64,000 bases of DNA from Torpedo marmorata (lineage: Eukaryota): positions 106,392,001 through 106,456,000 of the forward strand of contig OZ360222.1 of NCBI GenBank assembly GCA_977017645.1, read 5' to 3'. The notes beneath the pieces were generated by a model that saw nothing but the letters and a program-made list of their open reading frames with translations, did not search any database and had not been told where the DNA came from. The position numbers were made by a program, and so were the translations under genes. Below, one piece after another: positions 1-64,000 of this stretch; position 1 is the first letter of the stretch, and each line of letters opens with the position of its first letter.

Positions 1-339
1 GTATCAGTGAAGCTTCAAAAATTTTACTTCTCTCGCACAATGGATCTATGTCAGTGTAAAAACGTGATAGTTTAAGTTTACACATATGAATTCTATGCAC
101 CACTTTAAATTGTAATAAACAGTGTCTAGCACAAAAAGATGATGAGTTAATTAGATCAAGAGCATTGTACCAATCTTGATCTGAAAATGTAACATTCAAA
201 TCACGTTCCCATTCATTCTTGATCCCGTCATAGAAGCTACTCTGATTTCCAATAAATTATTATATACACATGATGTTAATCCACGTTGGAAAACGAACTG
301 TAGATTAAAAAGTAACTCGAGAAAATTAGAACTTGAAAT

Positions 340-832
340 TCGAATTGCAGTGGGTCCAGATCTTTGCTTAGGTACATGTTAATTCTGGCCATGACCAGCC
401 TCTCAAAGCATTTCATCACAGTAGAAGTTAGTGCTACTGGGCGGTAGTCATTGAGGCAGCTCACACTACTCTTCTTGGGTACCAGGATGATTGATGCCCT
501 TTTGAAGCAGGTGGGAACCTCTGACTGCCGCAATGAGAGGTTGAAAATGTCCGTGAACACTCCGGCTAGTTGGTTGGCGCAGATTTTCAGTACCCTGCCA
601 GGTACACCGTCAGGGCCTGACGCCTTGCGAGGGTTCACCCTCTTGAATGATGTTCTGACGTCACCCTCAGAGACAGATATCACAGGGTCCTCAGCCTTTT
701 CAGGGATTTTTGTCGGCACTGTTTGGTCCTTCTTCTCAAAGCGGGCATAGAAGGTGTTCAGCTCATCGGGTAGTGAAGCATCACAGTCGTCTGTAGTGTT
801 CACCCTTGCATTGCAGGCTGTAATGGCCTGCA
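340..832 (-). mobile_element. Rex1/Babar-type LINE fragment (RT N-terminal region)
   Basis: ORF 276..833 reads [32 protein letters not shown]...[22 protein letters not shown]...DLDPLQF; near-identical to 57990-58245. Confidence 0.9.
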
Positions 833-1711
833 ATTAAACAGTACTTTATTAAATAAAGAACATATAGAGAGAGCTAAGACAGAATCTCTATTGAGTAATT
901 AACAAAGCCAAATCAAAAATTGAATACACTGAATATTGCTGCAACACAGAGAGCAGGTAGTTCCTCTATACAATCCTTAAAATTAATGCAGAAGTAATGT
1001 TACAAATACTGCATACGTTTCACTATTACCCCCCAACCTGAATACTGCATTCATTTCTAGTCACCAGGGAAGAAGAAAGTTGTTCAAATCCTCAAGGAGG
1101 CAAGAGGCAGTGCTACAGGGTTAGGGCTCTGTATCATGGGAAATAACTAGGCGGTGGGGGGGGGGGGATGTGGGGGGTGCTTCATGCTAAGAATTAGTTA
1201 AGATTATAGAAAAGTTCAGCCTTTTATATAACCTTAAATTAAACTGAGGTGGAGCAAAGGAACACAGGTTCAAATTAAAGGCGAGCATTTCTTCAAAGTC
1301 GTCTTCTCATTGAGTCGAGCAAACATTTGGAGTAAATGTTCAGATGGGGTTATGGAGCCAAACACAGGATGTTACAGTGGTTGGGTGGGTCCAAGTTCTC
1401 ATTTAATGGAAACGTCATGTGCTTCAATTGGCTTTCTTCATCCATTATTACTTTAGAATCCAATGAAAATTCATCCATGACAGGGGTGGAGAACCACATC
1501 CATGTTAAAATGTGCACTGCCAGACCTTTAAACTTAATGGAAGTTCTGTTAGCCGCAACTTCCATTCCCTAATTCAAACAATCACTATTTATAGATTACC
1601 GTATTTTTACTCATATAACGCGTGCGTTATATGTGTTTTTTACAAACCAAGTAGCCCCCGCGCGTCATATGCGTGTGCGTGCTATACGAGAATATTTTTA
1701 CATGTTGAAAC

Positions 1712-2008
1712 AACGCGCACAATTTATAGCAGGCATGGGAAAGCTGCACCGGCAATTTATAGCGAGCGTGGGAATGTAATAACGGCAATGAAAGAATGCG
1801 CACAATTTATAGCGGGCGTGGGAATGTAATAGCAGCAATGAAAGAATGCGCACAATTTATAGCGGGCGTGGGAATGTAATAGCAGCAATGAAAGAATGCG
1901 CACAATTTATAGCGGGCGTGGGAAAGTCGCACCAGCAATTTATAGCGAGCATGGGAATGTAATAGCGGCAATGAAAGAACGCGCACAATTTATAGCGAGC
2001 GTGGGAAT
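1712..2008 (+). repeat. Minisatellite inside the Tc2-like element (50-bp and 33-bp units)
   Basis: Seven copies of core CAATTTATAGC(G/A)(G/A)GC(G/A)TGGGAA; period 50 at 1801/1851/1901. Confidence 0.95.
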
Positions 2009-2034
2009 TGGGTACATACAAAATCGCAAAATTC

Positions 2035-2557
2035 AAAATTTTGATCTTAGAAATATCTCTTTGGCCTGAGTGCCATGGTATTCCGAGTAACAGGATATTC
2101 TGGCTAGGGCACTGCACCTTATCAATGTTAATTGCCCAGACCCATCCCCTGAGGGAGGAGATTAACATATCAAGTGCCTCTGATTTGAGACAACATTAGG
2201 ATGATTCTGCCCTATGGCATCAGTTTAATCATCCTCATTACATCAAATCAAACCATAAATCTCTCAATTGCACACTATTTTTAACAAGATAAGGTTTCTT
2301 TTAAAGAAAGGTTTTTAAATCATGACAGAATTAATATCCTGCATAACTCTGAAGCCTGTCTTTGATCTATTTAATTGATTCCTCTCCAAAACTTGTTAAT
2401 GTGTTGCAGGAGGATATCATCTATATAATGGGCAATTGACACAACTGAGGGAAGTTGAATGGGTGTTAATCGCAGGAGATTAACTGTGGCAGATAGTGGG
2501 ACTATGGAATGTGTTTTGTCTCATGTCCCAAGTAAATGCAAATTGCTCTTGTGAGTC
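2035..2557 (-). pseudogene. Decayed retroviral reverse transcriptase fragment, class III (ERV-L-like)
   Basis: Manual minus-strand translation: DSQEQFAFTWD...HSPTICHS...LPSVVSIAHYIDDILLQ, then after an ~210-bp interruption SEALDMLISSLRGWVWAINIDKVQCPSQNILLLGIPW. Colinear with ERV-L RT motifs QFAFSW, NSPALCH, HYIDDI, RGWEINPTKIQGP, KFLGVQW. Confidence 0.8.
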
Positions 2558-3910
2558 TCAATATAGAATACTACACCCGCACGTTATATGCGTGTGTGCG
2601 CTATACGAAAATATTTTTACTTAGTTTATGATTTTCTGCGCATTATATGCGTGTGTGCGTTATATGAGTGAAAATATGGTACACACTAATAACAGTAATG
2701 ACTGATACCAATAGCATGGAATCCTCATTTCATCTTCTATTGAGAATTCAAAGGAGTTGTTGAGCCTGATAGCGTGAAGGAATAGAAATGAACAAACATA
2801 GCTTGATAACATTTGCCTTTGTTGTTGCTGCTCAGTATTTGTGGGAGTTCCAGGCACTGGATTTCTGGAGAATGAAAATCAGACAGACAAAAATCAGTGG
2901 ACAGACAAAGTCAGCTGAGTGCTTCCCACCATCACTGACTACCACAGTGCCAAAATGAAAACCAATTGAAAAAAAATGGATAAGAGCTCCAAACCAATTT
3001 TTTCAATACAATTACGCTCTACTCCATAAATGAGTTAACTATTGCACCTTGTGCGTTCCTTTTTTCTTCCCTGCCTTATACATTCTGTTCTGATGCTCCA
3101 ACACAATGTTCCCCCTTTGACTTTAGCATAGTTCAGGAAGCAGCTGACTTTTAGTGGGGAAAAAAAAACTCCAGGCAGCTTTGCAGGAAGATGACAAGCA
3201 ACTCTGACTGCTGAAGACCCTCAGTGTCGGACTGCACCCTCTGTCCGAGCTGGCTAACTGGTGGACAGACTTAGTTTGGTGGAGTGGCTGGCGTGAAAGC
3301 AAAGTCGTCGACTTTCTGAGTTGGACAGCAGGCCGGTGCTCCAGGAAGCCACATCTATTGCTTCTGAACCTTGATAATCGGCTAGAGGATGGTGGGGTTA
3401 TGCAATATCTCATCCTTGAGCACACATAACCAGAACAAGCTTCATCTGAATCCCCTAACAGTGTCAGCAAATTCTGTCACTTGGTCAACCACCATGGGAA
3501 ACAGAGTGGCAGCACCTTGAACGTGTCTGATCAGCTGACTTCATTGTCGCTCTCTCAGCACAGAACCACTGGCTGGTCAGGTTTGAAGGTGGGAAGGAAG
3601 GAGGAATGTGAGAGGTGGGGGGGGGGGTGGGGGGGGGGCTCAGCCGGAGATGGATACGTACATCATCTGGGGCTTGTAAAGCAGCTGTGAGAGAAGGATG
3701 AGGAGTACAGGATGGCCAGGTATCAGCAGGCCATCAGCTCAGCCACTGGCCATGGACACGGAAGCAGCCTCTCCAATGAAAGCCAGCTCTCTCTCCTCTT
3801 GTCGAATGACATTGCAGCTGTGTGTCTCCTGACAATTTATTGCAACTGGCACTAATTACGTGCCAACTTCCACTGCAAGGGAGAGTTCTTCATCTGTGGG
3901 GATCACACAA

Positions 3911-4168
3911 TAAATTTAAATTTAGACATACAGTACGGTAACAGCCATTTCGGCCCACGAGTCCGTGCTGCCCAATTTACACCCAATTAACCTACATCCC
4001 TGGTAAGTTTGGAATGGTGGGTGGAAACCGGAGACGCCGGGGAAAACCCACGCAGACACGGGGAGAACGTACAAACTCCTTACAGACAGCGCGGGATTCG
4101 AACCCCGGTCTCGATCGCTGGTGCTGTAAAGACGTTGCGCTAACCGCTACGCCAACTGTGCTGCCCCC
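3911..4168 (-). mobile_element. HE1-type V-SINE (tRNA-derived), full length
   Basis: Minus strand: A box TGGCGTAGCGG, B box GGTTCGAATCC, V-core GTTTGTACGTTCTCCCCGTGTCTGCGTGGGTTTTCC, CR1-like 3' tail. Confidence 0.9.
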
Positions 4169-4239
4169 ACTATGACTTCAACCAAACAATATGTTTGGTT
4201 GAAGTCATGGTTGAATAGCTGGCAGCCTGATAGGGTGTC

Positions 4240-4390
4240 TTTCAGGCAGGCTGGAAGGTGCCGAGCTTCCTGAATGTTGGTGTTGCACTCATCCAGGCAA
4301 GTGAAGAGTATTCCATCACACTCCTGACTTGTAGCCTGAAGATAACAGAAAGGTTTCCCACTGTTGCGAGGTGAGTCACACACCATAGGT
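4240..4390 (-). mobile_element. Old LINE RT C-terminal fragment (L2/Crack/Jockey-like)
   Basis: Translation QVRSVMEYSSLAWMSATPT resembles the post-RT motif LYKAQVRSxMEYxxxxW. Confidence 0.6.
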
Positions 4391-4507
4391 TATCACTCTC
4401 TGACCGACCCTTGCAGCCACATGTATATAGCTGGTCCACTTGAGTGGATGTTAATTATGGAGTACTCAACGTGGGCCCCAAGTGTGAAGCTGTGGCTTTT
4501 GATTATC

Positions 4508-6095
4508 TGAGGAAAGCATCCAGCCCGGATGGAGTACCTGGCCGAGTATTAAAGATCTGTGCTGACCAACTTACCAAGGTATTCACGGATATCTTCAATA
4601 TCTCACTCCAGCAGGGCATGGTACCCATCTGTTTCAAACAGGCGTCAATCATACCTGTGCCCAAGAAGAGTGCAGTAACCTGCCTTAACAACTATCAACC
4701 AGTAGCACTTATATCAACAGTGATGAAGTGTTTTGAAAGACTGGTGTTGAAGCATATCAGCTCCTGTCTGAGCGCTGACATGGATCCATTCCAGTTCGCC
4801 TATCATAGAAACAGGTCTATGGCGGATGCCATCTCACTGGCCCTACACAAAGCCCTGGAACACCTGGGCAGCAAAGATGCATACATCAGGATGCTCTTTA
4901 TCGACTACAGTTCAGCATTTAGCCCTATCATCCCCTCAAAACTGATCAGCAAACTCCAAGACCTGGGAGTTAATACCCCACTGTGTAATTGGATCATGGA
5001 TTTCCTGACCTCCAGACCACAATCAGTGAAGATTGGTAAGAACTCTCCTCCACAATCTCCATCAGTACAGGAGCACCACAGGGTTGTGTTCTTAGCCCCC
5101 TGCTCTACTCACTACACCTACGACTGTGTAGCTCGGTACGACAATAACACCATCTACAAATTTGCCGACGATACCACGGTAGTGGGTTGTATAAAGGAAG
5201 GGGATGAGTCAGCATACAGGATGGAGATTGAAAACCTGGCTGAATGGTGTACTAACAACAACCTTGCACTCAAATTCACCAAAACTAAGGAGCTGATTGT
5301 TGACTTCAGGAAAGGAAAGCCAGAGGTATACAATCCAGTGATCATTGGGGGATCAGAGGTGGAGAAGGTGAGCAGATTTAGGTTCTTGGGAGTCACTATC
5401 TCGGAGGATCTTTCCTGGACCCAACACACCAATGGCATCGTGAAGAAAGCACGCCAGTGCCTCTACTTCCTCAGGAGTTTGCGGAGGTTTGGTATGACAC
5501 CAGAAACCCTGGCAAATTTCTACAGAGGTGTGGTTGAAAATGTGCTGCTGGCTGCATCACGGACTGGTATGGGAACACCAATATGCCTGAGCATAAAGCC
5601 CTCCAAAAGGTAGTGGACACAGCACAGGACATCACAGGCAAAACCCTCCCCACTATTGAGTACATCTATAGGGAACGCTGCTGTCGGAGGGCAGCAGCAA
5701 TCATCAAAGACCCACACCACCCAGCGCATGCTCTGTTCTCGCTGCTGCCATCAGGAAAGAGGTATAGGTGCCACAAGACTTGCACCACGAGGTTCAGGAA
5801 CAGCTGCTACCCCTCCACCATCAGACTCCTCAACGACAAACTCAATCAGAGACTCATTTAGGACTCTTACTTGTGCACTTTATTAATTATCTTTTGTTCT
5901 CTCTGCTTTGCACAGTCAGTTTCTTTACATTCGTTTTCTGTTTACAGTTCTTTTATTTGTTTACATGTTTACGCTGTGTACAGTTTACTTTTTGCACTAC
6001 CAATAGTGATAATTCTGCCGTGCCCGCAGGAAAAAGGAATCTCAGGGTTGTATGTGATGTCATGTATGTACTCTGACAATAAATCGGAAATCTGA
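4508..6095 (+). mobile_element. Rex1/Babar LINE, 5'-truncated and frameshifted
   Basis: ORFs 4444..5613 and 5583..5861 give RT ([21 protein letters not shown]) and C-terminal [17 protein letters not shown]; 3' UTR ends GACAATAAA. Confidence 0.92.
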
Positions 6096-6120
6096 TTACA
6101 AAAGATTTACCAATTATATC

Positions 6121-6150
6121 AGAAGAAGAAGAAGAAGAAGAAGAAGGAAG
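6121..6150 (+). repeat. (AGA)n microsatellite
   Basis: agaagaagaagaagaagaagaagaagg seen directly. Confidence 0.9.
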
Positions 6151-6233
6151 GAATTAGAAGAGGAGGACAAGGATCAAGTAGTCAATTCACTGTCAGTGCA
6201 CTTCTATAAATTCAATTTTAATAACTGCAAGGG

Positions 6234-7152
6234 ACATATACAAATTTGCTGACAATACCACCATAGTAGACTGTATAAAAAGGGGCGATGAATCATAATA
6301 CAGAAGAGAGATTGAAAACTTGGCTGAATGGTGTACTAACAACAACCTCGCACTCAAAGTCACCATGTCCAAGGAGCTGATTGTAGACTTTCGGAAAGGA
6401 AAACCAAAGATGTACGATCCAGTGATCATTGGGGGATCAGAGGTGGAGAGGGTGAGCAAATTTTAATTTCTGGGAGTCACTATTTCGGCGGACATTTCCT
6501 GGACCCATCATACTAATGCCATCATGAAAAAAGCACGTCAGCGCCTCTACTTTCTCAGGAGTTTGCAGAGGTTCGGTATGTTATCGGAAACCTTGGCAAA
6601 ATTCTTCAGCTAAGAGGTGGAAAGTGTGCTGACTGGTTGCATCACGGTCTGGTCTGGGGACACTAATTCCTCTGAGCAGAAAGCCCTGTAAAAGGTAGTG
6701 GATGAGCACAGTACATCACAGCAAAACTCTCCCCACCATCGAAAACATCTACTTGGAACACTGCTATCGGAGCGCAGCAACAATCATCAAGGATCTACAC
6801 CACCCAGGACATGCTCTATTCTCACTGCTGCCATCAGGAAAGAGGTACAGGTGCCACAAGACTAGTACCACCAGGTTCAGGAACAGCTGCTGCACCTTAA
6901 CCATCAGACTTCTAAACAACAGGCTCATTCGGAGACTCATTTAAGGACTCTGACTTTGCTTATTATTTATTACTGAATATTTATTTTCTGCATTTGCACA
7001 GTCAGTTTATTTACATTTCTTTCTTCTTGAGTACAGTTTACAGTTACTAGTAATTAGAAATTCTGCCTGGCCCACAGGAAAAAGAATCTCAGGGTTATAT
7101 ATCATATCACAAATGTGCTCTGACAATACATTCCAACTTTGACTTGACTGAC
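6234..7152 (+). mobile_element. Rex1/Babar LINE 3' fragment, same family as 4508-6095
   Basis: Colinear with ~5150-6090 (YKFADNT..., [21 protein letters not shown], similar 3' UTR). Confidence 0.9.
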
Positions 7153-7267
7153 TAATATCAGGAAGATACTCAGGAAAATTCTGGATTCATTTGACTTTAT
7201 AAACAAAGTGTCAGCAAGATTCCTAGGGTGGATTTCATAGGAATCAATCCTGAAAGTGAAGAACATG

Positions 7268-8682
7268 ATAGAACCATAGAACACTACAGCACAGAAAAAA
7301 GGCCATTCGGCCCTTCTAGTCTGTGCCGAAACATCATTCCGCTAGTCCCACTGACCTGCACCCATTCCATAACCTCCAGACTTCTCCCATCCATGTATCT
7401 ATCCAATTTATTCTTAAAACTTAAGAGTGAGCCAGCATTTACCATGTCAGATGGCAGCTCGTTCCAAACTCCCACCACTCTCTGAGTGAAGAAGTTCCCC
7501 CCAATGTTCCCCCTAAACCTTTTCCCCCTAAAGCCAGGTCCTCTCATATTTATCTCTCCTAATCTAAGTGGAAAGAGCCTACTCGCATTTACTCTGTCTA
7601 TACCCCTCATAATTTTATAAACCTCTATCAAATCTCCCCTCATTCTTCTATGCTCTAAGGAATAAAGTCCTAACCTGTTTAATCTTTCCCTGTAAATCAA
7701 CTCCTGAAGTCCCAGCAACATTCTTGTAAATCTTCTCTGCACTCTTTCAATCTAATTGATATCCTTCCTGTAGTTAGGCGACCAGAATTGCACGCAATAC
7801 TCCAAATGTGGCCTCACTAATGTCTTATACAACCTCACCATAACATCCCAACTCCTATACTCAATACTTTGATTTATGAAGGCCAAGATGCCAAAAGCTT
7901 TCTTTACAACCCTGTCTACCTGTGACACCACTTTCAGGGAATTATATATCTATTCCCAGATCTCTTTGTTCCTCCGCACTCCTCAGTGCCCTACCATTTA
8001 CTGTGTATGTCCTACCTTGGTTTGTCCTTCCAAAATGCAACACCTCACACTTGTCTGCATTAAATTCCATCTGCCATTTTCTGGCCCATTATTCCAGTTG
8101 GTCCAGATCCCTCTGCAAGCTTTGAAAGCCTTCCTCGCTGTCCACAACACCTCCAATCTTAGTGTCATCAGCAAACTTGCTGATCCAATTTACCACATTA
8201 TCATCCACATCATTGATATAGACAACAAACAACAATGGTCCCAGCACCGATCCCTGAGACACACCACTAATCACAGACCTCCAGTCTGAGAAGCAATCAT
8301 CCACTACCACTCTCTGTCTTCTCCCATTCAGCCAATTTCAAATCCAGTTTGCAACCTCTCCATGAATACCTAGTGTCTGAACCTTCTGAACTAACCTCCC
8401 ATGTGGGACCTTGTCAAAGGCCTTACTAAAGTCCATGTAGACAACATCCACAGCCTTTCCTTCATCTACTTTCTTGGTAACCTCCTCGGAAAACTCTATT
8501 AAATTCGTTAAACATGACCTACCACACATAAAGCCATGCTGACTATCCTTAATCAGCCCTTGGATGTCTAAATACTTGAAAATCCGATCTCTCAGAACAC
8601 CCTCCAATAATTTACCTACTACTGACGTCAGGCTCACTGGCCTGTAATTTCCTGGTTTACTTTTGGAGCCTTTTTTAAACAT
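7268..8682 (-). mobile_element. CR1 (HER1-like) LINE 3' portion
   Basis: ORFs with PGNYRPVSLTSVVGKLLE, YMDFSKAFDKVPH, SKFADDTK, RGDLIEVYKI, FFTQRVV; tandem tail CATAGAAC at the 3' end. Confidence 0.93.
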
Positions 8683-9504
8683 GATGACGAGGACTTCAGT
8701 ACAAAATACTAAGTAAGACAACGTGAAAGAAAGTGATTATAAGTGAAATATATAAAACTAATAATATAATGAGATACAATGAAAATACCTGCAATATTTT
8801 CTCAAGATTTGACAGAATTAGTGTACTTTCTGATCAGTTTCATCAGTAACTTGCATGTTTAATTTTTTTAAATTTAAAAAGCAGTCTCAAATTTATGAAA
8901 AATGTATTCATGCACTATATTTAGTTGGATTGTTTCATGCCGGGCAGTAGAATCACGTTTTTATTTCATTTGTTTGTGAAAGCTTGAGAGAGGATCATAG
9001 CATCCATCATCCTTCATTACCATTTATTTGGGCATATTTGCAACCAGTACTTCATAAACTAAACCAGCTGATTGGATAACGCTAACAAAACAGAATAATC
9101 ACAACTTCGCTTACTGATACAATTTGCTCCTAATAGTATCTTTGTGACAAAAATAGTATTTTACAAGCAAAGTCTGCATGTAGTAAAAATGACAGGTTTA
9201 TGATATAATAAACATATTAACAACCATTGAAAGTAACAATCTCCGGCCCTTCCAAACAGTTTATCACAACATGAACATTATAACTCACCTGAAACTACTT
9301 GATAACATTATGGAAAACTTAAGAAAGAGTAGGAGCCCATTCAGCCCAAGACACCCATGCTAGCCATAAAATGTGACACAGCCATATCACCTTTTAGCAG
9401 TTGGCCTGTACTCTGCAGATCACAGATCTTCAAACCAATCAGTTTTTTTAACTTGATCTCATGCCAAGGGAAGTAAGTCCTTCTCATCTCTTGAAAAATG
9501 TCAG

Positions 9505-9590
9505 CAAAAATACAATCTGCTGGAGGAACTCAGAGCAGCAACAGCGGGAGAATGGTCGACTTTTCAGGTCAGAACCCTTCATCAAGACTT
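9505..9590 (-). mobile_element. Penelope-like pLTR remnant with minimal hammerhead core
   Basis: TGCTGGAGGAACTCAG motif also seen at the Penelope end (~59520). Minus strand reads GTC-TTGATGA-AGGGTTCTGACCT-GAAA-AGTC-GAC. Confidence 0.6.
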
Positions 9591-9717
9591 CCCCATTCAA
9601 ACTTTCTTTGACAATGGCCTTGTAAAATATCTTGAGTCATTCTGGATGTTAAAACTTGGATATAAATATAACTTTCTGCTCTCATTGTTTTAAACTATAT
9701 TAAATTAAACTAAGAGG

Positions 9718-9900
9718 TGAAACACAAAAGTCTGCAGACGCTGTGATTGTAGTGAAAACACAAAATGCTGGAGGAACTCAGCCGGTAACACAGCATCCAT
9801 AGGAGGTAAAGATATATAACCTTGAAGATGGGCTCAGGCCCAAAATGCTAATTATATATCTTTACCCTCTATGGAGTTCCTCCAGCATTATTGTTTTTTT
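9718..9900. mobile_element. Penelope-derived fold-back mini-element
   Basis: Inverted arms AATGCTGGAGGAACTC...CCATAGGAGGTAAAGATATATAA / TTATATATCTTTACCCTCTATGGAGTTCCTCCAGCATT around a degenerate hammerhead TTGAAGATGGGCTCAGGCCCAAAA; similar to 59470-59615. Confidence 0.7.
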
Positions 9901-10922
9901 TCCTTAAATTAAACTTAGGACTCTTTTAAAATGTGAATTGTTGCATTTCACTGAAGGTAATGGGTTATTTCGCCTTGGTCCAGTTTACCCAATTTTCTGC
10001 AGCAAGATAACTCAAATAGAACTCAATGAAATGAGTACAATATTGATGTACTATTGATATACATTCTGCAAATATCTAATGAATCGTCTGCTGATACAAT
10101 CAAGTCTCATGGATGAAAACTTGCTTAAGGGTTGATAGTGCCCAACACACCCAAAACGTACATCTTCAGTAGAAAACAGTATTAAGATTCAAAATACAGG
10201 TATTTTGGTCATTTTTTTCTTTCAAATTTCTCCCTCTTTTCCTCGTCAGTATCCTCTGAGAAATACAAATGTCCAATGAATTCCAGGCAGCAATTGATCT
10301 CTTGCATTTTGCCCCTATACCCCCATAGACTAAAAACACAACATTGTCAAAATGCCAAACAGCTCCATCAGTATCTTTAAAGAGAAAAAGCAGCCTCTCA
10401 TTAATCCTGGACCAATTCACAGGCTATTTGCCCCAAGGGGTGGTGGGGTGATGTGGCAGAGGGATGGATCTCAAGTCAACTCCAACATAAGCGAGTCCAT
10501 ATTCCAAATGAGGTCAATAATGTGGCAATTACTTTCCTCCTGCTGTGCCAACAGCAAAGAGCACTCATCACACACCCGGGATTAAAGCTTGGAGTTCCCT
10601 GGTCCTCTGCGTACACAGCAATACAATTTGAACAAAAGGTGTACATACATTGTATAAGGTACATACAATGGATTTTCCCAAGCTCATCATCCAGAACATG
10701 ACCAGAGGTGAGAGAAAAGATGAATCAAAAGGATTTGTTGAGTTGTCCATAGTGTGGAGAGAGGAAGGAACTAGCAAACACTGCATGGTTTTGAGATCCT
10801 GCGAACGCACATTAGAGCAGCCTGTTGAGTGCCTGGTTTTGCTCTCATGTATTCAGAAAATACTTATTGCCCCATCACGAGCTAAGTATATGGCACTGAA
10901 GAAGCGCTGAAGCCAGTATTGT

Positions 10923-11312
10923 CAGGGTCGGCGCCAAGGGGGGGCATTCGCGGGCATTGGCCCCCCCCAAGCGAGGTGCTGTGCTCCCCCATCGCTTGCC
11001 GTCAGGCCCGCCCCTGCCCGCGTCACTAGCGTGTGTCAAGCATCACTAGCGTCTAGCTTGATGCACACTAGTGACTCTCCACCCGTCCCCGTCACTAGCG
11101 TGCGTCGAGCGTCACTAGCGCAGGCTAGTGACTCTCGACACAATAAAAGCAGCGCTTTCGGCTGCTACCGTTGGAGGGGATGGAGGTTTACGTCCGTTCG
11201 GATGGTAGTCCACCAGCACCCCCCCCCGCTGAGCGAGTTTACGACTGTCGGACTGTGCCCCCCCCGGTTACCCTAATGCCCCCCTCTAACACTCGTTCTG
11301 CCTCCGACCCTG
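10923..11312. mobile_element. hAT-type MITE, GC-rich, 390 bp
   Basis: TIR CAGGGTCGG / CCGACCCTG; perfect 8-bp TSD AGTATTGT (10915-22, 11313-20). Confidence 0.92.
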
Positions 11313-12582
11313 AGTATTGTCCACAAGTAGCTGAATAGTCTGTGAGAATAATGACTCTCCAATTTTTCATTTAAGATACAGTATCTAACAGAAGTCATTA
11401 AAAGGGACAAATGGTTCAAACTGTATCCAGGTGCCTCACAGAGAAACCATTGACATGTGACCATCTTTATTAAAGAAAATGCTTTGATGAATCCATTAAT
11501 TTGCCCCTGAAAAATTCTCATACCCAATGCTTAAAGCTAAGAAACTCAACAACAAGTGAGAATTTTGAATTCTTTTTAAAAACAGCACAATATAAAAAGT
11601 TTTTCTACCATTGTAATAACCCTGGCCAGTATATCTAAAGGTAAACAAAAGACAAGAAAAAAAGCAAGTGATGCCTTAAAGCAGCTGAAATTTTGCTTAA
11701 TCGATCAAAGGGTCAATTTATTACATTTGTATGGAACATTTTCAACGACCTCACTATTCAAAAACAAAATAGAGAGAAATGTTCATGTGATGTTTACAGT
11801 ATATAGAAAGAATGTCAAAGTACAAAGAATAAGTAAAAAGTAATTACATGGCAACATCTCGCAACAATATACATCAGAACGGCTTACCTCAATTCATCCT
11901 ATCACGATAGCATGGTTAGTAACGTTTACTAAACTAATAACTTACATGCTCTAACATTGTGAGGGGGTTGATTCCATGAATACACATTGCCCATTGGAAC
12001 AATTTTCATGATCATGGTCTTCACAATGTCACAATAGGCCAGATCATGGGAAATGTCCTAAGGGCTGTCTCATAGAGCATGACCTTGCAAATCAATGTTA
12101 GATATTAAGATAAACTGTCCTGGCTTTTTTTTTTCCAGCTTGTATTTTACTAAAACCATGAATTTCCAATCATGAATTTTGTCCTGAGCATGGTAAATGT
12201 TACTCGCAACACAGATCTGCTCACCAATAAATTCCTCCCCAGTCGGTGGCACTAAATATACTGTATCATTATGTTGGCACAGTGAAACCCCTTCCTACAC
12301 TGAGCTCAACATTGCATCCCAATACCCATCTGGCACTGATGTGGTGTTTTCCATTTCCAAAAGTCAGATATCATCCCGCTGCTCAAATTGGAGCGAGATT
12401 TGTCAATGGCATTTATCCAGTGGTGTCTGCCTTGCACTTCTATGGTCCACAATCACCATACATGAGGGAATGGCTGCTGATGGGGGCATTATGATGGTGC
12501 TGTATCTGAGCACAAGACATTGAGTCTAATGATTCTCATGTCTTAATGGAAAAGAACGCTTGCCTGATTGGGTGGAGGTGAA

Positions 12583-13056
12583 ACGTGGAGAGCATTCTGG
12601 CTGATTGTATCACTGCCTGGTATGGAGGCGCCAACTCTCAGGACAAGAGTAAACTCCAGAGGGTTGTTAACTCGGCCTGTGACATCACAGGCACCAAACT
12701 TCACTCCATCGAGGACATCTACATGAGGCGGTGTCTTAAAAAAGCAGCCTCTATCCTCAAAGACCCCCACCACCCAGGCCATGCCCTCTTCACTCTGCTT
12801 CCATCGGGAAAAAGGTACAGGAACCTAAAGACGAGCACTCAACGGCACAAGGACAGCTTTTTCCTCGCTGCCATCAGATTCCTGAATAATCAATGAACCA
12901 AAGACACTGCCATACTTTTCGTGCACTATTATTTATAATTTTTTATAGTAATGTCGTAAGATGGTTATAATATGAATGTTAATTGCACTATGATGCAGCT
13001 GCAAAACATCGAATTTCATGACTTATTCATGACAATAAATTCTGATTCTGATTCTG
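12583..13056 (+). mobile_element. Rex1/Babar LINE 3' fragment
   Basis: ORF 12585..12896 (CITAWYGG...LLPSGKRYR); tail AATAAA(TTCTGA)3; same family as 43453-44675 and 56804-58245. Confidence 0.92.
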
Positions 13057-13136
13057 AAAGACCAATGGATAATCCAGTATTAATATATTTAAAATGAAGC
13101 TAAAAACATATCAGAACAACAAAATTCATACAAGTC

Positions 13137-13370
13137 TGTGGTAAACCACAATGTATGGGTTGTGGGCTGGGTGATAGGTCTGGACATACCTCTGCTGAGT
13201 GTCGCGGTGGCTCCTCCCACAGACCCCCTGAATAAAGGCCATTGTGCCACCGCTCCTCCCCCAGTCCGGGACAGATCACCAGCACGAATGTAGCTCCATT
13301 CTTTTGCCAATAAAAGTCTTTCAGTTCTTGTGTAACTTCTAGTCTTTTGGAGTTATTGATGGGCTCATCA
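13137..13370 (+). repeat. Gypsy 5' LTR
   Basis: Direct repeat of 17289-17522; about 10 substitutions counted by eye. Confidence 0.95.
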
Positions 13371-13393
13371 ATTTTATTGGCAAAATTGTAAAC

Positions 13394-14150
13394 ATGGAGA
13401 ATGTCTTGAGACCAGACAAACTGAACCTCGATCCACAAACACCGGAAGCTGGCAATGCTTTCGAACTCTGGCTAGCCTGTTTTGAATCGTTCCTGGAGAT
13501 CAAAGTGCAAGAAGACGCCGCAAAACGCAAGGTCCTCCTCTCTAGGGTAAGCCCACGAGTCTACTCTATGATCCGAGATCTGCAGACTTATGAAGACGCG
13601 ATGAATGCTCTTAAAAGACAGTATATACGGCCTATGAATACCGTATATGCGAGACACAGACTAGCGACGCGGCAGCAGCGGCCCGGGGAGCCGAGCGCGG
13701 AGTTCGTACGGGCCCTACAAACACTCGTGCGGGCCTGCAACTGCCGGCTACTGATGGCTAACAACACGCAGAGCTCCTAGTAAGAGATGCTTTCGTTACG
13801 GGGACCAGGTCAGTGTATGTGCGCCAGTGGCTGCTAGAACAAGCTGACCTCACCTTCCGTTCCGCAATCGAGCTGGCCGATATGCTGGAGGCTGCAATAC
13901 AGAACTCTGATGCTATACAGGCGCATGATCTCCTGCAGGCTCCGTGGATACCGCTGACCCCTCACCATGCCGGTGAATCGACCACTGCAGCCATCAGCCG
14001 CGAGCCCGAGAAATGCTACTTCTGCGGACTTGAAAAGCACCCCCGGAAACATTGCCCGGCCTGAGAAGCGACCTGCTCCAGCTGCGGGAAGAAAGGCCAT
14101 TTCGCTAAGGTCTGTAGATCAAAACCGCGAGCGGGATCGAGCAGCGCCGC
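13394..14150 (+). pseudogene. gag: Gypsy gag (frameshift and stop), two CCHC knuckles
   Basis: MENVLRPDKLNLDPQ...ARHRLATRQQRPGE; CYFCGLEKHPRKHCPA*EATCSSCGKKGHFAKVC. Confidence 0.88.
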
Positions 14151-17000
14151 GTGCGAGGTATGGGGCGGCCATCTTGTGTGCCGTCACTTCCGTCGCCGCC
14201 ATCTTACTTACCCGCCGCCAACATGTGCGAGTCATGGGAGCGGCCATTTTGTCCCACGCCATCGCGCCGACTCAGGGTGCCGCTATCCCGGGACAGCAGG
14301 CACTCCATCGCGTCGGATCAAGACAGCGACCCAACGTTGGCGTCAGTTACACTCGACCAGAGTGCACCTCATCAACTCGCGAGGTCGATGATGGACATCC
14401 TGGTCGAGGGACACAGAACAAACTGCCTATTCAACACAGGCAGCACAGAGAGCTTTATCCACCGTGACACGGTACAGCGATGCGGCCTCACGACACAGCC
14501 GGTTAGCCAGAGGGTTGCCATGGCTTCCGGGTCGCACACAACAAACATCCGGGGGAGTTGTGTAGCGACGCTAGTGGTGCAGGACACTGAATACCAGGAC
14601 TTCACGCTATTGGTCATGCCCCGACTGTGCGCACCTGTACTACTGGGCCTCGACTTCCAGAGTCACCTCCAAAGTGTGACGATGGAGTATGACGGGCCCC
14701 TCCCACCGATTACTGTCAGTGATCACCAATTTCTTAAAAACGGCAGAAAAATTTCGTCACACCACACTACTTGCGGTCTATCCACCCTCAAGATCCCGCC
14801 CCCAACGCTGTTCACCAACCTGACCCCTGATTGTAAACCCGTGGCAACCAAAAGCAGGAGATATAGCGCAGGGGACAGGGCATTCATTAAGTCAGAGGTG
14901 CAGCGGTTACTTGGGGAAGGGATCATCGAGGCGAGTACAAGTCCCTGGAGGGCCCAGGTGGTTGTCGTCAAGAACAGGGAGAAAAACAGGATGGTGGTAG
15001 ATTATAGTCAGACCATCAATAGGTTCACACAGCTTGACGTGTACCATCTACCACGCATTGCAGATATGGTGAACCAGATAGCTCAGTATAAGCTTTTCTC
15101 CACCATAGACCTCAAATTTGCCTACCACCAGCTCCCTACACCGCCTTCGAGGCGGACGGCAGACTCTATCATTTCCTGCGTGTTCCCTTTGGGGTCACAA
15201 ATGGGGTATCCGTCTTCCAGAGGGAGATGGACAGGATGGTGGACCAATGCAAATTAAATGCCACTTTTCCATACCTATATTACATCACTATCTGCGGTCA
15301 CGACCGCCAGGACTTCGATAACAATCTTCGGAAGTTCCTCCAGGCGGCCAAAGCACTTAACCTCACCTATAACAAGGATAAGTGCGTGTTTGGAACCACC
15401 CGACTCGCTATCCTGGGGTGTGTTGTGGAGAACGGAGTCATCGGCCTCGACCCCGACCGCATGTGCCCCCTGTTGGAACTACCGCTTCCCCACATCCTCA
15501 GAGCCCTCAAAAGGTTCTTGGGCTTCTTTTCTTACTATGCTCAATGAGTCCCTAATTATGCGGACAAGGCCCGCCCCCTAGTCAAGTCCACCACTTTTCC
15601 CCTTGCAACAGAGGCACGTGAGGCTTTCAGCCTCATAAAAGGGGACATTGCCAGAGCAACAATGCACACGGTGGACGAATCCACTCCCTTTCAAGTAGAG
15701 ATTGACGCGTCCGACTTCGCACTGGCGGTTACCCTCAACCAGGCGGGAAGACCGGTGGCGTTCTTCTCCCATACCCTTCAAGGCCCAGAAATTCGGCACT
15801 CAGCGGTGGAGAAAGAGGCCCAAGCCATAGTGGAAGCTATCAGGCAATAGAGGCACTATCTCGCCGGCAAAAGGTTTACCTTGCTGACTGACCAACGCTC
15901 AGTCTCATTCATGTTCAGCAACCAGCAGCGGGGTAAAATCAAAAATGATAAAATCCTGAGGTGGGGAATCGAACTCTCCACCTACAACTATGATATAATG
16001 TACCGCCCCGGGAAGCTCAATGAGCCCTCCGATGCTCTATCCCGGGGGACGTGCGCTAGCGCACAGATCGACCGGTTATATGCCCTCCACTGTGACCTCT
16101 GCCACCCGGAGTCACCAGGCTTTTTCACTTTGTGAAAGCCCGTAATCTACCGAACTCCCTGGAAGAGGTCAGGACGATGACCAGCAGCTGCCAAGTCTGC
16201 ACAGAGTGCAAACCGCACTTCTACCGTCCTAACAAGGCACAGTTGATAAAAGCAACCCGCCCATTTGAGCGACTAAGCGTCGACTTTAAGGGCCCCCTTC
16301 CCTCCACCGTCCGCAATGTGTACTTCCTCAACGTTATTGACGAGTACACGCAGTACCCTTTCGCCATTCCCTGCCCCGATACCACTACCACCTTAGCCAT
16401 AAAAGCCCTCCGCAAACTCTTCACATTGTTTGGATACCCCTGCTATATCCATAATGACCGAGGGTCCTCGTTTATGAGTGACGAGCTGCGCCAATATCTG
16501 CTGGCCAGGGGTATCACGACTAGCAGGACCACGAGCTATAACCCACGGGGAAATGGACAAGTAGAGAGGGAGAATGCCACGGTCTGGAAAGCCACATTCT
16601 TAGCCCTCAGGTCTAAGGGATTACCAGTCTCCCGCTGGCAAGAAGTCCTTCCCGAGGCACTCCACTCCATCCGATCCCTGCTATGCACATCCACCAATGC
16701 TACACCTCATGAGAGTCTCTTTTCCTTCCCCAGGAAGTCGACCACCGGGACTACCCTACCAGCATGGCTGATGTCCTCAGGGCCAGTGCTGCTCCCGACA
16801 CATGTCAGGAGCAATAAATACGCCCCGATGGTCGAGAGCGTCCAATTATTACACGCAAACCCCCAGTACGCGTACGTGGTTTTTCCTGATGGGCGGGAAG
16901 ACACGGTCTCCATCCAGGACCTGGCGCCCGCAGGAGCACTGGGACCCACCGCCACTCTCGAAAACTCCGTAGTTACTGTTACCCCCTTACCTACCATTAA
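14151..17000 (+). pseudogene. pol: Gypsy pol (PR-RT-RNase H-integrase), disrupted
   Basis: PR CLFNTGSTESFI (catalytic D reads N); RT SPWRAQVVVV, RMVVDY, degenerate YLYY at YxDD; RH EIDASD, EKEAQA; IN SVDFKGP, HNDRGSSF, NGQVEREN. Confidence 0.92.
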
Positions 17001-17288
17001 GGACACACAAGAGGCACCACCTAATTCAAACATAACACCAAACATACCGGCATGTTCACCGAGGTTTCGCGATACGTACCGGCATGTTCACCCGAGGTTT
17101 CGCGAACGCCAGACGTGCTGGTACCCCAAATCAGGCAGGAGGCAGCACTGCCACCTGCCCCATCACCACAAGTACTGCGCCAATCACAGCGGCGGACTCG
17201 ACCGCTTGATCGACTCGATTTGTAATTTTAATTCTTTGTAAATATTGTTATACAATTCACCTGGACTCTTTTAAAAAGGAGGGGTGAA

Positions 17289-17522
17289 TGTGGTAAACCA
17301 CTATATATGGGTTGTGGGCTGGGTGATAGGTCTGGACGTGCCTCTGCTGACTGTCGCGGTGGCTCTTCCCACAGACCCCCTGAATAAAGGCCATTGTGCC
17401 ACTGCTCCTCCCCCAGTCCAGGACAGATCACCAGCACGAATGTAGCTCCATTCTTTTGCCAATAAAACCCTTTCAGTTCTTGTGTAACTTCTAGTCTTTT
17501 GGAGTTATTGATGGGCTCATCA
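17289..17522 (+). repeat. Gypsy 3' LTR
   Basis: Direct repeat of 13137-13370, preceded by the PPT. Confidence 0.95.
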
Positions 17523-17887
17523 AAGTCATTGAAGTAAAGAAAGAAGGTAAATTCCTTTGCTGTTAGACTTTTCCACTGAAGTTAAAGGAATCGCTGGACT
17601 CGAGCCAGATTTAACTGCCGGGCAGGTTTCCCAGCAAAACTGCTGTGGAATTGCAGGAAGTTAGTGCAAATATTTGGAGGGTTTGGGAGAGTGGGGAAGT
17701 GGAAGTGAGTGCTGTTAATACTTTCCTCATGTGTAATACCTGTGGTCTCATTCGAATAGAAATCTAGTGATCTCGATATGCAAGCCCCCGATTTAAACAA
17801 ATATATAGAGTGACATGAAAGATCTTTTTATGTGCATTGTAATTGGAGTATTGTGTAATTGCACCACAATATATCATTGCTCAAGTA

Positions 17888-19650
17888 CACAAGAAAATAG
17901 GAGCAGGAGTAGGCATCTGCCCCTCAAGCCTGCCTGCCATTCAATGTGGTCATGGCTTATCTATGCTGACTCCAATATTTCATCCATGCCAGTTCCCCAT
18001 AAGCCTCAATTCCTTAATCTTTCCAATATTTATTGGTCTCCACCTTAAATATGTCTGGTTATCTGGCCTCCACTACCATCAGGAGCAGAGAATTCCAGAT
18101 TTATTTTTCTAGAGAAGAGATTTCAATATACCTCAGTTTTAAATGACTAGCATGAGATGTTTCCATGCTTGAGAATCTCCCACTGGTGAAGACAACCAAC
18201 ATCTACCTTGTAAAACCCTCTTAGGATCATACATGTTTGCACCCCTCATTCTTCTAAACTCTGAGGCTATCCAAAAAAAACCCAAACTATCTAGCCTCTC
18301 TTAACAGAATAGCCCTCTCATCACAGGAATGAGCCTGGTGAATATTCTTTGGATTGCCTCCAATATTACTATATTCTTTTTTAGATAAGGAGACCAAAAC
18401 TGTGCACAATATTCCAGGTGTGGCCTCACCAACCCTCTGTATGACGGGAACAAAACCTCCCTGCTCTTAATCACCAACCACTTTGCAATAAAGGCCAATA
18501 TGTTGTATGCCTTTTTAACTACTTATTGGGCATGCCTGTTAACCTTTAGTGATTCATTTGATGGAACACCTGGATCCCTCTGAACTTTGTTCATTTGCAC
18601 ATTTCTCCAATTAGACCATAATTGTCTGATTCCTCTGACTGAAGTGCACGACATTGCACTTCCCCACGTTAAACTCCATTTGGCAGCTTTTCACCCAAAC
18701 ACTCATTTTTTCTGGATGTTTTGCAGAATCAAAGTCCTCATTCCAACATGCCCTTTCACTTATTTTTGCATTTTCAGCAAACTCAGAAATCTACATTTCA
18801 TTCCCTCCTTCAGGACATTGATGTAAATCTGACCAATTCAGGGCTAAGAACTGATCTCTGAGATACTCCACTGATTACAACCTTCCAGAAAAGGAACCAT
18901 TTATTCCAACCTTCTGTTTCCTATGTGACAGCCAGTTTTCACTCCATGATAACACACTTGCTCCTGTACCTTGGACTCTTAATTTATGCACCAGCCTCTT
19001 ACGTGGCACTTTGTCAAATGCCTTTTGGAAATCTAAATACACAGCATCCACAGATTCCCTTCTATTCATTCTCCCTGTCACATCCTCAAAGAATTTGAAC
19101 AAATTTGTGAAACACTATTTACCTTTCATATGACTATGTTGACTTGGTTTAATTATATTCAGCTTTCCTAAAAGATGCTATTTCTTCTTTGTTTATTGAC
19201 TCTAGCTTCTTGCCAAAAAATGATGTAAAACTAATTGGCCTATAGTTCCCAACCTTCTGTCTTTGTTTGATCAAGCAAGTCTTATTAGTTGATTTCCAAT
19301 CTTCTGGTAACCTCTTGAAATTTAGTGAGTTTGAAAAATTTCAACAAATGGACTCATTATCTCTGCAGCCACTTCCTTGAAAATCCTATGGAACAGGCCA
19401 TTGGGTTCCAGTGATTTGTCCACCTTAAGCTACATGAGTTTCTCCAATACGTTATCCCTTGTGATTGGGATTTTTAAAAGTTCTTCTCTGTTATTTGCAA
19501 TTAGTCCAACTGCTATCTTAGTGATATTTACAGTGACCACCATGATGAAGAAATTGATATATCTGCCATTTCTTTGTCTCCTGTTATTAATTCCTCAGCC
19601 TCATTTTCCACCTACCTCAGCTGGCTTCTTCCTACTTATATATACGTAGA
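17888..19650 (-). mobile_element. Old CR1 LINE, heavily decayed
   Basis: Fragments VYLDFQKAFDKVP and LVRPHLEYCAQFWSPYL; 3' tail AAATAGGAGCAGGAGTAGGC like other CR1 copies here. Confidence 0.85.
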
Positions 19651-20299
19651 AAATCTGTTTGTCTTGAGTTTTCTTTCAAAATCATTTTTATACCTTCTTC
19701 TGGGTGTTTTAGTCTTTCGCTGCTAGATCTTACACAACATAAACCAACATTTGATTTTGACTAAAAACAACTTTGGGTCAAAATTAGTTTGGGAAAGATG
19801 CTATATAAACACAGGTTCTTTCTATCTGTGCTATTTCTTTGTGACTGTATATGCAGAACTACTTTGTCTGCTGGCAACTGGTTGGATTTTTAAAGCATTT
19901 AATGTCTTGATCGCTTTCAATGGCAATACCTGATACTTGATTTTCATCCATGCATTATGGTTTGCTTATTGCAGATAGATTAACTCCTTGTTTTCATTAC
20001 CACTGGATCCTGGTCCTTCAGTCCGATAATGTTAACTGTGAGCAGTAACTGTATCATTGCAAACATTAATTCCAGCAGAGCAACAGCAATTGAGTATTGG
20101 GATATAACGTTTGGCTCACTTTATTCCCATTCAAGTTTTTGTTTGCTTATTTGTCAAATTTTACCAAGTACAGTGAGAAGGGTTCTTTTGCAACAGATTA
20201 TTTCTAATATCACTGCATGAAGAGCACAATTTACAGAATATAGAATTACAATGAAAAGAAAAATCAATCAGCACCAAGCAAGGTCAGCATGGTAGCATT

Positions 20300-20520
20300 A
20301 TGAGGGGTTCATTCAGGAGCCTGATGGCTGCAGGAAAGAAACTGTCTTTAAACCTGTTGGTGTGCACTTTCCCACATTTTAGCCTTCTCCCCAATGGGAG
20401 GAGGGAGAAGAGAATGTTTCCAGGGTGTGATGGATCCTTCAATATGTTGGCTGCCTTCCCTAGACAGCAGGAACTGTAGATGGAGTCCATGGAGCAGAGG
20501 GAAGTTTGTTTTATGTTCTG
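20300..20520 (-). mobile_element. Rex1/Babar 3' fragment
   Basis: KAANILKDPSHPGNILFSLLPLGRR...RFKDSFFPAAIRLLN. Confidence 0.85.
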
Positions 20521-22664
20521 AGCTGGGTAATATTTACAAAAAAATAATTATTTGGCTCTCTACAGGATCAGACTATTAGTAATCTTCAATTCATTCGTTT
20601 TTGATACTTAAGCTGCTGATGGTCTATTGGTCGTTTCAAAATCCTGTTGTTTGAAAATCTCTTTAATCACCAAACAATACTGGAGCATTTTTTTAAGTCA
20701 GGGTTCTGTTTTTTTTTTATTGAATCAAATTAACTAATCAAAAAAATAGATCCCAGATATCAACAGCTCTTGCCAAAGAGAAGTACATTCATGCAGTCGA
20801 TGAATTTCTTGTAATGTCATCAAGAGGCATTCACAATGGATCTCAAGATTTGGTGTTCCTGATACTTACACAACTGGGAAGCTGATTCCCTCCTCGCAGA
20901 ATAATAAATCCTTAAATCTTAACGATTAAAAATAAAATACCGCAGATGCTGGAAATTGGAAATAAAAATTGAGATTGCTGGAAATAGCAGGTCAGGCAGC
21001 TATTTCTAAGTTCTCACACACTGCAATTTTGGAACCATAAACATTAAATGACTTTTTTTTTTAAATGGTGCAAAGAAGATAACAATTCAATTCTTAGAAT
21101 GCTACAAAAAGGAATTGAACTGCATTTAAAACTGTTTATGAGATTGATACATTTAAACAGGGCTGTCTCTCCTGGCTGTTATCATGAAGATCCTGGTGTG
21201 ATACAAGAGCCATTTGCTTTCCTATTGCTCTGGGTGTTTGCTTTAGAGTTTTCGCCCTTCTTGCCACTTGACCACATCAGCTCGTGTGATCCATTGTCCT
21301 ATCTCCCCTCTGTTTGCAGCAAAAGCTATTTAGACAATGTCTGCAACCCCCTCAGCAGCAATGCTTGACAGCAGAGATTATATTTAAAAGAACAATGCTC
21401 AGTCGGTGCTGCATTGTTGATGGAAAGCAGTATCGAAAGTAAGCTACATTCATCATTTGAGAATATATAAAAGCCAGATTTTAAATAAGCCAAGCAAAAG
21501 ACAATGGCAAAAGGGAAATGGGAGGGAAATCATCTCTATCATTTCAGTTAATGGTGTCAGATACCTGTTTTTTATCCCTCAGTCCATTAGAATTATAGCA
21601 TTTATGAACTTGCTTCACATAGTTATTGACTAGCTTGTCACATTTCCTGCCTGATCTTTTAATAGAAGCCATTGGTCTGAGATTAAAAATGGAGCAATTT
21701 AGGAGCTACTCTGGGCCTGAGCAGAAATGAAAATGCATGAGAAAAGTTATTCACAATGCAATGTGAATAATCTAAATTTTAAAAGTTACTTATGGCTTAA
21801 ATGTGACCAATGGTATAACGTCTGCCTTGAGAGTAGTTTTAACTTTATTCGGATTTAGCATTCACATTACAATTGCAAAGTTTCATGCAGAAATGAATGA
21901 CACAGACCCAAATAACACTGTGAGATGAAGCCTATAAGTATAAATCTGCACGTAATGAAGGATTTTTATCAATTGGTCACTTGTAATAATTGAGATTGAT
22001 GAAAAAAAAATGATCAAAACTATGTAATGACATGAACAATGTATTAATCGTGTTAACAATTCAAGATTTAATTTTTTTAGAATGATGTATGGCCCCTTGA
22101 TTTGTAAATTCAAATTGAACAATATACTTTTTAATCGATCTGTGGAGCTCACCAAAAATATCAAAGTAAGTTCCAAATTTAAAATGCAGTCGCCTGGAAA
22201 TTTTTGCACTGTGCAAAATTTATGGTGCTGAACAGTAACATTTCTTCAGAAACCAATCGCAAAGCTCAATTGAGTACTTCCTCTTGCAACCTGATAAGTC
22301 CAGGATTTCAGTTCTGTTTCCTCCATGCTAATCACAGAGACTTGCATCCAATCGCATGCAAAAATGTATGGACTCCATTTTGGTAAATTTCTCTTTTACA
22401 TGCATAGCCTTTGATATCAAAGACATTTCATAAATAATCAGATCTTTACATCAAATGTGAAGCAATAACAAAACCTGAAAGGGAACTGAGTGAACATATC
22501 CCAGTTTGTCTGTGGGATCCAGCATTGAGTACTAGGTTCACAGTGGTAAAATCTATAAAAATGCTGCAACCATCCCCCACCCCCCACCCCCCCCCGAGGG
22601 CCCTGTCCCCATTAAGACTTCACCCTTCAACTGAATTGTGACCTCCAGTTCTTAAATCTCTAAC

Positions 22665-24100
22665 GGTCAAGGGTCAGACATTCCCAAGAGCTTGTGGGGA
22701 TGCTGCACTTCTTCAAGGAGGCTTTGAGCATATTCTCACATCATTTTTGCTGTCCTGATGATCTCCTACCATGACAGAGCTCAGAACAGCCTGGGATACA
22801 TGACCTGCTCAGCATAGAAGAGTAACTATGACGTCAGTGCTGGTGATGATGGCTGGAGAAAATTTGCTAACAGTGATTCATTTATCCTTCCAATGAATTT
22901 GAAGGATTTTGTGCTCTCGTAAACTGTAAATGTTGTGCCATATCTGATATCTTGATCTTCAGCTATGTTTTTCATCAAACAAAGGTTACACTGGCACACT
23001 GAGGACAGTGGTGAATTTCAACTTTGTGTCAACTTTTTCCAGTCTTTCATCTTGAGCTTCTCTTGACAGAGGGCACTGTGATGTAGCGAAGCAGGTTCAA
23101 CAAACATTGGGTATGAGGCTCATCCTCCTATATGCTTCAGTGAACAACTTGAAACTCTCTCTCCGATCATATGCATAACTCCAATCACAATCTGCATCAT
23201 GCAGCTTGACTGTTGGGGCTCAGGTGACCTGGATTCTTGATATGTAGTCTGTATGGGTTGATTAGGATCTCATTGGTTCTGAAGAATAACTCCATTCCTA
23301 TGGGAGGTTTGTTGAGGTGAGTGTATTATGGCAAGAAATATTGAATGGTGTTGAAGTTATGGCACTGTTTAATACTGGCCTTCAATGAGATTGGTTCTGT
23401 TGTAGATGAAGATGACTTTCTATGGGTAACTGAATTTGTGGAGGGTATTCCACAAATTCAGCTAATTGATGGAGTCAATACTTTAGAGCAGCTATTCTCA
23501 ACCTTTTTTTGGCTATGGACCCCTTAGGACTCTGCTCAATGTTTATGGGTCAAATTCCCTGTGAATTTTAGTTGGTTTCTTCCGTACTTCTCTCCTACCG
23601 ACTACATTTAAAAAAAAACAGAAAAAATATTTAGGATTTTAGTCCGTGGCCCCCCTTCTATGTGCTGCGGCCCCCAGGGGGGAGGTGGCCATATGAATCC
23701 CATTGAGAATGGCTGCTTTAGAGAGGTCATACAGTGACTGAAGCCACTGCCTGCATTTTTTCTCAGAGTTGTTGCATGATGAAGATTATATGCACTATGC
23801 CTGTAAACGAGTGTCATCCACACTGGTTCAGGAAGCAGCTCTTGTGCTACTGGGAGGAGGTGGTTGAGGAGAACCCTGATGAAGACATTTCCTGTTGCAG
23901 ACAGCAGGGAGGCCCCTCTGGAGTTATCACAGTAGGACTTACCTTCTTTCATGAAGATGGTCATGATTACAGCATCCTCTTCCCAGATATGGACAATAAA
24001 ATTGTGGATTTGTGGCAGAAGCTCTGGACTGCCAAGCTTCTGGATTTCAGCAGGGATCCATCTGCTCTTGAGGTCTTGTTATTTTTGAGTTGGAATTAGG
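22665..24100 (-). mobile_element. Decayed RTE (BovB-like) LINE
   Basis: TIFMKEGKSYCDNSRGASLLSATGNVFIRVLLNHLLPVAQELLPE matches the RTE motif TIFKKGDxxxCGNYRGISLLS...LLPESQ. Boundaries approximate. Confidence 0.7.
23489..23715. mobile_element. hAT-Charlie-like MITE nested in the RTE
   Basis: TIR CAGCTATTCTCAA / TTGAGAATGGCTG; 8-bp TSD CTTTAGAG (23481-88, 23716-23), close to the Charlie NTCTAGAN target. Confidence 0.9.
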
Positions 24101-24599
24101 CTTTCTCAACTTCTTGATAGTCAGGAATGGTAGCAACACTGACGCAAATAGGCTAGAGAGGGAAGGACTCAATGGTGCGTGTATGAGTGACAGTGACACA
24201 GATCAGGTGGTTTTCGATCTTGTCTCCACGTCCCTGATGAGTTCACCCCTGGATTCTAATTGCACATTACCAGAGTCCAGGAATCCAATATAAAAAAGAA
24301 TATAACTGAAAACAATATTTTTTGCTATTGAATCTACTTTGAATGTAACACAGTGCTATTTCCATTCACATATATTAAAATTCACCTAAAGAAACAAGGC
24401 ATTTAATTTTCTTTGCTAGTTTGCCTGCATGCAGAGGTCAGGTTCTCAAGATAATTAATTCTTCTGAAAACTGGATCGCAATGACTCTTTTTGTTTGCCC
24501 AAAGATGACAGCCTGAGTAGTGGGCTAATTATTCCCCTCAGTTAACTCATTTTTAATCTGCGCACAGGATAACTTTATGCACTAAACTTGTGGGAAGTT

Positions 24600-25015
24600 G
24601 GCATTCTGCTCATTTGGTGGCTCTCTTACTTCTGGATTGGATATTTGCACTTTCAAGACCCAGTCCAGAGATTTAAGCACAAAAATCCAAACTGATATTC
24701 CAGTGTAAGACTGAGGGAGGGCTGCATTTTGGATAAGAGGTTGAACTGATGCTCTGTTTACTCGCTTACGAAAAGGTGAAAGATCCTATGCTACTATGTC
24801 CAGGTTAAAGTTTGTTCCCCATTAAACATCTTCAATAAACAGATTCTTTGATTATTACCACACTGCTACTGACGGGAGCTTTCTGTGCCAAGATGGCTTC
24901 CATTTTGGCTATATTACAACAATAACTACATCTCAAAAGTACTTAATTGGTTATAAAGCATTCAAGGATCTAAAGCTGTTCTGAAGAGGAGATGGAAGAT
25001 ACTAAATAAATATAT
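24600..25015 (+). mobile_element. DeuSINE (SacSINE1/AmnSINE1-related), old copy
   Basis: AAAGATCCTATGCTACTAT...AACAGATT...GGGAGCTTTCTGTG...ATTACAACAATAACTACATCTCAAAAGTACTTAATTGGTTATAAAGC follows the recalled Deu-domain and 3' consensus. Confidence 0.75.
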
Positions 25016-25143
25016 CTTCTCTCTGTGTAACTACATCTTAGCTCAAAAATATGCAATAATTTGGGCTAAGTATAGATATAGCAATAGAAATGAACGGCAG
25101 CTTCTTCCAAGGACTCCTTTACTGGCAGTGAAACTTAACTTAC

Positions 25144-25185
25144 CGTATTTTTGGATAATGTAATAGTCGCTTTTACACTTCAGCA
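25144..25185 (-). CDS. Candidate 42-nt symmetric micro-exon of an unidentified host gene
   Basis: Minus: pyrimidine-rich tract ...tttatcttcag|TGCTGAAGTGTAAAAGCGACTATTACATTATCCAAAAATACG|gtaagt; phase 1-1 frame is open, xLKCKSDYYIIQKYx. Confidence 0.3.
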
Positions 25186-28100
25186 CTGAAGATAAATTGT
25201 TGCAGACAGATTCAGAAAAAAACATACATACATACATCTACTCATATCTCGACATCAAAATATTTGTGAATGGATTAATGAAAGTTTGGCTCTCAAACAT
25301 ACATTTCTTCTCATTCAAATACTGCATCATTTATAGTTCATGCGAAGAAAATACACATAATGTTGTGAAATGTCAGATTTTCAGATGCCTTCTTTAAGGC
25401 AAATCATTGAAGATTATGTTTTCATGCTTAGTTTGGTTTAATAGAATGAATTATTCATTCAACTGTTGATAGATAAATACTTTGTGCATTCAGCTGTTAC
25501 TTTGAGGCTATTTCCACAATGAACACAATGGTCAAAAGTTTGATGAACTCTCATGTTGTCTAGCACTCTATTAAAGGTGGACTATTTTGGAAAGGTTCTT
25601 CACACTATCTTATTTAAAAATGATTTTATTTCATTTCCCAATTTCAATTTTTTCTATCTGTCATCCATTTAAACAGCAGGGTCGTATCTGTCAGTTGTAA
25701 AACATAATCAAATAGTGGAAGGATTTTAATATAAAATTTAAAACGAAAGGCAACTAAAAAATTGCAAAAGGACCACAAACCTCAGTTATGTAAAATATTA
25801 TTTTTGCATTAACATGTACTTAAGCCTTTAACAAAAAAATGGCTATCAGCCTTTCAACAGATGAATGAACAATGCTCAACACTTAAAAATACACCAGCAT
25901 TTCTTCCAATGCAGCAGTAGATTTTTCATTATGTTCCAAGGATCCGACCTCTATCAGCATTAATCCAATCAGGTCTTTGTTACTTGTCCCAACCTTGTTT
26001 TAAAGCTCAAGGTCATTCAAAATCATTGAAGTCAAATGTCAGGACTACTGCAAAAACTGTCACCATATTTATTTACCAATTGGTATGGTTTTTTTTAAAT
26101 AGATTCATAGGAACTTCTCTCGGGATTGCAATATGCTAAAAGATATGCCATTTACTGTAATACGTTTCTAATTGAGCTGAAATAGTCCGAAGTAAGTCTG
26201 ACAAAAATACAACATTGTCCTTTTCATCTTTTGGCCTCTAAAAGCTCTTGAAAAACCATACAAGCTATTTGTTTTGCGCCTATAGGGCAGATAGGTCTTC
26301 TTTCGAACTGTAATGCTTTTGTAGGAGGAAGAGAAAGAAAAACAGATAAAGAACTATGGTCTTGTGCCATTACAATGAAAGCTGTCTATAATGACCATTC
26401 GGATTGACTTCAAGTGGTCTTTATAGATATCCAGCTTCCACACACAGGTTCAAGTCGAGGTCATTTAATTTTGTATCATTGCTGAAACTGGTGGTTAGGT
26501 GTTGTTTAATACAAGTATTTTTTGAAATAGGTTTTTTTTCCTGTGATGGAATCTATATTGCAATGCTACAGACCATGGCATCATGTATATGGAGAGACAA
26601 ATTTATGTTCAAAATGCAGCTTCCCAACAGTTAAAACCACACTAACTGCTGCAGAAAAAATAAATCTGATTTCTCTTTATTTTAATTTCAAATAGGCAGA
26701 GCTATCAGAAAGTTCACATTTTACAAAGACTCTGTCACCTTTTTTTTGTGGAGTTGGTTAAATGGCACCATGAACTAGCTAACATTACTTTAATCCTGCC
26801 ACATTATCATCTTAATAATACCACATAATATTCAAAATTGTCTGGCAGGAGTTTCAGCTATTCTCTGTGAAGAAGATACATCCAGGTAAAATGAGAATAT
26901 TACCACATCAGCATATAAATCACTGACAGGCATCTTACTATTACAATTGATTTTTGTTGACAGGTCACTGTAGGCAGCTGTGTTTAAAATGCCTTTTGCA
27001 GGCTGAAATTAAAAATGTTTCCATGCAGAAATGCAAACCCCCTCCTTTTCTGCAAATCTGACAATTTGAAATCAAAAAATTACCATTTCATACTTTAAAA
27101 AGGACTAAAGGACAATTCTTCACTGAAAGGTTCCTGCAGTTGTCACTAATAAGTGCTTCACATATGACATTAATGCTACTGATTCCTCTCAAAAAGATTG
27201 TCTGAGAATTTCTCTGAAAATACATAGTGAACAGTTTAATTTGGAGGCAGTCAATGGCTGCCTATAAAGTGAAAATATAAAGTAGTAAAGATTTTAATCA
27301 AAGGCAGATGCAGATGTTGTAAAATAATACATAAGTATTTATTCATAAATCATTAAAAACTAGGTTAAGAATTGATAATATAGCATGTTTTATTTCTATG
27401 TGCTTATAACATTCCATACACCATTATAGAAATTGTATGTTTTCCTTTTTTAATGAAGAATATTTAGATTGATCAATTTTATTTTTAATAGCATTTATTA
27501 TTTGTGTCTTCCCAATGCAAAATAAGTCTCTTTGTTATTAAAGGAACAAATGGCTGATTCTGGGGAAATAAAGATGCTCAGAAATTATAATCTTTCAAAA
27601 GCTAGATTTAGTAATCTCTTGGACTAATGTAAGTAAACTAACATTCTGTTGATTTTGATTAATGAGCGAGATGGTTAGATGTAAAAATATACATTCCTTT
27701 AGAGAAGAATATCCATTATGTTTAAATCACTATATTCAGTATTTATTTATAGGATTGATTTCACATTTATATATCTTGCTGTTTAATAAGATTATTAGCA
27801 AACAATTATTGTCAGCTAAAATGGAGGATAAAATACAAGGGAATTGCTCAAATTTATCCTTATCTGTATAATAGTTACAGTGGACAGGCTGCACTAACCA
27901 TGCTTTTCATTGACAACACTTCAAAAAGGGGCCTAAAACTTGTGTGTCACTAACACCAATAATCCCCGCCAGCTTCACAATGCCAACCTTTTAACAGAAG
28001 TTAAATTAGGCTGTTCCGTAAGTCAGCCGACTTCATGGTAGAGTACAGTGGTACAGCGCACAGTGTAAGTTCAGGGCATTAGGCCACAAAGGCAGTTGCA

Positions 28101-28610
28101 CAGGACTACCCATCAGATAAATAAATTGCCACACATAGATACCAAGCCGTGTTAACTGGAATGCAATGGAGCCAAGGTTTAGGGTACATAGGAGAGATAT
28201 ATCTTTCCTCAAAAGACCAGGAACACAGCCAAAGGGCCAGAGGAAATAAAAGGTCAATGGAACAATGTAACAAGCTAACTCCAGAGGACTTTGATTCAAT
28301 GCAGCAAGAATTTTCATGGTTTTGAACACAAGATCAGTGAATGCATCCTCAAATGCAGTGACCGCCAGCTCAATTTACCACAGCCCATCTCTCAGCTCCC
28401 TATGCCCTATATTAATCAGATCCCAGACCTCTAGACACATTTATCTCTGCAACAGGCCTCATGCCCACATCTCAGACTGCACATTTTGCCAGCTGTTCCA
28501 TCATCATCCACATGTACTTCGCTACCATTTTGCCCTCTGCTTTGCAAGATGTGGTATCACCTAATGGCAGGCAGCAAGAACCTGATCACAATGGAAGAGA
28601 TATTGCTCAC

Positions 28611-29157
28611 TATAGTGAATTCAATCCAACAAATAGTCACTTGGAGGCAAGGTGAGATATCTGTTCATGACGCGTTTCAATTAATTTACTAACAAGTCCA
28701 ATAGGTACAAAAACTTTATTTGCACACGATAACTTGTAGCAATCTTCAATGACTTAAATATCTCTTTAACAAAATATAAACAATTTTTGATAACGATGTT
28801 TAATAACGATTCTTTAAAACGTCTTTAAACTTCCTTTAAAACGATTCTTTATAAATTCCTTTAAACGGTCAATGAAAGCTATGGTGATCTCACTCACCCT
28901 CCTCTAGGTCGCCATATTCTTATAATACTTCTTCTGATTCACGCGCATGCTCCACCGCGCGTACTCCACAGCGCATGCTCCACCGCATATACTCCAGCCA
29001 CTTCCCCACTGCGCATATGCCTGTCGGCACTCCTGCGCATGCGCAGAGTACTCAATAGGCCCAGCACGGCCTACTAATCTCCGTGACTCCTCCAAAACCC
29101 GCTGAATACATCGGAACACCGCGATGAAGGTAAGTAACCAAGCCTATGGCTCTTACA
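28611..29157 (-). repeat. BEL 3' LTR (547 bp)
   Basis: Minus strand starts TGTAAGAGCC and ends CACTATA; CpG-rich core, TATAAGAA (28917-24), AATAAA (28715-20). Confidence 0.9.
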
Positions 29158-29337
29158 CTGGCCCCTAATTATTATAACGAGATGCAATGTCTTAATTAAT
29201 AATTACACAATCAATTACAAATGACAATAACCATATAACATTCAAACAATATACAAATTTTCTTTCTTCACAAGACCAGAGTTTAAAAGTCTGTAACCTG
29301 TAGTATACAACAACAAAATAAAGTCAGTTTGTATTTA

Positions 29338-32300
29338 TCAAAGTTCTTTTATCTCCAGAATCTTTGAGTTAGAACATGGACCAGTAAACCTCAAATCTTC
29401 CTCAGACAAAATAGATAGCTTTTTCTTTTTGAATTTAACACGAGGTACTTCTTCAGCATGTCGTTTTACTTTATTCCTTTCTTCAGCATTCCACTTCTCA
29501 TATGAAGAATTTAAACTCTTAGAACTAGAATTTGAATATTTATCTGATCCTCTCGATTTTAATAAACGAGTCTCTTTAACCACTCTGGTTTCTATTGCCC
29601 TTTCCTACAATTCCAAATCCAATTTTGCAACTTTCAATTCAGTCTCAGTTCCTTCCGAGAAATTAATAACTTGATCTGAAGTGAAAATATCATGTAATAC
29701 ATTGATATTTCTATTGTCAACCCTGCTGTGGTAAACTTGAAATTTTTGAATTTCTTCATCTTGCTTGATACATTGCTGCAATGCAATATCACTTTCTTTC
29801 TGCGTTGTTAATAGCTGAACCTTCAATTTACATTCTTGATTGTTTTCTATAATCAAATGTTTTGCATTATTAACCAATAACTTGTTGTCTTTCAAAATAT
29901 AAATCTCTTCCTCCAACCTTTTACATCTTAATAATGCTGAAACTCTTTCCTCAATAACTTATTTATTTCTTCAGCAGTTATTCTTTTCTTCTGCTTTCTG
30001 ACTTTGCGAATTTTTTTTACAATTAAATCTTTCTGTTTATTGTTTTCATGATTATCCAATATTTCCAATTCCCCTTTCAACATTTTGTTCTCTGAATTCA
30101 ATTGCATTAAATTATCATTCACATTCTTCTTATTCCATCAGCACAATTTTCTACTTTCATCAGTTTTACATCACATTGCAACATTTCTTCATTGACTTTG
30201 TCTGCTGTAACCTTTGAACTACAAAATCGACTTTCAAATTTGTTCTCAGTCACTTGTTTTATTCCTGCCTCTGATTCAATTACACATGAATAATCACTAG
30301 TATTATTTGCAACATCTTCTAATACTTCATTTTCATCCATTTCTGATGAAAATAATTCCTTCAATGCTGTTTTAATTACCTTTGATTCATTTTCACATTG
30401 ATCTGTTTTCTTTTCTTCAAAAGTGACTTTCTTATTCACAGTGTTTTGCTCATCCCTTAACTCATCAACTTTCACAACCGAAATCCTGTTAACATTTATC
30501 GCTAACTGTTCCTGTGCAATATTATTATTTCTTTCCAATGGTCCATTAATTGTCCAACCAAGCTTGGTTCTAACAGCGTAAGGTCCATTCTCTCTACTCC
30601 GTATTACTTCTAGTGGTTCCAAAACCTTTGGTGCATCCGAACCAATCAGCATTTCTATCTCAGAGTTAACTTCAGGTAAATAAACCTTCCACAGATAAGA
30701 CAAATGATGGAAATCATTTTGATGCGGAATGTTTCCTTCGTGCACAGGCATAGTCTTCTGAGTATATAAACTTGGAAGATCACAAAATGTTTTGTCATCC
30801 AATCCAGCAACCTCTAAGCCTGAAACAATGCTGGTTTCAACGACCTTTTCTTGACCCATGGTTTTCAACATAATTCTTGACCTTCTTCCTTGAATATTAA
30901 GTTTGTTCATTAGTCCCACCATGCAAAAAGATGCAGTGCTGCCTGGGTCGATAAATGCATATGTATGTACTGTTGCATCCCCTTTCTTGATCTTGACTTG
31001 TCCAGGCACTATTGAAAGTTTGCAGTTATCCACACCGGCCCAGTAAGACCACTTGTCTGAACCGAGGTTATAACATTGTTTTCTGATGTTTCCTTTGTTT
31101 CTGTTTGCTCCTTTTCCAATTCCTTGTTTCTTTGATGGATATGCAACATTCTAGGATGCTTCAAATTGCATATGTTACAGTTAATTTGCTTCTCGCAGTT
31201 TTTACTGATGTGCCCTTTACACAGACAGCTAAAACATACCCCATTTTACTTTAAGAAAGTGATCTTCTCATTATGTTCCTTTTTTTCCAACCATAAACAC
31301 ATTTCCAAAGCATGTCCACCTTTACAGAACAAACAACTCTTCTCATTAGTCAAACTTTCCTTTTCCTTATTTACTTTATTTATAACTGACACATTAGTAG
31401 CAAAAGTACTCCTTTTCCATTTCGGACTAGGTTGTGAGTTAGACCTCCTTACTTCTTTGTTCCCCATTGAATTGTCTCTGGTATTTCCATATATTGGATC
31501 TGTTTCAATGTACACCTGTCGTTCAATAAAATTTACCACGACCTTTAAGGTAGTTCTTTGACCGTAATTTTCTTGTAAATCACAAGCCAAATTTCTCCAT
31601 CTATCCCACAACTTGTAAGGTAATTTATCTAAGATGATTCGCATATTACCAGGCATGTCAAGCTCACGAATATTATCGATATCTTCCATGGCATTACAAC
31701 ATCCTCTTAAAAAGAGAGTGTATGCTTGTAGAGCCTTTACATCATTCTGTTTTAATGATGTCCATTTAAGAGCTTTATCCATATAAGCTAAAGCAATTTG
31801 ATGCTTGTTGCCAAAATGTTGTTCTAGTAAAGACTTAGCTCTATCTAATCCTATTTCTGAGGACATATGTTTACAAGTTCTTTTGGATGTCCCTTTGTGA
31901 ACATTTCCAAATAATAAAGACATTCATCACGATCTTGGCATTTATTTTCAATATTGCGTCTAAAAGATTTCAAGAACACTTGGTACTGAAGTGGATCTCC
32001 ATCAAAAGTTTGAATCTCTTTCTTGGGCAAAGAAGAGAGAGACTGTAACTGAATCAATGATGCAGCAATTTCATTTTGTCTTCCTATGGATGACAATACA
32101 TTGCTCTGTTCACCACCTCTTGTTACAGGTAATGTATCTGGAAACCTCACTGGTGTAGTTTCTCCTGTATTTCTGATGCTTGACTCAAATGCCAAGGGAG
32201 CTGCATCGTTTGACCGATCCCAAGCCGCAGCTTTGTCTTCGGATGTTACCACTGGGACATGTGACTCGATAACACCATGCTCTTGAAGGATTTGTCCTTG

Positions 32301-33109
32301 TATTTGCAAGTCTTGTACCCCTGGTACTAAAATATCTACCTTTTTGGTTGGTTTCTTTTCCTGTGGCTCCTTTTTAAAATATAACTTCTTATCATCGCAC
32401 ACTTTAGATAATTTACTCCGAGCACTAAATACCATTGAACCTTCTAGTAGCTTTTTTTTTGCCCTGGCAATAGTAATGTTTGCTTCCAGCTCCTGCTGCT
32501 CCTTTCTCTGCCTTAGCTGCCCCTTCTCTTGCCTTAGCTGCTGCTCTAGCTGCTCCCTCCTTTTGTCTTAGCTGCTCCTCCTGTCCTTCTAAAATATGTT
32601 TATCCTTAAGCATTTTTTGTTGCGCAAGAAGAGTGGCCAAGACAACTTCAACCTTTGTACGTGACGATGCAGAACTTGAAGTACGAGAAACTCTGGAGCT
32701 CGAACCAGAACTTTGTTTGCTTCTCCTGCTTTCAACATTTGAGACACTGACACATGCTTGTATTTCATCCTACAGGTCAGATGTTGTCTTCTTACTTACC
32801 TCCTTCACCAATTCAAATTGTACATCCTTTGCATCTTCATCCTCTTCATTTTCTTCATCATTTGGTGACACATTTTCAGCTATTTCCACGTTTCTGTCTT
32901 CATGTTCATCAAATGAAGCCGCCTCTTCTTCCTTTGCCAGCTTCAGTCTTCCGATGAGAACCTTTTTTATTTCGACTTGTATCTAGTTTCAGGCACTTCA
33001 ATTCTTCTTTGAGCTCCACAACCTTCATGACTTCAATACGTTGGTCCTCAACAGCAACATCAGCAGCTGCTGCATCAGCTGCTGCTGCATCAGTGTCTGC
33101 TGCGGCCAT
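29338..33109 (-). pseudogene. BEL polyprotein remnant: SAP, Gag, Zn knuckles, protease, K/E-rich coiled coil (several frameshifts and stops)
   Basis: Chain of minus ORFs 32909..33196, 32425..32640, 31851..32435, 31246..31923, 30119..31033, 29928..30122, 29605..29916, 29338..29583; likely start ATG at 33109 (AAAATGGCC). Confidence 0.8.
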
Positions 33110-33565
33110 TTTACTCGTCTTGTTCCACCGTCCTTTGAGCATACACAACACTAGCCAAATCAACAGTCCCCAATGGACTAGCGGCAGCAAATCCAATCTG
33201 TGTTCAAACTTGCCAAAGATACACAGAAGGAGTCCACAGACTTATGCCTACCACTTCAGATGACTGTAATGTGCTGCTATTCACAAACGAGTTTCCACCA
33301 CAGCATCCGTCAATAATATCGCTGATTTTCAATAAATGGTTTCTCCAACATATTTATAGGACACTTTACTATAAGATTTGAAGCTCTAAATCCCTCTCTG
33401 GCTGTTACTCATGGCAGATGGATGTGGATTACAAACTGCCCCTAACTCGAGGCATCTCCAAGATGGCCACCATTTTTAAAAATATCAGTCGAAAGCACAG
33501 AGAGATTATTCTATCTTCTTTCCTTCAATTTTCTGTTCCAAACAGTAAACTTTCATTGACTAAAC

Positions 33566-33641
33566 TATAGTGACTTCAATCCAACAAATAGTCATCGGAA
33601 CACCGCGATGAAGGTAAGTAACCAAGCCTATGGCTCTTACA
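33566..33641 (-). repeat. BEL 5' LTR with a 471-bp internal deletion (76 bp left)
   Basis: Matches both ends of 28611-29157, joined at a CA microhomology (aatagtCA|tcggaac). Confidence 0.9.
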
Positions 33642-35159
33642 CTCACCATCAACAAAGCAACCCCACCATAATTGTTGTGGAATCCATAATCATACAACAA
33701 TCTTACTTTCTCTTGACACCTCTCTCTGCCCCAGTCCCCAACTAATCAAGTGTCCTTTCTCCTTTCAGATAGGCAAGAACTGCAACTCATCTGATAAAGT
33801 ATTGGTTGAAGAGTGAATAAAAAGTGAAACACATTTGGTCCAAGCTATCCACTAGTTTGTTATAACAGATCCACACACTCTTGAGGTCAGCCAAGTATTA
33901 CTGGGAGTGTCGGTAAATATCCTAGGGTGCTCCAGAGCCTTCTGTTGTGGTGCCCACATGTTTTCTGGGAAAGCACCATGTATCCACCTTCTCCCTAATT
34001 AGGATGGAGCCTATTTACATGGAGTTGGAGCAGGATTGAGCTGTAAGCAGCACGTGAAGTTCTTGGGAATCCTCCCACTCTCGTCAACTTCAGACAAAGC
34101 AATGACGCATCTCCAAAAGTAAAAGAGCAGCAGCAATTTGTCACCATTAGGAGTCAGGCCTGTGGGATTTGAGAAGTCTCAGATTTACGGAGATCACTAG
34201 GGTGAAGGTTAAGCTTCCAGAGCTATGATTTAGGATCAAAAGGAGGTCATTCACATTAATGCTGTTACATAGGAGAGGACCATTTTGATAGCTGTGATTT
34301 TTATTGTTCACAGGAAGTCCATGTGCCTATCCCTCACAGATAATGAGTGTAAATCTCCCACCCACTAGCTCAGGTTTTCCATTTGAAATCCAGATTACAG
34401 GCAGGATCCACATGCGTTGATTTACTGAGAACAAGTGGCCTGCAACCAGGTGAGGAAAAGATAACTCAGCTACAGGGTCACCAGGGATCAGGGAGTTCAG
34501 CTACGAGGTGTGCACTCCAGTAAGACAGCTACCACGTTGGTCAACACACATGCATAATGCACACTCAGTGCATTGTCTAACCTGCCAAGAAAGCCTGTAT
34601 GTGTTTCTAATGGAAGGTCTTTGCCTCACAACACTAGCACTGTTCTTTTCTCTCTACAGATGCTGCCTGACCTGCTGAGTATATCCAGGGCTTTGTGTTT
34701 TATCTCAGCATCCGTGCAATGTTGAGGAGCATGTAGGCATCAAACACCAACCTTGCAAATAGCTTTGTACGGGTTTTGGACTCCTTACTTTCCAACATGG
34801 ATGTGGTGGTCAACACCAGTAGCACTCTTAATGACCCAAACTTGTGTTGTTGTTATCTTGATTTTCATGCCAGCAGAAGTTGAAGCCTTCTAGTGGAAGC
34901 TTCCATTTCTATCATACAGCCTCACGTTGTGGTGTATTGTCAAAGAGTCTTGCAGTTCTAGTAATATGTCCTCCAAGACAAATCTAAGATTGCTAAGGCA
35001 CTAGCCCAGGAGGGTGGCAGCGTCTCTGTATGTTACAAGGGAGCTATCTTCTCATGGGTTTGGAGCATTCAGAGTTTTACCACTGCCACTCTGCCATCAG
35101 CCATGTGAGATGATGGTGAGCTGATATGGTTGCAACCTGTCCCATGTAGTACCATAGTC

Positions 35160-35975
35160 ATATATGCACAGAAGGAAGCCATTCAGCCCATTGGGTCAAT
35201 GCTGCCTGTCTGAGGAACATCCAATTTGCCCTGCTCTGTCCATGTAGCCTTGCACATCACAGGCCCAAACTGCTGCCTGTTTCTCTTTCAACATGTGTTG
35301 CCTGACTCTCTGAGTGTTCCAGCATTTTCTGTTTTTGTTTCAGATTTGCAGAATATGCAGATTTTTAAAATTTTATTTTGATGGTGTATTTTATTTTTGT
35401 GTTCCAATCTTACTGAGGTCTTACACTAATGAAACCTCCCAAAATGCATCACCTTCCACTTAATGGGATTAAATTCCATCTGTCATTGCTTCGTCTAACT
35501 TACAAGCTGATCAATATCGTTCTGTAGCCTGAAACTATCCTCACCATTCACACCACCACCAATTTTATGTTATCTGCAAGTGTATTAAGCATACCTCCAA
35601 CAATCATATACTTGACAAAAAGGGCTGATCATTGTTTTCAGCAGTCGTCATGGGCTTCCAATCACAAAAGCAACCCTCCACCACTATCCTCTGTCTCCTA
35701 TTACCAAGGCAACTCTGGATCTAATTTAGTAACTTGCCTTGGATCCTGTGGGCTCTAACCTTTTGGACCAGCCTTCCAGGTGGGACCTTACCAAAGTCCA
35801 TGAACATGGTAGCAGTCATACCACCCTCATCAATGTATTTTGTTACTTCTTCAAAAACTATATTAAATTAGTCAGATATAATCTCCTGCCAACAAAACCA
35901 TGCTGATGCTCACTGATCAACACCTGTATTTCCAAGTGAAAATTCTTCCTTGCTTCTGATATTTTTTTCAATAAC
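35160..35975 (-). mobile_element. Very decayed CR1 fragment with a Penelope remnant (~35270-35370)
   Basis: CR1-like motifs GGGACCTTACCAAAG and AAACCATGCTGA, CR1 tail AGCCATTCAGCCC. Boundaries approximate. Confidence 0.55.
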
Positions 35976-38370
35976 TCAGATTAAGGCAGTGAAGTTTGAA
36001 TTTGGAATGTTCAGATTGCTGTCATGATTATGCTTCTCTGCATTTATCCAACTGAGGGCATGACCAGCCTCACACACCAAATTGGAAGTAATTCAGCACT
36101 CTTAGCAGCCAATAAGCAGCACTGTGGAGACATATTCTAGTAGCCAATTAGAGGCATATTGATCATGTGTATATTGGTAGGACTCCTTCGGAGAATGTAG
36201 TTTCAAAAGGAGTTTCAATGTTTTGTTTTATGTAAAGACTTCTGCATGACCATTTTCCCCCAGAGCAATGGAGCTGAGACCTTATCCGCTGATATACATG
36301 TTGGACAAGCCAAAGTCACCCTTCTCATCTCTTCCTAACATTATCACAGTAAATAATAACCTGATTTACCAGTATGACTTTTTCTGTATTTTCCTGGATT
36401 TCCTGGACTTTACATGTGGAAGAAAATTCAGAGCAGAGCGGGTTAAACAAAGCCAATTATTAGTAACAATGGGCACACAGGAACTTTCTTATGTTGCCAA
36501 TCTTATAGTTTATCCTTCCTGTTTATTCCATAAGGAGCAGTAAAATACAGCTCACCTCACAGATCAATAGGAGCTTGTGTCTCCAGACATAAGGCACTTA
36601 ACCTTTGTCTGTTCGGTGACTGTTTCTATTAATTACAACTTCTAAAAGCATTCATTGCAGTTGAGCTGCAGGAAACAGTCTGTCTCAGACCAACATCCTT
36701 TTCCAAAGTATTTGGTTTCAGGCAGGAGAAACTGATCCAAACTGAGCAAGAGCAGCAAATTCTTCTTTAGACCAGCTTGTGTTGCACACAGTAGCAATTT
36801 TAAGTTCAGTTCCTCAGCTTAGTGATTTTCACCAACGTTCTTCCTTTTCTCAAACCATCAGTCAACATTCCTCAATAAAACTATTAGAAAATGCTGGGAG
36901 AAAACTCCAACAGGTCAGGCAGTATCTGATGAGACAGAAATAGAGCCCCCTTTCAGGCCAGGAAGCATTCATTCAATTTGGAAGATGCCTGCTTGATGAT
37001 ATTCCTTACAATCTTGCAATATTTATGACAACTGAATATGCAAAACCTCTATCTTTTTTAATGGACAGTCTTATTCACCTAATAATCAGGAAATTGGATT
37101 GACAATTTCAAAACAGGACTGTATTACATGATGGTGTTAGAAATAAACTAGATCTGGGACTAAAAAGAAATGCCCACGACATAAAGTTAGTATTCCAGCC
37201 CTAATTTATGATCCAAATCTTGAATTATTGTATACAAAGAGTAAACAGAAAGGTGGATGAGATGGCTCTGGCCCATTTAATACAGGGCAAGAAAGTAAAT
37301 TGCACTGGAGTATTTATTTTAGAAGCAGGCAATTAAAAATAAAATTTGAATGAAGTAATAGTCTCCAGTTCATTTTGCGTCACTCTGGAAATTTGACCAG
37401 ATAGTTCCTAAAGTTGAGCATACTGCTGCACTTTCAGCATGAAACTTCCTATGCAATGTTCCTTTGCATCCATCTACTTGGAGTAATGCCAGTGAAATTA
37501 ATCGTCATTAACATAGTACAGTGCTGGAATAAGAGCCTTTCGCATTTCATGACTCCCCTAGCTGCAGTTCCTTCTCCACTCCTCCCCCTACTTTGGCAAT
37601 TAAGTCCAAAAGTGTGAGTTGAAACCAGACTTCAAGCATATACAGCAAATGCTTAAGCTCCTGTAAACACCATTTTTTTTACACACTTTTTTCTCATGGC
37701 TAAGCAATGTACTATGGAGCTTCCTTTTTGCCAAGCTTATTATAAAAATTAACTAGTCACACTAAAGTAAAAACAGACCATTTCACAGGTTGCAGCTGCA
37801 GAATGTACTTCCTTCAATTAGTGTAATGAATTACTTGAGGTTTATTTCACAACCTTGTATCCATTATCAGTACAGTACTCTACCAACTTTATTCAGCATC
37901 AGATGGAATTTCAGAAAGAACTGCTGAATTCTAATGGCAAAGTGAATGGTCATGCTTAAAGAAACAGGATTTCTGCTCTGTGCTTCATCAAATATTATTG
38001 ATAGGTAGCAGACATTGTCTAAATACCTGTACCTGGTTTTATCCAGTAACCTCCGAGAGATAAAGTAACTAAGGTTTTTTTTCCCCCCAGAATAACAACC
38101 TCTCCCTCTCTGTCAGCAAGACTAAGGAGTTGGTCATAGACTTCCATAAAAGGGGTGGAGCTCATTCCCTTGTCTGCATCTACAGCACTAAGTTGGAGAT
38201 ATTAGACAGCTTAAAGTTCTTAGGGGTAAACATCTCAACAACATGTCCTGGGCCAACCACAATGATGCATTGGCCAAGAAAACACACCTGCATCTCTACT
38301 TCCTCAGAAGCCGCAGGACATTCGACATGTCACCTGCATCCCTCAACAACATCTATAGATGCACCATCAA

Positions 38371-39737
38371 CAGGGCCGGTGCCAGACTATTTTGCACCCT
38401 AGGCAAGGCCAACTACTTACACCCCCCAAAAAAAATTGCCAACTTCAATTTTCAAAAACAGATGTTTTGTAGAAAAAATGAAAAGCACAAAACTTGAAAT
38501 TGCTAAATTTATTTTAAATTGCAAGAATAAGTAATACATCAATCCTTGATTATCTTTCTCAAATACAAAATAAAATATTTTGGCACACAAATTATTTTAA
38601 ACTAAAGGGCACAGTAGAATGCATACCTCCACCAAGGGCAACACAACATTAAAACCTTTTACTTCACACACCTTTAAGTCTATATACCTTCCAGTGTCAT
38701 TTTTTTCCACAAGAATGATGCAGTATGAAAATGCCCCTTTGGCCCATCAAGTTTGCTCTGACTTTCCCGTAACCATTTTTACAAATCTAAGCTGTTCCCT
38801 TTTTTTATTTTCCCACATTTCTATCATTTCCCCCCAGATTCTACAACTCACTTACACACTACAGCAATGGCCAATAATCTACCTGCCCACATCTTTGAGA
38901 TTTGAGAGGAAATTGAAGTATCCAAAGGAAGCTCACATGGTCACAGGGAGAATGTGCAAACTGCACACAGACAGTGCCAGAGTTCAGGGCAGAAGCCAGA
39001 TCGCTGGAGTTGTAAGGTAGTAACTCTATTAATTGCACCACTGTGAGACAGCATCAACACCAAATTGCATAACTTGTTCATGACAATAAATTCTGATTCT
39101 ATAGCAATAATAAAGTTGATTACATGTCTCTTTAAGAACTGCCTGGAAGGATAGTATCTCCATATTACACAACAACAACTGTGAGAACTTGCAATACATT
39201 GATAGAGAACCCTGAGCAAAATGTAACTGTACCATAGAATACTACAGCACAGAATACAGGCCATACAATACATGCATTCATACAGTATAAATAAAGAACT
39301 GAAAGAAAAGAATATTCACTCACCCTCCTTGGCTCCTTCAAAGCCTGCCACACTACTCCACTCGACGTCGACTGAAGCGCTGCGGCCGCTGCCGATCGCG
39401 CCAGAACTACGCGCCTGCGCATAGCTGCGCTAAACATTCACCCGTCTGCGGGCCCACCGCGCACGCACCAACCGGCCCCAGTACTAACCCACCGTGCATG
39501 CGCCGGCCGGCACCGGTACTCAAATCCATCGCGCATGTGCCAGCCAGCACTCACGCATGCACACAAGAATAAAGATGGCCGCGCCCAGCCAATGGACCCC
39601 GGGACGCCGACTAAAAAAGTAAGTACACTTTTGCACATTTAGTCCACACACCGGATATCTGGCCACCCTGTCTGGGCCCCTCTGAGGTCTGCGCCCGAGG
39701 CAGCTGCTTAGTTCGCCTAGTGGTAGCGCCGGCCCTG
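38371..39737. mobile_element. hAT-type non-autonomous element with composite interior
   Basis: TIR CAGGGCCGGTGC / GCGCCGGCCCTG; TSD ACCATCAA / ACTATCAA (7/8 match). Confidence 0.85.
38725..39045 (-). mobile_element. Decayed HE1-type SINE inside the hAT element
   Basis: CACAGGGAGAATGTGCAAACT...CACAGACAG is the V-core reverse complement, as in 3911-4168. Confidence 0.75.
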
Positions 39738-40095
39738 ACTATCAAAATATCCTGTCAGTGAACATCACTGCACAGTACAGGTACTGCAAGAAACTGCAGA
39801 ATTCCTGCTCTCTGGCTCAGATTCTTCTTCTGACTAAAAATGCAACAGTAGCTTCTCAGACTACTGGTTAAAATGGCAGTTCAATGGCAATTTTATCATA
39901 TTATGGGTCTATGTGAGGAACTTGTCTGTTCTGATAAGTATCCTTCGTCCCAGTCTAGACAAAGTGAGTAACAAACCTAAGCCTACCAAGAGTGAACACG
40001 ATGTTAGAGTTCAATATTATTCTGTCTCCATTGCCATTGTCCATCAACTTGGGCAGGTCTTATAGCCATGTATTTGCAACTTTAATGATCCTTTA

Positions 40096-43000
40096 AACAT
40101 AGAAAATAGGTGCAGGAGTAGGCCATTCGGCCCTTCGAGCCTGCACCGCCATTCAGTATGATCATGGCTGATGATCCAACTCAATACCCTGTACCTGCTT
40201 TCTCACCATACCCCCTGATCCCCTTAGCCACAAGGACCACATCTAACTCCCTCTTAAATATAGCCAATGAACTGGCCTCTACTGTTTCCTGTGGCAGAGA
40301 ATTCCACAGATTCACCACTCTCTGTGTGAAGAAATTTTTCCTCATCTCGGTCCTAAACGATTTCCCCCTTATCCTTAAACTGTGACCCCTGGTTCTAGAC
40401 TTTCCCAACATCGGGAACAATCTTCCTGCATCTAGCTTATCCAATCCCTTAAGAATTTTATATGTTTCAATAAGATCCCCCTTCAATCTTCGAAATTCCA
40501 GTGAGTATAAGCCTAGTCGGCCAAGTCTTTTTTTTAAATATTTTATTTTAAATTTTCAAATTTTTCGCAATAATACAAAATAGTACAAAGTACATAATAA
40601 ACATTAATAAATTCAATACATACAAAATTCGTATTACCGTGATTCTAACCCCATCTAAACCCACCCTCACTAAAACAACCCACCCTCCACCCTTCCCATC
40701 CCTTATTCCTTCCCCTTACTAAAAATAAGAAAAGAAACAGAGAGGAAGAAAAATATCTGTACAGGTCCACGGCTCGGTGCAAGATATTCAACAATGTTCG
40801 TTCTTTAAATTTAAATTTAAGAGAGTCAGCAGGGTCTAGGATGTAGGGCAACACATTTAAATATTCATACCTAATAATTGGATGAATGGACGCCAAATTT
40901 GCAAAAATACCCCATATTTATTCCTCATATTATATGTTATTCTTTCCAATGGAATACAACTCTGCATCTCTGAATTCCATCTATCCATACTTAAATTTGT
41001 ATCCGATTTCCAAGTTACTGCTATACATTTCCTTGCTACTGCTAATGCAATTTTTACAAATTTCAATTGCCATGTAGATAACTTCAATTTTGGTCTAGTT
41101 CCTTCCACGTTTCCCAATAAGAATAAGTCAGGATTCTGTGGAAATGTAACACCTGTAATTTGTTTTAACCGATTTCCTAACTCTATCCAAAAACCTTTAA
41201 CCTTTGAACATGACCACGTTGAGTGTAAAAAGGTTCCCTCTTCTTCACCACATCTAAAGCATCTATTTGATATCGTAGAGTTTATCTTATTCAATTTTTG
41301 TGGTGTAAGATATAATTGATGTAAAAAGTTATATTGTACCAATCTATATCTTACATTAACAGTATTAGTCATACTATCTAAACATAGGTCTGACCACCTT
41401 TTTTCATCAATTATAACATTAAGATCTTGTTCCCATCTTTGTCTAGATTTATGAAGTCCTCGTTTTAAAGCTCCCCTTTGTAGCAAAGAATACACTATAG
41501 AAGTAAATTTCTTAGTATTTCCTTTCCTAATAAGAGTTTCTACCTCACTACAATCATGTAACAAGAAGTCTGGACCTAATTTTTCTCTTAAATAACCTCC
41601 TAATTGAAAATAACAAAAAAGAGTATTATTAGGTATTCCATATTTATTCCGTAATTGTATAAATGACATCATTTGATTTCCTTCGTAACAATCTTCTATC
41701 TTCTTTATTCCTTTTAATGACCAAGTATTTAAAAATGGATTATCTTTTGTAAATGGTATAAGATTATTCTGTATCAAAGGCATTTTGGGTGATATACTTC
41801 CTTTCAACCCTATGTCATCATTAACTTTATTCCAAGCATTAATCAAATGTTTTAATAACGGTGTTTCTTTAACACCTGTCAGTAGTTTTGAATTCCATTT
41901 GTATATAAATTCTTGTGGTATCTTTTCTCCTATTTCTCCCAGTTCTATTCCAACCCACGCAGGTCTTTCTTCAGTTTCAAAAAAAGAAGCAACAAATCGC
42001 ATTTGTGCCGCTCGATAATAATTCTTAAAATTAGGGAGTTGCAAACCCCCCAATTCATATTTCCATGTTAAACGTTCCATTGAAACTCTTGACATTTTAC
42101 CTTTCCATAAAAATTTTCACACTTGTTTATTTAAATCCTGAAAGAAAACCTGTGGTAATAAAATAGGTATAGTCTGATACAAATACTGTATCCTTGGAAA
42201 TATATTCATTTTGATACAATTAACTCTTCCTATCAGTGTAATTGGTAAATTAATCCACTTTTCTAAATCCTCCTTAATCTTGTTAAGTAATGGTACATAG
42301 TTCCATTTATATAAATTTTTTAATTTATTATCTGTCCGAACCCCAAGATATTTTATTCCATTATGTGGCCATTTAAACTGAGTAGTTCTTTTACATACAG
42401 TATAGTCTCCCTCTGTAAGAGGCATAACTTCACTTTTATCCCAATTTATCTTATAACCAGAGACTTTTCCATATTCCTCCAGCTTGAAATGTAGTCTTTG
42501 CAAAGAAGTCTCAGGCTCTGTCAAGTATATTAAAACATCATCCGCAAATAAACTAATTTTATGTTGCTCTTGACCGACTGTAAATCCCTTAATTGCCAAA
42601 TCACTTCTAATAGCCTCTGCTAACAGTTCTATAGCTAATACAAATAAAGCTGGTGACAATGGGCACCCTTGCCGACTAGATCTTGTTAAACAAAACGAAG
42701 TTGATATTTGTCCATTGGTCACTACTTTAGCTTTTGGAGCATTATATAATGCTTTAATCCAATCTATATAAGTCTTCCCAAATCCAAATTTCTCCAAAAC
42801 TTTGAATAAAAAGTCCCATTCCAACCTGTCAAAAGCTTTCTCTGCATCTAATGCCACTGCTATACTTGGCATTTTCCTTTTTTGGGCTAAATGCATAATA
42901 CTAAGTTACCTTGCTACATTGTCAGCTGCTTGTCTTTTTTTTATAAAACCTGTTTGATCTATATTTACTAATTTTGGCAAAAAATTTGTTAGGCCAAGTC

Positions 43001-43125
43001 TTTCTTCATATGAAAGTCCTGCCATCCCAGGAATCAATCTGGTGAATTTTCTCTGCACACCCTCTATGGCAAGAATGTCTTTCCTCAGATTAGGAGACCA
43101 AAACTGTACACAATACTCCAGGTGT
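40096..43125 (-). mobile_element. CR1 3' fragment split by an L1 insertion (pieces 40096-40530 and 42992-43125)
   Basis: KGDLIETYKIL...FFTQRVVNLWNSLP; the CR1 sequence resumes after 42991. Confidence 0.9.
40531..42991 (-). mobile_element. L1-clade LINE, 5'-truncated (ORF2 RT and C-terminal CCHC)
   Basis: LDAEKAFDR, RQGCPLSP, LFADD, YLGV, GGLQLPNFKNYY, CFRC...HSTWSC; A-rich tail; 12-bp TSD GGCCAAGTCTTT (40519-30, 42992-43003). Confidence 0.93.
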
Positions 43126-43452
43126 ATCTATGGTCCCTCTCCCTAACTGCCCATCATTTGTAGATTTTATGAACAAAGGACTATATTCTCTCACCCTAAA
43201 TGCCCTCATTAACACCACGACAAGATTGTTTACAGGCTCACCTTATTCTCTTTGAATATCCTTCCCTCATGCACCCTGCAAACTAAATACAACGTTGCAT
43301 CTCCTTCCCGATATCAATGAAGATCTCAGACCGGAACCAAAAACTCGATTTCTCTTTCCATTGATATTGGCTGACCTGCTAAGTGTTTACACAATTTTCT
43401 GCTTTTAATTCAGATTTCCAGAAGTCCCATTTTTAAAAATTTTTCATATAAT

Positions 43453-44675
43453 AGGTCCACTACAATTCGCCTATCGTCACAATTGCTCCACAGCAGATGC
43501 AATATCGCTGGCTCTCCACTCAACTCTGGATCACCTCGAAAACAGCAATTCATACATACGGCTGCACTTCATCGACTACAGCTCGGCCTTCAATACCATT
43601 ATTCCCTCAGTGCTGGTCAAGAAGCTACTAACTCTAGGCCTCTGTACCCCCTCTGCAACTGGATCCTTGACTTTCTCATCGGAAGACCACAGTCAGTACG
43701 AGTTGGAAACAACGTCTCCTCCTCACTGATTATCAACACAGGCGCAACCCCAGGGATGCGTGCTTAGTCCACTACTCTACTCGTTATACACCCATGACTG
43801 TGTGGCTAGGCACAATTCCAAGGCCATCTACAAGTTTGCTGATGACACCACAGTTGTCGGCAGAATCACAAACGGCAATGAGGAAGCGTACAGGAGGGAG
43901 ATAGATCAGCTCGTTGAATGGTGTAACAACAACAACCTTGCGCTCAACGTCAGCAAAACCAAGGAGATGATTGTGGACTTCAGGAGGAAGTCAGGGGAAC
44001 ACAACCCAGTCCTCTTCGAGGGCTCAGTAGTGGAGAGGGTCAAGAACTTCAAATTCCTGGGTGTCAACATCTCCGAGGATCTGTCTTGGAGCCTCCACAT
44101 TGATGCAATCACAAAGAAGGCTCGCCAGCGGCTATACTTTGTGAGGTTTCTGAGGAGATTCGGTATGTCACTGAAGACTCTCATAAACTTCTACTGGTGT
44201 ACCGTGGAGAGCATTCTGGCTGGTTGCATCACTACCTGGTATGGAGGCACCAACTCTCAGGACAAGAATAAACTCCAGAAGGTTGTTAACTCGGCCTGTG
44301 ACATCACAGGCACCAAACTTCACTCCATCGAGGACATCTACATGAGGCAGTGTCTTAAAAAAGCAGCCTCTATCCTCAAAGACCCCCACCACCCAGGCCA
44401 TGCCCTCTTCACTCTGCTACCATCGGGAAAAAGGTATAGGAGCCTAAAGACGAGCACTCAACGGCACAAGGACAGCTTCTTCCCCGTTGCCATCAGATTC
44501 CTGAATAATCAATGAACCAAAGACACTGCCTTACTTTTCGTGCACTATTATTTATATATATATATTTTTATAGTAATGTCGTAAGATGGTTATAATATGA
44601 ATTATTGCACTATGATGCTGCGCAAAACACCGAATTTCATGACTTGTTCATGAGAATAAATTCTGATTCTGATTC
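43453..44675 (+). mobile_element. Rex1/Babar LINE, 5'-truncated
   Basis: ORF 43760..44515 [13 protein letters not shown]...KFADD...; tail AATAAA(TTCTGA)n. Confidence 0.93.
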
Positions 44676-45137
44676 AAGTTTGGACAATGTCCTACATTTT
44701 CCAAATCACAATTTTTTCCACACTAAAAATATTAGAATGATAATTCAAAGCATATTCATGTTACAATTATCCAGGAGCAAAATATCCACGTTTCTTTCTC
44801 CAACTTACCTCGGGACTGACCATATTTAAGCCATATAAATGCACAAGCATTTTCAAATAGTTCGTCATTGAACAAAAGCATTAAACTACTTGAAAATGCA
44901 ACCAACTTTCCACTTCCCTCTCAGAAGCATTGGCATTATTTCAGAATTGAGCCTGATCTTGCTTTTAAAGTAAAAGGACAAGAATTTAGAGAAAAAAACT
45001 CCAGCTTAGAAATCCATCTTAGAAACGGAGGCATTCAGTGCATACCAGCAACTTCTAGTGAACACATGTCACCCTCCAGAAGCAGCTTGCCAGAAGTCTT
45101 GGCCCCATGGCAGAGTTGGGGACTGGGGAAGGGCAAA

Positions 45138-45708
45138 CATAACCATATATAACCATATAACAATTACAGCACGGAAACAGGCCATTAGGCCCTTCCAGTC
45201 CGCACCGAACCAAACATTCCTATCTAGTCCCACCTACCTGCACCCTGCCCATAACCCTCCACTTCCTTCTCATCCATATACTTGTCCAACTTTTTCTTAA
45301 ATAATAAAATTGACTCTGCCGCCACTACTTCTCCCGGAAGCTCATTCCACACCGCTACCACTCTCTGAGTAAAGAAGTTCCCCCTCATGTTACCTCTAAA
45401 CCTCTGCCCCTTAATTCTTAGCTCATGTCCTCTTGTTTCAATCTCTCCTGTTCTTAATGGAAATAGTCTATCCACATCCACTCTGTCTATCCCCTTCATA
45501 ATTTTAAATACCTCTATCAAATCCCCTCTCAACCTTCTACGCTCCAAAGAATAAAGACCTAATCTGCTCAATCTCTCCTTGTACTCTATATTCTTAAACC
45601 CAGGCAACATTCTGGTAAACCTTCTCTGCACTCTCTCCACCTTGTTGATATCCTTCCTATAATTTGGCGACCAGAACTGCATACAGAACTCTACATTAGG
45701 CCGCACCA
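45138..45708 (-). mobile_element. CR1 3' fragment
   Basis: ORF 45224..45709 VRPNVEFCMQFWSP...RGDLIEVFKI; 3' AACCATAT repeats. Confidence 0.92.
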
Positions 45709-46284
45709 AAAGAGCAAGCCTGGACCGATCCGACTCCCCACAACAACAACCTCTTAAAAAATCAGCAGAGGCTGAAATGAGTGAATGTGGGGTTCTGATG
45801 AACCAGTCACCTTGTATCTTTTGACAGATGCTGCCTAACCAGCTGAGTGTTTTGAGCTTTTTTTTATTTTTATTCCATTTATGTTGTGCCTATAACATAG
45901 CAAAAACTAATTCCTCCCCCCCACCCCACATTCTTCATAAGAGAGATTGTCCACTGCTGTGTCGAACGGAACAATTGGCCCAGTGGTGCATCCTGATGTT
46001 ACAGTGATTTATCTTGCATAATTGGTGACTAATTGTCGATTTACAACGTTTAAAATAGTCAGAAAGCACAGGTGATTAATGAGACCAGAAACCACAAAAT
46101 GTGCATCAAACACCTTTCACCAAATCACAACTATGAACATTAGTTGATCAGATAAAACAATTCATAACTTTATTCTCAATGTACTTTGTTGCAATAAACA
46201 CCATTCAAGGTATCATGAAGCCTTTCATTAAATGTTGCCACATTAATTAGGCATGATTGAAATATTCTGTGTATATAGAATTGT

Positions 46285-48262
46285 AGTCATAGAGTTAGGC
46301 CCTTCAGCATTGACAACCAAGGATCTTACCTGAGCTAGTCCCATTTACCTGAGCTTCACCCATATCCCTCCAAATCTTTCTTATCCATATAACTGTCCAA
46401 ATACCTTATAAATCTTGTAGCTGTGCCTGCCTCTACCATTTTTTCTGGCAGGTAATTACAACTACCTACCACCCTCTGCGTGACCCTCAGATCCCCTTTA
46501 AATGTTTCTCTCTCACCTTAAACCTATGCTCTCTAGGTTTGGATTCGTCTACCCATGTTTAAGGAAAGAAAGCGGAGGTGGGATGGCAGCGCTGCCGGAG
46601 CCGCTGTAGCGGCAGCGCTGCCACTAGTGCAGACCCGCGGGGAGTGAGGAAGCAGAGATGCAGCGCTCCCGCAGGGTCCAGCGCCCAGTCGACTGCCGTC
46701 GGTTCCGCACGGGCTTTGAACGGCCCGTTGAGGGAGCCGACGGTGGTTTTATTTAAGATCCCGCGACCACGGGGTCTGCGCCCAAGATGGCAGCGCCTTT
46801 AACCGGCAGCAGCCACAAGGGGCTGCAGACTCTGGGGAAGCGGAGGACTGGAGCAGGGCACCAGAGGACGGGAAGATCACCCCCCGTCTGAGAAGGAGAA
46901 GTGGAGGAGACGACCCACGGGACGGAGACCACGGCAGCGGACCAGTGAGGGGGCTCTAAGGCTGAAGGACCAGTGCATGCGGCGGGCTGCTGGCGACTCG
47001 AGCGGAGGAACCCGCGGAGGCTGTGGGCTGCTGGAGACTGCTGCCGGGAGACTCACGCCGGGCTGCTGACTGCTGGAGGCTGGATTGAACTGGCTGGAGG
47101 AGTACCAGGTATCGGAACCGGGATGCGAGGGGTGCCGAGGGCGCCCTGACCGTGTTGGAGGTTCGGATCTGGAGCTCGGGTTGCCGATGGTTTGGACTGG
47201 ACTCTGTAAGGCTGCGGAAGCGCTGGAGGCGAATCTATGGACACTCGGTGACTCTGGGGGGACTCTCTTTTGCTTCTCTTTCTCTGACTGTAAGGAATGT
47301 AAGAGGCGCTTAGGAAATTTCTGCCGGTGGCGAATCTGTTTGCCTTGCAGCAGGCAAAAAGAAATTTCATGGAATATAAGATTGTTTTATTACTATGACA
47401 ATAAATTGCATCTTGAATCTTGATCTTGAAAAAGTCTGTGACTATCTACCACATCTATTTCCCTCATGAATATATAAACCTCCATAATGTCACTGCTCAG
47501 TCTCCTTCTTACTCAAGCCCTCCGGTCCCAGCAATATTCTTGTGAATTTTTTCTGCCCCCTCTCTAGCTTAATCACATCCTTCCAAAACTGCACATGATA
47601 CTCCAACTGCAGTCTAACCAACATCTTGTATAAATGTGACATCACATCCGACCTCCCGTACTCAGAGCCTTGACCAATGAAGACTAGTGTGTCATAGCTT
47701 TTTTCACCACCATATCCAACTTGTGTCACCACTTTCAGGGAACTGAAAATATCTCTAGGTTTTTTTGTTCAACAACACACCCGAGTACCCCGTCATTCAC
47801 TGTATGTCCTGCCCTGGTTTAACTTCCAAAAATGATTCACTTTGTACTTACCTGCATTAAATTCCACTTGCAATTATTTTGCCTCCTTTACTGTTGATCT
47901 TGATCCTGTTATAACCTTAGATATTCTCTTCACTGTCCACTACACCATCAATTTTGTTGATTTCACAGAATTAATAATCATGCCACCTACATTCTCATCC
48001 AGATCATAAATAAATATGACAAACAAAGGGACCCAGCACCAACCTCTGTGGTCCCCACTGGTCTCAGGCCTCCAACCTGAAAAACAACTCTCCACTACCA
48101 CCCTCTGACTCTTACCACCAAGCTCATTCTAAATCCAATTGGCCAGCTCACCATGGTGCTCATATGATCTAACCTTCCAGATCAGCCTACCATGTGGGAC
48201 CTTATCAAAGGCCTTGCTAAAGTCCACATAGACAACATCTACCACCCTACCCTCTTTAATCC
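46285..48262 (-). mobile_element. Decayed CR1 interrupted by the 850-bp element
   Basis: LYKMLVRLQLEYHVQFW; GGGACCTTATCAAAGGCCTTGCTAAAGTCCA encodes DFSKAFDKVP on the minus strand. Confidence 0.8.
46583..47429 (+). mobile_element. ~850-bp GC-rich non-coding retroposon with Rex/Babar-like tail, copy 1
   Basis: Near-identical to 53702-54548 and 58609-59327; ends GACAATAAA plus (ATCTTGA)n; no RT ORF. Confidence 0.85.
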
Positions 48263-48700
48263 TCAGTCAAGAAGTCCAGTATCCAGTTGCAGAGAGGGGC
48301 GTTGAGGGGCGTTATCTTGGTGCCTCTGGATGAACAGAACATCACGGTCACTCGACTGATTTAATTCAAAGTAGCCCTGGTCCAAATGCTTTAATAGTTT
48401 CACTCACATTTAATATTTTATCTTTTTCTGATTGTTTCCCAAACTTGCAGAATGCTTGCAGGAACCCGTCACCATGTTACCCTCACCAGCCTCTGACGTA
48501 TGATCATGTTGAATGCTGAGCTAAAGTCAATGAACAACAGCCTAGTGTGTGAGGCATCATTCTCCAAGTGGGTCAGGACGGAGTGGAGGGTCAAAGCTAT
48601 CGCATCATCTGTGGACCAGTTTGGATGGTAGGCAAACTGGAACGTATCCAATGTCACTGAAAGGTGTGATTTAATGTGTTCCACCACCAGTCACTCAAAA
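48263..48700 (-). mobile_element. Rex1/Babar fragment with a templated insertion
   Basis: FQFAYHPNWSTDDAI...RLLFIDFSSAFN, interrupted at 48312-48484. Confidence 0.8.
48312..48484 (+). repeat. ~170-bp dispersed direct repeat of 50481-50647
   Basis: TTATCTTGGTG...CTGATTTAATTCAAAGTAGCCCTGGTCCA...GCAGGAACCCGTCACCATGTTACCCTC at both sites. Confidence 0.92.
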
Positions 48701-51356
48701 TACTCCATTTCCCATGTGTGCTTATTCTTCAATATCTCTGAGCTTAGAGTGGGTTTCAAAGTCCCTCCTCTCACCTACTTTCAGAGGTGCAGGGTAGCTT
48801 TAAATGATACCACCATTCACAAACCTGGCTCTCTGTTAAAGCATGTTGATAAATAAGAAAGTCTGCAGATGCTGGGGTCGAGTACAATACACAAAAATGC
48901 TGGAGAAATTCAGCATTTTTACTTTTACTTCCTCTGGATGCTGTGTGACTTTCATAGTTTCTCTTGCATTTTTGTGTATTGCTCTGCTAATGCATGCAGC
49001 CAATGAACAGCACAGCTAGCTAGCAGCCATGTCAATGAGCAGGAAGTTAGTTTTGCTTGCTTTGGAAGAAATAGGCTTGGTTAACCATGCATTGCAATTC
49101 CCATGGCAGTTTCAAGGCTTATTGAATTTTTCACCCATTGGTTTCAATGCTAAGTAGAAATTGGAAGATATAAAAAAGCAATAATTCTGCTTAGAGCAAC
49201 TTCACACAAGCAAACAGGATCAAAATTAGTTGCTCTATCATCTAACCAATACTACAGACACAAAGGTAAATGCAGAAAATGAAGGGAAGTACTCAGCAAG
49301 TCAGGTCAGTTGTCCTAAAGCTCTGTTTCTCTCTCGACAGATGCTGCCTGAAATACTAAATATTTCCTGCACATTCTCTTTTTATTTCAGATTTCCAGCA
49401 TCTGCAGTCTTTAATTGAAAAGTTGAAAGACTAAAAGTCTTCTATGGCTTTAACTTTATTGCATTAACCCAGATCCAGTGACTATCTAATTCACCATGGG
49501 GATAAGGTAAGAGAATGACGTTGAAGCTAAAGGCCAGCCACAATCGTATTATTTGACAGAGTAGATCCTCTCCAGTTCCTATCCCTTCGGACATCATTGA
49601 CAGAAACACCACAATTTTCCACTCATATGCTGCCACTATCAACTCACAAATTTACATATTCATATAAGGTATATAACTTAATGAAATAATGCAAATGATT
49701 GCAATTCTTACAAAACAGTGGCTGAAAAAAAATGAAACTGTATGCTGATGAGGGTTCAGTGAAGTCAATTTTGTATTTTTTTTATTCTGGCAACAGAATT
49801 CCAAAGTGGAAACAAAAGAATAATGGAAAAGTGGAATCATCAGAACCGGCAGTAAATGAAATGTCCATTATTAAAACATTGGTATTTTATAGTCAAATAA
49901 AATCGACCTAAAATGAAAATTTTCAAAAGGAAATTAACAATTCCTTTAAGAATAACATGTACAGAAGAATGGGAAAGGGCAAGAGACTGGATCTAATTTT
50001 AGAACTCAGTCTGACCCAGAACACACTAAAGAATTGTACCACTCAAGAGAGAGGGTTTTACAAGCCAAGCTGTCTTGGGCACAAGAAACCGAATGGCCTG
50101 ACTCTGTGCTGCAATATGTTATTATTCCACCTGTAAATGAACCTCTGTGTAAGAGATACCTCTAGATATTGTGTTCTATGTTATTACACACATCCTTACA
50201 TTTCACCTAACATACTTTGCATTAAAATATGTCTGCATAGACACACCTTCACATTCTAATAAAGGAATACAAATAAAGTTCACTCTTGATCATTGAATGC
50301 CGGATAAGTTTGAAATCCTCAATAATATAGGCATAGTTTATTACTGGTGTTCTTTCTGATCAATATGGACCAACATAATTTTAGCAAATTGAAACAGATC
50401 ATGAGTTTAATTTAATTTGTAGACATGTTCATTTCATTGGCCTGTCTATGTCTCTGATGTCCTCCTCAGCACGTGACATTTTATCTTGGTGCTCTGGATG
50501 AATGTCACGGTCACTCAACTGATTTAATTCAAAGTAGCCCTGGTCCAGATGCTTTAATAGTTTCACTCACATTTAATCATTCATCTTTTTCTGATTGTTT
50601 CCCAACCTTGCAGAATGTTTGCAGGAACCCGTCACCATGTTACCCTCTGTTTCTGTGAGCTTGTTTCTCTGGGAGGTGAACAGAAACAATCTCCTCAGCA
50701 TCAGCAATATCTCATTTTTGTTACAATAATTCATTATTAAGGCATCAGTGCTGTAACTGTACTGTGAATCACTGACAGTGGCTCACCTCGATTCACTTTA
50801 AAATTTATTTTAAATGCATTGATCTGATTGCACCATATCAATAGAAATGTAATGATAACCACAATGGGAGGAAGTATATTGCTTCTTGGGTATTCCACTT
50901 AAATGGCACAGATTGCTGGGTGAATTTTTATAAAAAGAATTAAAGGCCATATTTTCTTCTATTGAGAAAAAAAAACAGAAATATAACGCGTAACTTGTTT
51001 CTTTCTCCTCGTTATTGCTGAAGTGAAAAGAACATCATCTTTGGCCACTCCAGATAAAAGAAATGTGCATGCACAGCTGAGTGAACAGGAGTGCGCACAT
51101 TTAATTTATGGTGCATCTTCAAATTTCATAATTTGAAGTTATACTTCCTTAGAACATTATTTGATCAGGGAATACAGCAAATGTAGACAGGAATAGCCGT
51201 CCTTTATTACAATCCCCATTTTCGGACATGAATCTACTGCACAGGTCTAAGTGTGGCCTTAAAGTTGTGCCACTCCTTTCACCACAGGAAGAGGGAACTC
51301 TCAGGAGATGTCCACCCAGAAATTATAATCTTCACAAAAGACCATGAAAGGAGGAG

Positions 51357-54300
51357 ACATAAGAACATAAGAAAGTAGGAACAGGAGTAGGCCAACCGGC
51401 CCATCGAGCCTGCTCCGCCATTCAATAAGATCATGGCTGATCTGATCAATGACCTAACTCCACCTACCTGCCCTTTCCCCATATCCCCTAATTCCTTTTA
51501 TATGTAAAAATCTATCCAGCTGAACCTTAAATATGTTCAATGAAGCAGCCTCAACTGCTTCCCTGGGTAGAGAATTCCACAAATTCACCACTCTCTGGGA
51601 AAAACTGTTTTTCCTCATCTCTGTCCTAACTCTACTCCCCCGAATCTTGAGGCTGTGTCCCCTAGTTTTGGTCTCACTCGCCAGTGAAAAAAACCTTCCT
51701 ACCTCTATCCTATCCATCCCCTTCATAATTCTATATGTTTCTATAAGATCTCCTCTCATTCTTTTGAACTCGAGCGAGTATAATCCCAGATGATTTAATC
51801 TTTCATCATGTCAACCCCTTCATCTCAGGGATCAACCTAATAAACCTCCTCTGGACTGCTTCCAAGGCCAGTATATCCTTCCTCAAATATGGAGACCAGA
51901 ACTGCACACAGTTCTCCAGGCGCGGTCTCACCAGTACCTTGTACAGTTGCAACATTACCTCCTTGCTCCTGAATTCAATTCCTCTAGCGATGAAGGCCAA
52001 CATTCCATTTGCCTTCTTAATAACCTGCTGCACCTGCAACCCAACTTTTTGCGATTCGTGCACAAGCACTCCCAAGTCCTTCTGCACAACAGCATGCTGC
52101 AGTTTTTCACCATTTAAATAATACTCTGCTCTTTTATTTTTCTTGCCAAAGTGGATAACCTCGCACTTACTAACATTGTACTCCATCTGCCAGACCTTTG
52201 CCCACTCATCTAACTTAACTATATCCCTCTGCAGCCTCTCCACATCCTCAGTACAATTTGCTCTTTCACTCAATTTAGTATCATCCGCAAACTTGGCTAC
52301 ACCACATTTTGTCCCCTCCTCCAAATCATCAATGTAAATGATGAACAGTTGTGGGCCCAGCACCGACCCCTGCGGCACCCCACTTACCACTGTCTGCCAA
52401 TCAGAAAAACATCCATTTATCCCGACTCTCTGCCTCCTTTCAGACAACCAATCCTCAATCCATACCAATATACTTCCCTGGACTCCATTCACCTGTAATT
52501 TACTGATAAGTCTCTTGTGCGGCACCTTATCAAACGCTTTCTGGAAATCCAAATATACAACATCAACTTGTTCCCCTCTATCTACCGCACCCATTATGTC
52601 CTCAAAGAACTCTAACAAGTTTGTTAAACAAGATCTGCCCTTCCTAAACACATGCTGCGTCTGCCTGATTGAACCCTTTCGTTCTAAATGTCTCACTATT
52701 TCATCCTTAATGACAGCTTCAAGCATTTTCCCAACTACAGACGTTAAGCTAATTGGCCGATAGTTCCCAGTCTTCTGCCTACATCCCTTCTTAAATAGTG
52801 GCGTGACATTTGCTGTCTTCCAATCTGCCGGGACCTGGCCAGAATCCAGAGAATTTTGGTATATGACCACCAATGCATCAACTATAACTTCTGCCATTTC
52901 CCTCAGAACCCTGAGATGCATTTCATCAGGACCAGGGGATTTGTCCGGCTTTAGTCCCATTAGTTTGTTCATCACTATCTCCTTTGTCACAACTATTTTA
53001 TCAAGGCCTTCACCAACATTCGCATCCCTATCTCCACTCTTTGGCATGCTGGACGTGTCTTCCACCATGAAGACTGACACAAAATATTTGTTCAAGGCCT
53101 CGGCCATTTCCTCATTATTCAATATCAATTTCCCATTCTCATCTTCCAAGGGTCCTATGTTAACTCTAGCCACCCTCTTCCGTTTTATATATTTATAAAA
53201 ATTTTTGCTATCTGTTTTTATATTTTGTGCCAATTTACCTTCATAATCCTTTCTTCCCTTTCTTATTACCCGCTTTGTTGTCCCTTGTTGTCATTTAAAG
53301 TTTTCCCAATCTTCCAGTTTCCCACTGCTCTTTGCAACTTTGTACACCTGAGCTTTTAATTTTATACTCTCCTTCATTTCCTTAGTTAATCACAGCTGAC
53401 TCTTCCCTCTGTTGCTGCCCTTATTCTTAACTGGAATACATTTTTGTTGAGCATTGTGAAAAATCTCCTTGACAATCTTCCACTGTTCCTCAACTGTTCT
53501 AGCAACTAGCCTGTGCTCCCAGTCCACGCTGACCAATTCCTCCCTCATCCTGTGATAGTCTCCCCTGTTTAAGCATAATACATTAGTTTTAGATCCCCCT
53601 CCATCTGTATGAGAAATACAATCATACTATGTTCGCTATTTCCAAGAGGGTCCCTAACTATTACATCATGAGGGACTCTAACTATTACATTACATAGCGT
53701 AATGGCGGCGCTGCCGGAGCCGCTGTAGCGGCAGCGGTGCCGCTGATGCGGACCCGCGGGGAGCGTAGAAGCGGAGATACAGTGCTCCCGCGGGGTCCAG
53801 CTGCCCAGTCGACTGCCGTCGGTTCCGCACGGGCTTTGAACAGCCCGTTAAAGGAGCTGACGGTGGTTTTATTTAAGATCCCGCGACCACGGGGTCTGCG
53901 CCCAAGATGGCAGCGCCTTTAACCGGCAGCAGCCACAAGGGGCTGCAGACTCTGGGGAAGCGGAGGACTGGAGCAGGGCACCAGAGGACGGGAAGATCAC
54001 CCCCCGTCTGAGAAGGAGAAGTGGAGGAGACGACCCATGGGACGGAGACCACGGCGGCGGACCAGTGAGGGGCTCTAAGGCTGAAGGACCAGTGCATGCG
54101 GCGGGCTGCTGGCGACTCGAGGCGAGGAACCCGCGGAGGCTGTGGGCTGCTGGAGACTGCTGTCGGGAGACTCGCGCCGGGCTGCTGACTGCTGGAGGCT
54201 GGATTGAACTGGCTGGAGGAGTACCAGGTATCGGAACCGGGATGCGAGGGGTGCCGAGGGCGCCCTGACCGTGTTGGAGGTTCGGATCTGGAGCTCGGGT

Positions 54301-54665
54301 TGCTGATGGTTTGGACTGGACTCTGTAAGGCTGCGGAAGCGCTGGAGGCGAATCTATGGACACTCGGTGACTCTGGGGGGACTCTCTTTTGCTTCTCTTT
54401 CTCTGACTGTAAGGAACGTTAGAGGCGCTTATGCAATTTCTGCCAGTGGCGAATCTGTCTGCCTTGCAGCAGGCAAAAAGAAATTTCATGGAATATGACA
54501 CTGTCTTATTACTATGACAATAAATTGAATCTTGAATCTAATCTTGAATTTACTCTACCTATCTCATTGCACAATACGAGATCCAAAATAACATTCACTC
54601 TTGTTGGTTCCTTCACATGCTGCTCAAGAAAGCTATCATGGATGCATTCTATGAAGTCTTTGCCT
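51357..54665 (-). mobile_element. CR1 LINE (most of ORF2), interrupted by the 850-bp element
   Basis: 475-aa ORF 51806..53233 with full RT motifs; EN C-terminus DSFLEQHVKEPTR...ILDLVLCNE near 54560-54660; tail ACATAAGA repeats. Confidence 0.95.
53702..54548 (+). mobile_element. ~850-bp non-coding retroposon, copy 2
   Basis: Starts ATGGCGGCGCTGCCGG; same body and tail as 46583-47429. Confidence 0.88.
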
Positions 54666-55183
54666 TTGATTATCAGTCTTAACGGGGTGCCAGACACTGA
54701 ATCATCAGTTCTACCCACCTTCTGAATCTGTTCCACTGAGAAATTGACTCAAACATGTGAAAGAGTTGTGCAAAATGTTTCAAACATGTGAAAGAGTTGT
54801 GGAAAATGTTAGCCAGATACACTTTAGGGCCAACTAAAATACAGGAAAATCTCATCAAGAAAATCTTTGTACATGGCTCCAGGAATCTCCAGAAGCAGAA
54901 TGTGCAGCAAACAAATGATAATGTGGAATTATGCTGGAGTGCTTACCTTCCCACCCCTGTTCTTCCTCCTCACTGGAACATGCCATGGGCTTTAATTGGC
55001 TGGACCTTAAACAACTCCCACATGCCAGTTGCAGACTTGCCTGATAACAGTTGCTCCCAATTAACTTCCCCCAGCTCTTGCCTAATAATGTCATAATTTG
55101 CCCTCTTTTGATTTCATATTTTCCCATGAGGTCCAGGCTTATCCTTATTTATAGCTATCTTGAAACTTAAGGCATTGTGATCA

Positions 55184-55427
55184 CTACAGCACCAATAGCC
55201 TGAATACGACTGGGATTGTCTGATCTCGGAAGCTAAGCAGGCACATGACTGGTCAGTACTTGGAGGGGAGACCGCCCAGGAACACAAGGTGCTGTAGGTT
55301 TCTGTAGGGGTGCTGGACAAAGTAGCTACCCTCTGTCTGCCTTAAGGTAGACAAAAATTAAAGAATTTCATGAATGTTACATTCTAAATGTAGTATTTTG
55401 TGACAATAATGGAACCTTTACCTTTAC
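55184..55427 (+). mobile_element. 5S rRNA-derived SINE (SINE3) with Rex/Babar-like tail
   Basis: 55184-55302 resembles 5S (GTCTGATCTCGGAAGCTAAGCAGG, GTACTTGGA.GGGAGACCGCC, GTGCTGTAGG), followed by TCTGTCTGCC...AATTTCATG...TGACAATAA and (ACCTTT)n. Confidence 0.82.
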
Positions 55428-55874
55428 TCCCACTGATACACCGATCATCTGCCAGCCTCATTTCCCAATAAAACATTCAGTATGGCCCCTTCTCTGGTAG
55501 GACCATCTACATCCTGCTTCAAGAAAGCCTCCTGGATGCACTTAACAATTTCTGCCACATCCAATCCTCTGGCACTAAGGACATCCTAGTCAATATTAGG
55601 GAAATTAAAGTCTCTCACTATGGCAACCCTGTTTCTTTTGCACCCTCCCATAATCTATCTCCATATTTGTTCCTCTATCTCTCTGCTATTGCTAGACATA
55701 TAATATACTCCTATCAGAGTGACCTGCCTTTTTTTTTGTCTCTACCCATACTGCCTCAGTGGATGAGCCCTCCATTACCTCCTCTCTAAGTGTACCTTGA
55801 CACTCTCCCTGATTAGTAATGCAACCCCTCACCTCTTTTACTTCCTTCTCTATCGTGTCTAAAACATTGAAACC

Positions 55875-56031
55875 ATAGGGAATATGTACATTCTCCCTGT
55901 GTCCGCATGGGGTTTGGACCATGTGCTCTGGTTTCCTCCCACCTTCCAAAGATGTACGGGATTTGTAGGTTAATTGATCATGTGGGTGAATTTGGGCAGC
56001 GTGGGCTCATGTGCCAGAAGGGTCTGTTACC
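55875..56031 (+). mobile_element. HE1-type SINE fragment
   Basis: TGTACATTCTCCCTGTGTCCGCATGGG...GGTTTCCTCCCACCTTCCAAAGA V-core. Confidence 0.75.
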
Positions 56032-56440
56032 GTGCAGGGACCTGCACAGGCTGCAGGCTGCTAGAAACTGGCTCATGGGAACCAGGTATTGGTGCCGGGA
56101 TTCGAGAGGGTGCTGAGGGCAAGAAGGGCTCCCGAAGGGCCTCGGGCGCTGAAGGCTTCCTGATCATGATGGTGCTTTAGAACTGGACATCAGGTTGCCA
56201 ACAGATAGATCAGGGGTCTGTGCAGCTGCAAAGGCTGCAGGAGTGCTGGAGGCGAATCCACGGTCATTCAGTGACTCTGAAGGGCTCTCTTTTGCTTCTC
56301 TTTCTTTCTTACTGTAAGGCCGCCGGGCAACATTAATGGCGACTCTATGTCTGCCATACGGCAGGCAGAATGCAATATTGTGTAATATTACATGTTCCGT
56401 ACTATTACATAACAATAAAGGAATCTTGAATCTTGAATCT
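56032..56440 (+). mobile_element. Diverged 3' part of the 850-bp family
   Basis: ACCAGGTATTGG...GCTGGAGGCGAATC...CTCTTTTGCTTCTCTTT...AATAAAGG(AATCTTG)n. Confidence 0.75.
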
Positions 56441-56803
56441 CTGAATGTAAAAAAATATCATTGAGCTGCCAGTCCTGTCCCTCTCACAGCCAATTTTCTG
56501 TAATGGCCATACATCATAATTCCATGTACTGATCTGGGCTTGAAGCTCATCTTCCTTACCCCTAATGCTCCTTGCATTAAAATTAGCACACTTCAGCCCA
56601 TTGGTCTCACTGTGTTCATTTGCCTGTCCCTTCCTGTCCTTCCTTACAGACTAACTTGACCATCCTCTCATCTCCTCTACTTGCTGCCCTGTTGCTCTGG
56701 TTCCCACCCCCTGCCACTCTGGGTTAAACCATCCGAGTAGCACCAGCACTCAAGAAAATTAAAATGAAGGCCATTTCAATGATACACAAGCATTTTGGAA
56801 GTA

Positions 56804-58245
56804 TCAGAATCAGAATCAGAATTTATTGTCATGAACAAGTCATGAAATTCGGTGTTTTGCGGAAGCATCATAGTGCAATTAACATTCATATTAACCATCT
56901 TACGACATTACTATAAAAGTAAGGCAGTGTCTTTGGTTCATTGATTATTCAGGAATCTGATGGCAGTGGGGAAGAAGCTGTCCTTGTGCCGTTGAGTGCT
57001 CGTATTTAGGCTCCTGTACCTTTTTCCCGATGGAAGCAGAGTGAAGAGGGCATGGCCTGGGTGGTGGGGGTCTTTGAGGATAGAGGCTGCTTTTTTAAGA
57101 CATCGCCTCATGTAGATGTCCTCGATGGAGTGAAGTTTGGTGCCTGTGATGGCACAGGCAGAGTTAACAACCCTCTGGAGTTTACTCTTGTCCTGAGAGT
57201 TGGCGCCTCCATACCAGGCAGTGATGCAACCAGCCAGAATGCTCTCCACGGTACACCTGTAGAAGTTTACGAGAGTCTTCGGTGACATACCGAATCTCCG
57301 CAGACACCTCACAAAGTATAACCGCTGATGAGCCTGCTTTGTGATTGCATCAACGTGGATGCTCCAGGACAGATCCTCGGAGATGTTGACACCCAGGAAT
57401 TTGAAGTTCTTGACCCTCTCCACTACTGAGCCCTCGATGAGGACTGGGTCATGTTCCCCTGTCTTCCTCCTGAAGTCCACAATCATCTCCTTGGTTTTGC
57501 TGAGGTTGAGCTCAACGTTGTTGTCGTTACACCATTCAACAAGCTGATCTATCTCCCTCCTGTATGCTTCCTCATTGCCGTTTGTGATTCTGCCGACAAC
57601 TGTGGTGTCATCGGCAATCTTGTAGATGGCATTGGAATTGTGCCTGGCCACACAGTCATGGGTGTATAACAAGTAGAGCAGTGGACTAAGCATGCATCCT
57701 TGGGGTGCGCCTGTGTTGATAATCAGTGAGGTGGAGACGTTGTTTCCAATTCGTACTGACTGTGGTCTTCCGATGAGAAAGTCAAGGATCCAGTTGCAGA
57801 GGGGGTACAGAGGCCGAGAGTTAGTAGCTTCTTGACCAGCACTGAGGGAATAATGGTATTGAAGGCCGAGCTGTTGTCGATGAAGAGCAGCCGTATGTAT
57901 GAATTGCTGTTTTCGAGGTGATCCAGAGCTGAGTGGAGAGCCAGCGATATTGCATCTGCAGTGGAGCGATTGTGACGATAGGTGAATTGCAGTGGGTCCA
58001 GATCTTTGCTTAGGTATGAGTTAATTCTGGCCATGACCAGCCTCTCAAAGCATTTCATCACAGTAGAAGTTAGTGCTACTGGGCAGTGGTCGTTGAGGCA
58101 GCCCACACGACTCTTCTTGGGATTATTGATGCCCTTTTGAAGCAGGTGGGAACCTCTGACTTTCGCAATGAGAGGTTGAGAATGTCCATGAACACTCCGG
58201 CTAGTTGCTTGGCGCAGATTTTCAGTACCCTGCCAGGTACGCCAT
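56804..58245 (-). mobile_element. Rex1/Babar LINE, 5'-truncated
   Basis: ORFs 56938..57693 and 57723..58106; tail (TTCTGA)n. Confidence 0.93.
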
Positions 58246-58608
58246 CATTGATCACAATGCAATGTTAATCGTATAGCCTTTACTCTCACATCTAGTTACT
58301 GGACAACAAAGAGTTCAGAAAGAGCACTGGGGACAATAGAGGGTGAAAAGAACAAAAGTGCATGTAAGTGGTCTGTCTGGGAAAGGTATCTAAGAAAGAA
58401 ATCCACCAATCAAATATCCATTGTTAATCTAGATCAAAAGGCTGATTAGAAAGATGAAACTGACGATATAAATAGGACTAATGAAGTATATAGTAATCAC
58501 TTTTCATATTCTTGAGAAGAGTTACTGTACGTAGTGAACTGAATAAAGAAGAGACCTGATTGTTTTTATTATTATATAGCAAGTGGTCAATCCAGAATCA
58601 TCGGTCAT

Positions 58609-59327
58609 TTCAAGATTCAAGATTCAAGATTCAAGATTCAATTTATTGTCATAATAATAAGACAGTGTCATATTCCATGAAATTTTTTTTTTGCCTGCTG
58701 CAAGGCAGACAGATTCGCCACCGGCAGAAATTGCCTAAGTGCCTCTAACATTCCTTATAGTCAGAGAAAGAGAAGCAAAAGAGAGTCCCCCCAGAGTCAC
58801 CGAGTGTCCGTAGATTCGCCTCCAGCGCTTCCGCAGCCTCCGCAGCCACACACAGTCCAGTCCAAACGATCGGCATCCCGAGCTCCAGATCCGAACCTCC
58901 AACACGGTCAGGTCGCCCTCGGCACCCCCTCGCATCCCGGTTCCGATACCTGGTATTCCTCCAGCCAGTTCGAGCCAGCCTGCAGCAGTCCGCAGCCCGG
59001 CGTGAGTCCCCCAACAGCAGTCTCCAGCAGCCCACAGCCTCCACGGGTTCCTCGCCTCGAGTCGCCAGCAGCCCGCCTCATGCACTGATCCTTGAGCCTC
59101 AGAGCTCCTCACCAGTCCGCCGCTGTGGTCACCGTCCCATGGGTCGTCTCCTCCGCTTTTCCTTCTCAGACGGGGGTTGATCTTCCCGTCCTCTGGTGCC
59201 CTGCTCCAGTCCCCCGCTTCCCCGGAGTCTGCAGCCCCTCGTGGCTGCTGCCGATTAAAAGGCGCTGCCATCTTGGACGCAGACCCCGCGGTCGCGGGAT
59301 CTCAAATAAAACAAGCGTCGGCTCCTT
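58609..59327 (-). mobile_element. ~850-bp non-coding retroposon, copy 3 (5'-truncated)
   Basis: Reverse complement of ~53850-54548; tail reads (TTCAAGA)4 on the plus strand. Confidence 0.88.
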
Positions 59328-59469
59328 ATAACATGGTTTAAGTAATATAACAAAATATTGGCAGTTTGGGTGTATTACTGAATACTGGATGCTTAGAATA
59401 TTTACAGGACAGACCAATGCTATTGTTCCTAAAACAGAGTATCTGAGGCTTCCAACAGATACAAAAAAG

Positions 59470-60740
59470 AAGTAAAACACGAAAATCTGTAGACACTGTG
59501 GTTGAAGTAAAAAACACAAATGCTGGAGAAACTCAGCAGGTCAAACAGTGTCTTTTATGTAACAAAGGTAGAAATACATAACTAATGTTTCGGGCTTGAG
59601 CCCTTCATCAAAGTATAAGAAAATGCCAGCAGGCGTCCAAACAAAAGAGTGAGGGGGGGAAGGGGGGGGTGGCAAAGGCAGGAGATGATAGGTGGAGAAA
59701 GGAGGGAGGGGACAGCAGCAAAGAGGGGGAAGAGGGATGGCTGGGTGGGTGGAAAAAAACTGGAAGGAGAGGTAAGGGGGAGGGGAAGGAAAAGGCAAGC
59801 AGGTTTAGTGGAAAGCAGAAAAGTCAATGTTAATGCTATCTGGCTGGAGAGTGCCCAAACGTAAAATAAGATGTTGTTCCTCCAATTTGCGGGTAGTCTG
59901 GGTGGGATAGTACATAAGGCCATGGACAGACATGTGAGTGTGGGAGTGTGAATCGGAATTGAAATGGTTGGCTACTGGGAGGTCGCTGTTGTTGCGGATG
60001 GAGAGGAGGTGCTCAGCGAACCAATCTCCCAATCTACGACCGGTCTCTCCAATGTAAAGAATGCCACAAAGGGAGCACCGGATGCAGTAAATAAGTTCTC
60101 TGGATGTACAAGTGAAGTGTAGTTTCACTTGAAAGGCCTGTTTGGGGCCCTGGACCGTGGTAAGGGGGGAGGTGTGGGCGCAGGTGTTGCACCTCCTGCG
60201 GGCACAGGGGAAGGTGCCGGGGGTGCGATGGGTGGGGAGGGATGAGTGCACGAGGGAATCGCGGAGGGAGCGGTCCCTGCAGAAGGCAGAGAGGGGAGGA
60301 GAAGGTAAAATGTGTCTGGTGCTGGGATCCTGTAGTAAGTGCCGGAAATTCCAGCGGATAATGTGTTGGATGTGGAGGCTGGTGGGGTGGTAGGTGAGGA
60401 TGAGGGGGATTCTATGTTTGTTGCGTCTGGGGGAAGAGGGGGCCAGGGCAGATGAGCGGGAAATGGAGGAGATGCGGGTGAGGGCTGAGTTGATGGTGGT
60501 GTGGCAGACATTTCAGAAGATCTGGACTGGAAGACCTCATCTTGGGAACAGATGCGGCCGAGACGGAGAAATTGAGAGAAGGGGATGGAATCCTTGCAGG
60601 GGACAGGGTGTGAGGAAGTGTAGTCCAGATAGTTGTGGGAGTTGGAGGGTTTGTAGTAAATGTCGGTGGAAAGCTTGTCTCCCGAGATGGAGACAGAGAG
60701 ATCCAGGAAGGGGAGAGTGTTATCGGAGATGCACCAGGTG
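59470..60740 (-). mobile_element. Penelope-like element 3' part: RT C-terminus, GIY-YIG endonuclease, pLTR with hammerhead
   Basis: CARRRCNTC...LIYCIRCSLCGILYIGETGRRLGDWFAEHL...VANHFN...RKLEEQHLILRLGTLQPDSIN; TTGATGA-AGGGCTCAAGCCC-GAAAC at 59587-59611. Confidence 0.92.
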
Positions 60741-60854
60741 AGACAGATATCATGACTTGGTAGTTTTTAACCCTTCTACTATTTTTACTCTTCCTATTCC
60801 ACAAATATGATAAAATATTTATCTAATTTAAAAACTGATTGCTGCTTTTCAAAG

Positions 60855-63800
60855 AATACAAAGCCTTGTGCTAAAGAATTGGTGCTGGGGGCAGGGGTTC
60901 ACATTTGTGGATCATTGGGATCTCTTCTGGGGAAGGTCTGACCTGTACAAAAGGGACGGGCTGCACTTGAACTGGAGGGGGACCAATATCCTGGCAGGCA
61001 GGTTTGCTAGAGCTGTTGGGGAGGGTTTAAACTAGTTTGGCAGGGGGGTGGGAATCAGAATGTGAATGCGGAGAGTAGGGTAGAAGAACACCTAGATTTC
61101 AAGGAAGAGAGGAACCAGAATGTTAAAGTTAATGAAGGAGAGGGTAATCAAAGGAGTGCATGTGGGGGACATTCTCTCAAGTGTATATATTTCAATGCAA
61201 GGAGCATTGTAAGAAAGGTGGATGAGCTTAGAGCATGGATTGATACATGGAAATATGATATTGTAGCCATCAGTGAAACTTGGTTGCAGGAGGGGCATGA
61301 TTGGCAGCTAAATATTCCTGGATTCCATTGTTTTAGGCGTGATAGAACAGGGGGATAAAAGGTGGAGGGGTCGCAGTGCTTGTTAGAGAAACCATTACAG
61401 CTGTGCTATGGCAGGATAGATTGGAGGGCTCGTCCAGTGAGTCTAATTGGGTGGAATTGAGGAATGTGAAAGGCATGAAAACACTAATGGGAGTGTATTA
61501 TAGACCACCGAATGGGCAGAGGGAATTAGAGGAGGAAATTTGTAATGAGATAGAATATATGTGTAATAAGCATAAGGTGGTGATAGGTGATTTTAACTTT
61601 CCACATATTGACTGGGACGCCCATACTGTAATAGGGCAGGATGGGCTGGAGTTTGTCAAATGTGTTCAGGAAAATTTTCTAAATCAATACATAGAAGAAC
61701 CGACGAGAGAGGGGGCAGTATTGGATCTCCTATTTGGGAACAATATAGGTCAGGTGACAAAGGTTTGTGTTGGGGAACACTTTGGGTCTAGTGATCATAA
61801 TACCATTAGTTTTAGGTTGATAATGGAGAAGGATAGGGCTGGGCCTAAGGTTGAGATTCTTGATTGGAAAAAGGCAAATTTCGAGGAGATGAGGAATGAT
61901 TTAGAGGGTGTGGATTGGGATAATTTATTTTCAGGGAAGGATGTCCAGATAAATGGAGGATATTCAAAGGGGAAATTTTGAGAGTACAGAGTCGGTTCGT
62001 TCCTGTGAGGATTAAAGGAAGTGTTAGAAAATATAAGGAGCCTTGGTTTTCAAAGGATATTGGGAATTTGGTTCAGAGGAAGAGGGATGTGCACAACAGG
62101 TATAGACAGCAGGGAATAGATGAGGTCCTTGAGGAATATAAGGAGTGTAAAAAAAATCTTAAGAAGGAAATTAGAAAGGCTAAAAGGAGATATGAGGCTG
62201 CTTTCACAGGCAAGGTAAAAATAAATCCAAAGGCTTTCTACAGGTACATTAAAAGCAAAAGAATAGTGAGGGATAAAATTGGGCCCATTGAGGATCAGAC
62301 GGGTAGGCTATGTGAGAAGTCAGAGGAGATGGGGAAGATTTTAAATGAATTTTTTTCTTCGGTATTTACAAAGGAAAGGAATATTGAGCCAGGTGAAGTA
62401 AGGCAATCTGGCAGGGAGGCCATGGATAATATAAAGATTAATGAGGAGGTAGTATTGGCTATTTTAAAGGGTAGAAAGGTGGATAAATCTCCAGGTCCTG
62501 ACAGGATATTCCCGAGGACCCTGAGGGAGGTTAGTGTACAAATAGTGGGGGCTCTGACAGAAATATTTAAAATGTCACTGGCCACGGGGGAGGTGCCGGA
62601 GGATTGGAGGGTAGCTCATGTTGTCCCGCTGTTTAAGAAGGTCTCCAAAAGTAAACCTGGAAATTATAGGCCTGTGAGTCTGACATCGGTAGTGGGTAAA
62701 TTAATGGAGAGTGTTCTTAGAGATGGTGTATACAGTTATTTGGAAAGACAAGCATTGATTAGGAGTAGTCAACACGGTTTTGTTCGTGGTAGATCATGTT
62801 TGACAAATCTCATACAGTTTTTCGATGAGGTTACTAAGAGGGTTGACGAGGGGAAGGCTGTGGATGTTGTCTATATGGACTTTAGTAAGGCATTTGACAA
62901 GGTTACGCATAAGAGGCTCGTTAGGAAGGTTCAAGCATTAGGTATTAACGAAGAAGTAGTGAAATGGATTCAACAATGGTTGGATAGGGGATGCCAGAGA
63001 GTAGTGGTGGAAAATTGTTTGTCAAATTGGAGGCCGGTGACTAGTGGAATGCCTCAGGGATTGGTACTGGGTCCATTGTTGTTTGTCATATATATTAATG
63101 ATCTAGATGATAGGGTGGTAAATTGGATTAGTAAGTATGCAGATGATATGAAGATTGGTGGTGTTGTGGACAGTGAAGAGGGATATCAAAGCTTGCAGGG
63201 GGATATTGGACAGTTAGAAGTGTGGGCGGAAACATGGCAGATGGAATTTAATACTGATAAATGTGAGGTGCTACATTTTGGTAGGATTAATCAGCAAAGG
63301 TCATACATGTTAAATGGAAGACAATTGAGAAGTGCAGTAGAACAGAGGGATTTAGGAATTCTGGTACATAATTCCCTGAAAGTTGAGTCACACGTGGTGA
63401 AGAAAGCATTTGGTATGTTGGCCTTCATAAATCAGAGTATTGAATATAGGAGTTGGGATGTCATGTTGAAGTTGTATAAGGCATTGGTGAGGCCAAATTT
63501 GGAATATTGTGTGCAGTTTTGCTCGCCGAATTACAGGAAGGATATAAACAGAATAGAGAGAGTGCAGAGGAGATTTACAAGAATGTTGCCTGGGTTTCTG
63601 GGTTTGAGTTATAGGGAAAGGTTGAACAGGTTGGGACTTTATTCCCTGGAGCATAGAAGGTTGAGGGGTGATTTGATAGAGGTATTTAAAATTATGAAGG
63701 GGAAAGATAGAGTCAATGTGGACAGGCTTTTTCCATTGAGAGAGGGGAAGATTCAAACAAGAGGGCATGGATTGAGATTGAAGGGGGAAAAGTTTAGAGG

Positions 63801-64000
63801 AAACATGAGGGGGAATTTCTTCACTCAGAGGGTGGTAGGAGGGTGGAACAAGCTTCCGGCCGAAGTGGTAGATGCAGGTTCAATTTTAATGTTTAAGGAA
63901 AAGTTGGATAGGTATATGGACGAGAGAGGTGTGGAGGGTTATGGGCCGGGTGCGGGTCAGTGGGACTAGGTGGGAGAATGTGTTCAGCATGGAATTGAAG
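60855..64000 (+). mobile_element. CR1 LINE: ORF1 esterase C-terminus and near-complete ORF2 (EN+RT), disrupted
   Basis: ORF1 end DHWDLFWGRSDLYKRDGLHLN...GEGLN*; ORF2 YFNARSI, ISETW, GDFN, SDHN, RT KYADD; stop at 63969. Confidence 0.95.

Follow-up and report, generated by a model that had tools for sequence, protein, structure and literature searches.

Retroviruses and LTR elements transduce host genes, as in the gag-onc fusions, where an intron-less piece of a host mRNA lies between the LTRs; TR-GAG elements are reportedly non-autonomous and gag-only. Retroviral Gag proteins also carry chromatin tethers, such as MLV p12 and the foamy virus chromatin-binding site, which are short viral peptides. 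SAP modules occur in transposon proteins as well: Zisupton DNA transposons and Chlamys Penelope-like elements have them on transposase or RT proteins, and the available part of the source names no donor gene (PMC8557442). BEL/Pao elements (Belpaoviridae), whose replication is poorly understood, are assigned an 18-nt tRNA-Arg/Gly primer site in the ICTV profile (PMC8742986). Here we describe a BEL/Pao element whose Gag begins with a SAP domain that, we are nearly certain, was captured from the host gene SLTM, a member of the transposon-repressing SAFB family. As in gag-onc transduction and TR-GAG, an intron-less host piece lies between LTRs and a pol-less derivative keeps gag, but here the piece became a lasting Gag domain in pol-bearing elements and founded a genome-wide radiation. 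The SAP module sits on Gag, unlike those of Zisupton and Chlamys, and the donor splice junction is preserved; the likeness to MLV p12 and foamy virus concerns the proposed role only, the domain here being a captured host DNA-binding fold. Neither the capture of genes by LTR elements nor the presence of SAP domains in transposons is new in kind. What appears to be undescribed is a donor-traceable capture from a transposon-repressor gene as the lasting N-terminal domain of Gag in a very abundant clade: a literature search outside which lay Repbase, most subscription journals and supplements turned up no description of a SAP domain or of SLTM in a BEL Gag, and the term 'SAP' is absent from the available parts of PMC3118150 and PMC8321522.

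Element copies in the genome fall into subfamilies A (A1, the window type, and A2), B and C. In the window, the 64,000-nt stretch of Torpedo marmorata DNA analysed here, the element spans 28611-33641 on the minus strand, and all of its features are given on that strand. It is flanked by a 5-bp target-site duplication (33642-33646 on the 5' side, with the identical five letters at 28606-28610 on the 3' side) and ends in a 547-nt 3' LTR (28611-29157) preceded by a polypurine tract (29158-29167). The 5' LTR is reduced to a 76-nt remnant (33566-33641), its middle, with a promoter-like region and the partner of the primer site, being deleted. Downstream of the primer-site position (33550-33560) lie a piece of SLTM-derived 5' UTR (33110-33148; the boundary, about 38 nt before the ATG, is taken from subfamily C, and the window copy aligns from 33140), the coding part derived from SLTM exon 1, with its Ala leader and SAP domain (32938-33109), and, directly abutting it, 16 nt from SLTM exon 2 (32922-32937). 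These are followed by the element's own acidic, Ser-rich linker and coiled coil (32425-32921; one stop and one frameshift in this copy), a Gag linker, capsid (DUF1759) and Cys-His knuckles split over several frames (31140-32424), an aspartic protease region (30461-31139), and a tail of about 380 codons (29338-30460) that replaces RT, RNase H and integrase and is in frame with the protease in less broken copies. LTRs, target-site duplication and polypurine tract are as expected for BEL/Pao. The coding region of the window copy is spread over at least seven frames, with further stops and frameshifts; given these and the internally deleted 5' LTR, we conclude that this copy is dead and yields no SAP-Gag protein. 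About 470 nt were lost inside its 5' LTR, and longer 5' LTRs are kept in 19 other examined copies. The LTRs end in TA in most A1 copies and mostly in CA in C and B.

The best 40 relatives in the genome are 91-95% identical to the window element over its 5' end. Twenty copies were extended: 12 carry the tail instead of RT and integrase, two have pol from window position 30461 onward, and six end or are interrupted earlier. The pol of pol-bearing copies contains RVT_1 and a Pao peptidase domain, and copies L022, L135 and L136 combine a BEL/Pao Gag (capsid, knuckles) with the order PR-RT-RH-IN and the Pao peptidase. With BEL/Pao the pol-bearing copies share LTRs, 5-bp duplication, DUF1759 capsid, three Cys-His knuckles, protease, RT, Peptidase_A17, integrase and DUF5641; the window copy lacks the part from RT to IN. 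The preliminary description had counted the missing pol as part of an undescribed system. Because pol-bearing copies have the same SAP start, the pol-less window type is instead an ordinary non-autonomous derivative, and the loss does not come with the SAP fusion. This derivative, of which the window copy is one dead member, needed a pol-bearing helper. The tail matches no Pfam family, nor anything outside the clade among the compared loci and proteins; by eye, coiled-coil-like repeats are abundant in it.

We then examined the start of Gag. An ATG at 33109 opens an Ala-rich leader, followed by a SAP-like stretch with a frameshift between 32960 and 32976. If an X is put at the break, the Pfam SAP model (PF02037) gives the window peptide 20.7 bits (E 3e-4), below the cut-off of 23.9. 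The frameshift is private to the window copy: the SAP is in frame in 10 of 19 other fetched copies, and the other nine break earlier or elsewhere. Unbroken copies score 36.4 (L017, 446 aa) and 32.9 bits, and from the SAP the reading frame runs on through the acidic tract and coiled coil into BEL Gag. The claim that this BEL Gag begins with an SLTM/SAFB-like SAP domain, fused in frame, thus holds in unbroken copies, which pass the cut-off that the window peptide fails to reach. Pfam recognizes only SAP and DUF1759 in Gag. AlphaFold predicts a helix-loop-helix for the L017 SAP (pLDDT 95-97) and, along Gag, two SAP helices, a disordered acidic linker, a long coiled coil and capsid helices, so that the SAP sits at the N-terminal end, about 280 residues from the capsid domain in the predicted structure. 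The best Foldseek rows are SAP proteins, 0.5-1.5 Å from solved SAP domains, yet with E 0.1 or worse. A sequence search of the PDB ranked the SAPs of hnRNPUL1, MKL1 and Hcc-1 at the top and returned no SAFB or SLTM structure; word-based homolog searches with derived SAPs gave no match, and an Atlas search gave nothing usable beyond one weak SAP lead at 0.76.

The donor is most readily recognized in subfamily C, which was retrieved by a motif search aimed at host SLTM that missed the host gene. Selection of these copies by a 10-codon SLTM-like motif biases their protein identity; silent sites, UTR and junction were not so chosen. In a protein search, the top matches to the C N-terminus were skate and sawfish SLTM (83% over 48 residues), and all 119 named proteins among the 120 matches listed were SLTM; the top matches also point to a batoid host. 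We located the host SLTM gene, with its exons in order, and SAFB exon 1 as a control. All 18 C copies match SLTM exon 1, with 81-90% DNA identity over 183-198 nt. The 5' edge of the match is sharp and lies 38-40 nt ahead of the ATG; from there the match reaches the splice donor, continues into exon 2 and stops after +16, and at each of the first 16 positions of exon 2 it is exon 2, not intron 1, that is followed by 14-16 of the 16 in-register C copies. A contig from run X3 skips the same 1,184-nt GT..AG SLTM intron 1 and runs on into exon 3. Since the exon 1/exon 2 junction lacks this intron, we conclude that the captured piece, about 204 nt, came from spliced SLTM mRNA. Over 38 codon columns, 110 of 114 bases are identical between C and SLTM. 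Element and vertebrate SLTM have in common the first 55 codons and 38 nt of UTR; with the match ending at exon 2 +16, the element lacks the RRM and ER repeat and has Gag fused instead. A low-depth X3 contig extends upstream of the capture boundary, which bears on the idea that this boundary is the mRNA cap site.

The SLTM SAP is conserved at 88-97% across sharks, salmon, bird and human, which sets the direction of transfer from host to element; derivation of the host exon from the element is ruled out by the same identity. Subfamily C also carries the host's own Ala/Gly leader, which is different in skate, sawfish and shark proteins, so the capture likely took place within the host's lineage. 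The suggestion that the element had captured the 5' end of a SAFB-family mRNA is borne out, the donor being SLTM and the source a spliced message, with both boundaries and the exon junction in evidence. Accessory domains of transposon proteins are usually without a traceable donor; here donor gene, breakpoints and splice junction persist. On contig G000:C54, two SAFB-like RRM loci lie near 17.15 Mb and 18.2 Mb, with a SAP exon upstream of the second only (within 50 kb).

Derived subfamilies have moved further from SLTM. When the window piece is compared with the host SLTM locus by plain blastn, no match appears at E 0.01; a direct alignment of the window DNA with SLTM exon 1 scores 131, against a maximum of 54 in 1,000 shuffles, 57.5 for SAFB and 59.5 for an hnRNPU-like gene. 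Among codons for the same residue, those identical to SLTM number 34 of 37 in C, 17 of 26 in A2, 17 of 27 in A1 (9.3 expected, z 3.4) and 15 of 20 in B, with z values over element codon use of 3.4-8.5 overall and 3.4-5.4 in A and B. The SAFB control gives 4 of 17 against 4.5 expected, and z values for SAFB lie between -1.5 and 0.6. SAFB as donor of A and B, a candidate prompted by a common loop residue, was ruled out by these silent sites. With p < 0.05 as the threshold, the UTR piece is retained in 30 of 32 A copies and in only 3 of 14 scorable B copies. A tree of 99 nt of SAP DNA joins SLTM with all 56 in-register copies (support 97). Of the host SAP genes with which a phylogeny had been proposed, SLTM thus proved to group with every copy, and SAFB was excluded as donor.

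A capsid tree was built from 34 copies and 49 outside proteins, fourteen copies having been excluded as duplicates or for low coverage. In it, C is basal, among SAP-less relatives, and A and most of B lie on long branches; without one long-branch row, the 34 copies form one clade (99.9). These sequence comparisons indicate that all sampled subfamilies descend from one capture, and the graded series of descendants lets the birth of a new Gag domain be followed stepwise. LTR divergence, at 3-10%, does not separate C from A or B and gives no sign of a greater age for C. The capsid tree places two B-type copies near C, away from the main B clade; a B-type SAP on a capsid that groups apart from other B copies, as in L052 and L054, possibly reflects recombination between subfamilies.

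We also asked how SAP domains are distributed in other BEL Gags. An N-terminal SAP with a BEL Gag is present in 6 of 150 outside relatives (P0062, P0106, P0113, P0119, P0131 and P0150), 98 of which were scanned with Pfam and all 150 with our own SAP profile. These SAPs are distant (33-52% identity to host SAPs where in register), and a single clade of outside SAP Gags and the present copies is rejected (AU p 0.003); out-of-register outside SAP rows were dropped, two from the SAP DNA comparison and one from the AU-test analysis. The nearest relatives lack a SAP; those sampled include a teleost BEL/Pao element, P0007, from Merluccius polli. SAP is therefore very unlikely to be a general ancestral feature of this BEL clade, the circumstance that the preliminary description had named as speaking against its reading, and by these sequence comparisons the distant BEL Gags acquired their SAPs in separate events. 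No SAP is present in any of 28 aligned relatives picked for their long N-termini. For one SAP-less relative a three-helix bundle is predicted at the N-terminus; a fold search with the relatives' N-domain gave no match at E 0.001, and one query for a pre-capture parent found none. From the predicted model we infer that the SLTM SAP replaced the three-helix N-domain of BEL/Pao relatives.

The captured SAP was under purifying selection. Between host and A its dN/dS is 0.24-0.31 (p 0.001-0.009), and between C and A1 it is 0.37, with 0.44 for the capsid start and 0.97 and 1.41 for the linkers. The value for host versus B, 0.51, is not significant (p 0.10), and A2 versus A1 gives 1.37 (2 silent and 10 replacing changes), with no significant constraint. 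The equivalent of a Lys essential in SAFB2 is kept in 55 of 56 copies, and the loop Gly and Lys are nearly invariant. In A1, 12 of 16 copies have Leu at the position of SAFB2 Arg45, and 15 of 16 have Lys at that of Ser54. According to the available part of PMC9958909, the SAFB2 SAP binds only dsDNA, weakly (micromolar) and with a slight AT preference, 9 bp being enough; it does not bind RNA and may partly dimerise. Lys53 and Ser54 are needed for DNA binding, and Arg45Ala unfolds the domain.

We propose that template switching during reverse transcription picked up the piece of SLTM message (the end of the 5' UTR, exon 1 and 16 nt of exon 2), which would have taken two switches on a co-packaged SLTM mRNA. 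In Gag, the SAP could then serve as a dsDNA tether that holds particles on chromosomes, many weak SAP heads displayed outside the particle perhaps binding by avidity. Such a tether function is plausible but tentative. The best explanation as a whole, that SLTM mRNA was captured as the start of gag and is likely used as a chromosome tether, we consider reasonably probable. With a domain of 40 residues and a solved relative, access of particles to chromatin becomes directly testable. Tethering to AT-rich chromatin in particular, as first suggested, finds no echo in insertion sites: 26 copy flanks have a median GC of 0.407 against a background of 0.415 (p 0.49; the background tiles contain element copies).

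Other readings accept the capture and assign the SAP another use. Rather than chromosomes, it might bind the element's own newly made DNA, either within the particle or close about it, and so compact that DNA or hold it together with Gag and integrase. The absence of target-site bias in the 26 flanks suits this, as do the dsDNA-only, micromolar binding and the 9-bp requirement of the SAFB2 SAP (available part of PMC9958909). The SAP nevertheless lies at the N-terminal end, some 280 residues from the capsid domain. In related capsids that end faces outward, and we think the own-DNA reading rather unlikely. It is also unlikely that the element profited from the start-codon context of the host, or from a soluble folded cap, with DNA binding incidental and decaying in the abundant pol-less forms. 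Retention of the UTR piece in A, the changes at the Arg45- and Ser54-equivalents and the A2/A1 dN/dS above 1 would fit such decay; on deeper branches, however, dN/dS is 0.24-0.37, equal to the capsid, the loop Gly and Lys hardly vary, and distant BEL Gags have gained a SAP separately.

The captured head could also act as a decoy or competitor of the host SLTM/SAFB repressors of transposon RNA, lifting repression. SAFB1, SAFB2 and SLTM bind L1 RNA and jointly suppress retrotransposition, and their depletion raises LTR elements in mouse and fly (available part of PMC10901741), and the possible partial dimerisation of the SAFB2 SAP also speaks for this reading (available part of PMC9958909). Repression is described as RNA binding, however, and the SAFB2 SAP does not bind RNA; the related proposal in the preliminary description, mimicry of a host factor that restrains retroelement RNA, is weak, since the RNA-binding RRM is missing from the captured piece, as is the ER repeat. 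The derived, commoner subfamilies moreover diverge from SLTM (52-70% identity of the SAP, against 89% in C), the opposite of what mimicry predicts, and we hold a decoy to be improbable. Least probable is a different history, in which an already old SAP of BEL Gag was overwritten by SLTM mRNA at a later time, in C alone, or in which the piece arrived via a trimmed LINE-made SLTM retrocopy. The six outside relatives with SAP and BEL Gag and the LTR divergence of C, no greater than that of A or B, would allow for it, but A and B keep SLTM silent codons, the nearest relatives are without SAP and the AU test rejects a single SAP clade, so that the old-SAP form is largely refuted already; against a retrocopy, the piece is the 5' end of the message, and no 3' part or poly(A) was seen with it.

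Returning to the chromosome tether, a bolder version is that a repressor's DNA-binding head replaced the Gag N-domain and that chromatin tethering fuelled a radiation, now tens of thousands of copies strong and filling several percent of the 6.2-Gb genome; pol-less hitch-hikers would have retained SAP-Gag to build particles of their own, and SAP gain would be a repeated, convergent upgrade of BEL Gags. We regard this version as speculative; its causal link between SAP capture and expansion is one that we infer.

The Pfam SAP model gives 29,045 first-look candidates in the genome. Relatives of the element make up 29 of the 30 best and 14 of another 16 that were hand-picked; we take the other three to be host SAP genes resembling hnRNPU, hnRNPUL and SARNP. 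We sampled 60 blind 10-kb tiles, set at round positions along large contigs; pieces of the element are present in 14 of them and cover 37,658 of 600,000 bases (6.3%; bootstrap 3.0-10.2%). The tiles contain five SAP starts, which corresponds to roughly 17,000-120,000 copies; the tail is present in 8 of the 60, and pol in one. A considerable share of this large genome may thus belong to the clade. Exact matches number 1,316 for an A-type 17-mer (control 2) and 53 for a C-type 16-mer (control 22): the form nearest the donor is rare, and derived pol-less forms dominate. The family is found along its whole length in contigs of four runs under four organism codes. One broken B-type copy recurs with identical scores and frames on many small contigs (L071 and about a dozen unplaced contigs), probably through segmental or tandem amplification.

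Lastly, we examined the primer site, whose self-complementarity had been noted alongside the missing pol. In the window, the 11 nt at the primer-site position (33550-33560) do not begin with the tRNA-type TGG and are complementary to a site in the element's own LTR (28868-28878). Of 67 copies, 62 could be anchored, and in 35 of these 9-14 nt after the 5' LTR pair with an LTR site about 200-300 nt upstream. The pairing letters differ on both sides in C, A2, A1 and B, which amounts to compensatory changes, and no TGG-type tRNA primer site was seen after the LTR in the 62 anchored copies, judged by eye. The pairing is therefore real, but no link to the SAP was found, and the primer site seems to be independent of it. 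A and C both retain a splice-donor-like GGTGAGT and a YY1-like ATGGCG immediately upstream of the pairing site (window ~28890-28900; L017, L110 and L048). In place of the 18-nt tRNA-Arg/Gly site of BEL/Pao (PMC8742986), the arrangement resembles the self-priming of Tf1/Tj1, where the primer-site position is likewise complementary to a segment of the element's own LTR (available part of PMC4600332); Tf1/Tj1 belong to a different superfamily, and self-priming here is a candidate mechanism suggested by the sequence pairing. Elsewhere in the window, a 419-aa frame with zf-RVT (40857-42116, minus strand) is the end of an L1/Tx1-type LINE, and the remaining repeats look like ordinary LINE and SINE pieces.
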